Shown here: in pieces, positions 1 through 64,000 of the stretch
How positions within the stretch are numbered: position 1 is the stretch's first letter
Layout: each line of letters begins with the position of its first letter
DNA from: a phage
Length of the DNA stretch: 64,000 nucleotides
Strand: one strand, 5' to 3'
Sequence record: PX104380.1
The notes under the pieces: model-generated
What the model was told of the DNA's origin: nothing
Seen by the model: the letters and a program-made list of their open reading frames with translations, nothing else
Database searches by the model: none
Position numbers and translations under genes: made by a program

Positions 1-667
1 CAGCTTCAAGAGCTACTACATAATTCGCGTGTTCACCTTCAAATTTAGCAGCACCTTGTTTACCTTTTGCCCAGAGCAGAAGTTTATAATTTCCTGGTTG
101 CATTTTCATATTTGCCATATTGATAATGAAATTAAATGTATTTTCACCATCATAATCACCAAGAGTCAAAGAATATTTAACACGTGTCAGAGCAGAATCT
201 TCTACTTTATTAAAACCGTTAATTACGATTTTACCTTCTTTTACCGTGATAGCAATTGTATCAATTTGCAGACCACGAGATACACGCAACAGTTGTTGAA
301 GGTCTTCAGCTTTAATTTCAGTAACAACAGATGCTACCGGGAATGGAATTGGTTTATTAGGAGCAACTACTGTACTCGGATCGGCTGCTGGCCAAAAAAT
401 TGTTGAACGGGCATCAGCAATTTTAATATTTCCATCTTCTGACTGGGAAATTTCTGCATCATCATTAACTAGAGACAGAATACCGAGAAAACCGTTCAAA
501 TCGTAAATTGCTACATCAAAATCAATAGTGTCAGAAATATTTGCTTCCGCATAAGTTGTACCATTAACTGCGCGAGTCATAATAAATTGACCGGATTTAA
601 GCATAATACCGGAGTTAATAGTAGCGAAATTTTTCAAAATATTCAGTGTGTCTTTAGATAATTTCAT
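1..667 (-). CDS. 45: DNA polymerase sliding clamp gp45, N-terminal ~222 codons; 3' end lies beyond window start
   Basis: Reverse-complement translation from ATG at 667 reads MKLSKDTLNILKNFATINSGIMLKSGQF..., which I recognise as T4 gp45; ORF runs off the window edge; ATGA overlap with upstream ORF stop. Confidence 0.9.
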   Translation of the reverse strand, partial: MKLSKDTLNILKNFATINSGIMLKSGQFIMTRAVNGTTYAEANISDTIDFDVAIYDLNGFLGILSLVNDDAEISQSEDGNIKIADARSTIFWPAADPSTVVAPNKPIPFPVASVVTEIKAEDLQQLLRVSRGLQIDTIAITVKEGKIVINGFNKVEDSALTRVKYSLTLGDYDGENTFNFIINMANMKMQPGNYKLLLWAKGKQGAAKFEGEHANYVVALEA

Positions 668-1551
668 TTCAATTTCCTATTTACATAATAGTTAGACCAG
701 GACCGTACAGCACCCTGATAAGATTCGTCGTTAAACCCATTAGCTACTGCAATTTTACGAAATTTATTATAACTCGGTTTTCCGTAAGCATGCCATAAAG
801 ATTTTAATTCATCTTCATGTTCAATCCAAGTTCCTCTAGCTTTAGATTTTCTAAATTTTGATTTGAATTCCGGTGAATTATTTCTAACAGTTGCTTGAAT
901 TGAAGCTCTCTGTCTTCTTTCAGCATTATTCCATAACTCTTTTTGAGATTTAGAAATTTTTGATTTTACACTTTCTGAATTCATTATATCACTAAACTTT
1001 TTAGCATAACTGCAATCAAGATATTTCAATTTCATCTTATTTGAAAGTTTAAGCTTTTTCTCATCGGTCCAGTGATTCTTCATTGAATTAGATATTTTGT
1101 ATTTTACGTCAGAACTATGTTTGTAACCTTTACGAATACCAACATAATCGGGCGTAATTTCAGATTGCGAAAGCTTTACAATTTTTCCAGTTAAAACATT
1201 TTTATATGTTCCATATCCTTTAGCGCCAATTAAAGTATTTTCATCTGCGTATGCTTTATTAAAATATTTTATATTACTTTTTGCTTTAACTTTTAATTGA
1301 AAAAATCTTTCCAATTTTCTTGGATCTAATATAGTTTCAGCTAAAATTTTGACGGTATATTTAGTGGTTTTAATAAGCTCAAAATATTCATCGCTATAAC
1401 TCGATGACACGCTTCCAGTATAAATCTTTCCAGCTGAATCAATTATATTTGTTCCATCGAAAATTGCGTCAATTTTCGAACCTATATAATAACATGGAAA
1501 AATATTTTTAGCTTCCCGCTCTGGAAAGCTAATAAGATATACTAAATTCAT
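664..1551 (-). mobile_element. GIY-YIG family (seg-like) putative homing endonuclease, 295 aa
   Basis: N-terminal LVYLIS...(11 aa)...YYIGSK matches GIY-(10-11)-YIG spacing; K/R/S-rich C-terminal half typical of DNA-binding tails; sits between gene 45 and rpbA where I recall no gene in T4. Confidence 0.6.
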
Positions 1552-1937
1552 TTATTAAAATCAGCCACAATTGTTTCCGCAACAAGTTGAGCAGCAACAA
1601 TTAGACGTTCATCTGCATTACCGCAATAATCATCTTCAAGACGTTCACCGCATGAAGTCATAATAAATTTAGCGCCAGCATTTAGAGATTCTGTCGTATG
1701 TTTACGCATTAGTTCAATCCATTTATCACTCACTTCACGATCGATAGCTTCATAATACGCATGACGAGCAGGTGCAGATTTAATTTTGTTCTGTATAACT
1801 TCCATTGCGTTATCAGAAAGAGACAAAACCCATGCTCGACGAATTTTATTTTGGTTTTGCGGATTTGATTCAGAACGCACGTGTTTTGGCTGAATATCTT
1901 TTACATCAACAGTATAATTCACAGTAATTTTAGTCAT
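1548..1937 (-). CDS. rpbA: RNA polymerase-binding protein RpbA (129 aa)
   Basis: Size and position between gene 45 and gene 46 as in T4; overlapping stop/start with neighbour. Confidence 0.7.
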
Positions 1938-1946
1938 AATACACCT

Positions 1947-2135
1947 TTAGTCATAATAATCAGTAACAGTCCAAGCTTCATTTCTATTGGACATTATTTT
2001 TGTATATTCTGCTTTAAATGCATTCCTAAGCATAGATTCAGTAACTATATGCTCTTCATTGGAAAAATTATTTCTCAGAATATATCGTTTTATTTCAGGA
2101 AAAGTTAATAAATGCTGTCCAGTTGAATATTCCAT
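1947..2135 (-). CDS. hypothetical protein (45.2-like small ORF, 62 aa)
   Basis: Minus-strand ORF filling the gap between rpbA and gene 46. Confidence 0.5.
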   Translation of the reverse strand: MEYSTGQHLLTFPEIKRYILRNNFSNEEHIVTESMLRNAFKAEYTKIMSNRNEAWTVTDYYD

Positions 2136-2190
2136 GTTTTTCCTCCATAGAGATTATACTCTAATAAATTAAAGCATAATCTCTTATAAA

Positions 2191-3873
2191 TTAAACCATT
2201 ACAGTAAATCGACCAACTTTCTTCATTTGAAGATGCTGACCGTATTCTTGTGGGTCATGGTCTTTATGCGAAATTATAAAAACATTAGTGTTTTTCATTG
2301 AATTTATAATATTAGCTACACCTTTAATACCTTCGGCATCAAATGACCCATCAAACACTTCATCGAGTATTAATGTACTAATACTAACACCAGATACAAT
2401 AGAAGCAATATCACGCCAAGTAAATAAAAGAGCAATATCGATTCGTGCCTTTTCACCTTCACTAAATGAAGCATAACTAAAATCTTCGCGACCACGGGAT
2501 TTAATTGTCTCATTAAATTCTTCATCTAATGTAAACACATAATCCGCTTCCATTATTTTAAGATAATGGTTAATCTGCTTATTAAATAATGGAATGTACT
2601 TTTTAATAATAGCACCTTTAATACCAGAATCTTTGAGCATATCAGTCAAAATTCCTCGGTGGTATTTTTCCATTACTAAATTAGTTTTTGTCTTAACAAT
2701 TTTATCAAGTTCTTCTTGAAGCAGTGCTATTTCATCAGCATGGTCAATAAACTCAGAAGATGCTTTTTCTATAGCCGCTTTAACTTTTTTAGCTTTATCT
2801 ACCGTCGTGATTAGAGATTGCTTTTTATTGCGAATATCATTTGCCAACGACTGTTGGGTTTTAATATTATCTCGGTATTCATCAACAAGAACTTTTAAAT
2901 TATCACGATGTGTTGAAAGCTGTTCAAACGAATGCGTGCATTCAGAAACTTTATCTTTAATTTTAGAAACAACTTTATCACCGGAACTCAATTGTGACAA
3001 ACAGGTTGGACATAATCCACTTTCGTGATACATATTAATGACTTTATTATACGAGTCAATTTTTGATTTAATTAAAACTGCTTCTTGACCGATTTTATTA
3101 AATGCATCAGTCGGGTCTTCATCCAAAACAATATTAACTAATCTTTCATTAGCTTCTTCTATTTCCGATTTTAGCGTTCTAGCTTCTTTTGCCAAATCAT
3201 CATACATATTTTGAAGACGAGTAAGGTTGTCACCTGTTAATTTTTTCTGGCGTTCAACGTTATCATTATATATTTTAATTTGTTGGATAATACTATCTTT
3301 TTTAACATCAAGCACTTGGTTTTGTGAATTTAATTCACGTATTAGTGCTTTATTAAGCTTATCCATTTCAGCTAATGTTCCTACCTCAAGCAGGTCTTCC
3401 ACAAGCTTTCTTCGCGCAGGGGTCGACAAACCCATGAAAGGGGTATACCCTGCTGTACCAAGGACAACAATCTGCTTGAAACTGGCATATGACATTCCGA
3501 TAAGCTGTTCAAATTCTGCTTGGAAATCTTTACTGCTGGCAGATTCATTAAGACGTGTACCGTTAACGGTGATTTCGAAAACGTTTGGTTTTTGTCCTCT
3601 TTTGATATAATACTTTTTCTCATCATATTCCATCCACAGTTCAACTAAAAGTTCTTTCTTATTTGTGCTGTTTATTAATTGACCTTTCTTTACATCACGA
3701 AATGGCTTACCAAAAAGCCCAAATGTGATGGCTTCTAACATAGTAGACTTACCACCGCCATTTCGTCCAGTAATAAGAGTTTTTTGAACCTTATCTAATT
3801 GAATGTCAACTCCATTTTGACCAACTGACATTATATTTTTATATTTTACTCGGTTTAATTTAAAATTCTTCAC
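2191..3873 (-). CDS. 46: recombination endonuclease subunit gp46 (SbcC/Rad50-like ATPase), 560 aa
   Basis: Walker A GRNGGGKST near N-terminus, long coiled-coil middle, ABC signature/Walker B at C-terminus; length equals T4 gp46. Confidence 0.95.
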   Translation of the reverse strand: MKNFKLNRVKYKNIMSVGQNGVDIQLDKVQKTLITGRNGGGKSTMLEAITFGLFGKPFRDVKKGQLINSTNKKELLVELWMEYDEKKYYIKRGQKPNVFEITVNGTRLNESASSKDFQAEFEQLIGMSYASFKQIVVLGTAGYTPFMGLSTPARRKLVEDLLEVGTLAEMDKLNKALIRELNSQNQVLDVKKDSIIQQIKIYNDNVERQKKLTGDNLTRLQNMYDDLAKEARTLKSEIEEANERLVNIVLDEDPTDAFNKIGQEAVLIKSKIDSYNKVINMYHESGLCPTCLSQLSSGDKVVSKIKDKVSECTHSFEQLSTHRDNLKVLVDEYRDNIKTQQSLANDIRNKKQSLITTVDKAKKVKAAIEKASSEFIDHADEIALLQEELDKIVKTKTNLVMEKYHRGILTDMLKDSGIKGAIIKKYIPLFNKQINHYLKIMEADYVFTLDEEFNETIKSRGREDFSYASFSEGEKARIDIALLFTWRDIASIVSGVSISTLILDEVFDGSFDAEGIKGVANIINSMKNTNVFIISHKDHDPQEYGQHLQMKKVGRFTVMV

Positions 3874-4133
3874 AAAAGATTCCTTTTAATGTATCTTTTA
3901 GACCATTCTATCATATCATCATAATCTAAAAAGTATTCATCAAATTCAGCCATGCAAACAACACCTTGTGCTGCTTTTGATGTGATATAAATTATTCCAA
4001 CATATCTAGAATCTTCTTCGGTATAATCAATATTTGCTATGAATTCATCATTAATGTCAAATGTCGAAAACTTCACTGTATGCATCCTTAATACAAGATA
4101 CAGCCATATCTCGTAATGATTTAGGTGTGTCAT
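3870..4133 (-). CDS. hypothetical protein (46.1-like); start uncertain
   Basis: Minus-strand ORF in the gene 46-47 gap; overlaps next ORF, so true start is probably internal. Confidence 0.45.
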   Translation of the reverse strand: MTHLNHYEIWLYLVLRMHTVKFSTFDINDEFIANIDYTEEDSRYVGIIYITSKAAQGVVCMAEFDEYFLDYDDMIEWSKRYIKRNLL

Positions 4134-4320
4134 TATCTAAAATGTTGAAGTTAAAAGATACAGCCCAGTCAGTGCAGACCGTGACCTTTTTAATACAATT
4201 ATCTTCAACCTCTAGCGGTTCAAACCAATATTCAATAATTTCTTTATGCCCAATATCATCTTTTACTTCGCATTCAAAATGCTGACTCATCATAACATTT
4301 TTAAATTCATCAAAAGTCAT
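4057..4320 (-). CDS. hypothetical protein (46.2-like)
   Basis: Minus-strand ORF directly downstream of gene 47 with 4-nt overlap. Confidence 0.5.
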   Translation of the reverse strand: MTFDEFKNVMMSQHFECEVKDDIGHKEIIEYWFEPLEVEDNCIKKVTVCTDWAVSFNFNILDNDTPKSLRDMAVSCIKDAYSEVFDI

Positions 4321-5336
4321 TGTGTTGCCTCTACATATAACTGATTTGCATATTGAATAAGTGCTTCACGGTCAGAATCAGTGATGTCTGGAATTGCATT
4401 AATGTATTCTTCCATCAACGTCTGAAGCGATTGAACTTCAACTTCTTCACTATCATCTGACTCGACAGAGTTATCAATCTTTGACACAACTCGTAATGAA
4501 TGCACAACTTTTTCTAGTTCAGATTCGAACTTCGTTAGATTTTTGTCTACTTCAGTTACTATAACACGTACTGATAGATTTGTAAAATCTTTATAGTCAA
4601 TTTTTCCTTTAAATGGATAATGAATTCTACGATGCCAGGTAGTATTGTTTGGAATAAATTCCATTCGTTCTGTTTCTGTATCAAACATCCAGAACCCACG
4701 AGGGTCATTCTCGTCACCTGCAGTTAGTGTCCATGGTGTCCCAATATATCTGACATTAGCAGCCTCAGAGATAGTATGGAAGTGACCAGACCACACTTCT
4801 TTATAAGTCTTAAGGAAATCAGGTTCAAGACCATGAGATTTCATTCCTTTATAAAAATAAAATCCGTTCAGTTCCCAGTGACCAACACAAAAAGAAGCAG
4901 ATGAAGTTTTGATGTGCTCAAGAATTTCACCAGTATTTTCTTCACACATCCAAGGAATTAAATCAATTAAACATCCGTCAAAATCTACCGTAGTAGGCTT
5001 ATCATATACTTTAACATTAGGATATTTAGCCAAAAGCTCAGTAGAGGCATTTGGGGTTAAAGTATTTTTAAAGTGCATATCATGGTTTCCTACAACAGTA
5101 TGTAGGGTAATACCGGCATCATCAAGCATTTGAACTATTTCACGAGCGAACTCCATAGTTTTATGCGTGATCGCTTTTCGTACATCAAAAATATCACCAT
5201 ATTGAATCCATACAGTAATTCCATTTTTCTTAGAATATTCTATCGCTTGCTTAATTCCATCAATTTGAATACCGCGAATCCACTCATCATCAGCTTTAAC
5301 GCCTAAATGCCAATCACCTAAATTTAAAATTTTCAT
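4317..5336 (-). CDS. 47: recombination endonuclease subunit gp47 (SbcD/Mre11-like phosphoesterase), 339 aa
   Basis: Calcineurin-like phosphoesterase motifs (DWHLG, GDIFD, GNHD, GHWH); length equals T4 gp47. Confidence 0.95.
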   Translation of the reverse strand: MKILNLGDWHLGVKADDEWIRGIQIDGIKQAIEYSKKNGITVWIQYGDIFDVRKAITHKTMEFAREIVQMLDDAGITLHTVVGNHDMHFKNTLTPNASTELLAKYPNVKVYDKPTTVDFDGCLIDLIPWMCEENTGEILEHIKTSSASFCVGHWELNGFYFYKGMKSHGLEPDFLKTYKEVWSGHFHTISEAANVRYIGTPWTLTAGDENDPRGFWMFDTETERMEFIPNNTTWHRRIHYPFKGKIDYKDFTNLSVRVIVTEVDKNLTKFESELEKVVHSLRVVSKIDNSVESDDSEEVEVQSLQTLMEEYINAIPDITDSDREALIQYANQLYVEATQ

Positions 5337-5473
5337 ATATCAAGAACCGTCATTGAAATGCAAAATAAAATTATTGAAATAAACCCATCTGGTGTGCTAA
5401 AGAACCCAATCCAACATGCTCTAGTGAATAGATAAAATGCAAGAAAAAGTATCACATATCCAAGAAATATCAT
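5333..5473 (-). CDS. small hydrophobic protein (46 aa), translationally coupled to gene 47
   Basis: ATG at 5473 preceded by GGAGG; peptide MIFLGYVILFLAFYLF... is a single TM helix; ATGA overlap with gene 47 start. Confidence 0.4.
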   Translation of the reverse strand: MIFLGYVILFLAFYLFTRACWIGFFSTPDGFISIILFCISMTVLDI

Positions 5474-5497
5474 TGTATCAAACCTCCGTATAAAGCT

Positions 5498-5515
5498 AAA
5501 GGGCCGAAGCCCTTT
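5498..5515 (-). other. G+C stem with UUCG tetraloop (RNA hairpin) at the 3' end of a-gt; weak terminator or stabiliser
   Basis: aaagggc-cgaa-gcccttt perfect inverted repeat; weak U-run on the minus transcript. Confidence 0.4.
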
Positions 5516-6716
5516 ATTTTGTAATAATGTCAAACTGTTCTTTAAAGCAGAAGCTTGAATCTTGATGCTGATACAAAAATTCATAAGCTTTTTCGCGTTC
5601 GCGGTCATAAAGAGTTCGGTCAGATGACAGTTCTTTAATACGCTCGAATGTTGATTCCATGTCATTTTCATCAAACCAAACGATACCGCTATCATGAGAA
5701 ATTAATGGAGTGTTATCAACACGGAATTTTAAATTTTCGCCAGTAGATTTCCAAAATACCGGAATTGTTCCACATGCACCAAGCTCGAGATGAGTATATT
5801 CTAAAGAACGCTGTAGATATTTTTTGTCCAACTTACTCAGCTGATAACCAAAACCGGATTTACTCATACGTTCAAGCATTTCGCTATTTACATAACGGTC
5901 AAGAATTTGCGTTGGCAAATTAGGAGCAATTTTAATTTGGTCTACTTGATGAAGACGATAATACTCGTATGGAATTCCTTTTTCTTTAATAGGAATGAAC
6001 GCTGGAGAACGTTCCAGACCTTCCATAATAGTACTTAGTCCTGCAGGTTTAAGATGTTTTTCATGAAAATCAAACATCTGATAAAAACCTTTCCATGTAG
6101 TCGTACGACCAATCCAACGGTTGATATTCATGTTAATTTCAGAAACATCTTTCCAGTAGGTTGACCGAACCTTCGCAATATCCATAGGAGGCTGAAAGTT
6201 ATATACGGTCGGCGCTTCTTCAATATCATCAAACAGAGAAACAGTTTCTGGATACCATTCTTTCATCAGAACTTTATTAAAATCACCATTATCAGAATGG
6301 CTAAAAATAACATCAGCTCGACGAACAGTTTCTTCTAATCCCAAATTTCGACGCAAAGAAAGAGAAGAATGGTCGTGTTGATAAACTACAACACGAACAG
6401 AAGGTTTAATGTTATCAATAATTTTTTTATAGTTATTAATAGTGTCTTCTTCAACCGAAGTAGCAGGAACCGAATTGATAATTAGAATATCACAATCATT
6501 TACCAGCTTAAGTGTTTTATCGTATTCTTTTGCCAATAAAACCGGAATTGAAAATGATTTATAATCATGCGCACAATTACGAGTAAATGATTTATCTTTA
6601 GCATAAACCAAAGTTACTTCATGACCATTTTTAATAAACCAATCACGTTGCTCAAGAGAAAATTTAGTTACACCACAACCTTCAAGACCTCGAGCCATAA
6701 AAATACATACTTTCAT
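5514..6716 (-). CDS. a-gt: DNA alpha-glucosyltransferase (hmC glucosylation), 400 aa
   Basis: Length and N-terminus MKVCIFMARGLEGCGVTKF... recognised as T4 alpha-glucosyltransferase; position next to gene 47 as in T4. Confidence 0.85.
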   Translation of the reverse strand: MKVCIFMARGLEGCGVTKFSLEQRDWFIKNGHEVTLVYAKDKSFTRNCAHDYKSFSIPVLLAKEYDKTLKLVNDCDILIINSVPATSVEEDTINNYKKIIDNIKPSVRVVVYQHDHSSLSLRRNLGLEETVRRADVIFSHSDNGDFNKVLMKEWYPETVSLFDDIEEAPTVYNFQPPMDIAKVRSTYWKDVSEINMNINRWIGRTTTWKGFYQMFDFHEKHLKPAGLSTIMEGLERSPAFIPIKEKGIPYEYYRLHQVDQIKIAPNLPTQILDRYVNSEMLERMSKSGFGYQLSKLDKKYLQRSLEYTHLELGACGTIPVFWKSTGENLKFRVDNTPLISHDSGIVWFDENDMESTFERIKELSSDRTLYDREREKAYEFLYQHQDSSFCFKEQFDIITK

Positions 6717-6766
6717 TTAATATCCTCTTTGTTTTGGTTTATTTTACCAAAAATTTATAAAGCAAT

Positions 6767-6786
6767 ATAGGAGCCGAAGCTCCTAT
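6767..6786 (-). terminator. hairpin with UUCG loop followed by U-rich tract (minus-strand transcript)
   Basis: ataggagc-cgaa-gctcctat inverted repeat; minus-strand downstream sequence UUGCUUUAUAAAUUUUUGG. Confidence 0.5.
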
Positions 6787-6959
6787 CCACATAATACATC
6801 ATACAAAGGCTCATTAGAGCTTCTAAATTTTATGCGCTTATATGTTATAGTTCCTTCTGCTTTAGCTTTATCATGAGACTCTTTAAAGAGTCTCATCATT
6901 TCCTCTTTAGAGGAACGAATTTTATTATAATCTATTTCAGAAGTCTGGGTGTTCATCTT

Positions 6960-7166
6960 TCATAACTGCCACCATTTTTTGACTTGATAAGAATCAACCC
7001 ACACTTTCATATTAGGGTCTGCTCTTACAATAGGAGGATTAACTTCTTTAATTGAACTATCATGGTATTCTTTTTCAGAAATTTTCACACAAAGATGACC
7101 ATTCAAAGATTCAGTAAATCCTGCATTAATTTTAAGACGCTTGAATTTTACGTGTGTAAGCATCAA
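6960..7166 (-). CDS. hypothetical protein
   Basis: Minus-strand ORF in early gene chain. Confidence 0.4.
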   Translation of the reverse strand: MMLTHVKFKRLKINAGFTESLNGHLCVKISEKEYHDSSIKEVNPPIVRADPNMKVWVDSYQVKKWWQL

Positions 7167-7449
7167 TCATATCCTCAATTTGCGATCTAGTAGTCTTCCA
7201 AAGAATACTGATGAGTTCATCGTTATATGGCTGTTTTAGAATATCCCGACTTTTCTTGATAGCATATTCGTATTGAGCAAAATTATTATTTTCAGCTGCA
7301 ATCTGAGCGTGCTTATAAAGACGATTCAGTTCGCGTTTGTTTTTAGACAATAACTTATTTGCTTTTCTTTCTGCTTCAAGACGGTTCTTTTCTTCAATAG
7401 AAGAAATAAGCTTTTCCACTTCATCATTAATTTCGGGTTTATCAGTCAT
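7132..7449 (-). CDS. hypothetical protein (coiled-coil, 105 aa)
   Basis: Minus-strand ORF, charged helical sequence. Confidence 0.5.
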   Translation of the reverse strand: MTDKPEINDEVEKLISSIEEKNRLEAERKANKLLSKNKRELNRLYKHAQIAAENNNFAQYEYAIKKSRDILKQPYNDELISILWKTTRSQIEDMIDAYTRKIQAS

Positions 7450-7450
7450 A

Positions 7451-7669
7451 TTATTTCTCTAATATAAAATAAAAATCATCATCTGTTAAATGATACCGAT
7501 AGTTTAATTCTACACCATTAGATTTAAAAGCGGTATCATACGGATTTTCTGGATCAATATCAATGTCAAGAGCTAAAACTTCCCTGAGATACATTTTAAG
7601 TAAATAGGGAATAGCTTCAACTTCAGGTATTTCTTCCAAGAATCCGGAGAGGTTAATCGTTAGCCTCAT
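7451..7669 (-). CDS. hypothetical protein (72 aa)
   Basis: Minus-strand ORF immediately downstream of gene 55. Confidence 0.5.
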
Positions 7670-8210
7670 ATAAAAAATCCAAACTAGGAGAATCGTCTAC
7701 AACACTTTTCTTTTCAGCCCCCGGTGTTCTATAGGTTGATTCTTCGTAATGCGTCATTTTATCGTAGATGTCTTGAATAAAAGTTTCATCTACTAACGCA
7801 ACCATATCGTCGTCACGACTGTCATAGACATTGTGAACGAAGTAACTATATTTCTTTGCAACTTCCTTACGTTCTTTTTTAATACGCTGGACGAATGCAT
7901 TAAAACAAGCTTGAGTTATATATGCATGTGGGTTTTTATATTTCGTTTCATCAAAATTATGAAGTCCTTTAATAGAAGCTTCTATACCATCTGCAATCAT
8001 TTCTTGTTTCCAAGACTGGGTGTATCCTGAAAAGTTGAAACGTTTAGATAAGCCTTCTGCAATAAGCATAATGGCTAATCCGATAGTATCATTCTGACGA
8101 ACTACTTTATTTGGGTCTTTATTATTTGCTAATTCTGTTTTCCAATCAATAATAGCTTGTAAAAGCTCTTTATTGTTTACGTAATTATATTTAGGCTTAG
8201 TTTCTGACAT
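7653..8210 (-). CDS. 55: late-transcription sigma factor gp55 (185 aa)
   Basis: Sequence from internal Met [24 protein letters not shown]... recognised as T4 gp55; listed ORF carries two extra N-terminal codons. Confidence 0.9.
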
Positions 8211-8292
8211 TTTCACCTCTTAGCTCAATTCATAGATCTATTATATCATAATATTTGAAGATCTATCTTAAAGCATAGAGGATGAATCAATT

Positions 8293-8508
8293 TCAAGCAT
8301 TCATCAGCTTAGCCGCTCCAAGAGCTGTATCTAGTGAATCAAATTGGTCAACATATTCAATCAATTCGCCGTAATTAGCATATAACCACCATTGGCTAAA
8401 TTCATACTCAAGGATGAATCCGTTTCCTTCAATTTGAGTTAAACCATTGCCGTTTGTATTTACTTCATATCCGGCAAGACGCAAATCGTTAATAAGAGCT
8501 TCGTTCAT
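8293..8508 (-). CDS. hypothetical protein (71 aa)
   Basis: Minus-strand ORF. Confidence 0.45.
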   Translation of the reverse strand: MNEALINDLRLAGYEVNTNGNGLTQIEGNGFILEYEFSQWWLYANYGELIEYVDQFDSLDTALGAAKLMNA

Positions 8509-8510
8509 AA

Positions 8511-8837
8511 TTATACCTTAGTAATTTTCAGGTCTGCAAATTTTTTCTTGCGTTGATTTTTCATGCGACGAATAGTTTTATCGGAAATTTCATGCTTTTG
8601 ATAAGCTTTAGATTCTACACCAAAAGCTTTAACATCAAATTCTGACAAGATATATTGAACCAACAATTCACGGACAGTATTGCGTCCAATCTTCTGATCA
8701 TTCTGTTTCATCGTTTGATGAAGCTCTTTTTCCCATTTATCCAAAATTTGAGGAGTTACAATATCGCCTTTTTCTAGCAAAGAAACTACTTTATCATATG
8801 CGTAAGAATTAATGACGTTTTTAATTTGAATAGTCAT
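8511..8837 (-). CDS. hypothetical protein (108 aa), basic C-terminus
   Basis: Minus-strand ORF. Confidence 0.5.
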   Translation of the reverse strand: MTIQIKNVINSYAYDKVVSLLEKGDIVTPQILDKWEKELHQTMKQNDQKIGRNTVRELLVQYILSEFDVKAFGVESKAYQKHEISDKTIRRMKNQRKKKFADLKITKV

Positions 8838-8871
8838 ACATTATCCTCAATTACGTTAAAATTTTATTATC

Positions 8872-8891
8872 CAAAAAGGGCCGAAGCCCTT
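8872..8891 (-). terminator. rho-independent terminator (UUCG-loop hairpin + U5)
   Basis: aagggc-cgaa-gccctt stem; minus transcript followed by UUUUUGG. Confidence 0.6.
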
Positions 8892-9090
8892 AGCTAAACT
8901 GTTTGGCACCCTTCCAGCCTTCGTACATCATTGCGGCTGATATTAATATTGCTCCTGAGCAACTTGAATATTTGTGATTCCAAAACCAGTTTAGAAAAAC
9001 TTCGTCATCAATACCTTGAGCTATCATATTTTCAAAGAACTGACGACGAGATTCGGCAATTCGTTGTGATAATTTAGATTCAGGATTCAT
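8890..9090 (-). CDS. hypothetical protein (66 aa)
   Basis: Minus-strand ORF. Confidence 0.45.
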   Translation of the reverse strand: MNPESKLSQRIAESRRQFFENMIAQGIDDEVFLNWFWNHKYSSCSGAILISAAMMYEGWKGAKQFS

Positions 9091-9222
9091 TTAAATTTCC
9101 CAATTACCATTTTCATCAATAAATTTAATCCAGTCATTTACTGACCACTTAGTCGTATCGCCTTTTGGAGTAACATTTAAAGTATATAGCCCTTGCTTAA
9201 AAAGCATTCGTTTGATATTCAT
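9091..9222 (-). CDS. hypothetical small protein (43 aa from internal start with GAGGAA SD)
   Basis: ATG at 9222 preceded by GAGGAAATT; upstream gene stop overlaps. Confidence 0.35.
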   Translation of the reverse strand: MNIKRMLFKQGLYTLNVTPKGDTTKWSVNDWIKFIDENGNWEI

Positions 9223-9229
9223 AATTTCC

Positions 9230-9523
9230 TCAGCTGTAACGATAACACTCGTTTGATTTACGTTTAGCAACTCGTTGAGAAGTATTATAATCAAAATCAT
9301 CGTCAATGTAAACTGATTTTTTCAACTTTCTTACTTCACCACGTAATTGGCGATTTAGCTCATCTTTAACTTCTGAATCAATACCTTTCATTCTACGCCA
9401 TTTATCTGAGCGAAAAATGTTTTCAACCATATCTTTATGACTTACCCCATCAGGAGCTTTACGCTTTCCGAAATAGTCATAATCACGCACTTTTAAGTCT
9501 TTACGACGATATGTTTTACCCAT
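9230..9523 (-). CDS. hypothetical basic protein (97 aa from SD-supported start)
   Basis: ATG at 9523 preceded by AAGGAA; lysine/arginine rich. Confidence 0.45.
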   Translation of the reverse strand: MGKTYRRKDLKVRDYDYFGKRKAPDGVSHKDMVENIFRSDKWRRMKGIDSEVKDELNRQLRGEVRKLKKSVYIDDDFDYNTSQRVAKRKSNECYRYS

Positions 9524-9698
9524 GGAGTTTAATTTCCTTAGCAACTGAACTAAATACAGCACGATCGCAAATCATACGTTTATGTAACTTGAGTATAATA
9601 TAGCAAACTTCAAAACTATTTACATGAGTAACGCGAACAACATTACCATTAATAAAATAATATTGTCCCTTTTTAATTTCTTTATCAACCATAACCAT
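9516..9698 (-). CDS. hypothetical protein (60 aa)
   Basis: Minus-strand ORF. Confidence 0.35.
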   Translation of the reverse strand: MVMVDKEIKKGQYYFINGNVVRVTHVNSFEVCYIILKLHKRMICDRAVFSSVAKEIKLHG

Positions 9699-9828
9699 AT
9701 CAATTCCTCAAAGGTAATTCATATGTTAATAATACCACGGTTTGAACTTGTTGTAAACAACTTTGTGAAAAATATTTTAGGGAATGATAAGAAGGGAACG
9801 ATAGCTTAGAATGGTAATATACAGAATG

Positions 9829-9852
9829 TAAGAAAGAAAGGCCCAGAGGGCC
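9829..9852 (-). terminator. hairpin + U-rich tract just downstream of nrdH
   Basis: ggccc-aga-gggcc stem; minus transcript followed by CUUUCUUUC. Confidence 0.45.
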
Positions 9853-9856
9853 CGTC

Positions 9857-10180
9857 TTAGTCTTCTATGATATCTCTATCATATCCAAGTGAAATGAGAG
9901 TTTCTTTGAAGTGTTTAATGTTCTTTTGTCTAGAATCATTAATGAAAATGACAGGATACCGAATATTAAGAGATGTGAATCCAGCGCGTTTAGCAAGAGA
10001 TACAATCAATGGGCGATCGTACTCAATCTTACCATTATTAGTAAGAACTTTATAGAAAGTAAAAGGAGCATTGAGCTCCTTTAGAAGTTTTGTAACTGAT
10101 TGACATCCAGGACAACGACCTACTTCATCTGGAATTCCATAGACTTCAATCTTATTCTTTAAGTTCGAGTTTTGTTCCAC
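9857..10180 (-). CDS. nrdH: glutaredoxin-like protein NrdH (start probably GTG at 10180)
   Basis: CPGC redox motif in KIEVYGIPDEVGRCPGCQSVTKLL; listed ORF start overlaps upstream gene, GTG with AAGGAA SD is in frame. Confidence 0.65.
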   Translation of the reverse strand: MEQNSNLKNKIEVYGIPDEVGRCPGCQSVTKLLKELNAPFTFYKVLTNNGKIEYDRPLIVSLAKRAGFTSLNIRYPVIFINDSRQKNIKHFKETLISLGYDRDIIED

Positions 10181-10463
10181 GAGAAATAATTCCTTGGTAA
10201 GCCCAATAAGGAGGATTAGCAGAATCCTCACCAGAGTTTTCTTCAGGAAAATAAACCTGGATAACGAAGCCGGATTCATCAAAGGTAAAATAAACCGTAG
10301 GCAGTTCACCTAACAAATCGGCACGAGCGTTGATTTCTTCGAGGTCTTGTTCACGTCCAGCCCAGAAGCTTGGGTTCAGACTACATTCATAGAAATAATA
10401 GTCATTACCGAACATATCAAAACCATTCCAACTCTCTACTACATACCGCTCAAAACTAATCAT
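10152..10463 (-). CDS. hypothetical acidic protein (103 aa)
   Basis: Minus-strand ORF. Confidence 0.5.
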   Translation of the reverse strand: MISFERYVVESWNGFDMFGNDYYFYECSLNPSFWAGREQDLEEINARADLLGELPTVYFTFDESGFVIQVYFPEENSGEDSANPPYWAYQGIISRGTKLELKE

Positions 10464-10465
10464 AA

Positions 10466-10681
10466 TTAAGCCTTTTTATCAAGAACCGCATTCAGCTTGT
10501 TAGTAATTTTATCCAGACGCTCATTGAACTCACTAGAAGATAAGCCCTTTTCTGGAGAAATCAAACTAATTACGAAAAATATAACAATAAAAGGAATAAG
10601 GAAAATAGCTCCAACTGCCATGAACAAAAAGAATGTTACAGTTGTAAGAAAATCAGCTAAACCTTTACGAAATTTATACAT
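10466..10681 (-). CDS. small membrane protein (71 aa)
   Basis: Central hydrophobic helix FFLFMAVGAIFLIPFIVIFFVISLI. Confidence 0.5.
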   Translation of the reverse strand: MYKFRKGLADFLTTVTFFLFMAVGAIFLIPFIVIFFVISLISPEKGLSSSEFNERLDKITNKLNAVLDKKA

Positions 10682-10796
10682 ATTTTACCCTTAATTGATT
10701 AACCAAGCATTGATAAGCACTAAACTATATTGCGAATAAAATTCTGGACCAAAATGAAAAATCATATCATTTATAGTATCCATAATGTAATTCAAT

Positions 10797-11267
10797 TTAA
10801 TCATGTGTCCACACCCCATCGGTATTTGACCAAAGTCGCTGATTATCTGATCCTCGCCACAGCTTTTTAGTCGGAAGATTTTTCTCATACTTCCCATCAA
10901 TAATAACATCAACATATTTAAGCATTTCTAGTTGTTTAATATCTTCAAACTTATATCCTGTCCACAACCAAATGCTTTTATTGGGATAAAGATTTTTAAT
11001 AGTTTGAACCACAGAGTGAATCACGTCTCTGTTATCAGGATAAAGAGGGTCACCTCCGGTTATAGTTAATCCTTCTATATAATCATTATTCAAACATTCA
11101 ATCAATTGTTCTAGTGTTTCACCAGTGAATGGAATACCATTTCTAGCATTCCATGTTGATTTATTATAACACCCTTCGCATTTATGCAAACAACCTGTAA
11201 CGAAAAGAACGACCCTGCATCCAGGGCCATTCACAAAGCAGCACGGGTATATTCTGTCATAATTCAT
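10797..11267 (-). CDS. nrdG: anaerobic ribonucleotide reductase activating protein NrdG (radical SAM)
   Basis: MNYDRIYPCCFVNGPGCR...CLHKCEGCYN cysteine cluster; start at internal Met gives ATGA overlap with upstream ORF. Confidence 0.85.
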   Translation of the reverse strand: MNYDRIYPCCFVNGPGCRVVLFVTGCLHKCEGCYNKSTWNARNGIPFTGETLEQLIECLNNDYIEGLTITGGDPLYPDNRDVIHSVVQTIKNLYPNKSIWLWTGYKFEDIKQLEMLKYVDVIIDGKYEKNLPTKKLWRGSDNQRLWSNTDGVWTHD

Positions 11268-12094
11268 AATAATATCCAATTTTTCCAAGCTTCATCAGTA
11301 GAATTACAGCGTTTTAGTATAAGATGTCTAGAAACTTTTATGGCATTTGAGCACTTTTTAATTGAATCATATTTAATACCGTCAACTGAAACGGTTTTGC
11401 TCGTTGGAGAAATTTTTCCATACATTGGATTTTTTGAACCAACTTGAAGTCCTTTTAAAGCTTTTGAAAGCTTTTGTCTAGATTCCAATGACATGGGAGA
11501 ATTCTTTTTACCTTCAATAATTCGCTTGCGATGAAGTTCGCGTTCTTCTTCGCTCAAAGAATTGTAATATTTTTTAACACCGTTTGATATAGATAATTTA
11601 TCTTTCTCAGACCGCTCTCCAACTAATTTACTTCTAACATCTTTTCGCTTCATAGCTATGCTTACAGCTTTATTTAAATTTGCTTGATGCTCTGGCGTAC
11701 GTTTATATTTCTTTAAAGCACGTGAAATAGCTATTTTAGTTTCTACTGTTTTCTTTTTACCTTTATTTGCTAAACTATTTTTGTGGCGATGTTCAAGTGT
11801 CTGTTCATAAGCAGTTCCACCTTTTCCACCGGGTTTAATATTATATGTATTTTCTTTTAGACAATACTCTTCGGTTACAAGTTCAGCTTCTTTATCATAC
11901 ATTTGTTTTTCATTATCAAAAACATGTAAAATTTCTTTATTAAAATTTTTTCTACCATATTTTAATAAAGCGGCACGAATCAATGTTCCTGATCCCATAT
12001 AACCGTCATTTATGTTATCGGTGCTATGCGCACCGATATATTCCTTTGAATTAATTATATTTGTTATTTTATAAATTATATAATACCTATGCAT
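11264..12094 (-). mobile_element. GIY-YIG homing endonuclease ORF (276 aa) inserted between nrdD and nrdG
   Basis: N-terminal YYIIYKITNIINSKEYIGAHS is a canonical GIY-YIG motif; basic C-terminal DNA-binding half. Confidence 0.7.
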
Positions 12095-13904
12095 GTTTTA
12101 CTCGTTTTACCATTTCTTTCATTTTACCTAAATTCCATGGAACAACGCTAGGAGTTCCAAGATATCCGCATGTTCTTCTTATGGTATTCATCTTTTTAGG
12201 ATCAGTTTCTCCACAAATAGAACAAACAAATCCGTTTTCAGTAGGAGTCATTTCATGGGTACTTCCACATGTAAAACATTTATCTACTGGCATATTAACA
12301 CCAAAATAATCTAAATGTTGTGCAGCATAATCCCATACGGCCTCAAGACCCTTTAAGTTATTTTTCATATCAGGAAGTTCAACATAAGAAATGTGGCCGC
12401 CTGTCGCAATGAAATGATATGGCGCTTCACGAGAAATCTTTTCAAACGGAGTAACATTTTCTTCTACTGAAACGTGGAAACTGTTAGTGTACCAGCCTTT
12501 ATCGGTAACATCTTTTACACTTCCATATTTTTCGGTATCAAGTTTACAGAAGCGATAACACAGGTTTTCAGCAGGAGTAGAATACAAGCTAAAAGCAAAT
12601 CCGGTTCTTTCTGTCCACTGCTTAAGACGAGCATTCATTTTAGTTAAAATTTCTTGTCCAATATCACGACCGACAAGAATATTCAATTCGTGAATACCAA
12701 TGTATCCTAAGGACACTGAACTTCTACCGTTTTTAAATAACTCAATTATATCATCATCAGGTTTAAGACGAACCCCGAATGCACCTTCTTGGTAAAGAAT
12801 AGGAGCAACAGTCGCTTTAACTCCTTTTAAGGAACTAATTCTACACATCAAAGCTTCAAAACACAGATCCATTCGTTCATTAAATAGCTCAACAAATTTC
12901 TGCTCATTGAATTGAGTTCCAATATAAGAATCTAATGCGATGCGAGGAAGATTCAATGTTACAACACCAAGATTATTACGTCCATCAAGAATTTCATTAC
13001 CGGTTGAATCTTTCCACACACTCAAGAAACTACGACAACCCATTGGAGAAACAGGAGTAGATGAGCCGGTGATAGCTTTATTGTTCTTAGCCGAAATGAT
13101 GTCAGGATACATTCTTTTGCTTGCGCACTCTAGAGCAAGCTGTTTAATATCATAGTTCGGGTCGTCTTTATAAAGATTAACACCTTCTTCAACGAACATA
13201 ACAAGTTTAGGGAAAATAGGAGTTATCCCATCACGACCAAGACCTTTAATACGATTTTTCAGAATTGCTTTCTGAATCATTCGTTCAGTCCAGTCAGTTC
13301 CCGTACCAAATGTAATTGTTACAAAAGGCGTTTGTCCGTTTGAACTAAAGAGAGTATTTACTTCATATTCATAAGCTTGGAATGCATCGTATACATCTTT
13401 TTCTGTTTTAGATTGAGCATAATTCAACGCATCAGCGATTTGCCATTTTTCTGCATCCTCAATATGTTTTGCATAGGTGCGTTTAACATAAGGAGAAAGT
13501 ACTTTATCTACATTCGCAAAAGTCGTTCCGCCGTATTGATGGGAAGCAACCTGTGCAGTAATTTGTGCCATAATTGCAGTAGCAACACCGATTGATTTAG
13601 GAGTTTCAATCTGTGCATTACCAAGCTTAAATCCGTTCTCAAGCATTCCTTTTAAATCTACTAAACAACAATTAGTAAATGGAAGAGCAGGGGAATAATC
13701 AATATCATGGAAATGAATAATTCCGCTTTCATGCGCTTTCATAATAAAAGACGGGACCATATTTTTGGCAATGTGTTTAGACACAATACCAGCCATAAGG
13801 TCCCGTTGAGTTGGAAAAACACGAGAATCTTTATTAGCATTCTCGTTTAAAAGGTCTTTATTAGTTTTATGAATCAATCCTTCAATTTCTTTTTCAATTG
13901 TCAT
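12087..13904 (-). CDS. nrdD: anaerobic (class III) ribonucleoside-triphosphate reductase NrdD, 605 aa, uninterrupted
   Basis: Length and sequence recognised as T4 NrdD; C-terminal CxxC zinc site and glycyl-radical region; no intron interrupts the ORF. Confidence 0.9.
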   Translation of the reverse strand: MTIEKEIEGLIHKTNKDLLNENANKDSRVFPTQRDLMAGIVSKHIAKNMVPSFIMKAHESGIIHFHDIDYSPALPFTNCCLVDLKGMLENGFKLGNAQIETPKSIGVATAIMAQITAQVASHQYGGTTFANVDKVLSPYVKRTYAKHIEDAEKWQIADALNYAQSKTEKDVYDAFQAYEYEVNTLFSSNGQTPFVTITFGTGTDWTERMIQKAILKNRIKGLGRDGITPIFPKLVMFVEEGVNLYKDDPNYDIKQLALECASKRMYPDIISAKNNKAITGSSTPVSPMGCRSFLSVWKDSTGNEILDGRNNLGVVTLNLPRIALDSYIGTQFNEQKFVELFNERMDLCFEALMCRISSLKGVKATVAPILYQEGAFGVRLKPDDDIIELFKNGRSSVSLGYIGIHELNILVGRDIGQEILTKMNARLKQWTERTGFAFSLYSTPAENLCYRFCKLDTEKYGSVKDVTDKGWYTNSFHVSVEENVTPFEKISREAPYHFIATGGHISYVELPDMKNNLKGLEAVWDYAAQHLDYFGVNMPVDKCFTCGSTHEMTPTENGFVCSICGETDPKKMNTIRRTCGYLGTPSVVPWNLGKMKEMVKRVKHA

Positions 13905-14374
13905 TTTAAACTCTTTCTAAGCTGCTTCTTGAATGAAGCTATTAATTGTGTTTTGGTGTCAGATTCATTATATTCAAATCCTCTTTGAAGCATCTCGGCA
14001 ATCATTTCCTCTTTTCCTAAACGAGAAAATTCCTTTGATTTATCTCCAACAAAGTTAGGGTGAATATTATTTTGGGTGTAATCGGATTTTAAATAAGTAA
14101 GTAAATTTTCTAACCATTCAAGATAATCAACACCTTGCCCCTTTAAGCCAGAACGATTAAATTTATGTTTCATTTGACCTTCCGCGGCATTGCAGAGATT
14201 ACAAAGCAATCCACGTACCTTTCCTGCTTTTGGTCCATTTAATTCATGGTCATGGTCAAGGTGATTAGCTTGAACATCAGGATTTAATTCTCGTTGGCAA
14301 ATTAAGCATTTACCATTTTGTGCATCATAAAATTTCTGTTTTTCTTCTTTATATAATTTGCCAGTCAATAACAT
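13901..14374 (-). CDS. 49: endonuclease VII (Holliday junction resolvase) gp49, 157 aa
   Basis: CLICQ...CNLCN zinc motif and length match T4 gp49. Confidence 0.9.
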   Translation of the reverse strand: MLLTGKLYKEEKQKFYDAQNGKCLICQRELNPDVQANHLDHDHELNGPKAGKVRGLLCNLCNAAEGQMKHKFNRSGLKGQGVDYLEWLENLLTYLKSDYTQNNIHPNFVGDKSKEFSRLGKEEMIAEMLQRGFEYNESDTKTQLIASFKKQLRKSLK

Positions 14375-14415
14375 AATAAACCCTTACCTTAAATAGATAA
14401 GGGTATTTATTATTT

Positions 14416-14901
14416 TCAAGTATTGTAAAACATTCGATGCAATCGCTTATATTGCCGAATCTTTTGGTCAGAAAAAGAAATTTGGGTTTCAAGCCATTCA
14501 ATATATTCTGCCGCAGCTTGCATCAGGTTACCTTCATAGCCATCGTTATTTTCTTGCGCAGCTAATTTAGCTAATGCGTATGAAATACGTTCACCTTGAA
14601 AATCGGCTTTAGGCTTCTGAACAACTTGATTAGTTCGCTCTACAACTTCTTCAATTTCGCCATTTTCAACGGATTCAGTATTCCATAAGCACCAATACGT
14701 AATTGGCTTATCATAGATATTAATAATCTTTCCGTCGGAAAGTTCAATTTCAATAATTCCAGTATCAGGCTCTATATCATCTTCACATTCTTTTGCAAGT
14801 TCACGAACTTTAAAGACAGTACCTGCGCTAAGTTCCGGCCAGTAATTACACAGCCCTGTATCAGCACGATTAATTCTAAACCACTTATCTACTGTAATCA
14901 T
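14416..14901 (-). CDS. pin: probable PinA (inhibitor of host Lon protease), 161 aa from second Met
   Basis: Position between gene 49 and nrdC and length as in T4; sequence not independently verified. Confidence 0.5.
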   Translation of the reverse strand: MITVDKWFRINRADTGLCNYWPELSAGTVFKVRELAKECEDDIEPDTGIIEIELSDGKIINIYDKPITYWCLWNTESVENGEIEEVVERTNQVVQKPKADFQGERISYALAKLAAQENNDGYEGNLMQAAAEYIEWLETQISFSDQKIRQYKRLHRMFYNT

Positions 14902-15023
14902 GTCCCATCTCCATATCAATTAAGTCATTTATCGTTGGTTCATTATATACTGTTTCTTCATCAGTGTAAACCGGTTCTTCCGGCTCTGGCTCTACAGTTT
15001 CCCATCTAGCCGCCCACCAAGGT

Positions 15024-15233
15024 TTAACCCCGAAGCTTATTAAGTTCTTCATCATCAATCCAGGATTCTAGTCCTGTTGGCAGGTCACATTCAATTTCCC
15101 AAAGAAGTTCTTCAATTTTCTGAAGACGATCTAGTTCTTCAGCAGGAATAGTAACCATTGACGGAGCTCTTGCTACATTAATATCGTAAATCATATTTAC
15201 CCCAGTTTGACCATACAATCGCCGTATTTCCAC
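15024..15233 (-). CDS. hypothetical protein (69 aa)
   Basis: Minus-strand ORF. Confidence 0.4.
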   Translation of the reverse strand: MEIRRLYGQTGVNMIYDINVARAPSMVTIPAEELDRLQKIEELLWEIECDLPTGLESWIDDEELNKLRG

Positions 15234-15412
15234 TTAGAAATAGACTTTTCACCATTAGAATAATAAACTTCAAGTTTAGCACGATTATTTTTAATTTGAA
15301 TAACCTTGGCTGTCATCAAAGTTCCATACCCATAATAAACTGCAACTTCATCACCTACATATACCGCGCTTCCGCGGTAATCATGGATATAATCAGTTCC
15401 TTCGAGCATCAT
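15197..15412 (-). CDS. hypothetical protein (71 aa)
   Basis: Minus-strand ORF. Confidence 0.45.
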   Translation of the reverse strand: MMLEGTDYIHDYRGSAVYVGDEVAVYYGYGTLMTAKVIQIKNNRAKLEVYYSNGEKSISKWKYGDCMVKLG

Positions 15413-15672
15413 TTAAAGTATTCCCGCAATTGGTCAAATCCACCAATATGACTTCCATCAGGAGCAAATACTTGTGGCATTGTCAAACCAATTTGAGTAT
15501 CACGACCTAGTTTAGTCAGAAGCTCAGCGATTTTCTCATCATCAAAAACACCTTTTTCCGGCATAATGTTGATAAATTCAAACGGCTGTTTCTTCACGGT
15601 CAAAAGACGTTTTGCATTATCACAATACACGCATTTGTGGATGTTGCTATCATAACCATATACTTTAAACAT
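15409..15672 (-). CDS. nrdC: thioredoxin/glutaredoxin NrdC (87 aa)
   Basis: MFKVYGYDSNIHKCVYCDNAKRLL... with CVYC active site, recognised as T4 thioredoxin. Confidence 0.95.
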   Translation of the reverse strand: MFKVYGYDSNIHKCVYCDNAKRLLTVKKQPFEFINIMPEKGVFDDEKIAELLTKLGRDTQIGLTMPQVFAPDGSHIGGFDQLREYFK

Positions 15673-15673
15673 A

Positions 15674-15916
15674 TTATTCCTTAATTCCTAGTACTTGTTT
15701 AAAAGTCTCGTCGTAATCAAGACTTTGACCCGTTTGTTCTTTATGTTTGTATATAATATCACTTACTTCTGATAGCATATTTTTATATGAACGAGTTAAA
15801 GCAGATTTAAGCACGCTGTATCTATCAGGAAATTTACCATGTTCATTATAATAAGCTATTGCTAATTCACGGACTGCCTTTTCAGCAGCCTCCATATATT
15901 CTTTACGCTTGGTCAT
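15674..15916 (-). CDS. hypothetical protein (80 aa)
   Basis: Minus-strand ORF. Confidence 0.5.
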
Positions 15917-15918
15917 TT

Positions 15919-16308
15919 TTAATCCAAAATATTATTAGGCATTGGTTGAACACTCACAAGTTCTTTAAAGAACTCAGTAGAATCAGGCAATTTAACCATT
16001 TCCGGAGCATGCTTACTGAATTTATGTTTACATTGACGGCATTTATATTCAAGCTCTGGTTTACGCCAGTTAATCAATTGAACTTGTTCAGTACCGCATT
16101 CAGGGCAATTAGGAACATTTTTAGAAGCTCTTTCACGTCGTTCAACCATAACCATAATGGCATCCCAAGCAGGAGGTTTAAAGTCTAAATCGTCACAACC
16201 ATGAATCTTTCCACGCATTTCCAAATCGTCTTCTTCACCAGCCATAATAATTTTAATTAGACTAGAATTACTTGAAGCTGCAATATCTTCTAATAAACGC
16301 TTTTTCAT
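15919..16308 (-). CDS. hypothetical zinc-ribbon protein (129 aa)
   Basis: CPECG...CRQCKH two CxxC pairs. Confidence 0.5.
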
Positions 16309-17231
16309 TTCAGTACCTCAATAGCATCACGTAAACCATTTGCTTTGGCGGTTAAAGCCTTAAGAACTTTAGTATGCTCTTCAATTTGTTTTTCAACTTC
16401 AATCAAACGAGCATTGAGATATTCGCGTTCTTCTTTCATAGTATCATTTCCATGATTGGATTTTGGTGTAGGTTTAAATTCACTAGGGTCCTTTAACTTA
16501 ATAACAAATTTAGTTTCAAACAGTGAAAGACCATAATTCGTATTATCATCAAAGGATTTAACTACATCCATATTAGATAATAACTCATGCAAATTATAAG
16601 ACAAAGAACTAATAGTTTCATTGTGTTTATTAGCTTCGCGTGGTTTCATATACGGAAGATTTTTATATATCTCATGCGGAGCGCAAACGATAATTGACAA
16701 TTCAAATTGTCCATTCTGGGACGATGGAATGAATTTAGCCGTAACCCAGTCTTTTACATTCACATTAATAGTACGGTTATCACCATGACAAAACAGTCTA
16801 CGAGAATGCTTAAAAAGCATATTCACGTTATTATTGAATTCGTGTGAAAATTCACTAGCAAATTTTTCTTTACTATCTTTAGAAAACCATTCTTCTAAAT
16901 AAGTTCTTTTCACGTCATTAATAATATTAAATGTAACAACACTAGCATTTGATACATTAGTCTTAATGTAGCTTGGATACATAAATTTTTTAACATTATT
17001 AACAGCTATCACAGAAGATAGTAATCGGGAACGTTTGAACCACTCGAGCAAAGAACCAAGAGAATGTGAATACGCATTTTGTGTATCTTTACAAATATGG
17101 TTTTCCCATCCAATATAGTCTAAAAAATCACGAAGAATATTATTGATTACTGCTCTGTGTCCGATCTGATAATTACGATGTTTAGTAATAAGACTGTCAA
17201 AATAATCAATATAATGTTTACGAGTTTTCAT
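16305..17231 (-). CDS. hypothetical protein, member 1 of tandem paralog family with C-terminal coiled coil (308 aa)
   Basis: Shares MKTR start and a central F-x-x-x-R-L-x...G-D motif with the next three genes; C-terminal heptad-like helix. Confidence 0.6.
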   Translation of the reverse strand: MKTRKHYIDYFDSLITKHRNYQIGHRAVINNILRDFLDYIGWENHICKDTQNAYSHSLGSLLEWFKRSRLLSSVIAVNNVKKFMYPSYIKTNVSNASVVTFNIINDVKRTYLEEWFSKDSKEKFASEFSHEFNNNVNMLFKHSRRLFCHGDNRTINVNVKDWVTAKFIPSSQNGQFELSIIVCAPHEIYKNLPYMKPREANKHNETISSLSYNLHELLSNMDVVKSFDDNTNYGLSLFETKFVIKLKDPSEFKPTPKSNHGNDTMKEEREYLNARLIEVEKQIEEHTKVLKALTAKANGLRDAIEVLK

Positions 17232-17283
17232 GTTCTTCTCACTTGGTTAATGATTTATACTCCGAGCCATCCTTGGCTTTAAA

Positions 17284-18285
17284 TTACTTAATTAACTGTA
17301 AAGCCTGTTCTAAACGATCAAGACGATTAACAGATTCTTCCCAAATCCTTTTAGCCTGCTCATATTCTTTCTGCGCTTTATTAGAAATTTCTAGAACTTC
17401 TTTATAAGCTTTTTCTAATGCAATAACTTCTGGACGAATTTCTACCGGTTCAGGTGAATCATCAAGACATTCCATTAGTTCCTCAAGGGTAGTTTCTTCT
17501 TTAGGAGTATTCACAATTTCATCACATTTTTGTTGGTAAATTTCTTTACTAGTAGGTGAATAAGTACATTTCACTTCACGAAGACTAACTACAATTTTAT
17601 ATCCTTCCCAACCGCATATATTCTTAAAAGGATATGTATGAATATTTTCTACCGTTTCCATACAAAGTAATGCAGTCTCTAACTGATGAGTTGTATCACT
17701 AGCAATTGAGAAAAATTTATTAATATTCTTTTGATTAGCTTCTGGTGTAAAAAATTCATAATTCACAAAAATAGCTGCTTTATTTTTATCAAGTTCATAT
17801 TCTTTTATGATAATCATATCAGAAGCCAAAGGATGAATTTGACGATAATCGCCATAACATAATTTAGAAGCTGATTTTAGAATTTGCTTCTTGAAAAGTC
17901 TAAAATTACTAATCCAACGACGAGTAAAAATATTCTCAGGGTCTTCTTTATTATTAAGATGATAAGAATTAACATCACCGAACCAACTGTATCCTACTAC
18001 ATCTTTGGTTCGTTTAATTTCTTTCCCAAAATTACTAAGAATATCTTGATTAACTAAATATGAAAGAAGACGAGACCCTTTAAAGGTTTCCTTAATATCA
18101 TCTTTATCTACACGACTAGAAATTTTATGAACTTCATGAATAAATTTGCTGGAAGAAACAATACTTGCATCAGTATTGTTGAGCCACTGATTGATAATAG
18201 AAAGAACACTATTCTGACTAGACATAGGTTTAACTTTATCATCAATAACACTATTGAATGATTTGATATATTCGTTACGAGTCAT
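17284..18285 (-). CDS. hypothetical protein, paralog family member 2 (333 aa from SD-supported start MTRNEY)
   Basis: Early promoter at 18314-18343 places the transcription start downstream of the listed first ATG; GAGGAG SD before ATG at 18285. Confidence 0.6.
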   Translation of the reverse strand: MTRNEYIKSFNSVIDDKVKPMSSQNSVLSIINQWLNNTDASIVSSSKFIHEVHKISSRVDKDDIKETFKGSRLLSYLVNQDILSNFGKEIKRTKDVVGYSWFGDVNSYHLNNKEDPENIFTRRWISNFRLFKKQILKSASKLCYGDYRQIHPLASDMIIIKEYELDKNKAAIFVNYEFFTPEANQKNINKFFSIASDTTHQLETALLCMETVENIHTYPFKNICGWEGYKIVVSLREVKCTYSPTSKEIYQQKCDEIVNTPKEETTLEELMECLDDSPEPVEIRPEVIALEKAYKEVLEISNKAQKEYEQAKRIWEESVNRLDRLEQALQLIK

Positions 18286-18313
18286 ATTAATCTCCTCAGT
18301 AGAAAGTAAGAAC

Positions 18314-18343
18314 ATTATACCACATCCTTGTGGCAAAGTAAAC
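18314..18343 (-). promoter_or_regulatory. T4 early-type promoter (GTTTAC -35, 18 nt spacer, TGGTATAAT extended -10)
   Basis: Minus-strand reading GTTTACTTTGCCACAAGGATGTGGTATAAT. Confidence 0.6.
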
Positions 18344-19347
18344 TAGTTCAGTGCATTTAGTGCGTTGTTCAATTTAGAACGTTGCTTCGTGAGATTTTTT
18401 ACTTTTTCTTGAGCTTTTTCTAGCATCTTTTCAGCTTCTAACACTTCATTAGTTGCTTTAACGAGTTCATCATCTACTGCCTTGATAGACTTCTCAATCG
18501 CATCCGCGTGCCATTTTTCAACAGGTTTAAGACTCGGATTTTCAACAGGAAGAAAATTCACTTTATTGAATTTCCATGCATCATTATTACCTGAACTATA
18601 CATCCAAAATTTAGGATCGTTTGATGAGTAATTAGTTTGGTGTTCAGGTTTTTTCTCTTGTATAACTTCGTCCTTTCTCAAAAAATCGTATTTAAATGAA
18701 ACGATCATATCAAGTTCATACGTTGTTGTGTCTAATTTAAATCGTTCAAAACGAGGTAAAATCTTAGATTGAACAGCAGCAACAACATCCATATACTTAA
18801 ATGCTTCTGTCAGCTGTGATTTAAGACATTCACAAATTGAAAGAGAATTTTTTGTATTAGGTTTAAAGCTAATTCGTGCAGTTCTATTATTTTCTTTTAA
18901 TGGTCTTACTTCCATCTGAAGAGTATAACCATCAAATTTCAGGTTCTTTAAGTTAATGTCAGAACCTTTTAATCGACTAGCCGTCGACAAAATTTGCTTT
19001 AATTGTTTACGGAATAGAGCAATAAATCTCCATTCAATACGATAATGATTTGGATTGAAAAATCCAGATGATAAATCGACCTTACTTTGACCAACGCCTT
19101 GAACAAATAAAGGATTTTTATAATCAATAGTTTTACAGAAATCGGTGAGCTGCTCACGAGCAGTCATTTGTGTAATATACCCTGCTTCATTAAAATTACG
19201 CACCCATTCACTGCTATTCATATATTTAAAGTGAATGGAACTATTAACTTTATCAGGGTCTAAATTATTTTGGCACAAAAATGTCATAACATCACGAGTA
19301 TAGCTGGCATTACGAACCATATCTTCAATTTGAGAACGAGTTTTCAT
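18343..19347 (-). CDS. hypothetical protein, paralog family member 3 (334 aa)
   Basis: MKTR start; FRKQLKQILSTASRL motif; C-terminal coiled coil. Confidence 0.6.
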   Translation of the reverse strand: MKTRSQIEDMVRNASYTRDVMTFLCQNNLDPDKVNSSIHFKYMNSSEWVRNFNEAGYITQMTAREQLTDFCKTIDYKNPLFVQGVGQSKVDLSSGFFNPNHYRIEWRFIALFRKQLKQILSTASRLKGSDINLKNLKFDGYTLQMEVRPLKENNRTARISFKPNTKNSLSICECLKSQLTEAFKYMDVVAAVQSKILPRFERFKLDTTTYELDMIVSFKYDFLRKDEVIQEKKPEHQTNYSSNDPKFWMYSSGNNDAWKFNKVNFLPVENPSLKPVEKWHADAIEKSIKAVDDELVKATNEVLEAEKMLEKAQEKVKNLTKQRSKLNNALNALN

Positions 19348-19355
19348 GGTGTTCC

Positions 19356-20258
19356 TTAAGATTTAAGTAAATCAACAATTTTAATTAATTTTTCACGTTC
19401 AGATTTAGCTTTACTACTCAATCCGGATAGTCTAAAGATTTCATCGTCATACTGTTGAATAGAAATATTTAGCTCTTCAATTTGCTTATTAAAATAATCA
19501 ATTTGCTCAGAATGTTTTTCGTTACTGCGAACTGGTACAGGTTTTGTAGGCAATTTAGTTAAACTGGATTCATCCGGGCGATAAATTAAAATACAACTTG
19601 AACCAATCGGGCATTTTGCACCAGATGAATATTCTAATGTTCCGGCTTCTTTTAAAACTTCAAAAGCTAAACAGAGATGATGCCCCATATTAACATAATC
19701 TGTAGAGCGAGCTCTGACGTAATAATCATCGCCGCGAATACTAAATTTAAAGCATTTAAGGTCTTCTGTATTATTGGTCTTAAAAATCATTTGTTTATCT
19801 AGACCTTTAGCTAATCGAGCGCCTAATGCTAATAATCGTCGTTGATTTTCCCACAAATCTGCGATCATTTGGTCAAATGATAATTTCGGCATTAGTCGAC
19901 CATAAAGGTCATATCCTTTATTATAATTACGAAGGATTTCACTCGCGTTAATACGAGACAATGCTCCAATTTTATTAAGGGCTTTCATAATGCGATTAGA
20001 TAAACCCATTCCAGACCCGTTTGTTCGCTGCAAATGTTTTTCTAATCCAAATCCAATATCAACTTTAAACTTATCTAAAATTTCTGCATGAACATCTCTG
20101 TCAATAACATTCAAATCCAAAGTTGGGTTAAATCTATGAAAAAATTTATCTGGCTCTCCACGACGAAGTACAGTCCATTCATTCATTTTTTTATTAACTA
20201 AAGATTTAATTACTGTATTGACATTATTAATTACTACTGACATATTTTTCTCACTCAA
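19356..20258 (-). CDS. hypothetical protein, paralog family member 4 (300 aa)
   Basis: LWENQRRLLALGARL motif; C-terminal coiled coil. Confidence 0.6.
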   Translation of the reverse strand: MSEKNMSVVINNVNTVIKSLVNKKMNEWTVLRRGEPDKFFHRFNPTLDLNVIDRDVHAEILDKFKVDIGFGLEKHLQRTNGSGMGLSNRIMKALNKIGALSRINASEILRNYNKGYDLYGRLMPKLSFDQMIADLWENQRRLLALGARLAKGLDKQMIFKTNNTEDLKCFKFSIRGDDYYVRARSTDYVNMGHHLCLAFEVLKEAGTLEYSSGAKCPIGSSCILIYRPDESSLTKLPTKPVPVRSNEKHSEQIDYFNKQIEELNISIQQYDDEIFRLSGLSSKAKSEREKLIKIVDLLKS

Positions 20259-20659
20259 TTTTCAATTTTACTAAATACACAGAATATGATGGAAAAGACT
20301 ATATAAGCACCGCATACAGATTGAACTAATACCATTCCAAAGAACCAAACAATATTATCAAACAATGTCTGTTTTACGTCGAAAGGACGTAAACTTACAG
20401 TAATATTATCGCCTTTTTCTATTGATGAATACATCTCTGGTGAAATATATTCGCTAAATCTATAACCATCATTCAGCTCATATACAGCAATAAACGATAA
20501 ACTAGACCCCTTTCCTTGTGTTCCTGTAATAGTATTAACTACAGTAACATCATAATCTTTATAATGCATATAATCATTAATTGCATAATAACCATATGCA
20601 ATTACTATACATAAACAACATATCAATAAATTCAATCTTTTAATTATCAACTGTTTCAT
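20255..20659 (-). CDS. membrane protein (134 aa, N- and C-terminal TM helices)
   Basis: Hydrophobic segments at both ends. Confidence 0.55.
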   Translation of the reverse strand: MKQLIIKRLNLLICCLCIVIAYGYYAINDYMHYKDYDVTVVNTITGTQGKGSSLSFIAVYELNDGYRFSEYISPEMYSSIEKGDNITVSLRPFDVKQTLFDNIVWFFGMVLVQSVCGAYIVFSIIFCVFSKIEN

Positions 20660-20688
20660 AATAATCTCAATTAAAAGGGCTTAGAACC

Positions 20689-20720
20689 ATTATACCATCC
20701 TTGGTATAAAGCGGTTATGC
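20689..20720 (-). promoter_or_regulatory. possible MotA-dependent middle promoter (GCTTTA box 12 nt upstream of TATAAT)
   Basis: Minus-strand CGCTTTATACCAAGGATGGTATAAT. Confidence 0.35.
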
Positions 20721-21242
20721 GAGTACCGTCTTTAACCGTTCTTCAAACTTCCGAAGAGTATTCTGGCGTTCAGCTCTTTGCTTTTTGTAAGTTTCAATAC
20801 GCTCTGAAATGAGAGTGTATCGTTCATTTACTGATTCTTTCATAAAATCAGGAATTTCACGAGAAGCTTTAATCTCATCAAATTTATCAATAACAGCTTG
20901 CTCTTCAGCAATTAAGTTATCATACATCAAAATATCTTTCTTGATGAACTCAATATCTTCTTGAGTTACACGAGATAACTTAGATGCTTTATCCTTTTTG
21001 TACTGTTCGTTAGTATCACGAGACCAGTGTAATGTACGATTTTTATTCGTATTTTTGTAAATTTCTACGATACCAATCTCATCAATAATAACGATCCAAT
21101 TCCAACGGGATTTGTAAATTTGTCCTCCATCAACTGTGATTTCACCTCCGATTGAGATGTCATTAAAGAACTTGCTTTGTGCTTCAGATTTAAATTTACC
21201 ATCGTTGTAATTTACCAAGTTGAAAATATCTTTAGCGTTCAT
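20715..21242 (-). CDS. hypothetical protein (175 aa), C-terminal coiled coil
   Basis: Minus-strand ORF with SD GAGGAA; promoter immediately upstream. Confidence 0.55.
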   Translation of the reverse strand: MNAKDIFNLVNYNDGKFKSEAQSKFFNDISIGGEITVDGGQIYKSRWNWIVIIDEIGIVEIYKNTNKNRTLHWSRDTNEQYKKDKASKLSRVTQEDIEFIKKDILMYDNLIAEEQAVIDKFDEIKASREIPDFMKESVNERYTLISERIETYKKQRAERQNTLRKFEERLKTVLA

Positions 21243-21280
21243 TTTCTGTTCCTCTGTAGTTGATAGTTGTATAGTACCAC

Positions 21281-21310
21281 AGAGGAACAGTCTTGTAAAC
21301 CACTAAAAGA
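21281..21310 (-). promoter_or_regulatory. T4 early-type promoter
   Basis: Minus-strand GTTTACAAGACTGTTCCTCTGTGGTACTAT followed by the conserved 22-mer ACAACTATCAACT... Confidence 0.6.
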
Positions 21311-21617
21311 AACTTCTTTCACAATTTTTTCCACTGAACCACGCGCTCACTGCTTTCTTAGTCTCAGGAGCAGTGTTATCCATAAACCATTCAAAGGCAG
21401 CCTTTTTATGATTCTGGAGGGCTTCTCGGGCTTTAATCTGCTCACGGTCTATTAACACTAACATATGAGCCTTTCTTGTCACCAAGGGCTTCTTATGATT
21501 TTTTGAATACTCCCAATCATTTGTCCATCGCATCGTTGTTGCGAACTGAAATACTGCTTCTTTAATTTTAGTTTCGTAAATTTCACGAGCCTTTGAGTAT
21601 AACATCATTACCTCCAT
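21303..21617 (-). CDS. hypothetical protein (104 aa)
   Basis: Minus-strand ORF. Confidence 0.5.
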   Translation of the reverse strand: MEVMMLYSKAREIYETKIKEAVFQFATTMRWTNDWEYSKNHKKPLVTRKAHMLVLIDREQIKAREALQNHKKAAFEWFMDNTAPETKKAVSAWFSGKNCERSFF

Positions 21618-21687
21618 TTACTAGTTTAATTCTAGTCATCTTTTTGATGGCAGTCCATATAATCTATTTCTGAACTGCCTTTTTGTC

Positions 21688-22407
21688 TTAGGATTCTTCT
21701 AAATGTCTTTTCTGAAAAGTTGATACCATACTACGATACGGTTCATTTGGATACCCGTGTTTTATAGCTTCCTTTGTAAATTTTCTCCATCCATATTTAG
21801 TTTCTTTCCAAAGCTCGAATAATTCATCTTCATACTGCCATATAGTTAAATGAGAACGCTTTGCAGCTTTAATTCCATTAATATGCTTTTCTTTTACTAC
21901 AGGATTGCTTAGTTTCTTTTTAATAATATTACTAACTTTTCTAACAAAAACTGGGTCCTTATATCGTTGCGAAGTTTTTATTGAAGTGTTTAATTTAGCT
22001 TCCGGTGTGGATGTGACCTCTTTCATCTTTTTCTTCATATGCTGTATATGATTAGGATTTTTCCATAAATTTATAGAATGCTTTTTGCATTTTATCCTAG
22101 TTTCATCTGCAACCTTTCCTCCTTCACCTCCGTATGACAGGTTAACACAGTTTTTTCCATATTTCAATTTACCTGCCATGATATATAATATTTCAGCTTG
22201 TACCATTTTATCATAATTATCAAAAACTTCTAAAACCGTTTTTGATAATATGTGGTCATTTGACACTTTTACACGTTCTATATAATTTCCACTACCAACA
22301 TACGAATCATTGATGTTATTAGTTATATGTCGACCATAATAGTATTTCTTAATACCTGTCTTTAAATTTAATATTTCAGTTTTATAGATAGTAAAATATT
22401 TTTTCAT
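21688..22407 (-). mobile_element. divergent GIY-YIG-like putative endonuclease (239 aa)
   Basis: IYKTE...KYYYGRHITNNINDSYVGSG parallels KEYIGAHSTDNINDGYMGSG of the ORF at 11264-12094; basic C-terminal half. Confidence 0.4.
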
Positions 22408-23372
22408 TTTAATAATACCGTTTCAGCAATTTCTTCCCAATGATTTTTGTCGGTCATAATAAAGTCAGCAAGATAAAGAGCAGTACGCAGTGAAACATTG
22501 CGTAAACGATTAACATTGACTTTCATCCATGATAATGCTTTATAAGTTTCTTCATCAGAAAGACCGCGCTTTTGCATCATGTCAGTTGAAAGAATAACAT
22601 CTTCAACCCTGACCATAATTTCTTCATTAGTGTGAACACCCAAATCCAAATAAACTGAGCGGGACACTAATGCTTGTAAATGTGGAGCAAGTTTAGTACC
22701 ACGGTCTAATTCGCGGTCAATGTCAACGTTTGTGATAAAAACAATCGTTCCTTTAAATTCAAACTCACGCTCAATGCCTTTTTCTTCTAAGTAAGAAGAT
22801 GCGGTGCTCCAGCAGACTTTACGGGTCTCTCCAGTGTCCAGAGCAGCTTTCAGAAGATTAAGAATGTCCATATCAGAGAAAACATCCACATCATCAATCA
22901 AAAGGACAGAATTCTCTTCACGATTATTCCAAAGCTGTTCATAAAGACCGATACCAGAGATTTTACCATTAATGCTTTTATACTCAATGTATCCAATATC
23001 ATTTGCTTTATTTAAAGCTTTATCTAAAGAATACGTTTTACCAATACCCGCCGCGCCAGAGATAATTAATGAACGAATGTTTCCGTTAATAATACCATTC
23101 GTCATCATTCCCATAACATTAAATCTTTTATTAATGCGGGTTTTCATATCTTCATACGATTCTTTAACTTCTTCAACTTTTACACCATCATATGAAATGT
23201 CTGATTTGTAAACCCAAACACCGCGACGTTTACCGTCAATTTCAACAAAAACTTTACCATCTCCTTGTGCATCTACTGGAGCATTATCAGGGAACCACTC
23301 ACCTAAGAGTTCAAAGGTTCCAGAGATTTCTTTGCCAAAGTAAATACCCTTATTGATAGTTACAGTTTTCAT
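22404..23372 (-). CDS. P-loop AAA+-type ATPase of unknown function (322 aa from SD-supported start MKTVTINKG)
   Basis: Walker A GAAGIGKT, Walker B VLLIDDVD, downstream TN sensor-like residues; own early promoter. Confidence 0.6.
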   Translation of the reverse strand: MKTVTINKGIYFGKEISGTFELLGEWFPDNAPVDAQGDGKVFVEIDGKRRGVWVYKSDISYDGVKVEEVKESYEDMKTRINKRFNVMGMMTNGIINGNIRSLIISGAAGIGKTYSLDKALNKANDIGYIEYKSINGKISGIGLYEQLWNNREENSVLLIDDVDVFSDMDILNLLKAALDTGETRKVCWSTASSYLEEKGIEREFEFKGTIVFITNVDIDRELDRGTKLAPHLQALVSRSVYLDLGVHTNEEIMVRVEDVILSTDMMQKRGLSDEETYKALSWMKVNVNRLRNVSLRTALYLADFIMTDKNHWEEIAETVLLK

Positions 23373-23406
23373 TTTATTCTCCAAATCTGTATCAGTTGAT
23401 AGTTGT

Positions 23407-23436
23407 ATAGTACCATAAAGCTTTATGCTTGTAAAC
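23407..23436 (-). promoter_or_regulatory. T4 early-type promoter
   Basis: Minus-strand GTTTACAAGCATAAAGCTTTATGGTACTAT + conserved 22-mer. Confidence 0.6.
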
Positions 23437-23460
23437 AACTTTGTGAAAAATTTTTGAAAT

Positions 23461-23485
23461 AAAAAAAGGGAGCCCGAAGGCTCCC
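23461..23485 (-). terminator. rho-independent terminator (7-bp G+C stem, UUCG loop, U7)
   Basis: gggagcc-cgaa-ggctccc stem preceded on plus strand by A7. Confidence 0.75.
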
Positions 23486-23487
23486 TA

Positions 23488-24501
23488 TCATTTATAATAA
23501 CTTCGATGGTTTTCAAGATAGACCTTCTCAAGGAAGTCATCCCAGAAACTCATATCTACCTTATCAGGCATACCGTTCTTAGAAGCTTCAGTAGATGCTG
23601 CTTCTACTTGATCAACCACATCTTCCAAAAACTCTTGAACTGTTTTAAATGGATGTTTACCCAGCTTCACGTCGAGAATAAATGGAGCATCTTGAAGTGG
23701 ATAAATTAAGTCGCCAGTTTTGTAAATTTCCAATAGTTGGAGTCCACCACGACAAGCATGACTCAAAGCTTTCCAGTCAATGCCTTCATTGGCTTCGGCT
23801 TTACGAGCACGTTCACCGTATTCAGCATCTAATTTGTTCAGTGACTGCTTAAGCTCAATAAGAGAAAGCGTTGTCTGATATTTACGACCCAACACAGTGT
23901 AGAACGTTTGTGGGCCTGTTTTCTCATGATTATGGAACACCCATTCACAGAATTCGTTTTCTGGAAGACGATGCTTAATATCTTCAATTTTAGTGCGACG
24001 TTGTCCTTGTGTTCCATCTTCTCGGTAGACATTCCGTTGATCAGGAATTTGATTAATTACTTTCAACACATCACGTAATGCAGCTAGACGAGAACCTTTA
24101 ACACCATATTTAGAAGCTTGCTTGCGAACATATCCTAAATAGGATTTCATGTTAGTCGTATAAAAACGAGAACGGTTGTCTTGAATAAACTTCCACACAT
24201 CAGGCAAATCAGATTTAACCACTAGTTCAGGTGGAGTGTGTAGCATATCCAATGCTACAGTTTCACCATCTGCTGCTAATTTAAAGAAATATTTAAGACT
24301 GTATAGTTCATGGTCAATATCATCTTTAGTGTTTTTAGATGATGTGTTGTTAGTGTTTTTACTCATGTGCTCTTTGACATTTCCGATAAGAATATCGCGA
24401 GCAGGAGGAACAAAGATTTCTTTAAAATCTACATCAGATTCTGGAGTAGAAATTCCATAAAGATGACTACCAAAATAGCTTTTCATTACTGTTTTCATCA
24501 T
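23488..24501 (-). CDS. Pol-beta-superfamily nucleotidyltransferase-like protein (337 aa)
   Basis: FGSHLYGISTPESDVDF matches the GS-x(9-10)-DxD minimal NTase motif; large helical C-terminal domain. Confidence 0.55.
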   Translation of the reverse strand: MMKTVMKSYFGSHLYGISTPESDVDFKEIFVPPARDILIGNVKEHMSKNTNNTSSKNTKDDIDHELYSLKYFFKLAADGETVALDMLHTPPELVVKSDLPDVWKFIQDNRSRFYTTNMKSYLGYVRKQASKYGVKGSRLAALRDVLKVINQIPDQRNVYREDGTQGQRRTKIEDIKHRLPENEFCEWVFHNHEKTGPQTFYTVLGRKYQTTLSLIELKQSLNKLDAEYGERARKAEANEGIDWKALSHACRGGLQLLEIYKTGDLIYPLQDAPFILDVKLGKHPFKTVQEFLEDVVDQVEAASTEASKNGMPDKVDMSFWDDFLEKVYLENHRSYYK

Positions 24502-24959
24502 TCAGCCTTATATTCAATAACAGGACATACTTTAGCTTTACGAGCTTTTAAAAATTCAACGATAATCGATTTCTTGGGTTGAATAGGAGGTAAACCTTTA
24601 TTTTTCCTATCAATGTTTTCTACGTGTAAAGCATAATCCTTTTTCCATTTATAATCTTTATATTTTTCACGCAAATGTACAGGAATAACAAATGAACCAA
24701 TAATAAGTAAAACAACCAAAAGCGCAAGTATAAATGCTGATGGAAGCAAAGTCCATAAACTACCAAAAATAAGCCAGCGCTGTAAACTTTCTGCACAAAT
24801 AATTGTCAGCCCTACGAGTATAGCACACCCAAAAATAGAAACGAAAAATGTAGGGATAACAATAGACCAAAAGTATGCACATAGCGTCTTAGGTCGTTGC
24901 CATTCATCGTTAAACAATTTGAATAATTTATAGTGCCAAGAGTTTTCATTAATAATCAT
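24498..24959 (-). CDS. integral membrane protein (153 aa)
   Basis: Three predicted hydrophobic helices. Confidence 0.55.
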   Translation of the reverse strand: MIINENSWHYKLFKLFNDEWQRPKTLCAYFWSIVIPTFFVSIFGCAILVGLTIICAESLQRWLIFGSLWTLLPSAFILALLVVLLIIGSFVIPVHLREKYKDYKWKKDYALHVENIDRKNKGLPPIQPKKSIIVEFLKARKAKVCPVIEYKAE

Positions 24960-24961
24960 AA

Positions 24962-25483
24962 TTATCCTTTCATTGAAGGCGTAACGGTTGTTAAATACTT
25001 AATCATAGCTTCAGCTTCTGATTTTGATAATGAAATTTCTCCATTGTTTTGACGAATAGAAATAAAATCCGGATGACGGTCACCACCAGCTTTTAAAACG
25101 CACATATAAGTATCAACTTCGCCTTCAATATTTGAAATGATTGAAGCAGTTCCACATGAATGCGGTTTTTGATAAATCAATGCAGCTTTTCTTCCGCCAT
25201 TTGACTGTTCATAAACTTTTAATACATCAAACAAATCACTTCTTTTATCAATAGCTAAAATGTTATTTTCATCTTCAATGTTAAATCCTTCGGATACTTC
25301 ATAAAGTGTCACCCATAAATCGCCAATATCAATAACAGCGTTCACTTTTCCATGACTTTCAAGAGCATGACAAATTTTCTTGATTTCGTCATAACCCATT
25401 TTAATAATATCATCTCCTTGAATAAGAAAGATGTCATTTTTAAATTCAACACGAATTAAACCACTTCCACTTGAAATAAACAT
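24962..25483 (-). CDS. hypothetical protein, paralog B of tandem pair (173 aa)
   Basis: C-terminus SEAEAMIKYLTTVTPSM parallels DEAIALKNYLDSVIPTM of the upstream gene. Confidence 0.55.
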   Translation of the reverse strand: MFISSGSGLIRVEFKNDIFLIQGDDIIKMGYDEIKKICHALESHGKVNAVIDIGDLWVTLYEVSEGFNIEDENNILAIDKRSDLFDVLKVYEQSNGGRKAALIYQKPHSCGTASIISNIEGEVDTYMCVLKAGGDRHPDFISIRQNNGEISLSKSEAEAMIKYLTTVTPSMKG

Positions 25484-25489
25484 ATTTCC

Positions 25490-26044
25490 TCACTTTGAAA
25501 TCATAGTTGGAATGACAGAATCAAGATAATTCTTTAGCGCAATAGCTTCGTCTTTGGTAAATGTGACAATATGTGCTCGAGAATCATCATTTTGGCGAAC
25601 AAGTACGACATCGCCATCTTCATAAGAAGTCTTGACATCCAAAGTCGTAGTATAGTTTGCAGCTACTGGATTAATAATGCTAGCACCGCGATCTTTAGCC
25701 CATTGAAGTTTAACCTTTTCGGGTGTTTCGACTGTTTCAGATTCCAAGAATTCTTTCACCTTGGTAACGAATGTTGCCCAATTGTTGATAGAAAGACACA
25801 TAAATTCAGTTTCAATATTACCGCCGTAAAGGCCACGATAAAAACGAACTTGGAGGTCGCCTGTAATATTAGTTACACCGGTAACTCCTGAGGGAGCATA
25901 AGATAAAATCGCAGCCAGTTCCATAGGGAGAATAGTAATACTATCGTCTTCCTGCGTCAGAACGTATACATTATCACGTTTTTCGATAACCAGGTCACCG
26001 AACAAATCAGTTGTTTCAATTACAGCTTTCATATTATTTACCAA
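25490..26044 (-). CDS. hypothetical protein, paralog A of tandem pair (184 aa)
   Basis: See paralog B. Confidence 0.55.
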   Translation of the reverse strand: MVNNMKAVIETTDLFGDLVIEKRDNVYVLTQEDDSITILPMELAAILSYAPSGVTGVTNITGDLQVRFYRGLYGGNIETEFMCLSINNWATFVTKVKEFLESETVETPEKVKLQWAKDRGASIINPVAANYTTTLDVKTSYEDGDVVLVRQNDDSRAHIVTFTKDEAIALKNYLDSVIPTMISK

Positions 26045-26219
26045 TTAAAGTTTCAATATAAGAATCAAGATTTACTTTAGCTTCTTCCATAAGAATTTTG
26101 TATTTAATCTTGTTAGCATGTCCGGAGAAAGCTGATTCATCAATAATTGTTGATGTATGAACAGCTCTACTATACGTCTCAATTAATTCTCTTAATTTAA
26201 AAGCCTGCTCACTTGTCAT
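26034..26219 (-). CDS. small helical protein (61 aa), member of small paralog family
   Basis: SEQAFKLRELI...YIETL pattern shared with several small ORFs. Confidence 0.45.
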   Translation of the reverse strand: MTSEQAFKLRELIETYSRAVHTSTIIDESAFSGHANKIKYKILMEEAKVNLDSYIETLIGK

Positions 26220-26323
26220 TACATACTCCTTTGAATAATATCAATAATGTTATTCACCAGATTATAAGTAAACATTGGGTAATTATATTGAATCATCACA
26301 TACACAACAAACAAAACTTTCAT
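26219..26323 (-). CDS. small hydrophobic peptide (34 aa), TAATG-coupled to downstream gene
   Basis: ATG at 26323 preceded by AAGGAGAAGAGA, about 22 nt downstream of predicted transcription start; not in ORF track because of size. Confidence 0.4.
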   Translation of the reverse strand: MKVLFVVYVMIQYNYPMFTYNLVNNIIDIIQRSM

Positions 26324-26351
26324 TCTCTTCTCCTTGGCAGTTGACAAGATT

Positions 26352-26381
26352 ACTATACCATAACCTTGCCAACTTGTAAAC
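26352..26381 (-). promoter_or_regulatory. T4 early-type promoter heading the operon that ends at the NTase gene
   Basis: Minus-strand GTTTACAAGTTGGCAAGGTTATGGTATAGT. Confidence 0.55.
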
Positions 26382-26546
26382 CATTAAATGACGTTTTCGA
26401 TAAAATTCTGAAGCTTTGTATGAGCATCAACCATGATTTTCATTTCTTCCTTTGCGAAAGCTGTGCCTCTTTCACGAGAAGAACATTCATAGTCAGAAAC
26501 TGCATTAGCATATTCTTCAATTAGCTTCATTAAAAACATCTGCTTT

Positions 26547-26741
26547 TCAGTTTTCATTATTCCACCTAATCATTTCAAGATATTGAACTAACTTAGCTTT
26601 GGATTTATCCAAATCCTTTTTAGCTGTTGCTATACCTTCGTATGAATATCCTTCACAATGCTCAACTGCTAATTGATATGAATCTATTTCAACATCACGT
26701 GCTAATTTAATGATTTTTTCAAACTGTTCGTGTGTTAACAT
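26547..26741 (-). CDS. small helical protein (64 aa), small paralog family
   Basis: THEQFEKIIKLA...VQYLEMI pattern. Confidence 0.45.
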   Translation of the reverse strand: MLTHEQFEKIIKLARDVEIDSYQLAVEHCEGYSYEGIATAKKDLDKSKAKLVQYLEMIRWNNEN

Positions 26742-26743
26742 AA

Positions 26744-26983
26744 TTAAACTCTCGTATTATGATCGATAATTTCATCAAGAAACATATCTAACGCTTCTAT
26801 AGCATTATCCACTTTAGTTTCAAAGTCTTTAATGCCTTTATTCGAAATACCCGATGAATACCAAGCAAAGTCAATCAGCTCTTCATCTGCTTTGCGAATT
26901 GAAGCCACTAATTCCTTGATTTTATCTGCTTGCTCTACGCTAATCATTATTCCACCACATATGACAGAGAGAATATTGCACAC
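26744..26983 (-). CDS. small helical protein (79 aa), small paralog family
   Basis: [12 protein letters not shown]...ALDMFLDEI pattern. Confidence 0.45.
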
Positions 26984-27135
26984 GCCATGTGAGTTGCAAC
27001 TTCATCACACATATTATAACGTTTCTTAAGAAGTTCTACAAGTTCTTCACTAGTAACTTCATCCATGTCGACGAAAAAATCACCATTAATGATGACGTAG
27101 ATATTTCCTTCTTGATTGAGTGCTTCAATTTTCAT
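26947..27135 (-). CDS. hypothetical small protein (62 aa from SD-supported start MKIEALN)
   Basis: Early promoter at 27164-27193 excludes the longer listed start; GAGGAGAACATC precedes ATG. Confidence 0.45.
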
Positions 27136-27163
27136 GATGTTCTCCTCTTTATCCGATGGTTGT

Positions 27164-27193
27164 ATAGTATCACAGCTCAAACGGAAAGTAAAC
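27164..27193 (-). promoter_or_regulatory. T4 early-type promoter
   Basis: Minus-strand GTTTACTTTCCGTTTGAGCTGTGATACTAT. Confidence 0.55.
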
Positions 27194-27203
27194 CGGTAAA
27201 ATG

Positions 27204-27226
27204 AAAAAAGTCTCCCGAAGGAGACT
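27204..27226 (-). terminator. rho-independent terminator (UUCG-loop hairpin + U-run)
   Basis: agtctcc-cgaa-ggagact stem, followed on minus transcript by UUUUUUCAU. Confidence 0.7.
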
Positions 27227-27230
27227 AATG

Positions 27231-27617
27231 TTATTCGAGGGAAAGAAGATACTTACTCTGGTAAAACATTCCAGTAATATCATCTATCGTGCTTTGAATG
27301 GCTGGAGGCATTTCTTTATAAATGCTGTTAGATTGGTCTAGTATGCGATCAATCATTTTAATTGTGTCGGTAGGAAGTTTACTGGCATCTGGAATTGAAG
27401 GCGTGTATTTTCTACCAGAATACCCCAAATATTGCTCACCAAATTTATCAATCAAATCTGGCAATTCGGAGAAAATAAAATCGTATGCTTTGTGTCTAGC
27501 ATAACTTTTAGTTTCAAAATGCGCAGAATGAAAATAAGCTTGTGCAGCCATTAATAAACCTAAGTATTCATCTGCCTTTGAAGGTTTTCCACTTTGTGAA
27601 AAGTCGCTGAATTTCAT
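27231..27617 (-). CDS. hypothetical protein adjacent to rI (128 aa)
   Basis: Minus-strand ORF overlapping rI stop by 4 nt. Confidence 0.55.
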
Positions 27618-27907
27618 TCAGTCTCCAATTTAATGTTCATAATTCTAGCGTATGATTGTGCCATCTCCGCGCCTCGTTCTATACATTCGAAATCAGAAGA
27701 GCACGGGTCATTTTTATAGGTCGTTCTCATAAAACTATAGAACTGTTCAGATGATTCTACGCTTTTATTTTCAAAAAGCATATAAACATGTCTAATACCA
27801 GATTCCATAAATTTATCAAAATGAGGATCGACATTCGCTTCAATTGGTGGAGATAAAGCAAATGACAATCCTAGCATGGCAAATAGTGCCGTTGCTTTTA
27901 AGGCCAT
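27614..27907 (-). CDS. rI: lysis-inhibition protein RI (antiholin), 97 aa
   Basis: MALKATALFAMLGLSFALSPPIEANVDPHFDKFMESG... signal-anchor then periplasmic domain, recognised as T4 RI. Confidence 0.9.
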   Translation of the reverse strand: MALKATALFAMLGLSFALSPPIEANVDPHFDKFMESGIRHVYMLFENKSVESSEQFYSFMRTTYKNDPCSSDFECIERGAEMAQSYARIMNIKLETE

Positions 27908-27919
27908 AAAGGCCTCCTA

Positions 27920-28132
27920 TCATTTTTGTCCTGTATTTACTTTATGCCGATGCACGGCCTTAACTTTATCAAGGTATTTTTCAAAATTTCGCAATCTAGT
28001 ATAGTCTGCCGGAGATTGGTTGAGTGATACTTCTCGACGCAAAGCTGAAATGATATTTCCAACTTCCCTACGAATTTCATCTAATTGAAGCACAGTAAGA
28101 TTGCGAAGTTGCTTTTCAGTTAATTGTAGCAT
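27920..28132 (-). CDS. small helical protein (70 aa)
   Basis: Minus-strand ORF between tk and rI. Confidence 0.5.
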
Positions 28133-28174
28133 ATATACCCCTTTAGTTAGATAAACCTATTTATAACTTTTGCA

Positions 28175-28756
28175 CTAACCGAGCTTTTTAGTTAATTCGT
28201 TCCAGTGTTTTCTACACAAAGAAACATAAATTTCATCACCAATACAGATTTGATTACCTTCTTTAACTGGTGTTCCATCTTCCATTAATCGAGCTGTCAT
28301 AATCGCTTTTTTGCCGCAATGACAAACTGCCTTTAGTTCAATAAGTTTATCTGCAATCGCTAAAAGTTCTTTAGAACCTTCAAACAATTTTCCAGCGAAA
28401 TCAGTCCTTAACCCATAAGCCATAACAGGAACATTATATGTATCAACAATTCGACTCAATTGATGCACTTGTTCAGTTTTTAAAAATTGGGCTTCATCTA
28501 CAAATACGCAATGAATATCTTTTTGTGCTTCAGCCCATTTATAGAACTCGAAAATATCCATATCATCTGTAATAATATTCGCTTCCTGTTTAATTCCAAT
28601 GCGAGAAACAACTTCACAGACAGAATCACGAGTATCAATAGCAGGCTTAAGAACTAATACACTCATTCCACGTTCTTTATAATTATGTGCAGCAGTCAAA
28701 AGAGAAGCAGATTTTCCAGCATTCATTGCTGCATAAGTAAAAATTAAACTCGCCAT
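28175..28756 (-). CDS. tk: thymidine kinase (193 aa)
   Basis: P-loop AAMNAGKS, Walker B VFVDEAQF, C-terminal CHCG...C zinc motif. Confidence 0.9.
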   Translation of the reverse strand: MASLIFTYAAMNAGKSASLLTAAHNYKERGMSVLVLKPAIDTRDSVCEVVSRIGIKQEANIITDDMDIFEFYKWAEAQKDIHCVFVDEAQFLKTEQVHQLSRIVDTYNVPVMAYGLRTDFAGKLFEGSKELLAIADKLIELKAVCHCGKKAIMTARLMEDGTPVKEGNQICIGDEIYVSLCRKHWNELTKKLG

Positions 28757-28757
28757 C

Positions 28758-28946
28758 TTAGTCCTTAGTTAAATTTTCTAAATATGTTTCTAAATCATTT
28801 TCAGCTTTATCGATAGATTTTACTAATTCGTAATATGTTTCGGCATCTCCATATTCAGAAGATATTTCAAAAGACAAATCCTTTTCTAAACTAATAATTT
28901 CACCAACTAAAAATAATATTTCGTTCTTTTGTTCGCGAGTAATCAT
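28758..28946 (-). CDS. small helical protein (62 aa), small paralog family
   Basis: TREQKNEILFLVGEI...YLENL. Confidence 0.45.
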   Translation of the reverse strand: MITREQKNEILFLVGEIISLEKDLSFEISSEYGDAETYYELVKSIDKAENDLETYLENLTKD

Positions 28947-29128
28947 AAGGAATTTATATAATCAATGAGTTCTTGTTCTTTATTATCAAATTCTTTGGAA
29001 AGTTCTTCATATTCATTTGCGCTAAAAGGACCGCATTCATTACAAACTTTTTCCAATTCACTATTTTTATCCATAATTTCGTGGATAAGAGAAAAGAGTT
29101 TGTCTTTTTGTTCTTTGCTTAGGCTCAT
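28943..29128 (-). CDS. small helical protein (61 aa), small paralog family
   Basis: SKEQKDKLFSLIHEI...LIDYINSL. Confidence 0.45.
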   Translation of the reverse strand: MSLSKEQKDKLFSLIHEIMDKNSELEKVCNECGPFSANEYEELSKEFDNKEQELIDYINSL

Positions 29129-29294
29129 ATATTAATTTCCAGAAGTTTTAAAATAATTCGCTTTTGCTTAAATATTTCCACAGTTAAATGATCAGTATCT
29201 TTTTGACCAATTCCAATGGCAAAACCTTTATTAACAGCGAGTTCAATTAAATTATCAAGTTCACGTAACACTTCATATTGTAACTCAGAACTAT

Positions 29295-29501
29295 TCATTT
29301 CGGTTTACCTTCTTTAACGAAATCTGGATAAGGATAAAATCCCGAATAAAATCCTTCACCTTTATGATTGATGCATCCTTTATTAGAACAATAGCACCAA
29401 TAATCGAAATCACAAGCCATTTCATCGTTACATAAAGCAAAAACAACCGGCCACTTACACTTTTCACAGTGGGCATTTTTAAGAATACTAGTTTGGCTCA
29501 T
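29295..29501 (-). CDS. small cysteine-rich protein (about 68 aa; start uncertain)
   Basis: Eight Cys in CEKCKW...CNDEMACDFDYWCYCSNKGC. Confidence 0.4.
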   Translation of the reverse strand: MSQTSILKNAHCEKCKWPVVFALCNDEMACDFDYWCYCSNKGCINHKGEGFYSGFYPYPDFVKEGKPK

Positions 29502-29710
29502 AACCATGTAACCTTTAAGCAATATTCTTCTACATGTTGTTTACGACCTTTCTTATCAATAAAGGTATATTCAACGAATGTTCCAATGTAGTCTTTATCT
29601 ACATCATGTGGACTATTAATTGGGCATTTAGTACGGCAAATGCGTTCCCATTGACGAATAATTACTGCTTTGTTTTTAGGATCAAACGGATGTGGGTAAT
29701 GTACTTTCAT
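29498..29710 (-). CDS. hypothetical small protein (70 aa)
   Basis: Minus-strand ORF. Confidence 0.45.
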   Translation of the reverse strand: MKVHYPHPFDPKNKAVIIRQWERICRTKCPINSPHDVDKDYIGTFVEYTFIDKKGRKQHVEEYCLKVTWL

Positions 29711-30161
29711 AATCCACCACTATTAAATCAATATCAGGAGTAAACATGTCGATTAATTTAGAAACCTTATCCCAATCGCCGCCAGCAATACCACAACCTA
29801 TACGTGGAATGTAAATTACTGGTTTAAACAAAAGGGTTTCTGCCTGTAGATTTAATTCTATCATGCAGTTTACTAAAGCACCATAATCAAGATTAGGACC
29901 TGGTTCGTATTGCGTATACAAGTTATAACATATGCCAAACCCATTAGGTTTATGTTTAAAAACAATAGACATATCGCCTAATTTATCACGAGAACCGTAC
30001 TCAGTAGTGGTTTTATCTATTTCTAAAATTTTGGGATAGGCTCTTGCTAATTGACCAGCTACACCACTGCCCATTGTATGAAAACAGTTACACCCGTGCG
30101 CAATAATATTACCTTCAAGAAAGAGGGCGACAATATCGCCCTTGATATATTTTACAATCAT
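29682..30161 (-). CDS. macro-domain (ADP-ribose binding/processing) protein, 159 aa
   Basis: IVALFLEGNIIAHGCNCFHTMGSGVAGQLARAYP resembles the macro-domain glycine-rich ADP-ribose binding region. Confidence 0.55.
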   Translation of the reverse strand: MIVKYIKGDIVALFLEGNIIAHGCNCFHTMGSGVAGQLARAYPKILEIDKTTTEYGSRDKLGDMSIVFKHKPNGFGICYNLYTQYEPGPNLDYGALVNCMIELNLQAETLLFKPVIYIPRIGCGIAGGDWDKVSKLIDMFTPDIDLIVVDYESTLPTSV

Positions 30162-30505
30162 CTAGTACTCAATCCTCGATTATAAGAATCTACTAAACGG
30201 TCAACCATTGAATGACAAGCGGCTTTATCTTTTTCCTCCGCAACTGAACATTCTAGGGTATTCCACTTTTTAGCATATCGTTTTAATAATGTATCGTTTT
30301 TGTATCTGCTTGATTTATCTCTTTCTCCGTCTTTATATGCATATATTAATTTCTGCGCAAATTCAGCTTGGCATGCTTTATTTTTCCCGCAATAATCTGC
30401 CGCAGTGCGGTTCACATACTCCCTAATTTCAGTATATGATGTATCTGCTGACGCATAAGCAGAAAATGAAATTAATCCTATACATAAAACCAAAATTTTA
30501 GTCAT
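30158..30505 (-). CDS. secreted cysteine-containing protein (115 aa, signal peptide)
   Basis: N-terminal MTKILVLCIGLISFSAYASA signal sequence; four Cys. Confidence 0.5.
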   Translation of the reverse strand: MTKILVLCIGLISFSAYASADTSYTEIREYVNRTAADYCGKNKACQAEFAQKLIYAYKDGERDKSSRYKNDTLLKRYAKKWNTLECSVAEEKDKAACHSMVDRLVDSYNRGLSTR

Positions 30506-31043
30506 TTACTATTTCCAAAAGTTTATTATTTTTAAGGTAATTAGCCTTTTCTAGGACTTCAGAAGCATATTTAGAACCTGCTTTAACATTCCATCCCGAA
30601 TTATAAGAGGATATTGCTTTTCTTATATCGCCCTTATGTATATTTAACCAATAAGAAAGTTCAATGTACGCCCAGGAAGCTGAATTGGATCGTTTATTCA
30701 ACATTCTTTTTATTTCAGCATCGGTCATATTATAACCAAGTTCCTTAACTCTCGCTCGCATAGTAGGCAAATAATTTTGGAACATTCCGTAAGCATGATG
30801 TTTTGGTTTAGATTTTAAATTAACTCCGCCAGAGCTTTCTTGCCATAAAATAGCAGCCATTATATGACCTAATCCGCTCTTGTGGATATTTTTGTGTGTT
30901 TTATATTTTCCATCCTTAGAAAATTGTTCCCCGAATTGATACGCGTAACGCATGTTATCGAGTTGGACATTACTGAAAGTATGCTCGGAGCTATGTGCCA
31001 TCATTGAAATGGCCAATAGACCAGCGAGTAGTGCTTTTCTCAT
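30498..31043 (-). CDS. secreted lytic-transglycosylase-like (SLT domain) protein, 181 aa
   Basis: Signal peptide MRKALLAGLLAISMMAHS; ILWQESSGG ... YGMFQ resembles SLT catalytic region. Confidence 0.5.
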   Translation of the reverse strand: MRKALLAGLLAISMMAHSSEHTFSNVQLDNMRYAYQFGEQFSKDGKYKTHKNIHKSGLGHIMAAILWQESSGGVNLKSKPKHHAYGMFQNYLPTMRARVKELGYNMTDAEIKRMLNKRSNSASWAYIELSYWLNIHKGDIRKAISSYNSGWNVKAGSKYASEVLEKANYLKNNKLLEIVND

Positions 31044-31050
31044 GTTTACC

Positions 31051-31512
31051 TCATTGAGTTTTAATTACTGCTTTAGAAGCCTTTCCTGGTAAACGACGAC
31101 TGTTGATAATTGCCATCCTACATTGAAGTGACGGGTCTTTGAACTTCTCATTAGGTTTACAAACTGTAAATCCAAGCCAAAGATTTCCATCTGTAATTTC
31201 TAAACGTCCAGGACGATATTCAACTCCATCAATAAAATCCTCATCAATGTCAGGACGCGGAGGCATACTCAGGAATTCATTAACTTCTAAAACATGGTCT
31301 TTTATTTTATGGAATAATTCAAAAACATATGTCTCATCAATCTCCCGTTGAATTGCACGATCAAGAAGATGTTGAGAATATTTTAGATGAAACGATGAGA
31401 CCCCTGCTGCTTTTGATGCCTCACGAATCTCATTGTTAATTTGACGAAACTCCGACTCAAAGTGACGACGAAGCTTATTTCGACGGATAAAAACTTCTGT
31501 ATTGATAGTCAT
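31051..31512 (-). CDS. regB: sequence-specific endoribonuclease RegB (153 aa)
   Basis: Length and position; early promoter directly upstream. Confidence 0.65.
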   Translation of the reverse strand: MTINTEVFIRRNKLRRHFESEFRQINNEIREASKAAGVSSFHLKYSQHLLDRAIQREIDETYVFELFHKIKDHVLEVNEFLSMPPRPDIDEDFIDGVEYRPGRLEITDGNLWLGFTVCKPNEKFKDPSLQCRMAIINSRRLPGKASKAVIKTQ

Positions 31513-31539
31513 GTTATTCTCCTCTTAACTGATAGAAAA

Positions 31540-31569
31540 ATTATACCACAGTCAAGAGGAAAAGTAAAC
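31540..31569 (-). promoter_or_regulatory. T4 early-type promoter upstream of regB
   Basis: Minus-strand GTTTACTTTTCCTCTTGACTGTGGTATAAT. Confidence 0.6.
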
Positions 31570-31571
31570 AG

Positions 31572-31850
31572 TTATTCTTTAAATCTAATCAATTTATTCA
31601 TAGACTTTGAAACTTCTGCACGAACCTCATGTAAGTTTTTAAGCTGTTCAAGACGCTGCGTATAGTAAGCAATTTCATCTTCTTCGAGACAGTCCTGTGA
31701 ATCTTCTTTAAGATAACGTGCATAGTCCTGAAAAGCTTTACGGACTACTTCCTGGAAGTCATCAAGACTTTGAATTTTCTTAGGAGCGGCAGATACACGA
31801 CGAGGTGCAGTATAATACTCATAACCAAACCCTGCACTTAATTGAGCCAT
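31572..31850 (-). CDS. hypothetical protein (92 aa from TAATG-coupled start)
   Basis: Minus-strand ORF. Confidence 0.45.
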
Positions 31851-32116
31851 TAGTATTTTTCCTCTGGTTGGAACACTGCACGACAAGCCCACATACTGGC
31901 TTCTTTGAGTTTCGTTTTAGCAATAGTTAACTGATCGAGGCTTTCAGCATAATTCTTCGCGAGTTCATCATCTTCACAGCTATCAAATGCTTCCCAAAAT
32001 TCATCGTATAAAGCATCAAAGATAAGTCCTAAACGAACTTCAGCGTCTTTGATAGCATTCACTTTACTGATTTTCTCTTCGGTATGCGGCTTATAACCCT
32101 TAATATCTTCAATCAT
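31850..32116 (-). CDS. small protein in the position of T4 vs.4 (possible Acb2-type anti-CBASS nucleotide sponge), 88 aa
   Basis: Assigned by gene order and size only; AAGGAAG SD before ATG at 32116. Confidence 0.3.
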
Positions 32117-32330
32117 ATTTGACTTCCTTACCAGTACATAAATCATATTCAACTAAACGAATAGGTTCATGAATGCCATATCCCTGAACAGAAATTTCTG
32201 TCGTGGGATAAATTCCATCAATATCACCCATATTCCAGGCTTCATTAAATTGCTGTTCGCCTGAATTACTAAACCACTCGGCGAAAGCATTTAGCACATC
32301 TTCAGAACCTTCAATAATTATCTTTGCCAT
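32109..32330 (-). CDS. hypothetical acidic protein (73 aa)
   Basis: Minus-strand ORF. Confidence 0.45.
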   Translation of the reverse strand: MAKIIIEGSEDVLNAFAEWFSNSGEQQFNEAWNMGDIDGIYPTTEISVQGYGIHEPIRLVEYDLCTGKEVKYD

Positions 32331-32692
32331 TACAAACTCTCGGTGAAGGTACGAGCGATAACGTCGCGCTGCTGTTCCGGAGTCAGAGAGTTAAAGCGAA
32401 CTGCATAACCGGATACACGGATGGTCAGCTGCGGATATTTTTCCGGATGCTTAACTGCATCTTCCAGAGTTTCACGACGCAGAACGTTAACGTTCAGGTG
32501 TTGACCACCTTCAATTTTAACTGTAGGTTGTGTTTCAATTTCAATTTCACGGGCATGCAAACCGTAGAAAATTTCCGGGTCTACAAAAGAGTCCTCTTTA
32601 AAGGTTTTAGAGACAATAATTCGTGCTTGAATACCATCTTCAAAATAAATAGTACCTTTATGTGTGCCTTCAAGAATTTGATATGCTTTCAT
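32330..32692 (-). CDS. autonomous glycyl-radical cofactor-like protein (GrcA/YfiD-like), 120 aa
   Basis: C-terminal [25 protein letters not shown] is the glycyl-radical signature. Confidence 0.75.
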
Positions 32693-32699
32693 ATAAACC

Positions 32700-33080
32700 T
32701 CAATTAGAAAATAAATTTATCCAAGATTGTTCTTTAATTAAAAACGGCTCAGAATCATATGCCATTAAACTTTGCGTAATTAATCCTTTAAAAGGTCCAT
32801 CAATAAATTCCATGGTAAAATATGGAATTTTATTCATTAGCCGTGCATTAGGAGCAGTACATAAAACTCTGCATCCTTTGAATACACCTTTTTGTAATTT
32901 GTATTGCTTGGGATAAAATTCGCTCAAAATGTTATTATTTGCTAAAATTTCAAAATGATTCACCAATTTATTTTTAATAGTTTTTGGCGAAAAATAAAGA
33001 TATTCGAAAAGTTGCGTATCTGTCATCATTGCATTCCAATTACGAAAAACTGCGGACGAGTAATACCACCAATACAGCAT
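32700..33080 (-). CDS. hypothetical protein (start uncertain)
   Basis: Minus-strand ORF. Confidence 0.4.
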
Positions 33081-33679
33081 TTACTATTGCAGCAATATTG
33101 CACAGTTTCAATATGAATATCGTAAATTTTATCCATATCAGGAGATTTAACAGGCTCATCGATTATATACAAAATTCGAGAAAGCGATAAACCTCTGAAC
33201 TTGCTACCTCTATTACCAACAAAACTACGGACAGAATCAGTAAATAAACGAAAACGTATATCATCATTAGAATAACGCGAAAATTCCTTTTTAATGTTAT
33301 TTGCAGAAATTTCAGCGTAAGCTGAAGTATTAGAAAGAACAATAACTGTTCCGCCATCATACAGCCAATTAGCAGCAAAGTTAGTCACAGCAATTGATTT
33401 ACCGGATTGACGTCCACCATCTATACGAAGTGTGCAGTACTGTTTAAGTAATTCTTCAAATGGCGGGATATATTCGTTTTTACAAATTTCTTCTACTCTA
33501 GCATCAGAATGGTGTGTAAAAGCATTCATCAGGGATAGATACGGGCCAGTTAAAAATGTTCTCATATTATTTCTCTTAAGGTTTTTGGGCCATTCCATGG
33601 CACATGAGTTGTCCATTCCTGCATTACCCATTACCGCACTTGGGCTCGACCTTATTACAGGTTGGCGGGAATCCCTCAT
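33026..33679 (-). CDS. small P-loop NTPase-like protein (start uncertain)
   Basis: GGRQSGKS Walker A-like and ILYIIDEP Walker B-like motifs. Confidence 0.45.
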   Translation of the reverse strand: MRDSRQPVIRSSPSAVMGNAGMDNSCAMEWPKNLKRNNMRTFLTGPYLSLMNAFTHHSDARVEEICKNEYIPPFEELLKQYCTLRIDGGRQSGKSIAVTNFAANWLYDGGTVIVLSNTSAYAEISANNIKKEFSRYSNDDIRFRLFTDSVRSFVGNRGSKFRGLSLSRILYIIDEPVKSPDMDKIYDIHIETVQYCCNSKCCIGGITRPQFFVIGMQ

Positions 33680-33708
33680 AGAATCATGAGGTCCAGGTTG
33701 TTCCCATA

Positions 33709-34182
33709 TTATTTGAACGATTTAACGTACTGAATAGAACCTTTACTATTTACAAAGGCAATTTTACCATTTTTATTATACATGGTAGCAGTACGTTGAT
33801 AACCATAAGTTTGTTTACCAGATTGATAACCAACTAATGCGAAATTATCTTCGCCCATTTTATTCTGTTTAGCGCGAATGCGTTCATGACCATGTGCCAT
33901 AAGAACCTTAGCATCACCAGTTACAATGGATCGACGAGTTTTTTCATCTTCAACTGTATTAACAAAGTCGTCAAATGAATCAAATTTAGCATGAGATTTA
34001 TTATACAGTTTTCCATCTACTGCATAATTATATCCCTGTACATCCATCTCAACTTCTGTACCATCATCCAATACAGCAGTAATTTTCTGTCCTTTTTTAA
34101 ATTTCAAAAGATCAGTAAAAGATTCAGCAATAATTTGAGAATTAATAGCTGCTTCAGTGATAAATTCTTGATATGTTTTCAT
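33709..34182 (-). CDS. capsid internal protein with MKTYQEF capsid-targeting sequence (157 aa)
   Basis: N-terminus MKTYQEFITEA matches the internal-protein capsid-targeting sequence; sits next to e as ipIII does in T4. Confidence 0.65.
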   Translation of the reverse strand: MKTYQEFITEAAINSQIIAESFTDLLKFKKGQKITAVLDDGTEVEMDVQGYNYAVDGKLYNKSHAKFDSFDDFVNTVEDEKTRRSIVTGDAKVLMAHGHERIRAKQNKMGEDNFALVGYQSGKQTYGYQRTATMYNKNGKIAFVNSKGSIQYVKSFK

Positions 34183-34237
34183 GTGTTTCCTTTAAATATT
34201 TTAATTAGTAATTTGTCTCTTCAAGCAACTGTGAATA

Positions 34238-34266
34238 TACTATCACAATTCTAGGAGAAAGTAAAC
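34238..34266 (-). promoter_or_regulatory. T4 early-type promoter upstream of internal-protein gene
   Basis: Minus-strand GTTTACTTTCTCCTAGAATTGTGATAGTAT. Confidence 0.5.
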
Positions 34267-34270
34267 AACT

Positions 34271-34801
<531 letters not shown>

Positions 34802-35257
34802 TTAAAAGAGGCTGTTCATTATTCGGTAAAGTGAAGGACCCATCACATATTGCCACTGAGTACGAGGAATAAGAGCAAAAGCATCCATCTCTGGAATCAT
34901 AACGCCATCTTTATTTTCAAAATAAGACTCGCAATGGCAATTTCTGAACATCTCATGCTCTACTGGAATCGTATAATAAAATAACTGTAAGTCTTTATTA
35001 CTAGAATATTTAAATACACCTAGGTCTTCTAGAAGGTCTGGATTATAATTGCTAAAACCGGTCTCTTCTAAGCATTCTCTTTTTGCAGCTTCCAATGCAT
35101 TCAAATCAGAATTTTCTACGCGGCCCTTTGGAATATCCCAACGATGTGCCATCATTCCAGGCTTACGAGAACCAGTAACCCGACCCATAAATAAATCTTT
35201 ATCTTCTGTCATAAAGATAATACCAGCTGATAGTGTTTTCATTTTAATTTCCTGCAT
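34802..35257 (-). CDS. nudE: Nudix hydrolase NudE (151 aa)
   Basis: Nudix box GRVENSDLNALEAAKRECLEETG. Confidence 0.85.
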   Translation of the reverse strand: MQEIKMKTLSAGIIFMTEDKDLFMGRVTGSRKPGMMAHRWDIPKGRVENSDLNALEAAKRECLEETGFSNYNPDLLEDLGVFKYSSNKDLQLFYYTIPVEHEMFRNCHCESYFENKDGVMIPEMDAFALIPRTQWQYVMGPSLYRIMNSLF

Positions 35258-35727
35258 TCAGTGATAAAGTTATTTAAATTTTGAGTATATTTCTTTTCAT
35301 CAAAAATCTTTTGTTGTCTGCGTAAACGCCATGGCATTTCAATGAACACGCACCACATTCCTGATAATATTGCTGCTGTCAAAATATTAACAAGCATAAT
35401 TAAAAGAATCCAATCTCCTGTTCTGCCTATTGGACTTTCACCAAAGAAGCAAAATACAAATGATGTCACAGGAAAACTAATGATATACCACAGAATCATA
35501 ATCTTATTTGTAAACCAATCAGCGTTCGTTAGCTTAGCGCGACCATTATGAATACACACGAATTTATCATCTGTTATAATAGATGGCTTAGCTGCTTGAT
35601 ATCCCATTCTAAACTCCCTAATCAACAAATTTTTCATATCTTCGGAACAACCATTCCAGTCAACTCTATTAACTGAAATGCCATCATCCCCATCATCTAA
35701 ATCATACCAGCGAGTTTTTAAAATCAT
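35239..35727 (-). CDS. membrane protein (162 aa)
   Basis: Hydrophobic helices in C-terminal half. Confidence 0.5.
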   Translation of the reverse strand: MILKTRWYDLDDGDDGISVNRVDWNGCSEDMKNLLIREFRMGYQAAKPSIITDDKFVCIHNGRAKLTNADWFTNKIMILWYIISFPVTSFVFCFFGESPIGRTGDWILLIMLVNILTAAILSGMWCVFIEMPWRLRRQQKIFDEKKYTQNLNNFITECRKLK

Positions 35728-36086
35728 TTAATTTTCCTGCAATCACTCACAAACTCTTCCATTGATTCTTTTTCAATATAAGACATGTAGTTGTTATATT
35801 CCTTTAATTGTATTTTGTAATCCTTTTTTCTTTGCCAATTTATTTTAAAATTATCATAATGAAAATATAACATGGTACCAAAGAATGAAAATAATGAAAT
35901 AATTTTAGTATAGTGAAGTTCACTCCAAACTTCTATTATATTTACTGTGCCGTCAATGTTTAAAATAATACAGTCAATTAACAATCCAAAAAGACTACCC
36001 GCAAGAGCTGCAGCCAACGCCACAGCAAAAATTAAAAATGACTCAGGAAGAGAATATTTGACTTTATTTAGTTTTGGCTTTTGCAT
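35724..36086 (-). CDS. membrane protein (120 aa)
   Basis: Two hydrophobic helices. Confidence 0.5.
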   Translation of the reverse strand: MQKPKLNKVKYSLPESFLIFAVALAAALAGSLFGLLIDCIILNIDGTVNIIEVWSELHYTKIISLFSFFGTMLYFHYDNFKINWQRKKDYKIQLKEYNNYMSYIEKESMEEFVSDCRKIK

Positions 36087-36460
36087 CGTGATTCCTTAAC
36101 AAATTTCATAATTTCATCAAATTCATGTGCAGCAAGTTTAAGCTGATGTTCCTTTTTAATCTTTTTACACTGGGCTTTCCAATCACGTACACGTTTACGA
36201 TAGTGTCTTCCTTGATACCAGTATCCCACCCAATTTACAGGTACTAATAAAAATGGAACTATCATTGGAAGAATTAGTGTTGACGCAAATATTACATTAG
36301 ATTCAATATCAGTCATAACATCTATAACTATTCCAACCCCCAGTAGAATTACAAATGATACAGCTATTACAGGACCTATTAATACATCAGTAGAAATTAG
36401 CTGGCGCTTTAATTCATACTTCAACGGTTTACTTGGAAGATACATTGATGGCTTTGACAT
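36068..36460 (-). CDS. membrane protein (130 aa)
   Basis: Two hydrophobic helices. Confidence 0.5.
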   Translation of the reverse strand: MSKPSMYLPSKPLKYELKRQLISTDVLIGPVIAVSFVILLGVGIVIDVMTDIESNVIFASTLILPMIVPFLLVPVNWVGYWYQGRHYRKRVRDWKAQCKKIKKEHQLKLAAHEFDEIMKFVKESRCKSQN

Positions 36461-37037
36461 ATTCTCTACATTCCTTCACAAATTTTTCTAATAATAAATC
36501 GCTTTCAAAATTGGGATTTTCCACGAATTTATCAAAAAGATCATCAACAATAGTTAAGATATTCTTTTTACTAAGAATACGCTTATTTTCATGCTTCGTT
36601 TCAGAATCAACTATAAGAGTAAAGAAATATTTCTTGCCCTGAAATTTTACAGTAGTATCAATATAGAATAAATTTGACTTTTGTAAATTACGTTTAAACC
36701 ATGCATCACTTAAACTATAAACGCCAAGATAATCATAATCGTCGTTTAAATAACAGACCGTCCATTCAGGAGAAACAAAATCAGTAAATTCAACGTCAAA
36801 ATCGCATGTTAATGAATGAATTGATTCAATACTGTTAATAAGTATTCCAGGACGTATTAAAGACTTTTTACCTCTAGAAAATCTTCCAGAAAGATTTTCA
36901 TCAGTTTCATATGAAGAACCCCAATAATAATTACGTCCTTCTGCCATACGTTTAAGAGCATTTAATAATTGGTCTGGAACATCAACTCGTCTTTGGAACT
37001 CTTCAAACATTGAATTGAAATCACTTTGCATTTTCAT
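36429..37037 (-). CDS. hypothetical protein (202 aa)
   Basis: Minus-strand ORF with SD GGAGTAAG. Confidence 0.55.
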   Translation of the reverse strand: MKMQSDFNSMFEEFQRRVDVPDQLLNALKRMAEGRNYYWGSSYETDENLSGRFSRGKKSLIRPGILINSIESIHSLTCDFDVEFTDFVSPEWTVCYLNDDYDYLGVYSLSDAWFKRNLQKSNLFYIDTTVKFQGKKYFFTLIVDSETKHENKRILSKKNILTIVDDLFDKFVENPNFESDLLLEKFVKECREYVKAINVSSK

Positions 37038-37057
37038 TCCTACTTACTCCAAGTAAT

Positions 37058-37073
37058 AGGGGCCGAAGCCCCT
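37058..37073 (-). other. intergenic G+C hairpin with UUCG tetraloop (RNA stability/processing element)
   Basis: aggggc-cgaa-gcccct inverted repeat between two genes, no U-run. Confidence 0.45.
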
Positions 37074-37078
37074 TATCA

Positions 37079-37672
37079 TTATTTCAGAGAATTAATGTAT
37101 TCCTGAACATCGGCAGAGGTAGTTTCAACCCCAGAAATATTGCCATTAAAGGTTTCAACTCGGGCAAGAGTATCTTCAATATCAACCTTAGTCAGTGCTG
37201 CAATTTCAACTACATCATCAGCAGTACTAATTCCAAGTGCATTCGCAGCACGAGTTTCACGGATATATTCCAATTTAACTGCAAGTTCTTGACGAGCATC
37301 ATCTAACTCAACTACTTTCTTGGCGATTTCAATTCGCATTTCAGCATAACCATCAGCTTTAGTAGTCAACTGCTCAGCTGTTCGACGATATAGTAAACCG
37401 AGTTTAGCATGCATTGTTACATCTTGACCTTCAGAAAGGAGCTTGCGAATTTCGCGCTCTTTTGATTCGGCCTGCTTATTCTTTTCGACAATAAGTTCAC
37501 GAATACGCTTTTCTTCGTTAATAGATTTAATGGAAGCAGTTTTTAGGTCTTTAATCTTATCAAGTAGTTTTGCTGCTGCAGCAGTATACTGTTCTTCAAC
37601 AGATAGATTTTTAGCCATAGCAGAACCAAGTTTAGTGCGAATAAACTCAACAATTTTCTTCAGTGTGTTCAT
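37079..37672 (-). CDS. coiled-coil protein (197 aa)
   Basis: Long charged helical sequence. Confidence 0.55.
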
Positions 37673-37714
37673 AGTATTTCCTTAGGTTGATTAAAATTAA
37701 AATCCACAGAAAAA

Positions 37715-38248
37715 TTATATCATGCTATTTAAGAGATGTAAACTATTTTTAATTTTACAAATTCGTTCAGCTTCTTCAACAGCGGCAGTGATAATGCTTT
37801 TAGCTATAGGAGTACTAATACTAGTAGCTTTTACACTTAACACGATTTCTTTATCTTTACCAGGCCAACCCCACGATTTTTCACCATGAGTGCCTTTAAT
37901 TACAGCAGACACCTCAAGTGAGCATCCATTATCACATGTTTTTACATTAACAACCCAAGTGTCACTTTTCTCAACCGGTTTATCCCAGTAAATATTAAGA
38001 ATACGTGGGACATCAAATTTAGCAGGGCAAATCTTAACAGTAAGACCTTCGCTTTCTAGCCAATTAATAAGAGGGCGTTCATACATGCGGCGATGTGGGC
38101 TTTGAACTCGACAAGCTTTGTACCCATTGCTTGCGGCTTCACTAAGCTCTTCTAATACCTGCTTTTGCATTATTGATAAGATACCATCAAAAGATTTTTC
38201 GGAAGTTTCATTCAGTTCGGTATAAAGAGACATAACAGTTTTCCTCAA
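37715..38248 (-). CDS. hypothetical protein (177 aa; start may be internal Met)
   Basis: Minus-strand ORF. Confidence 0.5.
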   Translation of the reverse strand: MRKTVMSLYTELNETSEKSFDGILSIMQKQVLEELSEAASNGYKACRVQSPHRRMYERPLINWLESEGLTVKICPAKFDVPRILNIYWDKPVEKSDTWVVNVKTCDNGCSLEVSAVIKGTHGEKSWGWPGKDKEIVLSVKATSISTPIAKSIITAAVEEAERICKIKNSLHLLNSMI

Positions 38249-38289
38249 ATTATAGGCTCATAATATCTCAATCATGAGCCTATGTAAAC

Positions 38290-38565
38290 TTATTTCATAT
38301 TATTGAAATATTCTTCTGCAATTTCGTCGTTATCATGATAAACTTTAGAAGACAGTTTAACATAACCTTCAGCAGTGAACATGTTAATCACAACCTTTAC
38401 AGTATACCACTGACCATCTTCATTACCCATTACTGCGTAAGTTTCAAACATCGGATGATCAGGACCGATAACTTTAATATCATTCACTGTACGACCAAAA
38501 TCTTCTGAAACACATTTCATAAAGAAGTTGAACAGTTCGCCGTAATTATCCATTTCATTCTCCAA
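38290..38565 (-). CDS. hypothetical protein (91 aa)
   Basis: Minus-strand ORF with SD GGAGAA, early promoter upstream. Confidence 0.55.
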   Translation of the reverse strand: MENEMDNYGELFNFFMKCVSEDFGRTVNDIKVIGPDHPMFETYAVMGNEDGQWYTVKVVINMFTAEGYVKLSSKVYHDNDEIAEEYFNNMK

Positions 38566-38596
38566 GTTGTTTTCTGTATCAGTAGTTGATAGTTGT

Positions 38597-38626
38597 ATAG
38601 TACCATAGAAGAACAGGGATGTAAAC
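38597..38626 (-). promoter_or_regulatory. T4 early-type promoter
   Basis: Minus-strand GTTTACATCCCTGTTCTTCTATGGTACTAT + conserved 22-mer. Confidence 0.6.
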
Positions 38627-38760
38627 AGTTTTGTGAAAAATTTTTTAAAAAGTTTTGGGGAATTCTAGGGCAAGGAGGGGAAATTAAAGGATAGGATAAT
38701 ATATTATAAAGGGTAGAAACTAAATGATGCCTAGAGAGGCCTGGAAAGGCCTAGATACCA

Positions 38761-38788
38761 AAAAGCCCCAACCTTTCGGTCGGGGCTA
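38761..38788 (-). terminator. strong rho-independent terminator (10-bp stem, GAAA tetraloop, U5) ending the tRNA/small-RNA transcript
   Basis: Minus-strand AGCCCCGACC-GAAA-GGTTGGGGCU followed by UUUUU. Confidence 0.7.
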
Positions 38789-38789
38789 A

Positions 38790-39096
38790 GCCTTGCGGCA
38801 ACCTTGTCGGGGTTCCACCTGCTAAGGCAAGTGTTTGTACGAAACGCCGGGATTCGAACCCGGTTATTAAGCAGTTGACGCTACTCAATATTTTTAAAAG
38901 GCCATATCTCGACCATATCCGAACGTTCCGTCAAAAACGCTACTCGGCTTACGGCAAAGATATTTCCTCGAATCGATAATTCGGTGCGCCGTTTCTGCTG
39001 TGATGTAAGAGGGCATCAATAAACGCAAGGATTATTAACGCAATTCCTTACTCAGGGAACATCAGTCCGACGACTTACCGGTAGCGACCCGGTTTC
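38790..39096 (-). ncRNA. G+C-rich structured RNA region with a tRNA-like element (acceptor stem + T-arm; about 92 nt unit ending near 38841); likely homolog of T4 small stable RNAs
   Basis: GGTTCGAATCCCGG T-arm and 7-bp acceptor pairing CGGAACG/CGTTTCG; GC content far above flanking DNA; no credible anticodon arm found. Confidence 0.4.
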
Positions 39097-39447
39097 TTAA
39101 TATTCTTTTAAAGCATAAATCTGTTTACGGCGTTCACGCCATAAATCAATTGCTTCATACGCGGATTCAACATTTCGAATTGGACGGCATTTATATAAAG
39201 ATTTGTGATTTTGATATTGCGTAGATAACGGAATTTTATCTAAAAGGTCTTTACGTTCAAAGTATTCGTAACCATCTAAGCCAAATGAACGATTTTTGAG
39301 AAATTGCCAATGACCAAATTCGTTTTGAATATAAATATAATCCGCGTGTTGATAAAGTAAATTAATTTCACGAAATGAGATATGTTTTTCATATTCATTG
39401 AAGTAAAATGTTAAATCATGAACTACTAAATAAACATTACCTTTCAT
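39097..39447 (-). CDS. hypothetical protein within tRNA region (116 aa)
   Basis: Minus-strand ORF between tRNA-Arg and small RNA region. Confidence 0.5.
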   Translation of the reverse strand: MKGNVYLVVHDLTFYFNEYEKHISFREINLLYQHADYIYIQNEFGHWQFLKNRSFGLDGYEYFERKDLLDKIPLSTQYQNHKSLYKCRPIRNVESAYEAIDLWRERRKQIYALKEY

Positions 39448-39465
39448 ATTTTCCTCACTTATAAT

Positions 39466-39541
39466 TGGTCGAGGCAGTAGGGATCGAACCTACGACCTAG
39501 GACTTAGAAGGTCCTTGCTCTTCCTTCTGAGCTATGCCCCG
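39466..39541 (-). tRNA. tRNA-Arg (anticodon UCU)
   Basis: Manual fold: acceptor CGGGGCA/TGCCTCG, anticodon loop CTTCTAA, T-arm GGTTCGATCC, encoded CCA. Confidence 0.85.
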
Positions 39542-39545
39542 TAAT

Positions 39546-39621
39546 TGGGGTGACCGATGGGAGTCGAACCCATGACTACGAGAATCACAATCTCGAGTTC
39601 TACCAACTGAACTACGGCCAC
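39546..39621 (-). tRNA. tRNA-His (anticodon GUG)
   Basis: Manual fold: acceptor GTGGCCG/CGGTCAC, discriminator C73, anticodon loop TTGTGAT. Confidence 0.8.
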
Positions 39622-39735
39622 ATTAATACCTACTCCAACAATCAAGATGTCTTCACACGAAATTAAGAGAAGAGTGATCAGTTCAACCCCTATAATCGCG
39701 TCAAGTAGATATTAATGTGACAGTTGTCACAAATT

Positions 39736-39810
39736 TGGCGGACGTGATAGGATTCGAACCTATAACCAATCGCTTAACAGGCGATCGCTCTGCCATTGAG
39801 CTACACATCC
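39736..39810 (-). tRNA. tRNA-Asn (anticodon GUU)
   Basis: Manual fold: acceptor GGATGTG/CACGTCC, anticodon stem ATCGC/GCGAT, loop CTGTTAA. Confidence 0.8.
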
Positions 39811-39814
39811 AAAT

Positions 39815-39901
39815 TGGTGGGGAGTGGTGGAGTCGAACCACCCGAGTCGCAATGACAATGAATTTACAGTCCACACCGCTACCTCTACGGGATAACTCCC
39901 C
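39815..39901 (-). tRNA. tRNA-Tyr (anticodon GUA), long variable arm
   Basis: Manual fold: acceptor GGGGAGT/ACTCCCC, anticodon loop CTGTAAA, 87 nt. Confidence 0.7.
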
Positions 39902-39910
39902 AAATTAATT

Positions 39911-39985
39911 TGGTGGCCCTGGGTGGAATTGAACCACCATCTGGCGATTATGAGTCGCTTGCTTGAACCTTCCAGCTACAGGGCC
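39911..39985 (-). tRNA. tRNA with CAU anticodon (Ile-lysidine type as in T4, or Met)
   Basis: Manual fold: acceptor GGCCCTG/CAGGGCC, anticodon loop CTCATAA. Confidence 0.75.
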
Positions 39986-39986
39986 T

Positions 39987-40062
39987 TGGTGCTGATTAAC
40001 GGAATCGAACCGCCGACCTTCTCATTACAAGTGAGTTGCTCTACCTACTGAGCTAAATCAGC
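39987..40062 (-). tRNA. tRNA-Thr (anticodon UGU)
   Basis: Manual fold: acceptor GCTGATT/AATCAGC, anticodon loop CTTGTAA. Confidence 0.8.
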
Positions 40063-40067
40063 AAAAC

Positions 40068-40157
40068 TGGCGGAGGTGATAGGATTCGAACCTATGAATC
40101 GCCGGAGCGACTGCCGGTTTTCAAGACCGGTGCATTCAACCACTCTGCCACACCTCC
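40068..40157 (-). tRNA. tRNA-Ser (anticodon UGA), long variable arm
   Basis: Manual fold: acceptor GGAGGTG/CACCTCC, anticodon stem CCGGT/ACCGG, loop CTTGAAA, 90 nt. Confidence 0.8.
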
Positions 40158-40159
40158 AG

Positions 40160-40233
40160 TCTCCATACAAGGATTTGAACCTTGGACCTCCTGATCCCAA
40201 ATCAGGCGCTCTACCAAACTGAGCTACACGGAG
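40160..40233 (-). tRNA. tRNA-Pro (anticodon UGG), 3' CCA not encoded
   Basis: Manual fold: acceptor CTCCGTG/TATGGAG, anticodon stem CCTGA/TCAGG, loop TTTGGGA. Confidence 0.8.
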
Positions 40234-40243
40234 TAAATTAAAT

Positions 40244-40317
<74 letters not shown>

Positions 40318-40322
40318 AAATT

Positions 40323-40409
40323 TGGTGCGAGAAGTGGGACTCGAACCCACAAGGAAATCATTCCGCAGCATTTTAAGTGCTGTGCCTTTACCAATTTGAC
40401 CATTCTCGC
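40323..40409 (-). tRNA. tRNA-Leu (anticodon UAA), long variable arm
   Basis: Manual fold: acceptor GCGAGAA/TTCTCGC, anticodon stem CAGCA/TGCTG, loop CTTAAAA. Confidence 0.85.
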
Positions 40410-40410
40410 G

Positions 40411-40483
40411 CTGGGAATAAAGGACTCGAACCTTTGCATCCTGGAATCAAAATCCAGTGCCTTACCAACTTGGCTAATTCCCA
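40411..40483 (-). tRNA. tRNA-Gln (anticodon UUG), 3' CCA not encoded
   Basis: Manual fold: acceptor TGGGAAT/ATTCCCA (U1-A72), anticodon stem CTGGA/TCCAG, loop TTTTGAT. Confidence 0.85.
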
Positions 40484-40551
40484 ATTATTAACAAAGGCTC
40501 TCAAGCAAGAACCCTTGATGATAGAGGGTATTAATCAGTGCGGTATGAGTT

Positions 40552-40579
40552 AATAATAACAAATAATTCTTAAAGCATA
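40552..40579 (-). promoter_or_regulatory. possible MotA-dependent middle promoter upstream of the tRNA cluster
   Basis: Minus-strand TATGCTTTA box, 13 nt, TATTAT. Confidence 0.4.
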
Positions 40580-40580
40580 T

Positions 40581-40868
40581 TTACCATTTATGATAATACA
40601 TATTTACGATGCACTCAAGACCCAAAGGATTCTTGAAAATATCATATTCAAGAGGACCTTTTTCTGTTTCAATAAAGAAATCAAAATTTACTGTATTAAA
40701 TTTATGGTCTTCCTTCACTAATTTAACTTGAGAAGATGAACGGTCAATGTAAACTTTTTCAACTTCAAAACATGTTAAAATACCATAATCATCAATCAAG
40801 GCTTTAGCTGCTTCTTGATCATATTTATATCCATTTTCAATGGATGATACTTTTGCATAAAGAATCAT
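40581..40868 (-). CDS. hypothetical protein (95 aa)
   Basis: Minus-strand ORF. Confidence 0.5.
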   Translation of the reverse strand: MILYAKVSSIENGYKYDQEAAKALIDDYGILTCFEVEKVYIDRSSSQVKLVKEDHKFNTVNFDFFIETEKGPLEYDIFKNPLGLECIVNMYYHKW

Positions 40869-40871
40869 TAT

Positions 40872-41291
40872 TTACCCTTCATCAACAATAGTATGAGTGT
40901 GGGCATTTACAATTTGCCACCAATCAAAGCGATTAGAACCATACATTGGTTTGTTCTCATTTTCTTTGATAATGTCACGGAGTTCATCTTCGGTAGCGGC
41001 TTTCGCGATTAAATCAGCATACCCACCGCGAGGATAATAATTATCACCCGCAAAAAGTAAAAAGTTCGGTTTAATATTATTGAACTCTTCAAGAGTAATA
41101 ACTTTTCCTGTCGGTTGAACAATCTCTACATATTTATATCCTAATTTTTGAGCAGCATCTACTGCTTCAAGCAGGGTATCATGAGCCCATCCAATTTGGC
41201 AATCTGGCTTTTCAGATGGATTAGCCTGATAATCCGCGTACACTTTATACATTCTATTCACCTTTAGAAATTTTATCCATAACGATAGCAA
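40872..41291 (-). CDS. hypothetical protein (139 aa)
   Basis: Minus-strand ORF. Confidence 0.55.
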   Translation of the reverse strand: MLSLWIKFLKVNRMYKVYADYQANPSEKPDCQIGWAHDTLLEAVDAAQKLGYKYVEIVQPTGKVITLEEFNNIKPNFLLFAGDNYYPRGGYADLIAKAATEDELRDIIKENENKPMYGSNRFDWWQIVNAHTHTIVDEG

Positions 41292-41439
41292 TTAAACCAA
41301 TTAAAAATGCTACTACAAGTGAAAAAACATTTTCTGCTGTAGTCAATAATCCGCATATAAATCCAACAAACATTGAAAAACTAAAAGCAGAAGCAGAAAT
41401 TGCAATAGCAACATTTCGAATTAATTCACAGCGTTTCAT
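41254..41439 (-). CDS. small membrane protein (61 aa)
   Basis: Hydrophobic; SD GAGGAGAATAAA; early promoter upstream. Confidence 0.5.
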   Translation of the reverse strand: MKRCELIRNVAIAISASAFSFSMFVGFICGLLTTAENVFSLVVAFLIGLIAIVMDKISKGE

Positions 41440-41467
41440 TTTATTCTCCTCAGTAGTTGATAGGGTA

Positions 41468-41497
41468 ATAGTATCACAACTAAAACCCTATGTAAAC
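41468..41497 (-). promoter_or_regulatory. T4 early-type promoter
   Basis: Minus-strand GTTTACATAGGGTTTTAGTTGTGATACTAT. Confidence 0.55.
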
Positions 41498-41515
41498 AAC
41501 TTTGTGAAAAATTTA

Positions 41516-41800
41516 TTACAAAAGATTTTTAGCAATAATTTTAAGCTGAGCTACTGAAATATGCTTGGCTTTAAACAAAGCAGTTTCTTCAGCAGGGGAG
41601 ATAACGATTGTAGCACCATCTTTCTTAGCGGACCATCCATCACCCAGGTAAACAGTACCTTTGACTTCTTCGCCATCAACCAGGCTAATCATCGGTTTAC
41701 CTTCACGTCCTTTGTTTGCTTTAATAACTTCAGAAGTAAGGGTCGCTTCAGTCAAAGTAGAAGCGTTAGTGGTTGAAGTGAATTCTTGATAAGTTTTCAT
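41516..41800 (-). CDS. ipI: capsid internal protein (IPI-position), 94 aa with MKTYQEF capsid-targeting sequence
   Basis: N-terminal MKTYQEF; position between tRNA cluster and 57B as T4 ipI; early promoter upstream. Confidence 0.7.
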   Translation of the reverse strand: MKTYQEFTSTTNASTLTEATLTSEVIKANKGREGKPMISLVDGEEVKGTVYLGDGWSAKKDGATIVISPAEETALFKAKHISVAQLKIIAKNLL

Positions 41801-41820
41801 TTTATTTTCCTAATTAATTT

Positions 41821-41850
41821 TGATGAGGTAATAGTATCACTACCTCATCA
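41821..41850 (-). promoter_or_regulatory. T4 early-type promoter upstream of ipI
   Basis: Minus-strand GTTTACATGCTGATGAGGTAGTGATACTAT. Confidence 0.55.
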
Positions 41851-41872
41851 GCATGTAAACAACTTTGTGAAA

Positions 41873-42569
<697 letters not shown>

Positions 42570-42570
<1 letters not shown>

Positions 42571-43295
42571 TATAGTACCTTTAGTGTATTTTTAATTTTA
42601 GAAAAAAGTTCTTCAAGAGAACCATCGTTTGTAATTACTAAATCGCCATCACGAATTGGCAATCCAGCTTCTGTAATATGTGTATCATTGGATTTTTGAC
42701 CAGGACGAACTACATGAATTACTGTAGCACCCATCGCCCTAGCCGCATCCATTTCATGATCTTGACGAGTATCAGGAACGATATAATAATCATAACCTGA
42801 GTTAAATTTATCAAGATAATCTAAAGCAAATAATTTTACCCAGTACATGCGGTCGAAGTTATTAACAATCAAATCCGTACCTAGGGCTTGCATCAGACGA
42901 CGGACTGACCATTGATCTTCAATATTATTTATAACGTCAATAATCTTGTTAAATGCTACGGAATTAACTGATTCTTGTCCTTCGTCATCAAAAACAAACA
43001 CACCCTTAATTGGGCTTTTACCGTTAAGATAGCAAAATGCTTGTTCCATAATCGTGATTACTTCTGATTTAGTCAGATTTAAATTAGTCTCACGATCATA
43101 GTCAATTCCTTCAAACTCTTTACGAGTTAAGCAAGGATAGTCAGTGTTTTCTGCAAATACGCCCCATGCATAAGCCAATGCATCCTTAATAGGACCAGCA
43201 AGTTGGTATTTAACTGCAGAATAATTGCTCATGATAAAATCAGCAGTAGTATCTTTTCCACTACGCTTTACACCGCTTAAAAAGATTAGTTTCAT
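42570..43295 (-). CDS. 1: deoxynucleoside monophosphate kinase gp1 (241 aa from internal Met)
   Basis: P-loop FLSGVKRSGKDT; length from MKLIFLSG start equals T4 gp1. Confidence 0.85.
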
Positions 43296-43344
43296 GTGTT
43301 TCTCCTCAAATTTAATTAAGATTATAACACACAAAACTGAAGCA

Positions 43345-43875
43345 TTAAACTTCCGCTATAATTTTTCCATCTTTTTCTACTTGAAAATACGTATAAGGAA
43401 TCGTTGCTGTACATACTAAAGCCGGGTCTGAATCTTCTGTGTAGCTAAATTCTACTTCAGATAGGTCAGAAACCCAAGGCTTATAAAAATTTATTGACAT
43501 CACGATTTCAGTTTTGCTATTATCTAAAATGTAAAGCGTAATGTATTCAGGACCTGTTTTTTGGGCAGTATTTTCACCTGTAAGATAGTTGCTAGTTCCT
43601 AGCATCCATTCATACATTCCTATCCATGACTTAAGTTCTTCATCAACTATAAATCTCACGATGAGTGGATCGTACTCAAATGTAGCACCTGGACGTTGTG
43701 CTCGGCCCAGTCCAAACGGCCCAGTCACGGTATCGGTAACAGGTATCCTAATTCCAGGAATAGGAACTGACTGAGCATTTAAAGTAAAAGCAGATGTAGT
43801 ATTACTATGTGGTATTGATACTACAAAGTTAGTTGTATTTGCTTGGTTAAAAATTTGTTGCAGTGCTTGCGACAT
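43345..43875 (-). CDS. 3: tail completion/sheath stabiliser gp3 (176 aa from internal Met MSQALQQ)
   Basis: Gene order 1-3-2-4 and length. Confidence 0.75.
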   Translation of the reverse strand: MSQALQQIFNQANTTNFVVSIPHSNTTSAFTLNAQSVPIPGIRIPVTDTVTGPFGLGRAQRPGATFEYDPLIVRFIVDEELKSWIGMYEWMLGTSNYLTGENTAQKTGPEYITLYILDNSKTEIVMSINFYKPWVSDLSEVEFSYTEDSDPALVCTATIPYTYFQVEKDGKIIAEV

Positions 43876-43981
43876 ATATTCCTCATAATGCTTTATAACT
43901 GTTGGTGGTATAATGGGTCTAAGTCCCTTCCATTCAATTCCATTTAGAACAAACAACAGAAAAGAATGGAAGATAATAGAA

Positions 43982-44806
43982 TTAGATATTTGACCAGACT
44001 TTGTTTGCAGAGAAACGTTTTCCTTTTGAAACGAACTGCTGAAGTGGCATTAACACAACGTTCGCCCAGTCTTTCGGGGCGATTTCAACAAGGCTACCCA
44101 TAATATTACCGGGGATATATGCCTTAATCATTTGGTCTGCACCCCTAAATCCTTTCACTTGACTCCAATCAATTTTTAATTTCGTTTTATTAGTAATAGT
44201 AGGTGTATTTGAATATTGCTTTAAAAGCTCTTCTAGAAACTGTTGACGAGCTTTAGGTGGAATATAGTGCAAGTTTAATCCATACATTAAATTATGCTTA
44301 CCTAAACCAAGGTAAATTATTAAAGGAAATTTATCCCAGTAAGGAAGAGTTTCCTTGTGTTTAGCATCATAAGCAAAAGCATATATTCGTCCCGGCTGCG
44401 GGCGAACAACTTTATGTCCTTTTACTTGCTTAATAGTTTCAGCAAACCATTTTCTGGTTTTATTATTAATTGCTGCACCTTCATTACGAATTTTATCGCG
44501 CAATGTTTGTCTGAATGAATTTATCATAAGCAGTTGTCTTTCTTGCTTATTGAGCTTATTCATTGGTTTTGATTCAAGCTTTTGAATCTTTTCAGCTGTT
44601 TTAATTCCTGAAGCATATTTTGACATTGCTGAAGTAAACGTGGAGTATTTGATTCCTCTTTCTTCAGCAAATTGTTTTCCTGTCATTCCTTTTGCTTTGG
44701 CCTTTTTATATTCAAGACCTATTTGAATCCATTTCTTTTCGTTTAATGATTGCTTAACCTTTGGAACTTGGGGAGTGCTTTCATTAATTATTTGAAAAAT
44801 AGCCAT
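43982..44806 (-). CDS. 2: DNA end-protector protein gp2 (274 aa)
   Basis: Gene order and length. Confidence 0.8.
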
Positions 44807-45258
44807 TATGCCCCCTTAAAGCCAAGAGCTCGTAATCCATCTTCTGTTAGAATTCTAAATTTTATTCCACGCTTTTCAGCTAAAGATTGCGCTGCTTTCC
44901 ATTTGTCGGTGTTAACAGACCAGGTATAAATTTCATTCATAAATCTTTTCTTCGCTGCGGTTGTTAGATGCGCCGGTTTAACTGGTGGTTGTGTTTCTTT
45001 TTTAGGTTTTATTTCAATAAAAAATTCTTGTCCAGAAGAATCTTTCATCCAAATATCCATGAAGTATCTACGTTTTTTCCCTTCTGCATTACAAAAATAA
45101 GGAATTACTGCTGTTTCACTACCCCATGCAATAATTTCTGGATTTTTATCTAACCATTCAAAAAAGAATTTTTCCCAATTTGATCTATACGTAATTTTTT
45201 TAGGGTCACCTCTATATTTTGATATATTTTTAGGAACCCATTTTCCAGAATATGCCAT
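44806..45258 (-). CDS. 4: head completion protein gp4 (150 aa)
   Basis: Gene order and length; divergent late promoter upstream. Confidence 0.8.
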
Positions 45259-45269
45259 TGGATTCTCCT

Positions 45270-45277
45270 TATAAATA
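45270..45277 (+). promoter_or_regulatory. late promoter TATAAATA for gene 53
   Basis: tataaata about 28 nt upstream of gene 53 ATG. Confidence 0.6.
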
Positions 45278-45284
45278 GATAATA

Positions 45285-45292
45285 TATTTATA
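45285..45292 (-). promoter_or_regulatory. late promoter TATAAATA for gene 4
   Basis: Plus-strand tatttata in the gene 4/53 intergenic region. Confidence 0.6.
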
Positions 45293-45305
45293 AACAGGAG
45301 GGCCC

Positions 45306-45896
45306 ATGCTCTTTACATTTTTTGATCCGATTGAATATGCGGCCAAAACGGTGAATAAAAACGCGCCGACTATTCCTATGACAGATATTTTTAGAAACTA
45401 TAAAGACTATTTTAAACGCGCTCTTGCGGGATACCGCTTACGTACTTATTATATTAAAGGTTCACCACGCCCGGAAGAATTAGCAAATACTATATATGGA
45501 AATCCACAGTTGTATTGGGTTTTATTGATGTGTAATGATAATTATGACCCGTATTATGGATGGATTACTTCGCAAGAAGCTGCTTATCAAGCATCTATAC
45601 AAAAATACAAAAACGTAGGTGGAGACCAAATAGTATATCATGTGAATGAGAACGGTGAAAAATTTTATAATTTAATATCATACGATGATAATCCATATGT
45701 TTGGTATGACAAAGGTGATAAAGCTAGAAAATATCCTCAATATGAAGGAGCACTTGCTGCTGTTAATACGTATGAAGCTGCTGTTCTTGAAAATGAAAAA
45801 CTTCGTCAAATAAAAATAATAGCAAAATCAGACATCAATTCATTTATGAACGACCTTATACGTATAATGGAGAAATCTTATGGAAATGATAAGTAA
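45306..45896 (+). CDS. 53: baseplate wedge protein gp53 (196 aa)
   Basis: Gene order and length. Confidence 0.85.
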   Translation: MLFTFFDPIEYAAKTVNKNAPTIPMTDIFRNYKDYFKRALAGYRLRTYYIKGSPRPEELANTIYGNPQLYWVLLMCNDNYDPYYGWITSQEAAYQASIQKYKNVGGDQIVYHVNENGEKFYNLISYDDNPYVWYDKGDKARKYPQYEGALAAVNTYEAAVLENEKLRQIKIIAKSDINSFMNDLIRIMEKSYGNDK

Positions 45897-47607
45897 TAAC
45901 CTTAATTGGTTTGTTGGTGTTGTTGAAGATAGAATGGACCCATTAAAATTAGGTCGTGTTCGTGTTCGTGTGGTTGGTCTGCATCCACCACAAAGAGCAC
46001 AAGGTGATGTAATGGGTATTCCAACTGAAAAATTACCATGGATGTCAGTTATTCAACCTATAACTTCTGCAGCAATGTCTGGAATTGGAGGTTCCGTTAC
46101 TGGACCGGTAGAAGGAACTAGAGTTTATGGTCATTTTTTGGACAAATGGAAAACTAACGGAATTGTTCTTGGCACGTATGGTGGAATAGTTCGCGAAAAA
46201 CCGAATAGACTTGAAGGATTTTCTGACCCGACTGGGCAATATCCTAGACGTTTAGGAAATGATACTAACGTACTAAACCAAGGCGGAGAAGTAGGATATG
46301 ATTCGTCTTCTAACATTATCCAAGATAGTAACTTAGACACCGCAATAAATCCCGATGATAGACCACTATCAGAGATTCCAACTGATGATAATCCAAATAT
46401 GTCAATGGCTGAAATGCTTCGCCGTGATGAAGGATTAAGACTAAAAGTTTATTGGGATACAGAAGGATATCCGACAATTGGTATTGGTCATCTTATCATG
46501 AAGCAGCCAGTTCGTGATATGACCCAAATTAATAAAGTTTTATCAAAACAAGTTGGTCGTGAAATTACCGGAAATCCAGGTTCTATTACAATGGAAGAAG
46601 CGGTAACTTTATTTGAACGCGATTTGGCTGATATGCAACGTGACATTAAATCACATTCTAAAGTAGGACCAGTCTGGCAAGCTGTCAACCGTTCTCGTCA
46701 AATGGCATTAGAAAATATGGCATTTCAGATGGGTGTTGGCGGTGTAGCTAAATTTAACACAATGTTAACTGCTATGTTAGCAGGAGATTGGGAAAAAGCA
46801 TATAAAGCCGGTCGTGATTCATTGTGGTATCAACAAACAAAAGGCCGTGCATCCCGTGTTACCATGATTATTCTTACGGGGAATTTGGAATCATATGGTG
46901 TTGAAGTGAAAACTCCAGCTAGGTCTTTGTCGGCAATGGCTGCTACTGTGGCGAAGTCTTCTGATCCAGCTGACCCTCCTATTCCAAATGACTCAAGAAT
47001 TTTATTCAAAGAACCAGTTTCTTCATATAAAGGCGAATATCCTTATGTGCATACAATGGAAACTGAAAGTGGACATATTCAGGAATTTGATGATACCCCT
47101 GGGCAAGAACGATATAGATTAGTTCATCCAACTGGAACTTATGAAGAAGTATCACCGTCAGGGAGAAGAACAAGAAAAACAGTTGATAATTTATATGATA
47201 TAACCAACGCTGATGGTAATTTTTTGGTAGCCGGTGATAAAAAGACTAACGTCGGTGGTTCAGAAATTTATTATAACATGGATAATCGTCTTCACCAAAT
47301 AGATGGAAGCAATACAATATTTGTACGTGGCGATGAAACTAAGACGGTTGAAGGTAATGGAACTATCCTAGTTAAAGGTAATGTTACTATTGTAGTTGAA
47401 GGTAATGCTGACATTACAGTTAAAGGAGATGCTACTACTTTAGTTGAAGGAAATCAGACTAATACAGTAAATGGAAATCTTTCTTGGAAAGTTGCTGGGA
47501 CAGTTGATTGGGACGTTGGTGGTGATTGGACAGAAAAAATGGCATCTATGAGTTCTATTTCATCTGGTCAATACACAATTGATGGATCGAGGATTGACAT
47601 TGGCTAA
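45880..47607 (+). CDS. 5: baseplate hub/cell-puncturing protein with lysozyme domain gp5 (575 aa)
   Basis: Central lysozyme domain paralogous to e (EMLRRDEGLRLKVYWDTEGYPTIGIGHL); C-terminal VEGN beta-helix repeats. Confidence 0.95.
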   Translation: MEMISNNLNWFVGVVEDRMDPLKLGRVRVRVVGLHPPQRAQGDVMGIPTEKLPWMSVIQPITSAAMSGIGGSVTGPVEGTRVYGHFLDKWKTNGIVLGTYGGIVREKPNRLEGFSDPTGQYPRRLGNDTNVLNQGGEVGYDSSSNIIQDSNLDTAINPDDRPLSEIPTDDNPNMSMAEMLRRDEGLRLKVYWDTEGYPTIGIGHLIMKQPVRDMTQINKVLSKQVGREITGNPGSITMEEAVTLFERDLADMQRDIKSHSKVGPVWQAVNRSRQMALENMAFQMGVGGVAKFNTMLTAMLAGDWEKAYKAGRDSLWYQQTKGRASRVTMIILTGNLESYGVEVKTPARSLSAMAATVAKSSDPADPPIPNDSRILFKEPVSSYKGEYPYVHTMETESGHIQEFDDTPGQERYRLVHPTGTYEEVSPSGRRTRKTVDNLYDITNADGNFLVAGDKKTNVGGSEIYYNMDNRLHQIDGSNTIFVRGDETKTVEGNGTILVKGNVTIVVEGNADITVKGDATTLVEGNQTNTVNGNLSWKVAGTVDWDVGGDWTEKMASMSSISSGQYTIDGSRIDIG

Positions 47608-48136
47608 TATACTTCCAATGAGCGCTGATTTAGGAGAATCCATGGAAGGTTCTTCTATCGACGTCACCTTTACCGCTCAATTAGAAACAGGTGAAACGTT
47701 AGTATCTATAAATATAACTAGTTACGAAGAAACTCCTGGGGTTTTAGTAGAAGAAAATCGCTTATATGGAACATATGAATCTGTGTTTGGATTTGGAAAT
47801 GACGCGTTGAAATATCGTTTAGGTGATGAATTTAAAACTGTTGCTTCATGGGAAGAACTTCCTACTGATTCTGATACTCAGTTGTATTTGTGGAAAGCTC
47901 CTCAAAATCTCCAGAAGACATTCACTTACGAAGTAACATTAATATATGACTACCAAGAACAAAGTGAATCTGGAGGTTCTGGCAGTAATTCTAGGTCATC
48001 TTCTGATACTACTGAACCAACAGATCCTCCTGCTCCAGTAAGAAAAACTCTCGTTAAAAATTATACTAAAACTATAGTTGGAAATTGGAGTCGTTGGGCT
48101 AATAAATTAAGAAGCTATGTGTATGAGAGGTCATAG
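47579..48136 (+). CDS. gp5.1-like protein (185 aa; start uncertain)
   Basis: Plus-strand ORF following gene 5. Confidence 0.55.
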
Positions 48137-48430
48137 ATGTCAGGATTAAGTTATGATAAATGTGTTACTGCTGGTCATGAAGCATGGCCTCCAACAGTTG
48201 TGAATGCTACACAAAGTAAAGTATTCACTGGAGGAATTGCTGTTCTCGTAGCAGGCGATCCAATTACAGAACATACAGAAATTAAAAAGCCATATGAAAC
48301 ACATGGCGGAGTGACACAACCTAGAACTTCTAAGGTATATGTCACTGGAAAGAAAGCTGTTCAAATGGCTGATCCAATATCATGCGGTGATACTGTGGCT
48401 CAGGCATCATCTAAAGTATTCATTAAATAG
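48137..48430 (+). CDS. 5.4: PAAR-repeat spike tip protein gp5.4 (97 aa)
   Basis: Size and position after gene 5; PAAR-like sequence. Confidence 0.75.
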
Positions 48431-48438
48431 GATTTAAA

Positions 48439-50421
48439 ATGGCAAATACCCCTGTAAATTATCAATTAACAAGAACAGCAAATGCTATTCCCGAGATATT
48501 CGTCGGGGGTACGTTTGCTGAAATAAAACAAAACCTCATTGAATGGCTTAATGGCCAAAATGAATTTTTGGATTATGATTTTGAAGGCTCAAGATTAAAC
48601 GTTCTGTGCGACCTTTTAGCTTATAATACATTGTACATTCAGCAGTTTGGTAATGCTGCTGTATATGAAAGCTTCATGCGTACTGCTAACTTACGAAGTT
48701 CAGTTGTTCAGGCTGCACAAGATAACGGATATTTACCTACTTCAAAATCCGCTGCGCAGACCGAAATTATGTTAACATGCACCGACGCATTGAATAGAAA
48801 TTACATTACTATTCCTCGCGGTACTCGCTTTTTAGCATATGCAAAGGATACTTCTGTTAATCCATATAACTTCGTTTCTACCGAAGATGTTATTGCTATT
48901 CGTGATAAAAATAACCAATATTTTCCACGATTAAAATTAGCTCAAGGACGTATAGTAAGAACTGAAATCATTTATGATAAATTAACACCTATTATCATTT
49001 ATGACAAAAACATAGATAGAAACCAAGTTAAACTATACGTTGATGGAGCAGAATGGATTAACTGGACAAGAAAGTCAATGGTTCATGCTGGTTCTACATC
49101 AACAATTTACTACATGCGTGAAACTATTGATGGAAACACTGAATTCTATTTTGGCGAAGGTGAAATTTCTGTTAATGCGGCAGAAGGAGCTCTAACTGCT
49201 AACTATATTGGAGGTCTTAAACCTACCCAGAACTCTACTATTGTTATTGAGTACATCAGTACTAACGGTGCAGATGCGAATGGTGCAGTCGGATTTTCAT
49301 ACGCAGATACATTAACAAATATAACTGTCATCAATATTAACGAAAATCCAAATGATGACCCAGATTTTGTTGGGGCAGATGGCGGTGGCGATCCAGAAGA
49401 TATTGAGCGTATTCGCGAATTGGGTACTATTAAACGCGAAACCCAGCAACGCTGCGTAACCGCAACTGACTATGATACATTTGTCTCAGAAAGATTTGGT
49501 TCTATTATTCAAGCTGTTCAGACTTTCACTGATTCTACTAAACCTGGGTATGCATTTATTGCTGCTAAACCTAAATCAGGACTATATTTAACTACTGTGC
49601 AACGTGAAGATATTAAAAATTATCTCAAAGACTATAATTTAGCTCCTATTACGCCATCAATTATTTCTCCTAATTATCTTTTTATTAAGACTAATTTAAA
49701 AGTCACATATGCTTTAAATAAACTACAAGAATCCGAACAGTGGCTTGAAGGTCAAATAATTGATAAAATTGATCGCTATTATACCGAAGATGTAGAAATT
49801 TTTAACTCATCTTTTGCCAAGTCTAAGATGTTAACTTACGTAGATGATGCAGATCATTCTATCATTGGTTCATCAGCGACTATTCAAATTGTTCGTGAAG
49901 TACAAAACTTCTATAAAACGCCTGAAGCAGGTATTAAATACAATAATCAAATAAAAGATCGTTCTATGGAATCTAATACGTTTTCATTTAATTCTGGACG
50001 AAAGGTTGTAAATCCTGATACCGGTTTAGAAGAAGATGTATTATATGACGTTCGTATAGTATCAACAGACCGAGATTCTAAAGGAATTGGTAAAGTTATT
50101 ATTGGTCCATTTGCTTCTGGCGATGTTACAGAAAATGAAAACATTCAGCCGTATACAGGCAACGATTTTAACAAATTAGCAAATTCTGATGGACGCGACA
50201 AATACTATGTTATCGGTGAAATAAATTATCCAGCTGACATGATTTATTGGAATATCGCTAAAATTAATTTAACATCTGAAAAATTTGAAGTTCAGACTAT
50301 TGAATTATATTCTGACCCAACCGATGATGTTATCTTTACTCGCGATGGTTCACTGATTGTATTTGAAAATGACTTACGTCCACAATACTTAACTATCGAT
50401 TTGGAGCCTATATCACAATGA
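48439..50421 (+). CDS. 6: baseplate wedge protein gp6 (660 aa)
   Basis: Gene order and exact T4 length. Confidence 0.9.
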   Translation: MANTPVNYQLTRTANAIPEIFVGGTFAEIKQNLIEWLNGQNEFLDYDFEGSRLNVLCDLLAYNTLYIQQFGNAAVYESFMRTANLRSSVVQAAQDNGYLPTSKSAAQTEIMLTCTDALNRNYITIPRGTRFLAYAKDTSVNPYNFVSTEDVIAIRDKNNQYFPRLKLAQGRIVRTEIIYDKLTPIIIYDKNIDRNQVKLYVDGAEWINWTRKSMVHAGSTSTIYYMRETIDGNTEFYFGEGEISVNAAEGALTANYIGGLKPTQNSTIVIEYISTNGADANGAVGFSYADTLTNITVININENPNDDPDFVGADGGGDPEDIERIRELGTIKRETQQRCVTATDYDTFVSERFGSIIQAVQTFTDSTKPGYAFIAAKPKSGLYLTTVQREDIKNYLKDYNLAPITPSIISPNYLFIKTNLKVTYALNKLQESEQWLEGQIIDKIDRYYTEDVEIFNSSFAKSKMLTYVDDADHSIIGSSATIQIVREVQNFYKTPEAGIKYNNQIKDRSMESNTFSFNSGRKVVNPDTGLEEDVLYDVRIVSTDRDSKGIGKVIIGPFASGDVTENENIQPYTGNDFNKLANSDGRDKYYVIGEINYPADMIYWNIAKINLTSEKFEVQTIELYSDPTDDVIFTRDGSLIVFENDLRPQYLTIDLEPISQ

Positions 50422-53400
50422 CAGTAAAAGCACCTTCAGTCACTAGTCTCAGAATTTCCAAGTTATCCGCTAATCAGGTGCAAGTACGCTGGGATGACGT
50501 TGGTGCTAATTTCTACTATTTTGTAGAAATCGCTGAGACAAAATCAAACTCGGGAAAAAATCTCCCGAGTAATCAATATCGTTGGATTAATTTAGGATAT
50601 ACAGCAAATAATAGTTTCTTTTTTGATGATGCTGATCCATTGACATCATATGTTATTAGAGTAGCTACAGCTGCGCAAGATTTTGAGCAGTCTGATTGGA
50701 TTTATACCGAAGAGTTTGAAACTTTTGCTACAAATGCTTATACATTTCAAAACATGATTGAAATGCAATTAGCCAATAAATTCATTCAGGAAAAATTTAC
50801 TCTTAATAATTCTGATTATGTTAATTTCAATAATGACACAATAATGGCTGCGTTGATGAATGAATCATTTCAGTTCAGCCCATCGTATGCTGATGTCTCA
50901 TCAATCAGTAATTTTATTATTGGTGAAAACGAGTATCATGAAATACAAGGTTCTATCCAGCAAGTATGTAAGGATATTAACCGAGTTTATTTGATGGAAT
51001 CAGAAGGGATTCTATATCTTTTTGAGCGTTATCAACCCGTAGTTAAAGTATCAAATGATAAAGGACAAACTTGGAAAGCTGTAAAGCTCTTCAATGACCG
51101 TGTAGGATATCCTTTATCTAAGACTGTATATTACCAATCTGCAAACACAACATACGTTCTAGGATACGATAAGATTTTCTATGGCCGTAAATCGACTGAC
51201 GTTAGATGGTCAGCAGATGATGTCAGATTCAGTTCACAGGATATAACATTTGCTAAATTAGGAGACCAACTTCATTTAGGATTCGATGTTGAAATCTTCG
51301 CTACTTATGCGACTTTACCAGCGAATGTATATCGTATAGCTGAAGCCATTACTTGTACGGATGATTATATCTATGTTGTTGCCAGAGATAAAGTTAGATA
51401 TATAAAAACGAGTAATGCACCTATAGATTCTGACCCGTTATCACCAACATACTCGGAAAGACTTTTTGAACCTGATACAATGACTATAACTGGAAATCCT
51501 AAAGCTGTATGCTATAAAATGGATTCTATTGGTGATAAAGTTTTTGCTCTTATTATTGGTGAAGTTGAAACATTAAATGCTAATCCTAGAACATCAAAAA
51601 TAATTGATTCCGCTGATAAAGGAATATATGTTTTAAATCATGACGAAAAAACATGGAAAAGAGTTTTTGGTAATACCGAAGAAGAAAGAAGACGTATTCA
51701 ACCCGGATATGCGAATATGTCAACTGATGGTAAATTAGTTTCTCTGTCTTCGAGTAATTTTAAATTTTTAAGTGATAACGTTGTTAATGACCCTGAAACT
51801 GCTGTAAAATACCAGTTAATCGGTGCTGTCAAATATGAATTTCCTCGCGAATGGTTAGCTGATAAACATTATCATATGATGGCGTTTATAGCGGATGAAA
51901 AATCTGATTGGGAGACTTTTACTCCTCAACCGATGAAATACTACGCAGAACCGTTCTTTAATTGGTCTAAAAAATCTAACACTCGTTGTTGGATAAACAA
52001 CTCTGATAAAGCTGTTGTAGTTTATGCAGATTTGAAATACACCAAAGTTATTGAAAATATTCCAGAAACGTCACCAGATAGATTAGTGCATGAATACTGG
52101 GATGATGGCGATTGCACTATAGTAATGCCAAATGTTAAATTCACTGGATTTAAAAAATACGCATCAGGAATGCTTTTTTATAAATCTTCTGGTGAAATAA
52201 TTTCTTATTATGATTTTAACTATCGCGTGAGAGATACAGTAGAAATTATTTGGAAGCCGACTGAAGTATTTTTAAAAGCATTTTTACAAAACCAAGAGCG
52301 TGAAACTCCTTGGTCACCAGAAGAAGAACGTGGATTAGCTGACCCTGATTTAAGACCATTAATTGGCACAATGATGCCTGATTCTTATTTGTTACAAGAT
52401 TCTAATTTTGAGGCATTTTGCGAAGCATATATTCAGTATCTTTCTGACGGATATGGAACTCAGTATAACAATTTACGAAATTTAATTCGTAACCAATATC
52501 CACGAGAAGAGCATGCGTGGGAATATTTATGGTCAGAAATATATAAAAGAAACATTTATTTAAATGCTGACAAACGCGATGCTGTTGCAAGATTTTTTGA
52601 ATCACGTAGCTATGATTTTTATTCTACTAAAGGAATTGAAGCATCATATAAATTTCTTTTTAAAGTTCTTTATAATGAAGAAGTTGAAATTGAAATTGAA
52701 TCGGGAGCAGGTACTGAATATGATGTAATCATTCAATCTGATTCTCTTACAGAAGATTTAGTAGGACAAACTATCTATACTGCAACCGGAAGATGTAATG
52801 TTACTTATATAGAAAGAAGTTATTCTAATGGTAAATTGCAATGGACCGTGACTATACATAATCTTTTGGGGCGGTTAATAGCAGGACAAGAAGTTAAAGC
52901 AGAAAGACTTCCGGGCTTTGAAGGCGAAATTATTCGTGGGGTTAAAGGAAAAGATTTGCTTCAAAATAATATAGACTATATTAATAGAAGTAGATCATAT
53001 TATGTAATGAAAATTAAATCCAATTTACCTTCTTCTCGTTGGAAATCTGACGTTATTCGTTTTGTTCATCCAGTAGGATTTGGATTTATAGCAATCACGC
53101 TTTTAACTATGTTTATTAATGTCGGTTTAACTCTTAAACACACAGAGACAATAATTAATAAATATAAAAACTATAAATGGGATTCTGGATTGCCTACTGA
53201 ATATGCTGATAGAGTAGCTAAATTGACTCCAACTGGTGAAATTGAGCATGATTCGGTAACAGGCGAAGCAATTTATGAGCCTGGCCCAATGGCTGGTGTA
53301 GAATATCCTCTTCCTGATGACTATAATGCTGAAAATAACAATTCAATATTTCAAGGTCAATTGCCGTCTGAACGACGTAAATTAATGAGTCCTTTATTTG

Positions 53401-53516
53401 ATGCATCTGGAACAACATTTGCACAATTTAGAGATTTAGTTAATAAACGTCTAAAAGATAATATAGGAAATCCAAGAGACCCTGAAAATCCAACACAGGT
53501 TAAAATAGATGAATGA
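50418..53516 (+). CDS. 7: baseplate wedge protein gp7 (1032 aa)
   Basis: Gene order and exact T4 length. Confidence 0.9.
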   Translation: MTVKAPSVTSLRISKLSANQVQVRWDDVGANFYYFVEIAETKSNSGKNLPSNQYRWINLGYTANNSFFFDDADPLTSYVIRVATAAQDFEQSDWIYTEEFETFATNAYTFQNMIEMQLANKFIQEKFTLNNSDYVNFNNDTIMAALMNESFQFSPSYADVSSISNFIIGENEYHEIQGSIQQVCKDINRVYLMESEGILYLFERYQPVVKVSNDKGQTWKAVKLFNDRVGYPLSKTVYYQSANTTYVLGYDKIFYGRKSTDVRWSADDVRFSSQDITFAKLGDQLHLGFDVEIFATYATLPANVYRIAEAITCTDDYIYVVARDKVRYIKTSNAPIDSDPLSPTYSERLFEPDTMTITGNPKAVCYKMDSIGDKVFALIIGEVETLNANPRTSKIIDSADKGIYVLNHDEKTWKRVFGNTEEERRRIQPGYANMSTDGKLVSLSSSNFKFLSDNVVNDPETAVKYQLIGAVKYEFPREWLADKHYHMMAFIADEKSDWETFTPQPMKYYAEPFFNWSKKSNTRCWINNSDKAVVVYADLKYTKVIENIPETSPDRLVHEYWDDGDCTIVMPNVKFTGFKKYASGMLFYKSSGEIISYYDFNYRVRDTVEIIWKPTEVFLKAFLQNQERETPWSPEEERGLADPDLRPLIGTMMPDSYLLQDSNFEAFCEAYIQYLSDGYGTQYNNLRNLIRNQYPREEHAWEYLWSEIYKRNIYLNADKRDAVARFFESRSYDFYSTKGIEASYKFLFKVLYNEEVEIEIESGAGTEYDVIIQSDSLTEDLVGQTIYTATGRCNVTYIERSYSNGKLQWTVTIHNLLGRLIAGQEVKAERLPGFEGEIIRGVKGKDLLQNNIDYINRSRSYYVMKIKSNLPSSRWKSDVIRFVHPVGFGFIAITLLTMFINVGLTLKHTETIINKYKNYKWDSGLPTEYADRVAKLTPTGEIEHDSVTGEAIYEPGPMAGVEYPLPDDYNAENNNSIFQGQLPSERRKLMSPLFDASGTTFAQFRDLVNKRLKDNIGNPRDPENPTQVKIDE

Positions 53517-54513
53517 TTCAAGTGTTATCTATCGTGCGATAGTTACTTCAAAATTTAGAACAGAAAAAATGTTGAATTTTTATAATTCAATTGGAAGTGG
53601 TCAGGATAAAAACACTATCTTTATCACATTTGGAAGATCAGAACCGTGGTCATCAAATGAAAATGAGGTGGGCTTTGCCCCACCTTATCCTACCGATTCT
53701 GTATTAGGTGTAACTGACATGTGGACGCATATGATGGGAACAGTAAAGGTTCTTCCATCTATGCTTGATGCAGTTATTCCTCGTCGAGATTGGGGAGATA
53801 CTAGATATCCGGATCCATACACATTTAGAATTAATGATATTGTAGTGTGCAACTCAGCTCCTTACAACGCTACTGAATCAGGCGCGGGATGGTTAGTGTA
53901 TCGCTGTTTAGATGTTCCTGATACTGGAATGTGCTCAATAGCATCTTTAACTAATAAGGATGAATGTCTTAAATTAGGTGGAAAATGGACTCCTTCTGCT
54001 AGGTCAATGACTCCTCCTGAAGGCCGAGGAGATGCTGAAGGAACAATTGAACCTGGCGATGGATATGTATGGGAATATCTTTTTGAGATTCCGCCTGATG
54101 TATCTATAAATAGATGCACGAATGAGTATATTGTAGTTCCTTGGCCCGAGGAATTAAAAGAAGACCCGACTAGATGGGGGTATGAAGATAATCTCACTTG
54201 GCAGCAAGATGATTTTGGATTAATTTACCGTGTTAAGGCAAATACTATCCGTTTTAAAGCATATTTAGATTCAGTTTATTTTCCTGAAGCTGCATTGCCA
54301 GGAAATAAAGGATTTAGACAAATATCAATAATTACGAATCCTCTTGAAGCTAAAGCTCATCCAAATGACCCAAATGTTAAAGCTGAAAGGGATTATTATG
54401 ATCCGGAAGATTTAATGAGGCATTCGGGCGAAATGATTTATATGGAAAATAGGCCACCTATTATTATGGCAATGGATCAGACAGAAGAAATCAATATTCT
54501 GTTTACATTTTAA
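53509..54513 (+). CDS. 8: baseplate wedge protein gp8 (334 aa)
   Basis: Gene order and exact T4 length. Confidence 0.9.
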   Translation: MNDSSVIYRAIVTSKFRTEKMLNFYNSIGSGQDKNTIFITFGRSEPWSSNENEVGFAPPYPTDSVLGVTDMWTHMMGTVKVLPSMLDAVIPRRDWGDTRYPDPYTFRINDIVVCNSAPYNATESGAGWLVYRCLDVPDTGMCSIASLTNKDECLKLGGKWTPSARSMTPPEGRGDAEGTIEPGDGYVWEYLFEIPPDVSINRCTNEYIVVPWPEELKEDPTRWGYEDNLTWQQDDFGLIYRVKANTIRFKAYLDSVYFPEAALPGNKGFRQISIITNPLEAKAHPNDPNVKAERDYYDPEDLMRHSGEMIYMENRPPIIMAMDQTEEINILFTF

Positions 54514-54518
54514 ATTAA

Positions 54519-54544
54519 GGGAGCCCATGGGCTCCCTTTTTCTT
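54519..54544 (+). terminator. rho-independent terminator after gene 8
   Basis: gggagcc-catg-ggctccc hairpin followed by TTTTTCTTT. Confidence 0.75.
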
Positions 54545-54552
54545 TATAAATA
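54545..54552 (+). promoter_or_regulatory. late promoter TATAAATA for gene 9
   Basis: tataaatactat about 25 nt upstream of gene 9 ATG. Confidence 0.65.
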
Positions 54553-54576
54553 CTATAAACTCATAAGGAAACCGCT

Positions 54577-55443
54577 ATGTTCATTCAAGAACCAAAGAAA
54601 TTGATTGATACCGGCGAAATTGGTAACGCTTCTACTGGTGATATCTTATTCGACGGTGGTAATAAAATTAATAGTGATTTTAACGCAATTTATAACGCGT
54701 TTGGCGATCAACGTAAAATGGCAGTAGCAAATGGCACTGGAGCAGATGGTCAAATTATCCATGCTACTGGATATTATCAAAAACATTCTATTGCAGAGTA
54801 TGCAACTCCAGTAAAAGTTGGCACTAGGCATGATATTGATACCTCTACTGTAGGTGTTAAAGTTATCATTGAAAGAGGCGAACTTGGCGACTGCGTTGAA
54901 TTTATTAACTCAAATGGATCAATATCAGTTACTAATCCTTTAACGATTCAAGCTATTGATTCAATTAAAGGCGTTTCAGGTAATTTAGTAGTAACTAGTC
55001 CATATAGTAAAGTTACCTTACGTTGTATTTCATCTGATAATTCTACGTCGGTTTGGAATTATTCTATTGAAAGTATGTTTGGTCAAAAGGAATCACCTGC
55101 TGAAGGTACATGGAATATTTCTACATCTGGATCAGTTGACATTCCACTATTTCATCGCACTGAATACAATATGGCTAAATTGCTAGTTACGTGCCAATCA
55201 GTAGATGGAAGAAAAATTAAAACAGCAGAAATAAATATTCTTGTGGATACTGTTAATTCAGAAGTTATTTCTTCTGAGTATGCTGTCATGCGAGTTGGAA
55301 ATGAAACAGAAGAAGACGAAATCGCTAATATTGCATTTAGTATTAAAGAAAATTACGTAACGGCGACTATAAATTCTTCAACTGTCGGCATGAGAGCAGC
55401 AGTTAAAGTTATCGCTACGCAGAAAATCGGGGTGGCTCAATAA
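54577..55443 (+). CDS. 9: baseplate protein gp9 (long tail fibre attachment), 288 aa
   Basis: Gene order and exact T4 length. Confidence 0.9.
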   Translation: MFIQEPKKLIDTGEIGNASTGDILFDGGNKINSDFNAIYNAFGDQRKMAVANGTGADGQIIHATGYYQKHSIAEYATPVKVGTRHDIDTSTVGVKVIIERGELGDCVEFINSNGSISVTNPLTIQAIDSIKGVSGNLVVTSPYSKVTLRCISSDNSTSVWNYSIESMFGQKESPAEGTWNISTSGSVDIPLFHRTEYNMAKLLVTCQSVDGRKIKTAEINILVDTVNSEVISSEYAVMRVGNETEEDEIANIAFSIKENYVTATINSSTVGMRAAVKVIATQKIGVAQ

Positions 55444-57248
55444 TGAAACAAAATATTAATATCGGTAATGTTGTAGATGATGGTACCGGTGACTACCTGC
55501 GTAAAGGTGGTATAAAAATAAATGAAAACTTTGATGAGCTTTATTATGAACTCGGTGATGGTAATGTTCCATATTCAGCCGGTGCCTGGAAAACTTATAA
55601 TGCTTCATCTGGGCAAACATTAAAAGCTGAATGGGGAAAATCATACGCTATTAATACTTCGTCTGGAAGAGTAACACTGCAACTTCCTAAAGGAACTGTT
55701 AATGATTATAATAAAGTAATTAGAGCTAGGGATGTATTTGCAACATGGAATGTTAATCCAGTTACTTTAGTAGCCGCTTCTGGTGATACTATCAAAGGAT
55801 CATCGTCATCGGTTGAAATTAACGTTCAATTTAGTGATTTAGAGCTAGTTTATTGCGCTCCGGGTCGTTGGGAATATGTCAAAAATAAACAAATTGACAA
55901 AATTATTAGTTCAGACATTAGCAATGTAGCTCGTAAAGAATTTTTAGTCGAAGTTCAAGGACAAACAGACTTTTTAGATATTTTCCGTGGAACTAGTTAT
56001 AATGTTAATAACATCAGAGTAAAACACCGCGGTAATGAATTGTATTACGGCGATGTTTTTAGCGAAAACAGTGACTTTGGCTCTCCAGGGGAAAATGAAG
56101 GAGAATTGGTTCCTCTTGATGGATTTAATATTAGATTAAGACAGCCTTGTAATATTGGTGACACTGTTCAAATTGAAACATTTATGGACGGTGTATCGCA
56201 GTGGAGAAGTTCATACACAAGACGTCAAATAAAAGTATTAGATTCAAAATTAACATCAAAAACTTCTTTGGAAGGAAGTATTTACGTTACTGATTTATCG
56301 ACAATGAAATCAATTCCATTCTCCGCATTTGGATTAATTCCAGGAGAACCTATTAATCCTAATTCTCTTGAAGTTCGTTTTAATGGAATTTTACAACAAC
56401 AAGCTGGAACAGCAGGATATCCTCTGTTTTTATGTGAAGGCGCTAATTCAGATACACAAGAAGGATGTATATCTCTTGGTGGTGAATGGAAAGAATCAAA
56501 CACAGATTATTCTATAGAATATGAAGATGGAAAACCGATCAGTCTTTTATTTGATAGAAAATTTGAATCAGGTGATATAATCGTTATAACATGGTTCAAT
56601 AATGATTTAGGAACTCTTTTGGAAAAAGATGACATCATTGAATTAACTGATGAACGCTATGTTAGCAAAGGATCATCTACTGAAGTTACTGGTGACGTAG
56701 CCTTAACTGATTTTGATAAAATCGGTTGGCCAAATGTTGAAAAAGTTGATTCTTATACTAGAACATATAATTCAATATCATCTATTTTCGATAGCATTTA
56801 TCCCATTGGTTCAATTTATGAAAATGCTATAAACCCAAATAATCCGGTGACTTATATGGGATTTGGTTCATGGAAATTATTTGGTAAAGGACAAGTTTTA
56901 GTAGGATGGAATGATGATGTTACGGATCCAAACTTTGCATTAAATAACAATGATTTAGATTCTAGCGGAAATCCTTCGCATACTGCCGGTGGAACAGTTG
57001 GAACAACATCAGTGACACTTGAGAACGCAAATCTTCCTGCAACTAAAACTGATGAAAAAGTTTTAATTGAAGATGAAAACGGATCAGTTATTATTGGAGG
57101 TTGCCAATATGACCCAGATGAAACTGGTCCTATATATACAAAATATCGTGAAGACTACGCAACAACAAACTCTTCACATACTCCTCCTGCTAATATTAGT
57201 AATATTCAACCGTCTATTACTGTATACCGTTGGATAAGGATTGCATAA
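55443..57248 (+). CDS. 10: baseplate wedge protein gp10 (601 aa)
   Basis: Gene order and length; TAATG coupling with gene 9 and gene 11. Confidence 0.9.
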
Positions 57249-57907
57249 TGAGTTTACTTAATAATAAAGCGGGAGTTATTTCCCGCTTAGCAGATTTTCT
57301 TGGTTTTAGAACTAAGAAAAATGATATTTCGGTTATGAATAATCAGCCGGTAGGTGCTGTAACAATTTCACAAATAGCAAAAGGTTTTTATGACCCAAAT
57401 GTAGAATCTGCTATCAATGATGTTAGAAATATGGCAGAGCAACAGGTTGGAGCTGTATTAGTTAATATAAGTGGCGTATCTCCTACTGGCGTGCAGCAAA
57501 CAGACTATTGGTCATTTGAAGGAACTGTTACTGATACTTCAGCCAAACCAGGTGACCCAGTTATTGTTAATATGTTTGGCATTCCTGTTAAAGCTACTAA
57601 TGGAATGACTTCAATCGAATTTACCAGTGCCGTTAGAACAGCTCTACAGGAAATGGTTGCAAAATTTATTGCAATTGATTCATTTGAAGACCATCCTACC
57701 ATAGGAAATAAAATACAAGTTAAGTATTTAGATAACCAAGAACATATCTTAGAACAATACTCTGATAAAGGAATTACTTTCAAACAGGAAATAATTTCTC
57801 CTTCTAAACCTGGGTATGGAACTTGGCAATTATTAGGTGCGCAAACTGTTACGCTAGATAGTCACACCCAACCTACAGTATTTTATTATTTTGAGAGAAT
57901 AGCATGA
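57248..57907 (+). CDS. 11: baseplate protein gp11 (short tail fibre attachment), 219 aa
   Basis: From internal Met [20 protein letters not shown], recognised as T4 gp11 N-terminus. Confidence 0.9.
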
Positions 57908-59454
57908 GTAACAATACATATCAGCACGTATCAAATGAATCAAAATACGTTAAATTCGATCCTGCAGGATCGAATTTTCCTGACACTGTCACGACAGTGC
58001 AGTCAGCATTATCAAAAATAAGTAATATCGGCGTAAATGGTATTCCTGATGCAACTATGGAAGTTAAAGGAATAGCAATGATTGCATCGGAGCAAGAGGT
58101 TTTAGATGGAACTAATAATTCTAAAATCGTTACACCAGCTACATTAGCAACAAGATTATTGTATCCAAATGCTACTGAAACTAAATATGGATTAACGCGC
58201 TATTCAACAAATGAAGAAACATTAGAAGGCTCAGATAATAATTCATCAATAACGCCGCAAAAACTGAAATACCATACTGACGATGTATTCCAAAATAGGT
58301 ATTCATCTGAATCATCAAATGGAGTTATTAAAATATCATCTACTCCTGCGGCTTTGGCTGGTATAGATGATACTACAGCGATGACTCCGTTGAAAACCCA
58401 AAAACTCGCAATAAAATTAATTTCGCAAATAGCTCCTTCAGAAGACACAGCATCAGAATCTGTTAGAGGTGTAGTTCAGTTATCAACTGTCGCTCAAACT
58501 CGTCAAGGAACTCTCCGCGAAGGATATGCAATTTCTCCGTATACCTTTATGAATTCTGTTGCAACACAAGAATATAAGGGTGTTATACGTTTAGGAACAC
58601 AATCAGAAATTAACAGTAATTTGGGAGATGTTGCAGTAACAGGTGAAACATTAAATGGTCGAGGAGCTACCGGTTCTATGCGTGGGGTAGTAAAATTAAC
58701 GACGCAAGCCGGTATTGCCCCTGAAGGTGATAGCTCTGGAGCATTAGCATGGAACGCAGATGTAATTAATACTCGCGGTGGACAAACTATTAATGGTTCT
58801 TTAAATTTAGATCATTTAACAGCAAATGGAATTTGGTCGCGCGGCGGAATGTGGAAAAATGGCGATCAACCTGTTGCCACTGAAAGATATGCGTCCGAAA
58901 GGGTTCCAGTTGGAACTATTATGATGTTTGCTGGAGATTCAGCTCCTCCTGGTTGGATTATGTGCCACGGCGGAACCGTGTCAGGAGATCAATATCCTGA
59001 TTATAGAAACACGGTTGGAGCAAGATTTGGTGGTGATTGGAATAACCCTGGCATTCCTGATATGCGAGGTCTTTTCGTTAGAGGAGCTGGCACGGGCGGT
59101 CATATTTTAAATCAACGAGGGCAAGATGGTTACGGGAAGGATAGACTTGGTGTAGGATGTGACGGAATGCATGTTGGCGGTGTTCAAGCACAACAGATGT
59201 CATACCATAAACATGCTGGTGGTTGGGGAGAATACCAAAGACATGAAGCTCCATTTGGCGCGTCCGTTTATCAAGGATATCTTGGAACTAGAAAATATGC
59301 CGACTGGGATAATGCTTCATACTTCACTAATGATGGATTTGAATTAGGTGGACCGAGAGATGCCCTTGGTACACTTAATCGTGAAGGATTAATTGGTTAT
59401 GAAACTAGACCATGGAATATATCATTAAACTATATTATTAAAATTCATTACTAA
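57904..59454 (+). CDS. 12: short tail fibre protein gp12 (516 aa)
   Basis: Gene order; about 11 aa shorter than the T4 length I recall. Confidence 0.85.
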
Positions 59455-59463
59455 GGATTACAA

Positions 59464-60921
59464 ATGATTGAATTAAAAGATTTACCTTTTGTTGATAGCG
59501 TTCCTGACGAAGGTCAGGAGCGTATTTCATGGATTAAAAATGGTGAAGAAATACTAGGAGCTAGTACTAAGTATGGAAACGATGGATCAATGAATAGACC
59601 AACTGTGTCCGTATTTAAAAATGTTGAGGTTCTTGATGAAAATATAGGAATTCTTAAAACTGCCGTTGAAACATCACAGGAAGATATTAAAACAATTCAA
59701 GGCATTTTGGATGTATCTGGAGATATCGAAGCACTATCACAGATTAGCGTTAATAAAAATGACATATCAAATTTAAAGACGCTTACGAATGAACACACTG
59801 ATATATTAAATGGTACAAATGCCACTGTTGACCGCATTCTTTCTGATATAGGTCCATTTAATGAACATGCAAATTCAGTTTATAGAACAGTTCGAAATGA
59901 TTTGTTATGGATTAAAAGAGAATTAGGGCAATATGCTGGACAAGATATTAATGGTCTTCCTGTTGTAGGAAATAGCAGCACGGGTATGAAGCACCGTATC
60001 ATTAATAATACAGATGCTATAACTTCCCAAGGAATACGTCTAAGTGATTTGGAAGAAAAATTTATTGAATCTGATGTAGGTTCACTGACAATTGAAGTTG
60101 GAAATCTTAGACAAGAACTTGGACAAAGACCATCTTCATTTAGTGAAAGCATATATTCACGTATGCATAATTTAGATCAATCGCAGATTAATCTTAGTTC
60201 CGAAATTAAATCTATCAAAACTTCTATTGGATATCCAGGAAATACTTCAATAATCACAGATGTCAATGTCAATAGTCAAGAAATTTCAGCTTTAAATGAT
60301 GAACTAAATAAAAGTGGCGGCGTTAAACAGCGATTAACTGTTATTGAAACATCGATTGGTTCAGATGATATTCCTTCTAGTATTAAAGGTCAAATTAAAG
60401 ATAATACCACTTCTATTGAATCTTTAAATGGAATTGTAGGTGAAAACACCTCGTCCGGTTTAAGAGCTAACGTTTCATGGCTAAATCAGATAGTTGGAAC
60501 TGATTCTAGCGGAGGTCAACCTTCTCCTCCGGGGTCTCTTTTAAATAGAGTTTCAACAGTTGAAACCTCTGTTAATAGACTTAACAATGATGTTCAAAAC
60601 TTACAGGTTGAAATTGGTAATAACAATTCCGGAATTAAAGGGCAAGTTGTAACATTAAATAAATTAGTAAATGGAACAAATCCGAATGGTTCAACTGTCG
60701 AAGAACGCGGATTGACTAATTCAATAAAAGCTAATGAGACTAACATTTCTTCAATTAATCAAGAGATTCGTAGTATTAAAGGTAATGTGTCCTCATTACA
60801 GAGGGATGTCCAGACTTTACAAGAAGCTGGTTATATTCCTGAAGCTCCAAAAGATGGTCAAGCTTACGTTCGTAAAGACGGCGAATGGGTATTGCTTTCT
60901 ACCTTTTTATCACCAGCATAA
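59464..60921 (+). CDS. wac: fibritin (whisker) Wac, 485 aa
   Basis: Segmented coiled-coil repeats; C-terminal foldon [27 protein letters not shown]. Confidence 0.95.
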
Positions 60922-60925
60922 CATG

Positions 60926-60939
60926 GGGCCGCAAGGCCC
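60926..60939 (+). other. G+C hairpin with GNRA loop between wac and gene 13 (possible weak terminator)
   Basis: gggcc-gcaa-ggccc; no clean T-run follows. Confidence 0.35.
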
Positions 60940-60952
60940 TAAAGGATTTTAA

Positions 60953-62654
<1,702 letters not shown>

Positions 62655-62695
62655 TAAATATTATAAACTAATTAAAGCCCAGATTAGGAGAAATC

Positions 62696-64000
<1,305 letters not shown>

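Follow-up and report, generated by a model that had tools for sequence, protein, structure and literature searches.

The open reading frame (ORF) of 295 codons lying between rpbA and the sliding-clamp gene 45 of this phage most probably encodes a functional free-standing homing endonuclease of the Seg class, predicted from sequence and structure models to belong to a SegG-like sub-clade of the GIY-YIG superfamily. A reading of the DNA letters alone (hereafter the sequence-only reading) had already proposed a free-standing homing endonuclease at this place, and the computational evidence supports it, through homology to SegG, predicted fold, conserved residues and sporadic occupancy of the site. 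In what follows, the window designates the whole stretch of phage DNA analysed, 64,000 nucleotides from record PX104380.1.

A gene between rpbA and gene 45

The ORF starts with ATG, ends with TGA, and stands alone between conserved genes, outside any intron or intein and co-oriented with the host transcription unit (Table 1). Gene 45.2 comes next beyond rpbA, and the ORF downstream encodes a gp45 near-identical to that of T4. In T4, rpbA and 45 are adjacent, with a 55 bp spacer and no ORF between them. The adjacency in T4, the 295-aa ORF and its ATGA stop/start overlaps with both neighbours, all put forward by the sequence-only reading, were thus confirmed.

Table 1. Positions, in the window, of the endonuclease gene, its neighbours and the elements discussed in the text.
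Feature	Position (strand)	Basis or remark
Free-standing seg-type (SegG-like) homing endonuclease gene (predicted), 295 aa	664..1551 (-)	ORF listing, PHROG, SegG homology
rpbA, upstream flank	1548..1937 (-)	Pfam Phage_RpbA, E 7e-42
Gene 45 (sliding clamp), downstream flank	1..667 (-)	Runs off the window start
ATGA overlap, rpbA stop TGA / endonuclease start ATG	1548..1551 (-)	
ATGA overlap, endonuclease stop TGA / gene 45 start	664..667 (-)	
N-terminal catalytic domain (predicted), aa 1-101	1249..1551 (-)	Divergent GIY-YIG fold
Basic C-terminal half, aa 106-295	667..1236 (-)	Presumed DNA-binding region
Gene 45 Shine-Dalgarno, AGGAAA	673..678 (-)	Within the final endonuclease codons (N-R-K); alignment with T4
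Middle-promoter-like site, TGCTTAC-12-TATAAT	766..790 (-)	Inside the ORF, ~100 nt upstream of gene 45 ATG; motif level only
Second, more degenerate middle-promoter-like site, TGCTAAA-11-TATAAT	983..1006 (-)	Motif
Stem-loop, 10 bp, codons 7-15	1508..1532 (-)	mRNA sense strand; followed by an A/U-rich run
Diverged patch, gene 45 codons 3-11	635..661 (-)	Beside the insertion; candidate recognition/immunity region

In the alignment with T4, homology to the spacer picks up again at the gene 45 Shine-Dalgarno. The junction with gene 45 is alike in Tequatrovirus, Mosigvirus and Gaprivervirus: the ATGA overlap is the same in AV118, FL31 and TH15, and the Shine-Dalgarno is encoded by N-R-K. At the other end, the rpbA/endonuclease junction reads TGA-5 nt-ATG in AV118 and GTGA in TH15, and the last sense codon of rpbA is AAA (Lys) in carriers versus CGT (Arg) in non-carriers. 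No Shine-Dalgarno is present upstream of the endonuclease ATG, which suggests that its translation is probably coupled to that of rpbA.

The N-terminal domain resembles SegG

The GIY and YIG tripeptides of this superfamily lie on a β-hairpin, usually 10-11 residues apart. Their equivalents here are L3-V4-Y5 and Y22-I23-G24, with 16 residues between them rather than the 11 first counted from the sequence, and the spacing in T4 SegG is identical. The AF2 model places the two motifs on strands 2-8 and 21-26, separated by a short helix (10-15). Recognisable motifs of the domain are LVY3-5, YYIGSK21-26, Y44-x-GS47, E81 and FN97-98. Among 150 family representatives, Y5, Y22, G24 and E81 are conserved at 90% or above, and N98 is invariant.

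Alignment by hhalign with I-TevI (probability 89%) superposed the YIG motifs and paired E81 with E75 and N98 with N90. The sequence-only reading had made its proposal depend on the catalytic Arg, Glu and Asn of GIY-YIG enzymes. Glu (E81) and Asn (N98) stood, being nearly invariant in the 150 representatives together with the YIG Tyr, but the aligned segment contains no Arg equivalent to the catalytic R27, which I-TevI carries in the helix after YIG. In 79 of the 88 relatives with a recognisable YIG, Arg is absent within 14 residues of that motif. This does not refute the assignment, because SegA, SegB, SegC, SegF and SegG lack the R27 equivalent as well, and SegG is an active endonuclease that is preferentially inherited (PMC2988022). 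An invariant residue, K26, sits where the 'YIGxH' motif of the Segs has its conserved His.

Neither Pfam GIY-YIG (PF01541) nor SegE_GIY-YIG (PF19835) matched the 295-aa protein at E ≤ 1. Ten of 150 relatives reached SegE_GIY-YIG, weakly, and none reached PF01541; in the same test T4 SegG was left without a match, while I-TevI and SegA were matched. An NCBIfam search gave no match, a sequence search of the PDB found no nuclease, and Foldseek with the full-length model returned no significant match. With PF01541 unmatched and an atypical motif, the family assignment was therefore made by SegG homology, profile alignment and fold comparison. Identity to SegG is 39% over 103 aa (E 6e-16), and tblastn gave matches to annotated segG. 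Two PHROG families labelled 'homing endonuclease', 655 and 7504, were matched with E values of 3e-32 and 3e-17. The fold predicted for the N-terminal domain comes closest to the catalytic domain of I-TevI and has the α/β architecture of the I-TevI, UvrC or Eco29kI catalytic domains; fold matches in BFVD were to SegG, Seg-like and GIY-YIG phage endonucleases.

A basic, putatively modular C-terminal half

The C-terminal half is indeed basic, as had been noticed from the translation: residues 106-295 have a pI of 10.0 and a net charge of +24. A β-rich linker appears to be followed by some five NUMOD3-like helical repeats, degenerate in sequence (aa ~145-235), and then by a small C-terminal domain, also helical; the AF2 model has helices over residues 147-291, at a lower pLDDT (50-88). 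The NUMOD3 match in the protein itself is weak and sub-threshold (aa 142-158, E 0.65), and among the relatives NUMOD3 is significant in 104 out of 150. The domain search detected no zinc finger or I-TevI_DNA-bd domain in the protein, and no similarity to the C-terminus of SegG was found, the alignment ending at residue ~103.

Sporadic occupancy of the junction

The presence/absence polymorphism expected at the 45-rpbA junction was found. In Tequatrovirus the gene is carried by 25 of about 505 records (~5%), and the junction is empty in T4, T2, RB14, AR1, slur03, HY03 and several hundred other records. Mosigvirus is likewise polymorphic: about 10 of 154 records have a homologue there (AV118 and FL31 are occupied, RB69 is empty), as does one Gaprivervirus, and these homologues are 56-60% identical. 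The empty site of T4 is homologous to that of RB69. Several rpbA flank haplotypes bear the gene, each of them common to non-carriers too, and frameshifted copies are present in ESh24, EC121 and AV115. Most GenBank records label the product 'hypothetical protein', and no description of an endonuclease gene at rpbA/gene 45 was found in the literature searched (rpbA, sliding clamp, Tequatrovirus).

A candidate target at the start of gene 45

Flanks of ±2.2-2.6 kb, covering genes 46, 45.2, rpbA, 45, 44 and 62, were compared between 6 carriers and 5 non-carriers. The only fixed differences were at the junction and in codons 3 and 6 of gene 45, and linkage to the carrier state decayed within ~20 bp on each side. 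At codons 3 and 6 (661-659 and 650), every carrier differs from every non-carrier examined. At codons 7-11 (647-635), carriers are the same as some 50 non-carrier records, which we call slur03-type; the diverged 5' end of gene 45 as a whole was therefore rejected as carrier-exclusive, a description that holds for the spacer, codon 3 and codon 6 only. Columns 1455-1497, which had appeared linked to the endonuclease, were artefacts of T4 spacer aligned to ORF sequence. Mosigvirus carriers, compared with RB69, show an independent and parallel diverged patch, in gene 45 codons 3-9.

This confinement of the fixed differences suggests that the cleavage target is probably at the junction or the start of gene 45. 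Cleavage by free-standing endonucleases usually falls hundreds of bp or more away from the place of insertion (PMC2988022), so that a target this close would be atypical. It could instead be that the enzyme is active but cleaves hundreds to thousands of bp away, as do SegF, SegG and MobE, and that the junction polymorphisms are scars of insertion. Such distant cleavage is the typical behaviour of free-standing endonucleases, and SegG, the closest characterised relative, cuts within gene 32, away from its own insertion (PMC2988022); moreover, the ~50 non-carriers with the codon 7-11 patch resemble products of conversion without gene transfer. We nevertheless regard a distant site as rather unlikely. 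With fixed differences nowhere else in the flanks compared (6 versus 5 genomes), carriers would lack protection at such a site, unless something other than sequence protects them, and two genera have independently accumulated dense substitutions in codons 3-9 of gene 45, beside the insertion.

Selection and age of the insertion

The endonuclease gene is under purifying selection, with a dN/dS of 0.11 within the genus and 0.16-0.23 between genera. Its GC content is 29.4%, versus ~35-36% for the neighbouring genes. Between genera, amino acid identity is 56-62% for the endonuclease, 61-78% for gp45 and 45-66% for rpbA. As this divergence is like that of the neighbours, old vertical residence followed by loss also fits: the gene would have settled at the rpbA/45 junction in an ancestor common to Tequatrovirus, Mosigvirus and Gaprivervirus, and would be immobile now, mostly lost, its patchiness being due to deletion and ordinary recombination and not to homing. 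The three genus-specific alleles, diverged about as much as the flanking genes, the constancy of the gene 45 junction (ATGA, N-R-K Shine-Dalgarno) across the three genera, and the frameshifted copies are all in keeping with this history. However, the empty spacers of T4 and RB69 are homologous and retain a complete middle promoter and Shine-Dalgarno, signals that repeated loss would have to regenerate precisely, unless loss proceeded by recombination with an empty allele. Carriers on several haplotypes shared with non-carriers, linkage gone so close to the gene, strong purifying selection on nuclease-domain residues and a GC content low relative to the neighbours speak further against an old, immobile resident, and we consider it improbable.

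Putative expression signals of gene 45 inside the ORF

The T4 spacer contains a middle promoter, TGCTTTA-12-TAAAAT, which is missing in the window; to judge from the sequence, the insertion has removed or replaced the MotA-type middle promoter of gene 45. Two middle-promoter-like sites are present within the ORF (Table 1). The site nearer to gene 45 corresponds by homology to a perfect MotA box/-10 pair found in the alleles of Mosigvirus and Gaprivervirus, and at the position homologous to the second one, AV118, FL31 and TH15 have a perfect TGCTTTA-11-TATAAT. The AV118 and TH15 ORFs contain two perfect pairs each, for a chance expectation of 0.04-0.06. These motif matches make the sites putative replacement promoters for gene 45, lying in the endonuclease ORF. 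At one site, the promoter-like motif overlaps conserved amino acids. A comparable arrangement is known for segG, within which promoters of gene 32 are embedded (PMC2988022).

Other signals were searched for. A scan for sigma-70-type promoters gave sites no more numerous than in shuffled sequence. The sole TATAAATA-like site that could serve as a late promoter for gene 45 is TGTAAATA (685-678), with one mismatch; it was rejected as a working late promoter, being mismatched and too near the ATG to keep the Shine-Dalgarno on the transcript. The stem-loop near the start of the endonuclease gene possibly dampens expression. The stem itself is real, but as a conserved regulatory element or terminator (1532-1508) it was rejected: folding of its 101-nt context was no better than that of shuffles (z -1.2), and it is absent in AV118 and replaced by a different hairpin in TH15.

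The overlap of the ORF with the region where translation of gene 45 starts, together with its promoter-like sites, could also fit a domesticated, catalytically dead GIY-YIG-like DNA-binding protein, for example a regulator of gene 45 comparable to I-TevI in its autorepression, and the missing R27 equivalent, the atypical GIY hairpin with 16-residue spacing and the failure to match Pfam GIY-YIG point the same way, but this is very improbable, since SegG is equally atypical (16-residue spacing, YYIGSK, no Arg, no Pfam match) and yet active (PMC2988022), E81, N98, Y5 and Y22 are at least 90% conserved among the 150 representatives, as for a maintained active site, and occupancy of only ~5% of genomes speaks against a needed regulatory role.

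Comparison with known endonucleases

The 295-aa protein is an ordinary, uncharacterised addition to a well-known class of homing endonucleases. Its nearest counterpart is T4 SegG (gene 32.1, between 59 and 32), homologous over the N-terminal ~100 aa. Both begin with MN-[LI]-VY and share the GIY/YIG spacing, YYIGSK, E-R and YFN, and both go unrecognised by PF01541. Both genes are free-standing, co-oriented with their neighbours and directly upstream of an essential replication gene, which has its expression signals within the endonuclease ORF (for segG, PMC2988022; here, the motif matches and the Shine-Dalgarno). They differ in the C-terminal DNA-binding halves, which are unrelated, in length (210 aa for SegG), in insertion site (59/32 versus rpbA/45) and in predicted target. 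Activity and marker exclusion have been demonstrated for SegG, whereas they are predicted for the protein described here.

With I-TevI, the GIY-YIG archetype encoded in the td intron, the 295-aa protein shares the aligned YIG, Glu and Asn positions and a two-part build, in which a linker joins the nuclease domain to a presumed DNA-binding module. Unlike I-TevI, it is encoded outside any intron and has no R27-containing helix, and its fold shows two insertions, a short helix within the GIY/YIG hairpin and a β-hairpin after YIG.

The window holds two additional seg-like ORFs. These, like SegA, SegB, SegC and SegF, have in common with the 295-aa protein the motifs YIG-(H/K)-Y-x-GS[GS]-E-N without the R27 helix. 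Both groups often have NUMOD3-type modules at the C-terminus, and both are sporadically present among T-even phages. Canonical Segs differ by a short GIY-10-YIG hairpin and a 'DGYMGSG' motif, and some of them reach the Pfam GIY-YIG or SegE_GIY-YIG models, unlike the SegG-like clade that includes the 295-aa protein.

Discussion

The following mechanism is inferred, from the activity of the nuclease and the position of its target to homing, the function of the promoters and the coupling of translation. A nuclease domain of ~100 aa would be tethered to a long, basic and modular DNA-binding region, in which degenerate NUMOD3 repeats precede a small helical domain. The gene would probably be transcribed within the 45.2-rpbA-45 message, and coupling to rpbA would give it a low level of translation. 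When a carrier and a related phage without the gene infect the same cell, the genome of the latter would be cut by the enzyme at or very near the rpbA/gene 45 junction. Of the possible targets, the 55-bp spacer plus the first ~20-35 nt of gene 45 is the likeliest, because this is the only place of consistent difference between carriers and non-carriers. The break would then be repaired by recombination with the carrier genome, and the gene would be copied in together with short tracts on either side. With the insertion, the essential clamp gene would have lost its MotA-dependent middle promoter to the endonuclease ORF. As promoter-like sites and the gene 45 Shine-Dalgarno lie inside the ORF, a clean deletion of the endonuclease would be costly.

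The SegG-like branch of GIY-YIG enzymes gains here an uncharacterised member at a new insertion site, in a branch that the Pfam and NCBIfam models tried miss entirely. A marker-exclusion locus is predicted at gene 45 in crosses of carriers with T4, T2 or RB69. Three candidate resistance/sensitivity haplotypes, T4-type, slur03-type and carrier-type, already exist among sequenced phages, so that target-site requirements could be read out directly. The protein is a candidate source of a sequence-tolerant nuclease domain and of a new DNA-binding module for chimeric nucleases, and its presence would be relevant when therapeutic T4-like phages are combined in cocktails.

Gene 45 would be the second natural case, after gene 32 and segG, of an essential replication gene whose expression signals now lie within a selfish one. 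We propose, tentatively, a wider picture: a single lineage held at one junction in at least three genera of Tevenvirinae, polymorphic at ~5% and co-diverging with its hosts, which, unlike SegG, would recognise the spacer and the translation-initiation region of the clamp gene directly at its insertion point, and would have captured the middle promoter and Shine-Dalgarno of gene 45, so that carriers could not easily lose the endonuclease. If true, promoter capture would here have let a free-standing homing endonuclease persist in nature over the long term, in place of the usual cycle of invasion, decay and loss.

Structure of the insertion

The first 4 kb of the window contain a T4-type replication cluster in antisense orientation (see table). 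As the sequence-only reading had proposed, a 295-aa ORF is wedged between rpbA and gene 45 (sliding clamp) and is joined to both by ATGA overlaps, its ATG with the rpbA stop at 1548-1551, and its TGA with the gene 45 ATG at 664-667. In T4, rpbA and gene 45 do adjoin, a 55-bp spacer alone separating the pair. On alignment of the window with T4, homology ended after ...GATTTTAAT in rpbA and restarted at the gene 45 Shine-Dalgarno AGGAAA, which in the window is coded within the last codons of the ORF. Therefore, approximately 875 bp are present in place of approximately 51 bp of spacer. The GC content is 29.4% in the ORF versus 35-36% in its neighbours.

Positions of genes, promoter-like motifs, disrupted copies of the ORF and HNH-type ORFs at the 46/45.2 junction
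Feature	Record	Position	Strand	Remarks
gene 46	window	2191..3873	-	
45.2	window	1947..2135	-	Pfam family match, E 2.5e-35
rpbA	window	1548..1937	-	Pfam family match, E 7e-42
295-aa ORF	window	664..1551	-	
gene 45	window	start at 667	-	continues past window edge
promoter-like motif TGCTAAA-11-TATAAT	window	1006..983	-	homologous position in window allele
promoter-like motif TGCTTAC-12-TATAAT	window	790..766	-	homologous position in window allele
disrupted copy	ESh24 (L021)	764..1652		frameshifted, split in two; record UNVERIFIED
frameshifted copy	EC121 (L023)	764..1510		N-terminally truncated, 248 aa
frameshifted copy	Mosigvirus AV115 (L022)	902..1796		split, 179 + 120 aa
opposite-strand HNH-type ORF	Tequatrovirus N2 (L016)	5190..5906	+	46/45.2
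opposite-strand HNH-type ORF	Mosigvirus FL31 (L006)	421..1137	-	46/45.2
opposite-strand HNH-type ORF	Gaprivervirus TH15 (L007)	125..1042	-	46/45.2

Distribution and flanking sequences

Window 1-2200 matched 626 phage records (megablast), of which 505, at 95-99% identity, are Tequatrovirus. Only 25 of these 505 carry the ORF, and the remaining Tequatrovirus records gave two-piece matches flanking an empty site. Of 154 Mosigvirus records, about 10 have homologues of 60% identity at the same junction, the slot being empty in RB69 of this genus, and Gaprivervirus TH15 has a 56%-identity homologue there. The presence/absence polymorphism expected from the sequence-only reading, with T4 lacking the ORF, was thus found. 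In alleles of all three genera, the ORF overlaps gene 45 by ATGA and has the C-terminus ...NYY(V/A)NRK(x)K, which encodes the Shine-Dalgarno. Most records call the ORF "hypothetical"; several databases, including RefSeq NC_031085 and BASEL phage PaulHMueller, already label it "homing endonuclease", and it is undescribed in the literature searched.

For a pair of Tequatrovirus copies the dN/dS ratio was 0.11, and comparisons between genera gave 0.16-0.23, so the protein is under selection. Frameshifted copies exist (see table), and BFVD also contains split versions of the protein, of 184 aa and 120 aa, which fits either sequencing error or the decay that forms one phase of a homing endonuclease life cycle.

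Six carriers and five non-carriers of the ORF were aligned over ±2.2-2.6 kb. Fixed differences were limited to the last rpbA codon and stop, the replaced spacer, and three gene 45 nucleotides, +7 and +9 (codon 3, CTG to TTA) and +18 (codon 6, GAT to GAC), all synonymous. At the rpbA 3' end, carriers have at least four haplotypes, several identical to non-carrier ones. An old vertical residence at rpbA/45 followed by repeated loss would agree with the divergence of the ORF between genera, which is host-like, but it accounts poorly for empty sites that are intact and homologous, for the multiple flank haplotypes, and for the low GC of the ORF.

All carriers also have a denser patch of changes in gene 45 codons 7-11 (DTLNIL versus DTTALL), found as well in about 50 non-carrier records, for example slur03 and HY03; the T4-type start sequence is present in about 400 records. 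Three haplotypes are seen at this 5' end (window 635..661, - strand), namely T4-type, slur03-type hybrid and carrier-type, and their changes surround the gene 45 translation-initiation region, a RegA operator in T4. Phages of the slur03 type could be conversion products without gene transfer, or may simply have the background sequence that received the insertion. Independently, Mosigvirus carriers are heavily substituted in codons 3-9 relative to RB69 (MKLSRETVNIL versus MKLSKDTIAIL). A carrier genome must escape its own enzyme, most simply if the insertion destroys a recognition site made up of the spacer plus roughly the first 20-35 nt of gene 45; we consider the chances of this reading about equal. 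Such a junction target goes against the rule that free-standing endonucleases generally cut far from their own genes (PMC2988022). If the enzyme is active but cleaves at a distance, that rule would be obeyed, but fixed differences are absent elsewhere within ±2.6 kb.

A SegG-like protein

The ORF protein matched PHROG families 655 and 7504 ("homing endonuclease") with E 3e-32 and 3e-17. It did not match Pfam GIY-YIG (top Pfam E-value 0.009, a DUF) or any NCBIfam family, and a PDB sequence search gave nothing relevant. Its closest characterised relative by BLASTP was T4 SegG (39% identity, residues 1-103, E 6e-16), which is labelled GIY-YIG in the T4 record and likewise has no Pfam match. The two proteins share the MN(L/I)VY start, the 16-residue spacing, and the YYIGSK, ER and YFN motifs, but do not align past residue 103 or so. 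The GIY-(11)-YIG spacing first proposed must be corrected to LVY-(16 residues)-YIG, whereas the basic C-terminal half was borne out (last 190 residues: pI 10.0, net charge +24).

An exhaustive profile search yielded 147 related clusters at E < 1e-30. Among 150 aligned family representatives, N98 is invariant, and Y5, Y22, G24, K26, Y44, S47, E81 and F97 are at least 90% conserved. NUMOD3 motifs, typical of homing-endonuclease DNA-binding regions, occur in 104 of the 150, and 10 matched SegE_GIY-YIG weakly. The AlphaFold2 model (15 homologues) was confident over residues 1-100 (block means 78-95), and BFVD fold matches were phage proteins named SegG, Gp32.1, "Seg-like", "GIY-YIG domain" and "NUMOD".

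The family N-terminal domain was profile-aligned with I-TevI (the td intron endonuclease), I-TevII, SegA, B, C and F, and the two other seg genes of the window (89% probability, E 2e-6). I-TevI Y17-V18-G19 aligned with Y22-I23-G24, and its H40-S41-S42 region (GYMGSG in Segs) with Y-x-GSS. Of the catalytic Arg, Glu and Asn expected in a GIY-YIG enzyme, the last two were recovered (E75 as E81, N90 as N98), but R27 had no Arg counterpart. Since SegA, B, C, F and G also lack the entire R27 helix, this absence is characteristic of the Seg class and does not point to inactivation. That the protein has been domesticated and now binds DNA without cutting it is improbable, as the active-site residues are conserved and SegG, listed among active free-standing endonucleases (PMC2988022), has identical "defects".

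Expression of the ORF and of gene 45

The T4 spacer contains a MotA-box middle promoter, TGCTTTA-12-TAAAAT, which is deleted in the window. Inside the Mosigvirus and Gaprivervirus ORFs, two perfect TGCTTTA-(11/12)-TATAAT/TATATT sites lie in sense orientation at homologous positions, the sole two perfect MotA-box/-10 pairs per 3.9-kb locus, against 0.04-0.06 expected by chance. The window allele has promoter-like motifs there (see table), and the downstream one is among five TGCTT...TATAAT matches in 64 kb, for 0.5 expected. Similarly, the downstream gene 32 has its middle and late promoters within segG (PMC2988022); for gene 45, the parallel consists of motif matches only.

The endonuclease gene lacks its own Shine-Dalgarno, and in all three genus alleles it starts within the rpbA stop or right next to it, which suggests that its translation is weak and coupled. 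Just within the ORF 5' end, all Tequatrovirus copies have a 10-bp stem-loop (window 1508..1532, - strand), which may act as a brake on translation or on the transcript. A different 12-bp stem is found nearby in the Gaprivervirus allele (TH15, about 1528..1563, z -3.1), whereas no stem is present near the ORF 5' end in the Mosigvirus allele.

Other endonuclease genes and differences from T4

Endonuclease genes have a second hotspot at the adjoining 46/45.2 junction. Opposite-strand HNH-type ORFs occupy it in three records (see table) and probably in Mosigvirus G2285; it is empty in the window (2136..2190) and in T4.

A second seg-type GIY-YIG ORF of 276 aa (11264..12094, - strand; MHRYYIIYKITN...YIGAHST...DGYMGSG) matched NUMOD3 and, weakly, I-TevI_DNA-bd and SegE_GIY-YIG. 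Its neighbours are homologues of nrdG and nrdD, between which T4 carries mobC; an entry in the reference list of PMC2988022 has SegH replacing mobC at this position. A third seg-like ORF of 239 aa (21688..22407, - strand; …YYYGRH…SYVGSG…), between nrdC.9 and nrdC.10 homologues, has no counterpart in T4. Pfam gave no match to it, but the catalytic motifs of the canonical Segs can be aligned with its sequence. Compared with T4, the window lacks mobB (~6707/6732), the nrdD intron with I-TevII (13366/13369), segC plus 5.3 (~48135) and segB (39098..39965), and its tRNA cluster (39466..40483, 11 tRNAs) includes genes for tRNA-His, Asn, Tyr and Met that are additional to those of T4. The window gave no nucleotide match to T4 64942-66384 (denV, ipII, ipIII); about 440 bp with a 157-aa ORF (33709..34182, - strand), probably an alternative internal protein, stand in for this segment.

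Significance

Judged from these comparisons, the 295-aa ORF is a free-standing, SegG-like homing endonuclease gene of the GIY-YIG type, a well-known class. This computational support upholds the essentials of the sequence-only reading, T4 being without the gene. Its modest interest lies in its persistence at one junction across genera, in a target that probably falls where the clamp gene starts, and in the apparent capture of the clamp gene promoter.

Follow-up and report, generated by a model that had tools for sequence, protein, structure and literature searches.

Which gene lies between nrdD and nrdG in this phage, is it still intact, and how does it relate to the group I intron that splits nrdD in T4? 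We addressed these questions in a 64,000-nt stretch of phage DNA (sequence record PX104380.1), hereafter the window, in which a preliminary description made from the letters alone had reported, between the two genes and next to an uninterrupted nrdD, a GIY-YIG homing endonuclease gene of the free-standing kind. We found that the open reading frame is segH, that it is intact, and that it belongs to the free-standing GIY-YIG homing endonuclease genes known from T-even phages (Tequatrovirus). We assign a probability of roughly 0.93 to the full reading, in which segH identity is combined with homing by cleavage and with an nrdD tail that would be immune to it.

The presence of segH at nrdD/nrdG of T6-type phages is itself already known, since 2005. 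Sandegren, Nord and Sjöberg (2005, NAR 33:6203) reportedly named segH as the replacement of mobC between these two genes. The swap of MobC for the GIY-YIG gene segH at this site in some relatives is also described elsewhere (bioRxiv 10.1101/2022.08.31.505936). That SegH cuts DNA site-specifically close to its gene and homes when phages infect together is reported for the 2005 study, according to its title and to papers that cite it (PMC2988022; bioRxiv 10.1101/2022.08.31.505936).

Position and identity of segH

The locus comprises three overlapping genes, all on the minus strand:

10797..11267, minus strand: nrdG, anaerobic ribonucleotide reductase activating subunit, directly downstream of segH, in agreement with the T6 annotation
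11264..11267, minus strand: overlap of the segH stop and the nrdG start, ATGA, with the same layout in the T6 annotation
11264..12094, minus strand: segH coding sequence, an intact open reading frame with an ATG start, 276 codons plus stop
12087..12094, minus strand: overlap of the segH start and the nrdD stop, 8 nt, ATGCATAG
12087..13904, minus strand: nrdD, anaerobic ribonucleotide reductase large subunit, one uninterrupted open reading frame of 605 codons

The window belongs to a T6-like Tequatrovirus in which segH is present and the nrdD intron is absent. Given that the surrounding genome is only about 96% identical to T6 (compared over bases 1-25000), the phage is a different isolate from T6. 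Genes for gp55, nrdH, gp49 (endonuclease VII) and nrdC lie nearby. The assignment of the two flanking genes rests on an end-to-end match of nrdD to Pfam NRDD (6.6e-172), accompanied by a Gly_radical match, and on matches of nrdG to Fer4_12 (8.3e-49) and Radical_SAM. The program-made listing extends the nrdG frame to a TTG at 11288, and T6, T2 and T4 annotate the ATG equivalent to 11267 as its start. As read from the sequence, the segH ATG occupies 12094-12092 and the nrdD stop TAG 12089-12087, while the segH TGA occupies 11266-11264 and the nrdG ATG 11267-11265, confirming the overlapping stop and start codons described earlier on both sides of the gene.

The translation of the 11264..12094 frame begins MHRYYIIYKITNIINSKEYIGAHS. 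At the DNA level, the frame is 99.3% identical to the annotated T6 segH (MH550421), which sits in the same nrdD/nrdG slot, and across the named segH genes of T6, RB3 and LZ2 the nucleotide identity is 98.6-99.3% at equal length (276 aa), with overlaps of identical layout at both junctions. Records AY262137 (T6), AY262138 (RB3) and AY262139 (LZ2) annotate a "SegH homing endonuclease" between a partial nrdD and nrdG, and the gene order nrdD, segH, nrdG of the window is annotated likewise in T6 and LZ2. The protein also matches phrog_314, homing endonuclease, in PHROGs (8e-59), and 328 homologues were found with E <= 1e-3, many of them with PF01541 or PF19835. Agreement on this scale goes well past what chance could produce.

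Architecture and integrity of the SegH protein

Three protein regions could be delimited within the gene:

11816..12094, minus strand: GIY-YIG catalytic domain, about residues 1-93, with Y8, Y19-I20-G21, H23, E69/E71 and N85
11411..11497, minus strand: NUMOD3 DNA-binding motif, residues 200-228, in a basic helical linker; PF07460 at 30.4 bits (cut-off 20.4)
11276..11419, minus strand: C-terminal I-TevI-type helix-turn-helix DNA-binding module, residues 226-273, matched by Foldseek to 1i3j_A

The GIY motif corresponds to I6-I7-Y8 and the YIG motif to Y19-I20-G21, so that about 11 residues separate the tyrosines of the two motifs. In an alignment of 26-27 homologues of 34-90% identity, the invariant columns are Y8, T11, Y19, G21, H23, T25, D30, Y32, G34-S35-G36, G47, F51, E69, V73, Y84, N85, G89, G90 and G92; less strictly kept are I20, which is V in a few homologues, and E71, conserved in at least 90%. 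The K/R-rich C-terminus of the preliminary description was borne out by the charge distribution, with 24% K+R and a pI of 10.2 over residues 96-276 vs. 14% and 7.8 over residues 1-95. Two further Pfam matches stayed below threshold, one to the SegE-type GIY-YIG domain and one, at the C-terminus, to the I-TevI DNA-binding domain PF20987 (21.2 bits, cut-off 27); no HNH Pfam match was found in SegH.

Searches of the PDB by sequence were of little help: phmmer with SegH returned chance matches only, none of them significant, and a profile search placed I-TevI on top at E = 0.25. For this reason, hhalign, structure prediction and Foldseek were used to characterize the fold. The SegH family profile aligned with the I-TevI catalytic domain at 91.8% probability (hhalign), setting Y8 on Y6 and Y19 on Y17. 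In the alignment from the profile search, the segment with E69, E71 and N85 lies against ERENFW...YNI of I-TevI, which makes E69 or E71 the candidate for the catalytic Glu (E75 in I-TevI) and N85 the counterpart of the downstream Asn (N90). The AlphaFold model had a mean pLDDT of 82, reaching 91-98 over residues 1-90 and about 90 or higher for most of residues 231-276, with the GIY and YIG motifs carried on strands 4-12 and 18-25. Its top Foldseek hit in the PDB was 1mk0, the I-TevI catalytic domain (probability 1.00, target TM-score 0.64); 1i3j_A, the DNA-bound I-TevI DNA-binding domain, was also among the top hits (probability 1.00). As modelled, SegH is thus a GIY-YIG alpha/beta nuclease fold with a NUMOD3 linker and an I-TevI-like helix-turn-helix.

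Homing endonuclease genes do decay, and the reading frame could in principle be an inactive or decaying remnant that no longer cuts. Pointing in this direction are a segH in phage PD112 that has lost 577 nt internally, a valine at position 117 that is private to the window allele, with E in the other three of the four SegH sequences compared, and the lack of a clear counterpart to R27 of I-TevI. The last point concerns I-TevI residues 23-31, which include R27 and fall in an insertion in the hhalign alignment with SegH; R40 of SegH lies in the predicted helix 37-46, in a column that varies between R, K, Q and L among homologues. T4 SegB and SegH share one pattern at this segment, which is shorter in the Seg-type subfamily, and SegB is reported to be active (reference list of PMC13096335). 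Given that SegB has the identical pattern, we did not take the absence of a clear R27 equivalent as a loss of function. Against a remnant stand the full-length frame, the retention of all residues invariant in the family, and the high confidence of the catalytic domain model. Moreover, only 3 of 276 residues differ from LZ2 SegH (ABI48951; K115R, V117E, V158A) and 3 of 276 from T6 SegH (A42S, V117E, E118K); A42S affects a variable column of the first helix, the other changes lie in the linker region, and neither set touches an invariant column. We therefore consider decay very improbable, and segH is treated below as an intact gene.

Relationship to the nrdD intron and to other phage endonucleases

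The uninterrupted state of nrdD held up: the gene is a single 605-codon frame, and an Rfam scan of the whole window found no group I intron, while the identical scan detected the intron in nrdD of T4 and EC128, which served as positive controls. T4 nrdD is indeed split by a group I intron, which encodes I-TevII, in line with the preliminary description. Mapping of the exon boundaries by comparison with T4 and EC128 put the vacant insertion site between nucleotides 538 and 539 of nrdD, that is, between window positions 13367 and 13366, about 1.27 kb from segH. At this site the window carries the intron-less T2/T6 allele, from which T4 and EC128 differ by seven silent changes clustered around the site, one just 5' of it and the other six in the roughly 25 nt on its 3' side.

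What did not survive is the proposed contrast in which a free-standing endonuclease gene takes the place of an intron-borne one. In T4, the nrdD intron with I-TevII coexists with a free-standing gene, mobC, in the slot that segH occupies here, and segH and the nrdD intron occur together in EC128, FL23, FL44, SYGD1 and GRNsp7. The contrast fails because segH and the intron are independent elements and phages of the EC128 type carry both. It had also been raised that T4 might have the same gene at this position; T4 carries mobC instead, and it is T6 that does carry segH.

A closer tie between the two elements would exist if segH were an nrdD intron endonuclease that had escaped, or if it were linked to the intron by mobilisation in trans, as in the case of MobE, which mobilises I-TevIII in trans. 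SegH does give a match to TIGR01453, "group I intron endonuclease", although at 46 bits it stays below the cut-off of 56, and it shows a weak similarity to I-TevII (30% over 128 aa, E = 1e-5); the phages with both segH and the intron also fit such a tie. However, the window has no Rfam intron while the T4 and EC128 controls were positive, segH is 1.27 kb away from the insertion site, nrdD is unsplit in most segH phages among the matches listed, and the block of nrdD that is linked to segH (described below) lies at the 3' end of the gene, away from the intron site. An origin from, or dependence on, the intron thus appears extremely improbable, and we retain segH as an independent free-standing gene.

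I-TevI and I-TevII resemble SegH in layout, since in each of them a linker joins a GIY-YIG nuclease to a NUMOD/helix-turn-helix DNA-binding domain, and their sequence similarity to it is weak. They differ from SegH in being encoded by group I introns, I-TevI by the td intron and I-TevII by the T4 nrdD intron; I-TevII targets nrdD, at the site 1.27 kb from segH. The catalytic domain of T4 SegB is 46% identical to that of SegH (E = 2e-30), the two having in common the motif YKITN..N.K.YIG.HST.N..DGYMGSG...E..VTEE...YN.K.GG.GG. The two T-even phage genes are free-standing alike but occupy different loci, that of SegB in the tRNA cluster and that of SegH at nrdD/nrdG. The suggested alignment to the Seg proteins succeeded for the catalytic domain of SegB, but the DNA-binding halves of SegB and SegH showed no significant similarity, implying different target specificities. 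In an unrelated phage contig of 175 kb, too, nrdD is followed directly by a gene for a SegH-like protein of 47% identity.

T4 MobC, in the same slot as segH, is a protein of 210 aa of the HNH type, matching Pfam PF01844, and BLASTP of SegH against MobC gave no match. Like segH, mobC forms a cassette that lacks a promoter and shares overlaps with the adjoining genes. A review places it among the free-standing HNH genes of T4, at nrdG/nrdD, and gives the activity of MobC as not determined (PMC2988022, Table 1).

A diverged nrdD tail accompanies segH

The end of nrdD that adjoins segH differs sharply between phages with and without the gene, and defines one further feature:

12087..12165, minus strand: recoded nrdD 3' end linked to segH, the last 79 nt of the gene, encoding the residues that follow the glycyl-radical motif RRTCGYLG

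We compared the last 1275 nt of nrdD between the segH-carrying window, T6, LZ2 and EC128 and the segH-less T2, ESh31, T4 and Paracelsus. All columns that separate the two groups (30/30) lie inside the last 79 nt, with 0 in the 1194 nt before. Between the window and T2, 32 of 81 nt differ at the 3' end (40%) vs. 57 of 1194 upstream (4.8%). In the protein, the tail changes from NPNERGFNLGKNKEIMHRVKHQ in segH-less phages to TPSVVPWNLGKMKEMVKRVKHA in the segH-linked block. Misalignment as the source of these differences was ruled out, since the tails are of equal length and in frame and the pattern ...NLGK.KE...RVKH.* is kept.

The block was found in 81 records, in 71 of which it is contiguous with intact segH, in 2 (PD112) with a deleted segH, and in 8 it stands alone; conversely, every full-length segH record (71/71) carries it. 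On the other side of segH, the first 120 nt of nrdG contain no fixed differences between phages with and without segH. LZ2, which has segH, has a T2-type nrdG start. On these two grounds, the 5' end of nrdG was rejected as the main target or immunity determinant.

From this distribution, we infer that the nrdD tail is a cleavage-resistant allele that moves with segH, and that the target of SegH in naive phages would lie at or near the 3' end of nrdD. This reading fits the general rule that the cleavage sites of free-standing phage endonucleases lie near the genes that encode them, in sequence that is conserved and critical for function (PMC2988022). The tail block could also simply be foreign DNA brought in together with segH, in which case it would not have to include the target.

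Occupants of the nrdD/nrdG junction

The junction was surveyed with a query of 500 nt from the nrdG side and 500 nt from the nrdD side, which matched 846 phage records, 767 of them covering most of it; the occupancy counts were taken from the search summaries. In the majority of records the junction is empty, with nrdD and nrdG abutting through an ATGA overlap and spanning 1008 nt (e.g., T2 and ESh31). Intact segH has the patchy distribution of a mobile element, with 71 carriers among about 770-850 related phage records, and PD112 has a segH with a 577-nt internal deletion. The mobC gene was found in 32 records; its copies share at least 99% identity, and many come from re-sequencing of T4. 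A third occupant, an HNH gene of 279 aa, was also found in 32 records (Paracelsus, Ozark and PST, and, at about 85% identity, Klebsiella phages). The insertion points differ: segH abuts the nrdD stop, while mobC and the 279-aa HNH gene sit a few codons into nrdG. The duplicated NrdG starts, MNYDRIY... and MNYDRFYPCDFVN..., are thus explained by the insertion of both HNH genes inside nrdG.

The records that have the diverged nrdD tail alone connect these occupants. All those checked (215Ecol030PP, BCPShso_001, BCPEco_001, SHFML-11 and ELT1) carry mobC. In SHFML-11, the junction reads ...AAACATGCATAGG before and GTTAAACACCAATG after a crossover at the 10-nt CATGCATAGG, a sequence that the start region of segH has in common with nrdD tails of the T2/T4 type.

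Taken jointly, these patterns allow a broader proposal, which we advance tentatively and at somewhat less than even odds: the mobile unit would be segH plus a 79-nt immunity tail, its target would overlap critical nrdD sequence, three unrelated endonuclease genes would contest the junction, and chimeras of the SHFML-11 type would record displacement. If true, such chimeras, with a segH-type tail next to mobC and microhomology at CATGCATAGG, would be a record of one endonuclease gene displacing another.

Expression and proposed mechanism of homing

Neither a TATAAATA late promoter nor a complete MotA box was found upstream of or within segH. A promoter of its own for segH, and a promoter for nrdG inside segH, were both dropped as candidates after no convincing one was found. 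The lack of a dedicated promoter favours co-transcription and translational coupling to nrdD, the latter being likely on the basis of the overlapping codons. Several T4 seg and mob genes are also promoter-less cassettes (PMC2988022).

In the mechanism that we propose, segH would be transcribed together with nrdD and nrdG, and ribosomes that finish nrdD would probably re-initiate on its overlapping ATG and so make small amounts of SegH. During mixed infection with a segH-less phage, SegH would cut both strands of the other genome close to where nrdD meets nrdG, and recombinational repair would copy segH and its flanks into the cut genome, a process known as intron-less homing and also observed as localised marker exclusion. 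The phage's own genome would be protected by the diverged last 79 nt of nrdD, which always accompany segH. Of the elements of this mechanism, DNA cleavage and homing by SegH come from the literature; the present analysis established what the gene is, that it is intact, its domain layout, its place, and its association with the diverged block.

SegH might instead be retained mainly for the benefit of the phage, either by excluding the nrdD-nrdG markers of rivals or by acting as a DNA-binding regulator of the operon. Localised marker exclusion is known for free-standing T4 endonucleases and I-TevI is also a repressor (PMC2988022), and segH is embedded in the operon by codon overlaps on both sides. 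However, the junction is empty in most related phages, and derivatives in which segH is deleted or replaced exist, so retention chiefly for the phage's benefit seems unlikely. This idea also concerns selection and not mechanism, and is compatible with homing, which remains our preferred reading of what SegH does.

Relevance for annotation and for endonuclease gene evolution

Three observations, namely the linked nrdD tail, the competition of three genes for a single junction, and the existence of chimeras and deletion derivatives, illustrate how free-standing homing endonuclease genes can compete for a site and move along with a putatively resistant allele of their target. They do not constitute a new kind of system, and part of our reading of the tail and of the junction may already stand in the 2005 SegH paper. 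The value of the present analysis is mainly for annotation. The gene is annotated in dozens of genomes, and several records give segH a wrong label, namely segD, hypothetical protein or group I intron endonuclease.

Apparent exchange of endonuclease genes between nrdD and nrdG

In Shigella phage SHFML-11 (comparison sequence L008, 2100..2225), the recoded nrdD tail linked to the GIY-YIG homing endonuclease gene segH runs into 13 nt of T4-type nrdD end, after which comes mobC, the free-standing HNH endonuclease gene found in this slot in T4; chimeric junctions of segH tail and mobC are also present in 215Ecol030PP, BCPShso_001, BCPEco_001, and ELT1. Their crossover is a 10-nt microhomology, CATGCATAGG, present in the segH start region and also, in another reading frame, in the nrdD tail of T2 and T4. 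These junctions look like the replacement of one endonuclease gene by another. Escherichia phage PD112 (L012, about 1500..1715) has a segH gene with a 577-nt internal deletion, equivalent to window 11379..11955, and retains the segH-linked nrdD tail despite this loss. The copy is decaying, a stage to be expected in the life cycle of homing endonuclease genes.

A third, unrelated gene occupies the nrdD/nrdG slot in Escherichia phage Paracelsus:

L007 1494..2333: HNH-type gene, 279 aa

Similarity of the encoded protein to MobC, at 38% identity, is confined to the surroundings of the HNH motif, and the first 13 codons of the gene (MNYDRFYPCDFVN) duplicate the start of nrdG. The gene occurs in 32 records; those from Klebsiella phages are about 85% identical, and Yersinia phage PST has it under the label 'mobC'.

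The first 15 codons of nrdG (window 11225..11267) are polymorphic, with a start reading ...DRIYPCCFVN in the window, T6, EC128, Paracelsus, and SHFML-11, and ...DRFYPCDFVN in T2, ESh31, and LZ2. Given that this polymorphic start coincides with the place where HNH genes are inserted, the variant may be a resistance allele against mob-type endonucleases. About 35 nt past the start codon, the coding sequence of nrdG contains a terminator-like element:

11207..11232 (-): terminator-like hairpin, G+C-rich, then a T-run

By our scan, the region holds 6 terminator-like sites, with 1.8 expected.

Vacant intron site in nrdD

At the vacant intron site (window 13340..13367), nrdD carries the T2/T6 allele GAATATGAAGTAAATACTCTCTTT, while the intron-bearing T4 and EC128 have GAGT|ATGAAGTGAACACGTTATTC at the same position. 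Seven silent differences between the window and T4/EC128 cluster at the insertion site, one on its 5' side and six on its 3' side, a pattern to be expected from either co-converted exon sequence or variation in the site of I-TevII, the endonuclease of the T4 nrdD intron.

Other GIY-YIG genes and segH annotation

The window has a further Seg-like reading frame:

21688..22407 (-): second Seg-like GIY-YIG ORF, 239 aa, protein MKKYFTIYK...YYYGRHITNNINDSYVGSG...

Its N-terminal domain is 30% identical to that of SegH (E = 6e-13), and a Pfam search gave no match at E <= 0.01. The ORF is carried at 97.5-100% identity by 67 phage records, in which nrdC.10 adjoins it and it is labelled segE, 'site-specific intron-like DNA endonuclease', or RB32ORF093c. 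The preliminary description had counted segH as a second GIY-YIG gene, and this ORF is probably the first one that it meant.

In T4, segB lies inside the tRNA cluster. A phmmer search for a Seg-like ORF at the tRNA cluster of the window detected none:

39469..40483 (-): cluster of 10 tRNA genes

Labels of segH in other records are inconsistent: the gene is annotated as 'segD' in RB3, RB5, RB6, RB7, RB9, and RB10 (KM606994-9), and as 'group I intron endonuclease' in KAW3E185.

A different large phage, represented by ENA contig NODE_69 (L009; 175,685 bp), encodes two GIY-YIG genes, one SegH-like and one SegE-type:

L009 432..1511 and 4001..4828: the two GIY-YIG genes

The SegH-like gene (47% identity) directly follows nrdD, which encodes an ATP-cone type NrdD of 705 aa, with nrdG about 2 kb further downstream. 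The SegE-type gene (359 aa) lies upstream, two genes away from nrdD.

Follow-up and report, generated by a model that had tools for sequence, protein, structure and literature searches.

What does a predicted nucleotidyltransferase (NTase), encoded at the end of an early-type operon, do for a T4-like phage? The gene that raises this question lies in a 64,000-nucleotide stretch of phage DNA (sequence record PX104380.1), the whole of which is referred to here as the window; the region surrounding the gene is 97% identical to Tequatrovirus phages. From the nucleotide sequence alone, the 337-aa product had been read as a Pol-beta-type NTase of unassigned subfamily. The same sequence-only reading proposed that, with a co-expressed membrane protein, it could form a counter-defence or nucleotide-signal-modifying module, or alternatively that it could mature those phage tRNAs in which no CCA is encoded. 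Listed in the direction of transcription, the features of the locus are:

27164..27193, minus strand: upstream early-type promoter, GTTTAC...TGaTACTAT
26352..26380, minus strand: T4 early-type sigma-70 promoter, (G)TTTACA-17-TATAGT with an extended -10 TG
26219..26323, minus strand: 34-aa peptide, ortholog of T4 MobD.2, PHROG 3515
26034..26219, minus strand: 61-aa helical protein, Pfam DUF7438
25490..26044, minus strand: 184-aa ORF from TTG (180 aa from the ATG at 26032), member of the y05I family corresponding to T4 MobD.1
24962..25483, minus strand: 173-aa y05I-family protein, Pfam T4_y05I_N and T4_y05I_C, without a counterpart in T4
24498..24959, minus strand: 153-aa membrane protein, PHROG 944, a pair of long hydrophobic helices and, at the C-terminus, a basic tail
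23488..24501, minus strand: NrdC.11 ortholog, 337 aa counted from the first ATG and 336 aa as numbered in T4, predicted RlaP-family Pol-beta nucleotidyltransferase
23467..23486, minus strand: intrinsic terminator, GC-rich 8-bp stem, UUCG loop and T-run

Six genes, instead of the seven ORFs initially claimed, are tightly packed on the minus strand between the promoter at 26380-26352 and the terminator at 23486-23467, and all six are annotated by RefSeq in phage G4498. The terminator is indeed strong: its 8-bp stem (6 GC), UUCG loop and tail of seven T residues fold with a dG of -17.5 kcal/mol (z = -4.2), and none of 200 shuffled sequences folded equally well. The promoter at 26380-26352, with TTTACA-17-TATAGT and an upstream TG (10/12 matches), is the best of the region, lies within the 60-nt gap preceding the 34-aa ORF, and is kept in T4 as well as in phages with diverged flanks. 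Because promoter-like matches in AT-rich DNA barely exceeded chance (26 observed versus 20.3 expected), its assignment rests on position and conservation. It is not the single early promoter that had been proposed. A second early-type promoter (27193-27164, minus strand) comes after a terminator at 27226-27209, and no terminator was found between this promoter and the one at 26380, so that its transcripts can read into the six genes, which are the distal portion of a longer transcription unit. A search of the minus strand between 23300 and 27400 detected neither a MotA-box middle promoter nor a TATAAATA late promoter. The proposed paralogy of the 184-aa and 173-aa proteins held (29% identity, E = 5e-9, with T4_y05I_N and T4_y05I_C in both). 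Two more paralogs of the 61-aa DUF7438 protein are encoded upstream of the promoter at 26380. An NCBIfam search of the operon proteins yielded nothing significant.

The 337-aa ORF, which begins MMKTVMKSYFGSHLYGISTPESDVDF, showed 94-95% identity over its full length to NrdC.11 of phages T4 and T2 and matched PHROG 388 'nucleotidyltransferase' (E = 2e-136). By sequence comparison, it is the ortholog of the T4 nrdC.11 product (NP_049709, T4p095; RefSeq name, nucleotidyltransferase); residues are given below in T4 numbering, to which 1 is added for the 337-aa ORF. As in T4, the gene is positioned upstream of nrdC.10, in the same terminator and promoter context. In T4, however, a gene for the HNH homing endonuclease MobD lies directly upstream of nrdC.11, whereas in the present phage that place is taken by genes for the 153-aa membrane protein and for a second y05I paralog. 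T4 nrdC.11 has been marked as a nucleotidyltransferase since 2006, and a December 2025 preprint assigned its product to the RlaP family (PF10127) as an 'RlaP of unknown function' in cluster 5 of a sequence similarity network (SSN) (PMC12776372). Thus, a T4 ortholog with a published family does exist, but it is not the well-characterised ortholog of unrelated function that the sequence-only reading had envisaged as a refutation: it is little characterised, nor is its function an unrelated one. A T4 nrdC.11-mobD.3 deletion is viable on laboratory hosts (PMC9825161), which is compatible with an accessory role but gives it no positive support.

Consistent with the original description of the N-terminus as GS-x(9-10)-DxD, a single GS-x10-DxD occurs in the protein, and the motif is carried by one of the 72 ORFs of at least 100 aa in the window. 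The protein matched the Pfam RlaP profile (PF10127) with a score of 45.9 bits (cut-off 23; E = 7.7e-12), over residues 7-135 only, equivalent to profile positions 23-142 of 249. RlaP was also the sole Pfam match for all 70 aligned homologs. In an hhalign comparison with 15 canonical RlaPs (probability 92.8%, E = 3.9e-7), GS/DxD paired with GS/DxD, and D62 with the canonical invariant D83. Residues G10, S11, D22, D24 and D62 were invariant among the homologs (70 sequences of 34-95% identity), as were R230, K243, H247 and R250. An AlphaFold (AF2) model of NrdC.11 (pLDDT 93.3) has a Pol-beta NTase fold, with the NTase domain followed by helices, an extra beta-rich insert and a long terminal helix (316-335); its meaningful fold matches in the PDB were Pol-beta NTases without exception. 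Sequence searches of the PDB with the protein, the 70-member profile and canonical RlaP found no solved relative. These results bear out the Pol-beta-type call, point to D62 as the third catalytic carboxylate and supply the subfamily: as judged from profile and active-site alignments, the 337-aa protein belongs to the RlaP family.

NrdC.11 shares with the canonical RlaPs of P. fluorescens and P. aeruginosa a Pol-beta NTase domain with an alignable GS...DxD...D triad and an association with RNA repair genes, and its AF2 model suggests a similar plan in which a helical C-terminal part follows the NTase domain. In the crystal structure of PfRlaP, the final helix of the helical C-terminal domain packs back onto the NTase domain. 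NrdC.11, however, is approximately 70-80 residues longer and consists of an NTase domain (~1-115), a helical linker (118-149), a beta-rich insert (~154-208) and a helical bundle (213-335). Its C-terminal ~200 residues, including the insert, showed no profile-level alignment to canonical RlaP, and the two types fall in different SSN clusters, 5 for NrdC.11 and 1a for canonical RlaP (PMC12776372). In view of this divergence in sequence, the substrate or product of NrdC.11 could differ from those of canonical RlaP. The distinct C-terminal half of the NrdC.11 clade, as seen in these alignments, is a modest addition of the present analysis.

The Pseudomonas enzymes PfRlaP and PaRlaP add 1-2 NMP to RNA 3'-OH ends before ligation, prefer Mn2+ and cleaved-tRNA mimics, extend the anticodon-break end in preference to the acceptor 3' end and show little NTP selectivity; in total E. 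coli RNA they label full-length tRNA-sized RNAs, and they do not label proteins or DNA (PMC12776372). Since a 3'-OH end is left, the product suits 5'-phosphate ligases such as Rnl1. Extension of 3'-OH ends and labelling of tRNA-sized RNAs would also fit addition or restoration of CCA on the tRNA-Pro and tRNA-Gln of the phage, which, as originally noted, both lack an encoded CCA, or the mending of trimmed CCA ends. Template-independent addition to RNA 3'-OH ends and a Pol-beta fold are, moreover, common to RlaP and class II CCA-adding enzymes or poly(A) polymerase. RlaP differs from class II CCA-adding enzymes, however, in adding only 1-2 nt without CCA specificity, and its preference for the anticodon break points away from the acceptor end. 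No match to the CCA-adding/poly(A) polymerase family (PF01743) was found at E ≤ 1 in Pfam or NCBIfam, and CCA-adding enzymes were absent from the listed fold matches of NrdC.11. Processing of the dimeric T4 pre-tRNA requires the host tRNA nucleotidyltransferase, RNase BN and RNase P (PMC11143913), and bacterial NrdC.11-type genes accompany RNA ligases, Pnkp, RtcB and Ro60 instead of tRNA processing genes. In view of this host dependence and the lack of CCA-enzyme signatures, CCA maturation was rejected as improbable.

The same labelling data bear on the idea that NrdC.11 nucleotidylylates a host protein or metabolite, as do ANT/Lnu antibiotic NTases or MNT-type AMPylating antitoxins. Fold matches in support of it were weak (Foldseek E of at least 4e-3, TM 0.2-0.3) and unspecific beyond the fold itself, and both the failure of the Pseudomonas enzymes to label proteins and the RNA-repair neighbourhood of the NrdC.11 type make such a role highly improbable. 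An MNT-HEPN toxin-antitoxin pair, in which the MNT NTase is typically ~100-150 aa, was rejected on the absence of both an Rx4-6H HEPN motif and a HEPN partner gene.

Gene neighbourhoods argue for RNA as the substrate. In 36 of 80 bacterial and archaeal loci, an RNA-repair gene was located within 6 kb of the NrdC.11-type gene, the neighbours being canonical RlaP (25), RtcB (10), Pnkp-ligase (8), Ro60 (4) and T4-type Pnkp (3). RtcB or Pnkp also adjoins the NrdC.11-type gene in some distant phage contigs, and the RNA-repair neighbourhood thus holds for the NrdC.11 clade specifically. In jumbo phages, the distribution of RlaP mirrors that of RNA ligases (PMC7824862). Within the window, the NrdC.11 gene shows no linkage to genes for Pnkp or RNA ligase; phage EC121, the closest relative, encodes PseT and RnlA approximately 80 kb from its NrdC.11 gene. 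Bacterial NrdC.11-type genes often adjoin canonical RlaP instead of replacing it, which suggests that the two enzymes are not redundant. This tandem pairing is common in bacteria and is likewise a modest addition made here.

The 153-aa neighbour in the operon is the basis of a further reading, in which the NTase, in the manner of a CD-NTase or HalB, would make or modify a nucleotide or oligonucleotide signal that acts on a membrane effector or imitates its ligand, with the 153-aa protein as partner. The two genes are translationally coupled, the stop codon of the membrane protein gene overlapping the NTase start (ATGA), and this protein is the upstream neighbour most often retained in T4-like phages (34 loci); a 242-aa homolog gave a weak match to the Saf_2TM effector family (E = 6.9e-4), under the cut-off. 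T4 nevertheless keeps NrdC.11 without the membrane protein, which is also missing from 80 of 80 bacterial loci and from most phage loci in which NrdC.11 is less than ~60% identical. It has only 23 detectable homologs and is a lineage-specific neighbour of NrdC.11. 'Polytopic', as it had been called, was generous: it has two long hydrophobic segments, and hydropathy and a low-confidence model (pLDDT 66.7) suggest a two-helix hairpin, too small for a HalA-like channel with a crown. PADLOC returned no match for either protein at E ≤ 0.1, nor for any other protein of the operon. A CD-NTase/cGAS-like (CBASS) identity of NrdC.11 was rejected, since there was no Pfam match to SMODS or Mab-21 profiles, no PADLOC match at that threshold and no CD-NTase among the top fold matches. 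The proposed signal module with the membrane protein is therefore poorly supported and very unlikely.

HalB, the NTase of the anti-phage system Hailong (PDB 9dbh), is 16% identical to NrdC.11, with no sequence-profile link found, and at 217 aa it has no equivalent of the large C-terminal half of NrdC.11. HalB partners with the HalA membrane channel and performs tyrosine-primed oligo-dA synthesis; in NrdC.11 the priming C-terminal tyrosine is not conserved (Y327, merely 71%), and, unlike in Hailong, its membrane neighbour is conserved in close relatives only. There is very little probability that the two proteins are a phage Hailong-like or anti-Hailong pair, in which a short oligonucleotide made by the NTase would gate the membrane protein or would replace the HalB signal and so keep a host HalA-type channel closed.

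RNA repair was discovered in T4, in which Pnkp and Rnl1 counter PrrC. By analogy with the Pseudomonas enzymes, NrdC.11 is probably a template-independent RNA 3'-nucleotidyltransferase, made early, that restores nucleotides of nuclease-cut tRNA. Its activity is most likely RlaP-like, with damaged tRNA as substrate and in cooperation with Pnkp and Rnl1. In the proposed sequence of events, a host anticodon nuclease of the RloC type would cut a tRNA and also shorten the 5' fragment by a nucleotide at its 3' end, after which phage Pnkp would remove the 3' phosphate, NrdC.11 would restore the trimmed nucleotides, and phage RNA ligase 1 (Rnl1) would seal the nick. The counter-defence role suggested initially would, in that case, probably stand as the mending of tRNAs that host anticodon nucleases have cleaved, and not as a signal module with the membrane protein. 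More tentatively, NrdC.11-type enzymes may differ in function from canonical RlaP, their paralog, and act jointly with it in bacteria; in T4-like phages, where they occur alone, they would complete a three-enzyme tRNA repair pathway (Pnkp, NrdC.11 and Rnl1) against nucleotide-trimming anticodon nucleases such as RloC.

Repair of trimmed nucleotides has already been put forward in the literature for the RlaP family and, because T4 NrdC.11 is already a named member, the window adds no new gene. If the tRNA-repair explanation is correct, NrdC.11 would be the third enzyme hitherto missing, by means of which T4-like phages overcome anticodon nucleases that excise nucleotides (RloC, for example), and the RlaP hypothesis would gain a tractable genetic system.

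The region 23400-26400 shared 96-97% identity with many Tequatrovirus (T4-like) phages, including EC121 and RB18, and 402 phage records covered at least 80% of it. The sequence-only reading had proposed seven ORFs, transcribed from a single early promoter and closed by a strong terminator. Every ORF described was present, but their number was six, and the same six were annotated by RefSeq in phage G4498. Junctions between cluster genes ranged from -11 to +6 nt, with an ATGA overlap between the stop codon of the membrane-protein gene and the start of the last gene. Comparison with the T4 reference identified the 184-aa and 34-aa ORFs as mobD.1 and mobD.2, respectively. Paralogy of the 184-aa and 173-aa proteins, also proposed earlier, was evident from 29% identity (E 5e-9) and from T4_y05I_N and T4_y05I_C domains in both. 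The terminator (23467-23486) was confirmed: its 8-bp stem is GC-rich, the loop reads UUCG and a T-run is present, with a dG of -17.5 kcal/mol and a z of -4.2.

The promoter at 26380-26352 was the region's top sigma-70 match (10/12, extended -10 TG), occupied the sole sizeable intergenic gap and was kept in T4 and in phages with diverged flanks. Promoter-like matches as a class were about as numerous as chance predicts in such AT-rich DNA (26 observed vs 20.3 expected). It was not the sole promoter, and no terminator was found between a second early-type promoter and the six cluster genes. These data establish a genuine early gene cluster ending in the nucleotidyltransferase (NTase) gene. Features of the cluster and its surroundings were:

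22404-23372, minus strand: nrdC.10 ortholog, AAA/STAND-like ATPase (weak Pfam matches only)
23436-23407, minus strand: third early-type promoter, after terminator 23467-23486, serving nrdC.10
23488-24501, minus strand: 337-aa ORF, ortholog of T4 nrdC.11 (T4p095, RefSeq product 'nucleotidyltransferase')
26034-26219, minus strand: DUF7438 paralog, 61 aa
26384-26557, minus strand: DUF7438 paralog, 57 aa
26547-26741, minus strand: DUF7438 paralog, 64 aa
27193-27164, minus strand: second early-type promoter, after terminator 27226-27209

The minus strand of the whole window held 17 matches to GTTTAC-N15-19-TAnn[AT]T, in the style of T4 early promoters, against a single one on the plus strand, a bias that fits a long leftward early-gene region. 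The three small DUF7438 paralogs lay on both sides of promoter 26380-26352; the label 'helicase loader' carried by the 61-aa protein in PHROG and RefSeq looks like annotation carry-over, given its small size. The longest nrdC.10 ORF (378 aa) read through terminator 23467-23486, and its true start is probably an internal Met, yielding 322 aa.

The proposed Pol-beta-type NTase was correctly recognized and corresponds to the known T4 protein NrdC.11, a member of the RlaP family. Its GS-x10-DxD motif occurred once in the protein and, among the window's 72 ORFs of 100 aa or more, in this one only. A Pfam search matched PF10127 (RlaP, 'RNA repair pathway DNA polymerase beta family'; 45.9 bits vs a cut-off of 23) over residues 7-135 only, and PHROG 388 'nucleotidyltransferase' matched end to end. 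An exhaustive profile search yielded 3471 cluster representatives; for 819 the E-value was 1e-30 or lower, mostly over the full length. Among 70 aligned homologs (34-95% identity), all of which matched RlaP as sole Pfam family, G10, S11, D22, D24, D62, R230, K243, H247 and R250 were invariant (T4 numbering; +1 for the 337-aa ORF). Compared profile to profile with 15 canonical RlaPs, the NTase domain aligned at 92.8% probability (E 3.9e-7), with D62, the third catalytic carboxylate, opposite their invariant third aspartate; the C-terminal 200 residues did not align with these 15 proteins. In a confident AlphaFold model (pLDDT 93.3), a helical linker connects the NTase domain to a beta-rich insert (~154-208), which is followed by a helical bundle at the C-terminus. 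Reading NrdC.11 as an antibiotic or protein NTase, which appears very unlikely, has only generic fold similarity in its favor.

The name RlaP reportedly originates from Burroughs and Aravind in 2016, as cited by later papers. A match between nrdC.11 orthologs and the COG3541 nucleotidyltransferase domain dates from 2006 (PMC1524935), and a December 2025 preprint explicitly lists 'T4NrdC.11' under RlaP SSN cluster 5 and describes it as an 'RlaP of unknown function' (PMC12776372); the assignment is already known. The nrdC.11-mobD.3 segment of T4 is dispensable in laboratory hosts (PMC9825161).

In T4, the HNH homing endonuclease gene mobD lies immediately upstream of nrdC.11, between nrdC.11 and mobD.1 (T4 locus L001:14430-15209), whereas the window has at this position (24498-25483) the 153-aa membrane protein and a second y05I-family gene, both absent from T4. 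This difference is consistent with a homing-endonuclease-linked replacement. The membrane protein (24498-24959, minus strand) belongs to a small family (23 homologs found) whose ends, NSWHYK...PKTLCAYFW and KARKAKVCPxIEY, are conserved and whose cytoplasmic tail is strongly basic. One phage homolog of 242 aa (L034:3604-4332) gave a sub-threshold match to a SAVED-fused 2TM effector domain (E 6.9e-4).

The suggestion that NrdC.11 and this membrane protein form a signalling module appears very unlikely. The overlap of the two genes, the similarity of NrdC.11 to HalB, the Hailong NTase, and the weak Saf_2TM match in the membrane-protein homolog are hints in its favor, but the partner was not co-conserved with NrdC.11, PADLOC returned no match, no priming tyrosine was conserved in the homolog alignment and the model of the membrane protein was poor. 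In T4-like phages, the membrane protein was kept upstream in 34 loci and nrdC.10 downstream in 24; both were largely gone in more distant phages.

Full-length NrdC.11-type genes (34-53% identity) were found in 80 sampled bacterial and archaeal genomes. A canonical RlaP gene (250-280 aa) lay nearby in 25 of these 80 loci, in 23 of them directly downstream on the same strand. Gaps in such tandem pairs (e.g., L103:6001-7708) ranged from a few to ~260 nt, and their canonical RlaPs matched the whole of PF10127, with E-values as low as 1e-81; the text of the RlaP preprint does not mention these pairs (PMC12776372). Other neighbors were RtcB (10/80), the bacterial Pnkp kinase-phosphatase-ligase (8/80), Ro60 (4/80) and T4-type Pnkp (3/80). 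Overall, at least 36 of the 80 loci, a BLAST-based lower bound, had a canonical RlaP, RtcB, Pnkp or Ro60 gene within 6 kb. Further neighbors were genes for RtcA, a T4-type RNA ligase and HD-domain proteins; in a few distant phage contigs, RtcB, Pnkp or HD genes adjoined the NrdC.11 homolog. In several loci of phages and bacteria (L066, L069, L070, L071, L096, L117, L128, L131, L150, L159), an HD-domain (HD / HD_4) gene directly adjoined the NrdC.11 homolog; such genes may encode an RNA end-healing phosphoesterase partner. No second RlaP was found in the window. EC121, the closest relative, encodes PseT and RnlA ~80 kb away.

The activity described for two RlaP enzymes of Pseudomonas is the addition of one or two NMPs at RNA 3'-OH ends, with a preference for Mn2+ and for mimics of cleaved tRNA (PMC12776372). 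These enzymes act on neither DNA nor proteins, and a tRNA short of one nucleotide in the anticodon loop can be aminoacylated again after their action (PMC12776372). By analogy with these family members, NrdC.11 may add nucleotides, and its best-supported role, which we consider reasonably probable, is that of an early-expressed, template-independent RNA 3'-nucleotidyltransferase in tRNA repair. A tRNA substrate and a partnership with Pnkp (PseT) and RNA ligase Rnl1 (RnlA) are plausible: Pnkp would first leave a 3'-OH on nuclease-cut tRNA, NrdC.11 would then put back trimmed nucleotides, and Rnl1 would finally seal the break. The 3'-OH product of the predicted NrdC.11 reaction would suit a 5'-phosphate ligase.

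Maturation of phage tRNA CCA ends by NrdC.11, also suggested earlier, was considered in relation to the tRNA genes:

39466-40483, minus strand: tRNA cluster, 11 genes

As claimed, the Pro and Gln tRNAs lack an encoded CCA; T4 pre-tRNA processing, however, relies on the host tRNA nucleotidyltransferase (PMC11143913) and Pfam detected no CCA-enzyme signature in NrdC.11, making such a function unlikely. Both tRNAs abut the next tRNA, as in dimeric precursors, and tRNA-Ser has an encoded CCA in the window, whereas T4 tRNA-Ser was reported without (PMC11143913).

For the tRNA-repair role, the divergent C-terminal half of NrdC.11 and the frequent co-occurrence of its homologs with canonical RlaP allow for a related but distinct specificity. 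Interest in NrdC.11, though modest, centers on its predicted activity, on how its C-terminal half departs from canonical RlaP and on the tandem RlaP pairs of bacteria.

Follow-up and report, generated by a model that had tools for sequence, protein, structure and literature searches.

A diverged tandem gene pair of the T4 MobD.1/Y05I family, with a predicted three-repeat, PUR-like layout and a conserved membrane protein partner gene

Two adjoining early-region genes of a T4-like phage, here called copy 1 and copy 2, can be shown by sequence comparison to be diverged tandem paralogues of the T4 MobD.1/Y05I family, since both match the same two Pfam domains and the same PHROG. They lie in a stretch of 64,000 nucleotides from sequence record PX104380.1, which we call the window. 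Our explanation of the pair as a whole, to which we give a probability of about 0.6, is that the two proteins are MobD.1-family paralogues with a PUR-like layout whose third repeats would form dimers, that they belong to a module with a membrane protein, that their N-terminal parts would be ligand-engaging heads, and that the module would have an accessory host-interaction or counter-defence function. The mechanistic side of this reading rests on predicted structure, on analogy and on very consistent synteny. The family is already catalogued in Pfam and in PHROGs, and the pair is labelled "hypothetical" in hundreds of deposited phage genomes; the present analysis adds the three-repeat PUR-like reading, the invariant partner gene, the atypical position of T4 and a natural hybrid gene.

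Organization of the locus

The window is T4-like (Tequatrovirus) DNA of about 34% GC. Its region 24400-26300 matches 509 phage records in a Megablast search, the best of them (EC121, IME340 and RB18, for example) at about 97.7% identity, and gene names were fixed from the annotated regions of EC121, T4 and AR1. The order of genes on the minus strand is tk, rI.1, rI, rI.-1, small ORFs, copy 1, copy 2, the membrane protein gene, nrdC.11 and nrdC.10 (Table 1). Both copies are situated in the tk-to-nrdC early block beside nrdC.11, in synteny with T4, AR1, EC121, IME08 and LF82-8.

Table 1. Features of the MobD.1-family locus, listed in the direction of the minus strand
Feature	Position	Strand	Remarks
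T4-early-type sigma-70 promoter-like site	26352..26381	-	GTTTACA, 17 nt spacer, TG-TATAGT; consensus match
34-aa ORF, counterpart of T4 mobD.2	26219..26323	-	stop overlaps following ATG (TAATG)
61-aa DUF7438 protein	26034..26219	-	Pfam PF24219 E 2.8e-14; phrog_4859
Copy 1, mobD.1 orthologue, 180 aa from ATG	25490..26032	-	N-domain ~25733-26023, C-domain ~25502-25711
Copy 2, 173-aa paralogue (AR1_101 / RB32 type)	24962..25483	-	N-domain ~25199-25480, C-domain ~24971-25180
153-aa two-pass membrane protein	24498..24959	-	phrog_944 "membrane protein"
nrdC.11, 337 aa, RlaP-family (PF10127) Pol-beta nucleotidyltransferase (NTase)	23488..24501	-	Pfam RlaP E 7.7e-12; phrog_388 E 2e-136
Intrinsic-terminator-like hairpin closing the unit	23467..23486	-	8 bp, 6 GC, then T-run

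The initial annotation had drawn attention to the pair as proteins of 184 and 173 aa with parallel C-terminal ends; both ORFs are present on the minus strand where it had placed them, and the C-terminal strings that it quoted are correct. The 184-aa version of copy 1 begins at a TTG (26044) that falls within the 61-aa ORF upstream; a likelier start is the ATG at 26032, the one used in related annotated phages. The spacing of the genes is very tight. One nucleotide separates the 61-aa DUF7438 gene from copy 1, a 6-nt spacer separates copy 1 from copy 2 (TGAGGAAATATG), the stretch between copy 2 and the membrane protein gene is TAATTATG, and the ATG of nrdC.11 overlaps the stop codon of the membrane protein gene (ATGA). 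Copy 1, copy 2, the membrane protein gene and nrdC.11 may thus fairly be described as one tightly coupled transcription unit that is predicted to be translationally coupled, and the earlier statement that the pair lies upstream of a membrane protein gene and an NTase, "inside the NTase operon", is a fair one that follows from gene order and spacing. The promoter-like site was the top score of the scan, with 10/12 matches plus the TG extension. The terminator-like hairpin is a strong one, and an equivalent terminator is annotated after nrdC.11 in phage SV76. The one match in an Rfam scan of 21000-29000, to the L20 leader at the terminator hairpin, fell below threshold (29 bits; gathering score 58.7) and was rejected as chance. 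A second terminator-like hairpin is found at 27226-27209, after rI.-1.

Several smaller ORFs at this locus deserve brief comment. The counterpart of mobD.2 sits within a block that is 93% identical to T4 57817-58888; it has no Pfam match in the window, and the equivalent 34-aa gene of the metagenomic phage L012 carries PF26864 (Phage_T4_Y05J). The 61-aa DUF7438 protein is called a "helicase loader" in some records, which is a mislabel, and T4 lacks a gene for it at the equivalent position. The nrdC.11 gene has 95% DNA identity to its T4 namesake. A plus-strand ORF of 106 aa at 25571-25891, antisense to copy 1, was treated as spurious, since it overlaps a conserved gene under purifying selection.

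The two copies are homologous over their whole length

Pairwise BLASTP aligns copy 1 with copy 2 at 29% identity over 173 columns that span both proteins (E = 5e-9). Smith-Waterman scores were tested against 2000 shuffles, with p values from a Gumbel fit; the full-length proteins score 98 against 30 +/- 5 for the shuffled sequences (z = 13.7, p = 8e-9), and the C-domains alone give z = 10.1. The C-terminal helix is the stretch in which the copies are most alike (45% identity), and the initial annotation, which had suggested a diverged tandem duplication, had left room for a similarity limited to the C-terminal 17 residues. This limit does not hold, because the copies are still significantly similar after removal of about 19-20 C-terminal residues (z = 8.4, p = 1e-5), as are their N-domains alone (z = 6.2, p = 1.6e-4). 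In addition, both copies match two Pfam families well above the gathering scores. PF24449 (T4_y05I_N; gathering score 24.9 bits) is matched by copy 1 with 111.6 bits (E 3e-32) and by copy 2 with 117.9 bits (E 3e-34), over nearly the whole of its 99 positions, and PF24448 (T4_y05I_C; gathering score 27 bits) is matched with 64.3 bits (E 1e-17) and 80.0 bits (E 2e-22), respectively, both copies covering profile positions 1-69 of 69. Both also match phrog_1502 end to end, with E of about 1e-66. The low overall identity and the prominence of the C-terminal helix could be taken to mean that the resemblance is due to chance or composition and confined to a shared C-terminal motif; similarity outside the tail, full-length matches to two independent Pfam HMMs and to one PHROG, and predicted folds that are identical in the two copies mean that this idea can be regarded as already refuted.

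The genes are adjoining, on the same strand and 6 nt apart, and they have significant full-length similarity and the same domain architecture, all as expected of a tandem duplication. In a neighbour-joining tree, however, they are not one another's closest relatives when compared with single-copy outgroup orthologues. Thus homology and tandem arrangement, as originally proposed, stand, and the tree is compatible both with an old duplication followed by acceleration and with a lateral acquisition; we return to this below.

The MobD.1/Y05I family

An exhaustive HMMER search with a profile of both copies found only 24 family representatives at E <= 1e-3 among 1.84 billion representative proteins, and every one that can be traced belongs to a T4-like phage. 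Around half of them consist of the C-domain by itself and are 65-87 aa long; such "minis" (70-87 aa) occur in phages TG1, X20 and VAC36. Conservation within the family is highest in the C-terminal helix and tail, [FL][TS]KxEAxAL..YL..VIP[ST]M, the very stretch in which the parallel between the copies had first been noticed; it is 85-95% identical between mobD.1 alleles that are elsewhere only 41-47% identical. T4 MobD.1 (UniProt Y05I_BPT4) resembles the copies in having the same two Pfam domains and the same flanking genes, and its gene is the positional orthologue of copy 1, to which it is 47% identical. T4 has a single copy without a membrane protein partner, whereas the window has two, and copy 1 of the window is of another, Mosigvirus-like allele class.

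The literature on mobD.1, Y05I and the neighbouring genes yielded no functional study, only a table of homing endonucleases and a genome-reduction paper, and searches of the two copies, the membrane protein, nrdC.11 and nrdC.10 against PADLOC and NCBIfam gave no match. The name "putative transcription factor", which the Y05I family bears in Pfam, is a prediction. The original description of the function as unknown still stands experimentally, and to it can now be added a family curated in Pfam and PHROGs, a predicted fold and a conserved partner gene.

A membrane protein gene is the constant neighbour

A family gene, full-length or mini, is followed at -1 to +9 nt by a homologous membrane protein gene in 11 of 11 loci, that is, in the window and in all ten of the comparators. 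The latter are phages EC121 and AR1 (Tequatrovirus), LF82-8 (Mosigvirus), IME08 (Dhakavirus), TG1 (Tegunavirus), X20 (Winklervirus) and VAC36 (Marfavirus), and three metagenomic lineages (L007, L012 and L013), at least six genera overall. Their membrane proteins match the 153-aa protein of the window with phmmer E values of 5e-9 to 3e-105. This protein has two hydrophobic segments and has homologues in 934 phage records; its conserved termini, presumably cytoplasmic, are an N-terminal SWHxKL...LCxYFW and a C-terminal, Lys/Arg-rich KA[RK]KxKxCPxIE[FY]. The invariant partner provides an experimental handle on the MobD.1 family.

The RlaP NTase is usually found 0-3 genes after the membrane protein gene. 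It is absent from the neighbourhood of the family gene in TG1 and VAC36, so we rejected it as an obligatory partner. Recent work showed that RlaP enzymes extend the 3' ends of damaged RNA by one or two NMPs, and the T4 member is uncharacterised (bioRxiv 10.64898/2025.12.29.696909). Should the link with RlaP prove real, the module may be relevant to the ways in which T-even phages overcome defences that cleave tRNA.

T4 is atypical, and a natural hybrid gene exists

The segment 24503-25464 of the window, which comprises the membrane protein gene and copy 2 from codon 7 on, is missing from T4, where its place is taken by the mobD HNH homing-endonuclease cassette. Right after the mobD.1 stop codon, T4 still has a ribosome binding site, an ATG and the first six codons of copy 2 (MFISSG), identical to those of the window. 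The cassette is present in only 47 records, all >= 99% identical, and so represents a recent and narrow invasion. Evidently T4 is a derived exception in which the mobD cassette replaced copy 2 and the membrane protein gene, and this accounts for its single copy and its lack of a membrane protein partner. Work on T4 only would therefore miss the module. T4 has kept mobD.1 intact without the membrane protein gene, so copy 1, at least, can exist without this partner.

In six metagenomic contigs (three loci examined, L007-L009) the pair is replaced by a single gene (P0011, 179 aa), with the membrane protein gene and the NTase gene kept. In its DNA, nucleotides 1-387 match copy 1 (93% identity to the AR1 allele), whereas nucleotides 379-538 correspond to the equivalent part of copy 2 (97%); the gene is the product of an in-register unequal crossover close to the start of the C-domain. 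The existence of such a natural in-register hybrid shows that the modules of the two copies are interchangeable.

Predicted fold

AlphaFold2 models were made for copy 1 with a 46-sequence alignment (mean pLDDT 84.7, C-domain about 80) and for copy 2 with a 6-sequence alignment, in which the N-domain is modelled well (pLDDT about 90) and the C-domain poorly (40-66). Both copies have the same predicted fold, with three successive beta-beta-beta-beta-alpha repeats in each model. Profile-profile comparison also reveals a sequence relation between repeats 1 and 3, in the beta3-beta4-helix part (hhalign probability 86%, E 5e-6). Single-sequence tests for internal repeats were not significant, and a sequence relation of repeat 2 to repeats 1 and 3 was not found in the profile-profile or the single-sequence tests.

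Proteins of the PC4-like fold class share nucleic-acid-binding surfaces, and have been divided into "type I" domains, in which two repeats of one chain pair, and "type II" domains, in which a single repeat folds by dimerising; Pur-alpha is the only protein known to have both types (PMC7549692). At the level of predicted structure, repeats 1 and 2 of the MobD.1 proteins, which correspond to the Pfam N-domain, make up an intramolecular type I domain of PC4/PUR-like form, with Pur-alpha repeats I-II as its closest solved relative, and repeat 3, which corresponds to the Pfam C-domain, forms a lone type II-like half-domain. The three-repeat reading would thus explain both the division of the family into N and C domains in Pfam and the existence of stand-alone C-domain genes; the latter, consisting of repeat 3 only, resemble the single-repeat type II members of the PC4-like class that dimerise to fold. 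Pur-alpha (PDB 3k44, 5fgo and 8chw) has the same layout as that predicted for MobD.1, with repeats 1-2 in one domain and repeat 3 as a half-domain.

This likeness does not extend to sequence. Structural alignment with Pur-alpha gives 5-12% identity and there is no detectable sequence similarity; Pfam PurA has zero matches to either copy at E <= 0.1, no PUR chain in the PDB is reached by the family profile at E <= 10, and no sequence link to Whirly or PC4 proteins was found. The best match of the PDB profile searches, made with the 6- and the 46-sequence alignments, was TRAP1 at E 0.53, which is noise, and a fold search of BFVD gave only family members above noise. The PUR likeness of the modelled MobD.1 proteins is therefore a description of layout and not of family membership.

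The repeat topology of the models is held in common with Whirly, MRP1-MRP2, PC4-Sub1, bacterial Pur-alpha (Borrelia Bpur) and YdbC (PMC7549692), although neither the KGKAAL-type motif nor the tetrameric whirligig assembly of the Whirly proteins could be recognized in the copies. An SsgA-like protein (PDB 3cm1) is also a structural match, but it is an actinobacterial cell division protein from another context, without a third repeat or sequence similarity. Among phage proteins, ChmC of the nucleus-forming jumbo phages can be likened to MobD.1 from its description in the literature as a member of the same broad fold class; it is a Whirly-domain protein, experimentally RNA-binding, and differs from MobD.1 in phage family and in architecture (PMC11077065).

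Charge and possible function

The family is uniformly acidic. Full-length members have pI values of 4.1-5.8, and the N-domains have pI 4.1-5.2 and net charges of -5 to -16. Conserved in the N-domain are E21, Q31, D33, D34, E42, N76 and E80; a conserved basic patch is absent. Pur-alpha binds ssDNA and RNA, whereas the phage proteins are acidic and linked to a membrane protein, and this acidity makes classical nucleic acid binding doubtful. The copies might nonetheless be canonical ssDNA- or RNA-binding regulators that use their beta-sheet faces, like Pur-alpha, Whirly and MRP1/2, and perhaps present damaged tRNA or RNA ends to the RlaP NTase. Their top structural neighbours are all ssDNA or RNA binders of a class with shared binding surfaces, the family gene is usually 1-4 genes upstream of an NTase gene whose relatives act on damaged RNA, and the C-domains of the Tequatrovirus proteins are near neutral and keep K110, R150 and K164. 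Against this, the acidity holds for the whole family, proteins of the same fold with no nucleic acid role (SsgA and the chaperones of the type VII secretion system, T7SS) are among the matches, and the invariant genomic partner is the membrane protein and not the NTase; we consider canonical nucleic acid binding unlikely. The acidity of the N-domain argues against such binding without positively establishing that the domain binds protein. We prefer to rank an acidic, protein-binding or mimic head above a canonical nucleic acid binder, because the family is acidic and because the same-fold proteins SsgA and the T7SS chaperones make protein contacts.

With the acidic head as the preferred reading, the module might work as follows. 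As Pur-alpha repeat III and the minis suggest by analogy, repeat 3 would find in another repeat 3 the partner that completes its fold. The active form would then be a dimer, a homodimer where the phage has a single copy and perhaps a copy 1/copy 2 heterodimer in the phage of the window. Repeat 3 may be the module that works with the membrane protein, whose cytoplasmic tail is Lys/Arg-rich, because it is the sole part of the family protein that all lineages retain and because its coding sequence invariably lies directly upstream of the membrane protein gene. The acidic, fast-evolving N-domain would be a variable head that engages a ligand, for which we prefer a basic protein, or a nucleic-acid-binding protein met by charge mimicry, over naked nucleic acid; an RNA tied to the adjoining RNA 3'-end-repair enzyme is a possible alternative. 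The function of the module would be an accessory one in host interaction or counter-defence, dispensable on laboratory hosts. That it is accessory is suggested by the loss of copy 2 and the membrane protein gene in T4-type phages and by the survival of T4 without the nrdC.11-mobD.3 block, mutants lacking which are viable (PMC9825161).

A more elaborate proposal, which is highly speculative and as a whole improbable, is that MobD.1 would be a second, phage instance of the combination of intra- and intermolecular PC4-like domains found in Pur-alpha, put to use as an acidic dimeric adaptor. Its repeat 3 would both dimerise and dock on the membrane protein, the head would capture a host factor, or damaged RNA for RlaP, and the Tequatrovirus pair would be a two-headed heterodimer, the whole serving as a membrane-anchored counter-defence, with anticodon nucleases that excise a nucleotide (RloC, for instance) as a conceivable target.

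Evolution of the pair

The widespread state of the locus is a single family copy followed by the membrane protein gene and then the NTase gene; about 434 records, of Tequatrovirus type, contain the tandem pair. Copy 1 of the window is 75% identical to its Mosigvirus orthologue and 47% identical to that of T4, and its flanks are 93-95% identical to T4, so that 25625-26207 is clearly recognizable as a mosaic segment. In the neighbour-joining tree (midpoint-rooted), the clade of 173-aa proteins lies outside the mobD.1 orthologues as a whole, those of Mosigvirus and Dhakavirus among them. Because of this position, copy 2 could derive from an old duplication, from fast divergence of one copy, or from lateral acquisition of a distant homologue. 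In the last case copy 2 (or copy 1) would be a xenologue, recombined in from a distant T4-like phage beside a resident homologue. The visibly mosaic state of the locus would suit such an event, as would the distance of the 173-aa clade, which is only 23-30% identical to any mobD.1 orthologue of the three genera compared, the combination in AR1 of a copy 1 of the T4 type and a copy 2 that is 99% identical, and the presence of a copy-2-type gene alone in L012. On the other hand, no single-copy donor lineage with a copy-2-type gene was found outside Tequatrovirus-like contigs, a midpoint-rooted neighbour-joining tree of short, fast-evolving proteins cannot tell an old, accelerated duplication from a transfer, and both models yield the same present-day state. 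We hold the transfer only tentatively, as a somewhat unlikely origin.

One might also suppose that one copy is redundant and decaying and that the pair has no joint function, in view of the dispensability of the block in T4, the loss of copy 2 in T4-type phages, the collapse of the pair into one gene in the phages with the hybrid, and the T2-type phage SV76, in which both copies are frameshifted. The SV76 frameshifts could be real decay or could be sequencing errors, and the condition of the genes elsewhere makes redundancy very improbable. Both copies can be shown to be intact, with substitution patterns indicative of purifying selection: copy 2 is intact in the roughly 434 genomes, with 92-99% amino acid identity and dN/dS of 0.16-0.17, and copy 1, which is hypervariable, with at least three allele classes, 45-99% identity and dN/dS of 0.2-0.55, is intact, at full coverage, in 722 of the 732 records.

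Replacement, fusion and possible exchange at mobD.1 and its 173-aa paralogue

Alignment of window positions 24503-25489 with T4 (NC_000866, 56429-57282; our locus L002) shows that in T4 a mobD HNH homing-endonuclease cassette occupies the place of the 173-aa paralogue of mobD.1, from codon 7 onward, and of the adjoining gene for a two-pass membrane protein. Directly after the mobD.1 stop codon T4 retains the ribosome-binding site, the ATG and the six opening codons (MFISSG) of the lost 173-aa copy. This type of mobD cassette is present in only 47 phage records, each at least 99% identical. A different arrangement is found in metagenomic T4-like contigs (L007, positions 4001-4540, and likewise L008 and L009), where the tandem pair is replaced by a single 179-aa hybrid gene, an in-register fusion of 387 nt of mobD.1 at the 5' end with 160 nt of the 173-aa copy at the 3' end. 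Directly upstream, these loci carry a Phage_tudor (PF24144) gene of 88 aa, as do the other single-copy metagenomic loci (L012 and L013).

The mobD.1 gene itself lies partly in a mosaic hypervariable segment (window 25625-26207), which spans its N-terminal three quarters and a 61-aa DUF7438 gene; blastn finds no alignment of this segment with T4, while the sequence on either side matches T4 at 93-95% identity. With the orthologue of the Mosigvirus LF82-8 the mobD.1 allele of the window shares 75% identity, but with T4 mobD.1 only 47%, and this difference suggests an exchange of the allele between genera. In the T2-type phage SV76 (L006, 3437-4519) frameshifts disrupt mobD.1 as well as the 173-aa-type copy, and the membrane protein gene and the nucleotidyltransferase gene nrdC.11 are undamaged; in the T2 record the membrane protein gene is in two pieces. 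These breaks could be either true decay or sequencing errors.

DUF7189 (PF23819) weakly matches the first predicted repeat of the 173-aa copy (residues 16-37, window 25373-25438; E 5e-4, under the gathering score), and in metagenomic locus L013 small DUF7189 genes (989-1189 and 1543-1707) lie shortly upstream of the MobD.1-family gene; this domain could be a related fragment that consists of a single repeat. The 128-aa metagenomic protein P0035, whose N-terminus is HTH-like and whose last 25 residues match the 173-aa copy's tail exactly, is probably a chimera created by assembly or gene calling.

Neighboring genes

Six DUF7438 paralogues of 57-67 aa lie within about 3 kb either side of tk/rI, a tandem array larger than the mobD.1-family pair. 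Some records wrongly label its members "helicase loader" or "MobD molybdopterin" proteins.

Coordinates of the DUF7438 and endonuclease-like genes
Gene	Position	Strand	Length	Family
Homing-endonuclease-like	21688-22407	-	239 aa	phrog_314
DUF7438	26034-26219	-		PF24219
DUF7438	26384-26557	-		PF24219
DUF7438	26547-26741	-		PF24219
DUF7438	26744-26947	-		PF24219
DUF7438	28758-28946	-		PF24219
DUF7438	28943-29128	-		PF24219

The nrdC.10 reading frame as called (22404-23540, minus strand, 378 aa) starts too far upstream: its match to the PHROG profile begins at residue 57, and the surplus 5' stretch contains the terminator hairpin of nrdC.11 (23467-23486). The real gene is likely 22404-23372 (minus strand, 322 aa), its product likely an AAA/STAND-like ATPase. 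A sub-threshold Rfam L20_leader match over this hairpin (23454-23615, minus strand; E 0.014) was taken as chance, its 29.2 bits comparing with a gathering score of 58.7. The nrdC.10 stop is overlapped by the endonuclease-like gene, whose protein has no Pfam match and an N-terminus that resembles GIY-YIG. T4 lacks a gene at this place, and AR1, another Tequatrovirus, has a "segE"-like gene there; the 239-aa gene is a predicted further free-standing endonuclease insertion in the block.

What the first reader, a model, noticed from the sequence alone, without database searches (positions are those of the whole stretch)
26034..29128. Dispersed family of 60-80 aa helical proteins with a shared N-terminal (S/T)xEQxxK(I/L)xxL motif
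At least five small ORFs (26034-26219, 26547-26741, 26744-26983, 28758-28946, 28943-29128) share the same architecture: an N-terminal EQ..K..L motif, charged helices, and a C-terminal YLE/YIE-x-L motif. The gene at 27920-28132 may be a sixth member. Such small early proteins in T-even phages are typical host-takeover or anti-defence inhibitors, and multiplicity suggests diversification against different targets.
Basis: seen in the sequence. Interest (0 to 1): 0.45.

Follow-up and report, generated by a model that had tools for sequence, protein, structure and literature searches.

The report
Six small helical-hairpin phage proteins (DUF7438)
A T4-like phage carries six copies of a tiny two-helix protein family that is real and made early in infection, but it is already catalogued (Pfam DUF7438; T4 genes tk.1, tk.2, mobD.3, mobD.4) and nobody knows what it does.

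Summary
The window is a Tequatrovirus (99.6% identical to phage ECP52). All five listed ORFs match one curated Pfam family, DUF7438 (PF24219), at 54-69 bits against a cut-off of 25. They correspond to T4 tk.2, tk.1, mobD.4 and mobD.3, plus one gene that T4 lacks. The proposed sixth member, rI.1 (27920-28132), is not a member. The true sixth is 26384-26557, a full-length mobD.2a that is frameshifted in T4. Leave-one-out profiles and shuffling show the similarity is not a composition effect. The shared motifs are fold determinants: a helix N-cap and the heptad core of a 60-aa antiparallel helical hairpin (AlphaFold pLDDT 90). Published T4 data show early expression, detected proteins, and no fitness cost on knock-down or deletion. 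Copy number and alleles vary widely between near-identical phages. Most Tequatroviruses replace the tk.2+tk.1 pair with a single allele only 56% identical to tk.2. No function is known and none can be inferred from the fold. An accessory binder of host or defence proteins is the most plausible role, but it is unproven. The family is already known, so interest is low to moderate.

The parts
28943..29128 (-). tk.2 orthologue, 61 aa, DUF7438 member (T4-type allele)
   Evidence: Pfam PF24219 at 68.6 bits. It is 97% identical to T4 Tk.2 with dN/dS 0.05. The AF2 model is a hairpin with helices H5-30 and H36-60 at pLDDT 89.9. Its ATGA overlaps link it to the genes on both sides.
28758..28946 (-). tk.1 orthologue, 62 aa, DUF7438 member, immediately upstream of tk
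   Evidence: Pfam 55.6 bits. It is 100% identical to T4 Tk.1. hhalign to tk.2 gives 90% probability, E 1.6e-6. Its stop codon lies 1 nt before the tk ATG.
26744..26947 (-). mobD.4 orthologue, 67 aa from the ATG at 26947, DUF7438 member
   Evidence: Pfam 58 bits. It is 73% identical to T4 MobD.4, with a 7-aa indel in the loop, and dN/dS is 0.14. RefSeq annotates the same start.
26547..26741 (-). mobD.3 orthologue, 64 aa, DUF7438 member
   Evidence: Pfam 57 bits. It is 89% identical to T4 MobD.3.
26384..26557 (-).
   Evidence: Pfam 56.5 bits and phrog_2758. In T4 this gene is frameshifted to 38 aa, and its C-terminal half is readable in another frame.
26034..26219 (-). 61-aa DUF7438 member with no T4 counterpart (phrog_4859, mislabelled 'helicase loader')
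   Evidence: Pfam 53.7 bits. It is absent from the T4 map and present in 193 phage records.
27160..27194 (-). Early promoter-like site upstream of mobD.5, serving mobD.5-mobD.4-mobD.3-mobD.2a
   Evidence: The sequence reads GTTTAC, 17-18 nt, TG-n-TACTAT, directly after the rI.-1 terminator. A mobD.5 promoter and a RegB-insensitive transcript are documented for T4 (PMC1702504).
27209..27226 (-). Intrinsic terminator after rI.-1, separating the two transcription units
   Evidence: Stem AGTCTCC-TTCG-GGAGACT followed by a T-run. It is also annotated in phage G4507.
26352..26380 (-). Promoter-like site upstream of mobD.2 and the 26034-26219 member
   Evidence: TTTACA, 17 nt, TATAGT with an upstream TG, matching 10 of 12 positions. 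This is a consensus match only.

Best explanation
These are six paralogues of one phage-specific protein family, Pfam DUF7438. They arose by tandem duplication in two hyperplastic early regions that flank the rI-tk genes of a T4-type phage. Each protein is a roughly 60-residue, usually acidic, antiparallel two-helix hairpin.

The shared N-terminal (S/T)xEQ motif is a helix N-cap. The I/L..L(I/V) and L..(Y/F)(L/I)..(L/I) motifs are the a/d(/e) core positions that zip the two helices together at the open end. These motifs therefore define the fold. The loop and the adjoining helix surfaces are what differ between paralogues and between alleles.

Shown: homology, fold class, early expression, protein detection in T4, dispensability in laboratory hosts, and rapid gain, loss and allele replacement.

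Inferred, not shown: each hairpin acts stoichiometrically as a small binding module. It would probably act after self-pairing into a four-helix bundle, or by docking its conserved hydrophobic open end onto a partner. Its role would be to modulate a host or defence-system protein early in infection, with different paralogues or alleles addressing different partners or host strains. This matches the accessory 'monkey-wrench' role proposed for many T4 immediate-early genes.
For: Family membership: Pfam PF24219 at 54-69 bits for all six, PHROGs 653/4859/2758 with cross-hits between them, leave-one-out E 1e-3 to 6e-7, and 0 of 2000 shuffles reaching the real score.

Fold: AF2 pLDDT 89.9 with two helices. 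Hydrophobic positions 11, 14, 15, 18, 21, 25 and 40, 43, 47, 50, 54, 57, 58, 61 form heptads, with Ala favoured at 21 and 50.

Expression: T4 MobD.3 and MobD.4 are early RNA and early protein; Tk.1 and Tk.2 are early RNA and middle protein (PMC9697503 supplement). There is a mobD.5 early promoter (PMC1702504; sequence).

Dispensability: CRISPRi-ART scores tk.1, tk.2, mobD.2a, mobD.3 and mobD.4 as 'Not Fit' (PMC11879866 supplement). The nrdC.11-mobD.3 segment is deletable (PMC9825161). mobD.2a is a frameshifted pseudogene in T4.

Purifying selection where it can be measured: tk.2 dN/dS 0.05 and mobD.4 0.14.

Turnover: copies near tk number 6 in this window, 4 plus a pseudogene in T4, 4 in Mosigvirus, 2 in Dhakavirus and Gaprivervirus, and 1-2 in Klebsiella and Enterobacter T4-likes. 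Orthologues occur in 193 to 742 phage records depending on the paralogue. In CAM-21, whose flanks are 96-99% identical, the tk.2+tk.1 pair is replaced by one allele 56% identical to tk.2. Natural tk.2N::tk.1C hybrids exist. Within-orthologue variation and indels concentrate around the hairpin loop.

The review PMC6071114 describes such deletable immediate-early small genes as host-metabolism 'monkey wrenches'.
Confidence: 0.45

Rival explanations
1. The hairpins are accessory subunits or modulators of the phage's own machinery. One candidate is thymidine kinase or the dNTP-synthesising complex. Another is the neighbouring lysis-inhibition genes rI.-1, rI and rI.1. On this reading they are not effectors aimed at the host.
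For: A DUF7438 gene sits directly upstream of tk, with a stop/start junction of 0-10 nt, in Tequatro-, Mosig-, Dhaka-, Gapriver-, Kanagawa- and Marfavirus and in a Klebsiella T4-like phage. Both clusters flank the rI locus. Tk.1 and Tk.2 share tk's expression class.
Against: T4-like genomes are broadly collinear, so conserved adjacency is weak evidence. Bragavirus and Krischvirus keep tk and rI without any nearby member. The family also occurs in an unrelated ~50-kb phage contig with RecT/YqaJ genes and no tk nearby. tk itself is non-essential, and the members vary in number and allele while tk stays 99% conserved.
Confidence: 0.15
2. The proteins are Rop-like nucleic-acid (RNA) binding dimers that regulate phage or host transcripts.
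Against: Rop ranks only 16th among 2004 equally generic hairpin matches. A family profile finds no Rop or any other PDB sequence at E < 0.05. The family is acidic, with mean net charge -6, and has no conserved basic surface positions.
Confidence: 0.05
3. The genes are near-neutral passengers of hyperplastic regions. They would be maintained by linkage, translational coupling or duplication dynamics, and would make little functional contribution.
For: There is no fitness effect on knock-down. The segment is deletable. One copy is a pseudogene in T4. Presence varies widely between phages.
Against: Reading frames, length and fold-defining residues are kept across at least seven genera and in unrelated metagenomic phages. 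Purifying selection acts on tk.2 and mobD.4. The proteins are made and detected in T4.
Confidence: 0.2

Closest known systems
Pfam PF24219 (DUF7438); T4 genes tk.1, tk.2, mobD.3, mobD.4 and mobD.2a; PHROGs 653, 4859 and 2758
   Same: All six ORFs are full-length members above the curated threshold. Four are 73-100% identical to the named T4 proteins.
   Different: This phage carries two more intact copies than T4: a full-length mobD.2a and the 26034-26219 gene. PHROGs splits the family into three groups, whereas Pfam and my profile tests unite them.
ColE1 Rop/Rom (63-aa helical hairpin that forms a dimeric four-helix bundle and binds RNA kissing complexes)
   Different: There is no detectable sequence relationship. 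The structural match is no better than to thousands of unrelated hairpins. Dimerisation and RNA binding are untested here.
Small non-essential T4 immediate-early 'monkey-wrench' proteins such as Stp, Arn, Dmd, Srd and TifA, as a functional class (PMC6071114)
   Same: Early expression, small size, location in deletable regions, dispensability on laboratory hosts, and patchy distribution among T-even phages.
   Different: Those proteins have known targets and unrelated folds and sequences. No target is known for any DUF7438 protein.

Membership tests
Pfam DUF7438 (PF24219) | Whole-protein score above the curated gathering threshold (25 bits), with a full-length match to the 57-position model | tested here: met
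   The six ORFs score 53.7-68.6 bits over model positions 1-56/57. rI.1, mobD.5 and the 57-aa ORF at 29125-29298 have no hit.
Pfam DUF7438 (PF24219) | Mutual homology of the members, independent of the Pfam model | tested here: met
   Leave-one-subfamily-out HMMs recover each member at E 1e-3 to 6e-7, with the next unrelated ORF at E >= 0.06. None of 2000 shuffles reaches the real score. The best hhalign pairs reach 46-90% probability, and other pairs are weak.
Pfam DUF7438 (PF24219) | Two-helix hairpin of about 60 residues | tested here: met
   The AF2 model of tk.2 has helices H5-30 and H36-60 at pLDDT 89.9. Only one paralogue was modelled.
Rop/Rom family | Sequence similarity to Rop | tested here: not met
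   A profile of 40 family members searched against all PDB sequences, which include Rop, found no Rop hit at E <= 10.
Rop/Rom family | Homodimeric four-helix bundle that binds RNA loop-loop complexes | not testable with these tools
   Only single-chain prediction was available. The natural tandem-domain protein P0140 gave an inconclusive model at pLDDT 69.
Helicase loader (the label carried by phrog_4859 and some GenBank and RefSeq records for the 26034-26219 gene) | Similarity to a known helicase-loader family | tested here: not met
   Pfam and NCBIfam give only DUF7438 and no loader family. At 61 aa it is too small to be a T4 gp59-type or DnaC-type loader (my own knowledge).
Molybdopterin-guanine dinucleotide biosynthesis protein MobD (the RefSeq label on mobD.4) | Similarity to a molybdenum-cofactor biosynthesis family | tested here: not met
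   Only DUF7438 matches. The name is a mis-expansion of the T4 locus name mobD, which denotes a mobile homing endonuclease.
Known anti-phage defence or anti-defence proteins | Profile match to a catalogued system component | tested here: not met
   PADLOC gives no significant hit. The best PDB sequence hit, labelled 'Anti-CRISPR protein', has E 0.079 and is not significant. Dedicated anti-defence libraries were not available.

The most novel reading that the evidence does not exclude
DUF7438 could be a diversifying family of small hairpin inhibitors in an arms race with host immunity or strain-specific host factors. The site directly upstream of tk would then be a swappable 'cassette' whose allele helps set host range: a tk.2+tk.1 pair, a single divergent tk.2, or a hybrid. 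The conserved open end of the hairpin would be the scaffold or dimer interface, and the variable loop-proximal surface would be the specificity determinant.
Probability: 0.3. Interest if true: 0.55.

Novelty: already known. Interest (0 to 1): 0.25.

Why it matters
T4 is the best-studied large lytic phage, yet about half of its genes, mostly small early ones, have no function. This analysis shows that five T4 'hypothetical' loci and one extra gene are a single hairpin family. That family varies in copy number and allele between near-identical phages, which narrows the experimental problem: one fold, six to eight variants, and one polymorphic locus next to tk. If the variants prove to be inhibitors of host or defence proteins, they would add a compact scaffold to the anti-defence repertoire and help explain host-range differences among therapeutic T4-like phages. 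As it stands, the result mainly tidies annotation. It unites three PHROGs, identifies a T4 pseudogene, and flags two misleading product names.

Tried and rejected
- **rI.1 as a member:** rejected.
- **More members elsewhere in the window:** none found with either a six-sequence or a 40-sequence profile. The best other ORF, 41254-41487, reaches only E 0.2-1.4.
- **Function from sequence:** PDB sequences, NCBIfam and PADLOC gave nothing significant.
- **Function from fusions:** the longer relatives P0129 and P0143 have C-terminal extensions with no Pfam match. P0044 is a read-through fusion. P0140 is a tandem double domain, but its single-sequence model was poor at pLDDT 69.
- **Literature:** searches for DUF7438, the gene names and the PHROG ids found no functional study.
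- **The search for related loci with the family alignment:** failed because no stretch was conserved enough.
- **The motif as a nucleotide-level signal:** rejected, because the codons differ synonymously.
- **A strict functional link to tk:** weakened, because Bragavirus and Krischvirus have no nearby member.
Full report
**Identity of the window.** The region 25400-30200 is 99.6% identical to Escherichia phage ECP52 and 99.5% identical to phage vB_EcoM_G4507, both Tequatrovirus. It matches 709 phage records in total. Comparison with the annotated G4507 and T4 maps gives this minus-strand gene order, in the direction of transcription: vs.1, vs, tk.4, tk.3, a 68-aa zinc-binding protein, a 57-aa ORF, tk.2 (28943-29128), tk.1 (28758-28946), tk, rI.1 (27920-28132), rI, rI.-1, a terminator, mobD.5, mobD.4 (26744-26947), mobD.3 (26547-26741), mobD.2a (26384-26557), mobD.2, a 61-aa gene absent from T4 (26034-26219), and then two MobD.1-like genes.

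**Checking the observation.** Scores are 53.7-68.6 bits against a gathering threshold of 25. rI.1, mobD.5 and the 57-aa ORF do not match. PHROGs splits the six into phrog_653 (tk.1, tk.2, mobD.3, mobD.4), phrog_4859 (26034-26219) and phrog_2758 (mobD.2a), with weaker cross-hits between the groups.

- Direct pairwise BLAST gives collinear end-to-end alignments at 22-32% identity.
- A profile built from five subfamilies always ranks the left-out member first among non-training ORFs of the window (679 stop-to-stop ORFs). The left-out member scores E 1e-3 to 6e-7, and the best unrelated ORF scores E >= 0.06.
- None of 2000 shuffles of each member reaches its real score, and rI.1 scores <= 3.2 bits.
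- hhalign between narrow subfamily profiles gives 90% probability for tk.1 with tk.2, and 46-64% for the pairs 26034-26219 with mobD.2a, mobD.3 with tk.1, mobD.3 with tk.2, and mobD.4 with tk.1. Other pairs are weak.
- The motif codons differ synonymously between paralogues, so the conservation is at the protein level.
- A 40-sequence family profile finds no additional member in the 64-kb window.

rI.1 is out. mobD.2a is in. mobD.4 starts at the ATG at 26947, not at the upstream GTG.

**Anatomy.** AlphaFold2 run on a 25-sequence alignment models tk.2 as two helices, residues 5-30 and 36-60, joined by a short loop. Mean pLDDT is 89.9. Column statistics over 40 diverse members show an invariant start, with M followed by I/L and then T/S. 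E and Q follow, giving the pattern of a helix N-cap box. Hydrophobic residues sit at positions 11, 14, 15, 18, 21 and 25 in helix 1 and at 40, 43, 47, 50, 54, 57, 58 and 61 in helix 2. This is a heptad a/d pattern with Ala favoured mid-helix, and with a/d/e doublets (14/15 and 57/58) at the open end where the two termini meet.

Polar surface positions, the loop and the loop-proximal helix turns are variable. The family is acidic, with mean net charge -6 (this window: -1 to -10). Within orthologous groups, substitutions and indels concentrate around the loop, most clearly in mobD.4 and tk.2.

**Distribution.** An exhaustive profile search of 1.84 billion representative proteins found only 46 clusters at E <= 1e-3. 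Named members come from Tequatrovirus, Mosigvirus and T4-like phages such as vB_EcoM_VR25. Unnamed ones come from metagenomic phage contigs. One of these is a ~50-kb contig with RecT/YqaJ genes, in which a 133-aa protein carrying the domain lies next to an HNH endonuclease. Another is a contig of small genes with a dCMP deaminase.

Scanning fetched loci with the family profile gives these counts near tk:

| Phage or genus | Members near tk |
|---|---|
| This window and G4507 | 6 |
| T4 | 4 intact plus a frameshifted mobD.2a |
| Mosigvirus | 4 |
| Dhakavirus JS98 | 2 |
| Gaprivervirus VR26 | 2 |
| Marfavirus | 1-2 |
| Klebsiella phage Roth68 | 1 |
| Kanagawavirus | 1 (+1 marginal) |
| Bragavirus | 0 |
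| Krischvirus | 0 |

tblastn across 50,697 phage records finds orthologues in these numbers of records:

| Gene | Records with an orthologue |
|---|---|
| 26034-26219 | 193 |
| mobD.2a | 643 |
| mobD.3 | 586 |
| mobD.4 | 505 |
| tk.1 | 195 |
| tk.2 | 742 |

For tk.2, only 169 records are >= 80% identical and 573 are below 60%. Phage CAM-21 shows what this means. Its flanks are 96-99% identical to the window, but the tk.2+tk.1 pair is replaced by a single allele that is 55.7% identical to tk.2 and resembles the JS98 tk.2. Natural hybrids that join the N-terminal helix of tk.2 to the C-terminal helix of tk.1 also exist, for example in phage UFV-AREG1. The site just upstream of tk is therefore a polymorphic cassette shaped by unequal crossing-over and allele replacement.

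**Expression and dispensability (published T4 data).**
- Time-resolved transcriptome and proteome data class MobD.3 and MobD.4 as early RNA and early protein, and Tk.1 and Tk.2 as early RNA and middle protein. MobD.2a protein was not detected, which fits its being a pseudogene in T4 (PMC9697503 supplement).
- A mobD.5 promoter and a RegB-insensitive transcript are documented (PMC1702504). In the window, the corresponding GTTTAC...TACTAT element follows the rI.-1 terminator. A second promoter-like site precedes mobD.2 and the 26034-26219 gene.
- Most junctions are ATGA or similar overlaps, which suggests translational coupling.
- CRISPRi-ART knock-down of tk.1, tk.2, mobD.2a, mobD.3 and mobD.4 scored 'Not Fit' (PMC11879866 supplement).
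- Genome reduction removed nrdC.11-mobD.3 from viable T4 (PMC9825161).
- Against T4, tk.2 has 7 synonymous and 2 non-synonymous differences (dN/dS 0.05). mobD.4 has dN/dS 0.14. mobD.3 has 2 synonymous and 7 non-synonymous differences (0.78), too few to interpret.

The best-supported reading is therefore by class. These are early, small, acidic, dispensable, rapidly turning-over accessory proteins. They most likely act as stoichiometric binders of host or defence proteins, with the conserved hairpin as scaffold and the variable surface giving specificity. I put this at about 0.45. The rivals are modulators of phage-encoded partners such as Tk or the lysis-inhibition proteins (0.15, resting mainly on conserved adjacency), near-neutral passengers (0.2), and Rop-like RNA binders (0.05).

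**Novelty.** The family, its members in T4 and its fold class are already in public resources. What I add is modest. The three PHROGs and five T4 loci are unified. T4 mobD.2a is recognised as a decayed member. The tk-upstream cassette polymorphism is described. The motifs are shown to be structural. The product names 'helicase loader' and 'molybdopterin-guanine dinucleotide biosynthesis protein MobD' are shown to be unsupported.

Noticed in passing
window 26384-26557; L002 (T4) 3994-4178: T4 mobD.2a (38 aa) is a frameshift-truncated copy of the intact 57-aa gene in this window. Its C-terminal half (KEEMKIMVDAHTKLQNFIENVI) is still readable in another frame in T4, and the T4 protein was not detected by proteomics.
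   Followed up: yes
window 28758-29128; L015 (phage CAM-21) 1201-1386: The tk.2+tk.1 pair is replaced by a single tk.2 allele, 55.7% identical, in CAM-21, although its flanking DNA is 96-99% identical. tblastn finds tk.2 matches below 60% identity in 573 of 742 records. Hybrid tk.2N::tk.1C genes also occur (P0029, P0086).
   Followed up: partly
window 26744-26947 and 26034-26219: Public annotations are misleading. mobD.4 is called 'molybdopterin-guanine dinucleotide biosynthesis protein MobD', a mis-expansion of the homing-endonuclease locus name mobD. The 61-aa gene is called 'helicase loader', via phrog_4859. Neither name has any profile support.
   Followed up: yes
window 24962-25483 and 25490-26032: Two tandem paralogues of the T4 MobD.1 (y05I-like) putative transcription factor are present, each with Pfam T4_y05I_N plus T4_y05I_C. 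T4 has one copy. This window has no mobD homing endonuclease and instead carries a 153-aa predicted membrane protein at 24498-24959.
   Followed up: partly
window 29125-29501: Two genes lie between tk.2 and tk.3 that T4 lacks at this position. One is a 57-aa ORF (phrog_3452). The other is a 68-aa, 7-Cys protein matching Pfam PF23895 (Phage zinc binding domain).
   Followed up: partly
window 29682-30161: The tk.4 macro-domain ('A1pp phosphatase') protein is only 57% identical to T4 Tk.4 (dS 1.76), while the neighbouring vs and tk.3 genes are 96-99% identical. This is another allelic replacement within the same early region.
   Followed up: no
L003 8001-8402 (metagenomic ~50-kb phage contig): A 133-aa protein with an N-terminal DUF7438 domain and an uncharacterised C-terminal extension lies in the early region of a non-T4-like phage that has RecT/YqaJ genes, next to an HNH endonuclease. 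The domain is therefore not restricted to T4-like phages.
   Followed up: partly
P0140 (JGI metagenome, 119 aa): This single polypeptide has two DUF7438 stretches in tandem, which hints that hairpins may pair. The single-sequence AF2 model was low-confidence (pLDDT 69) with three helices.
   Followed up: partly
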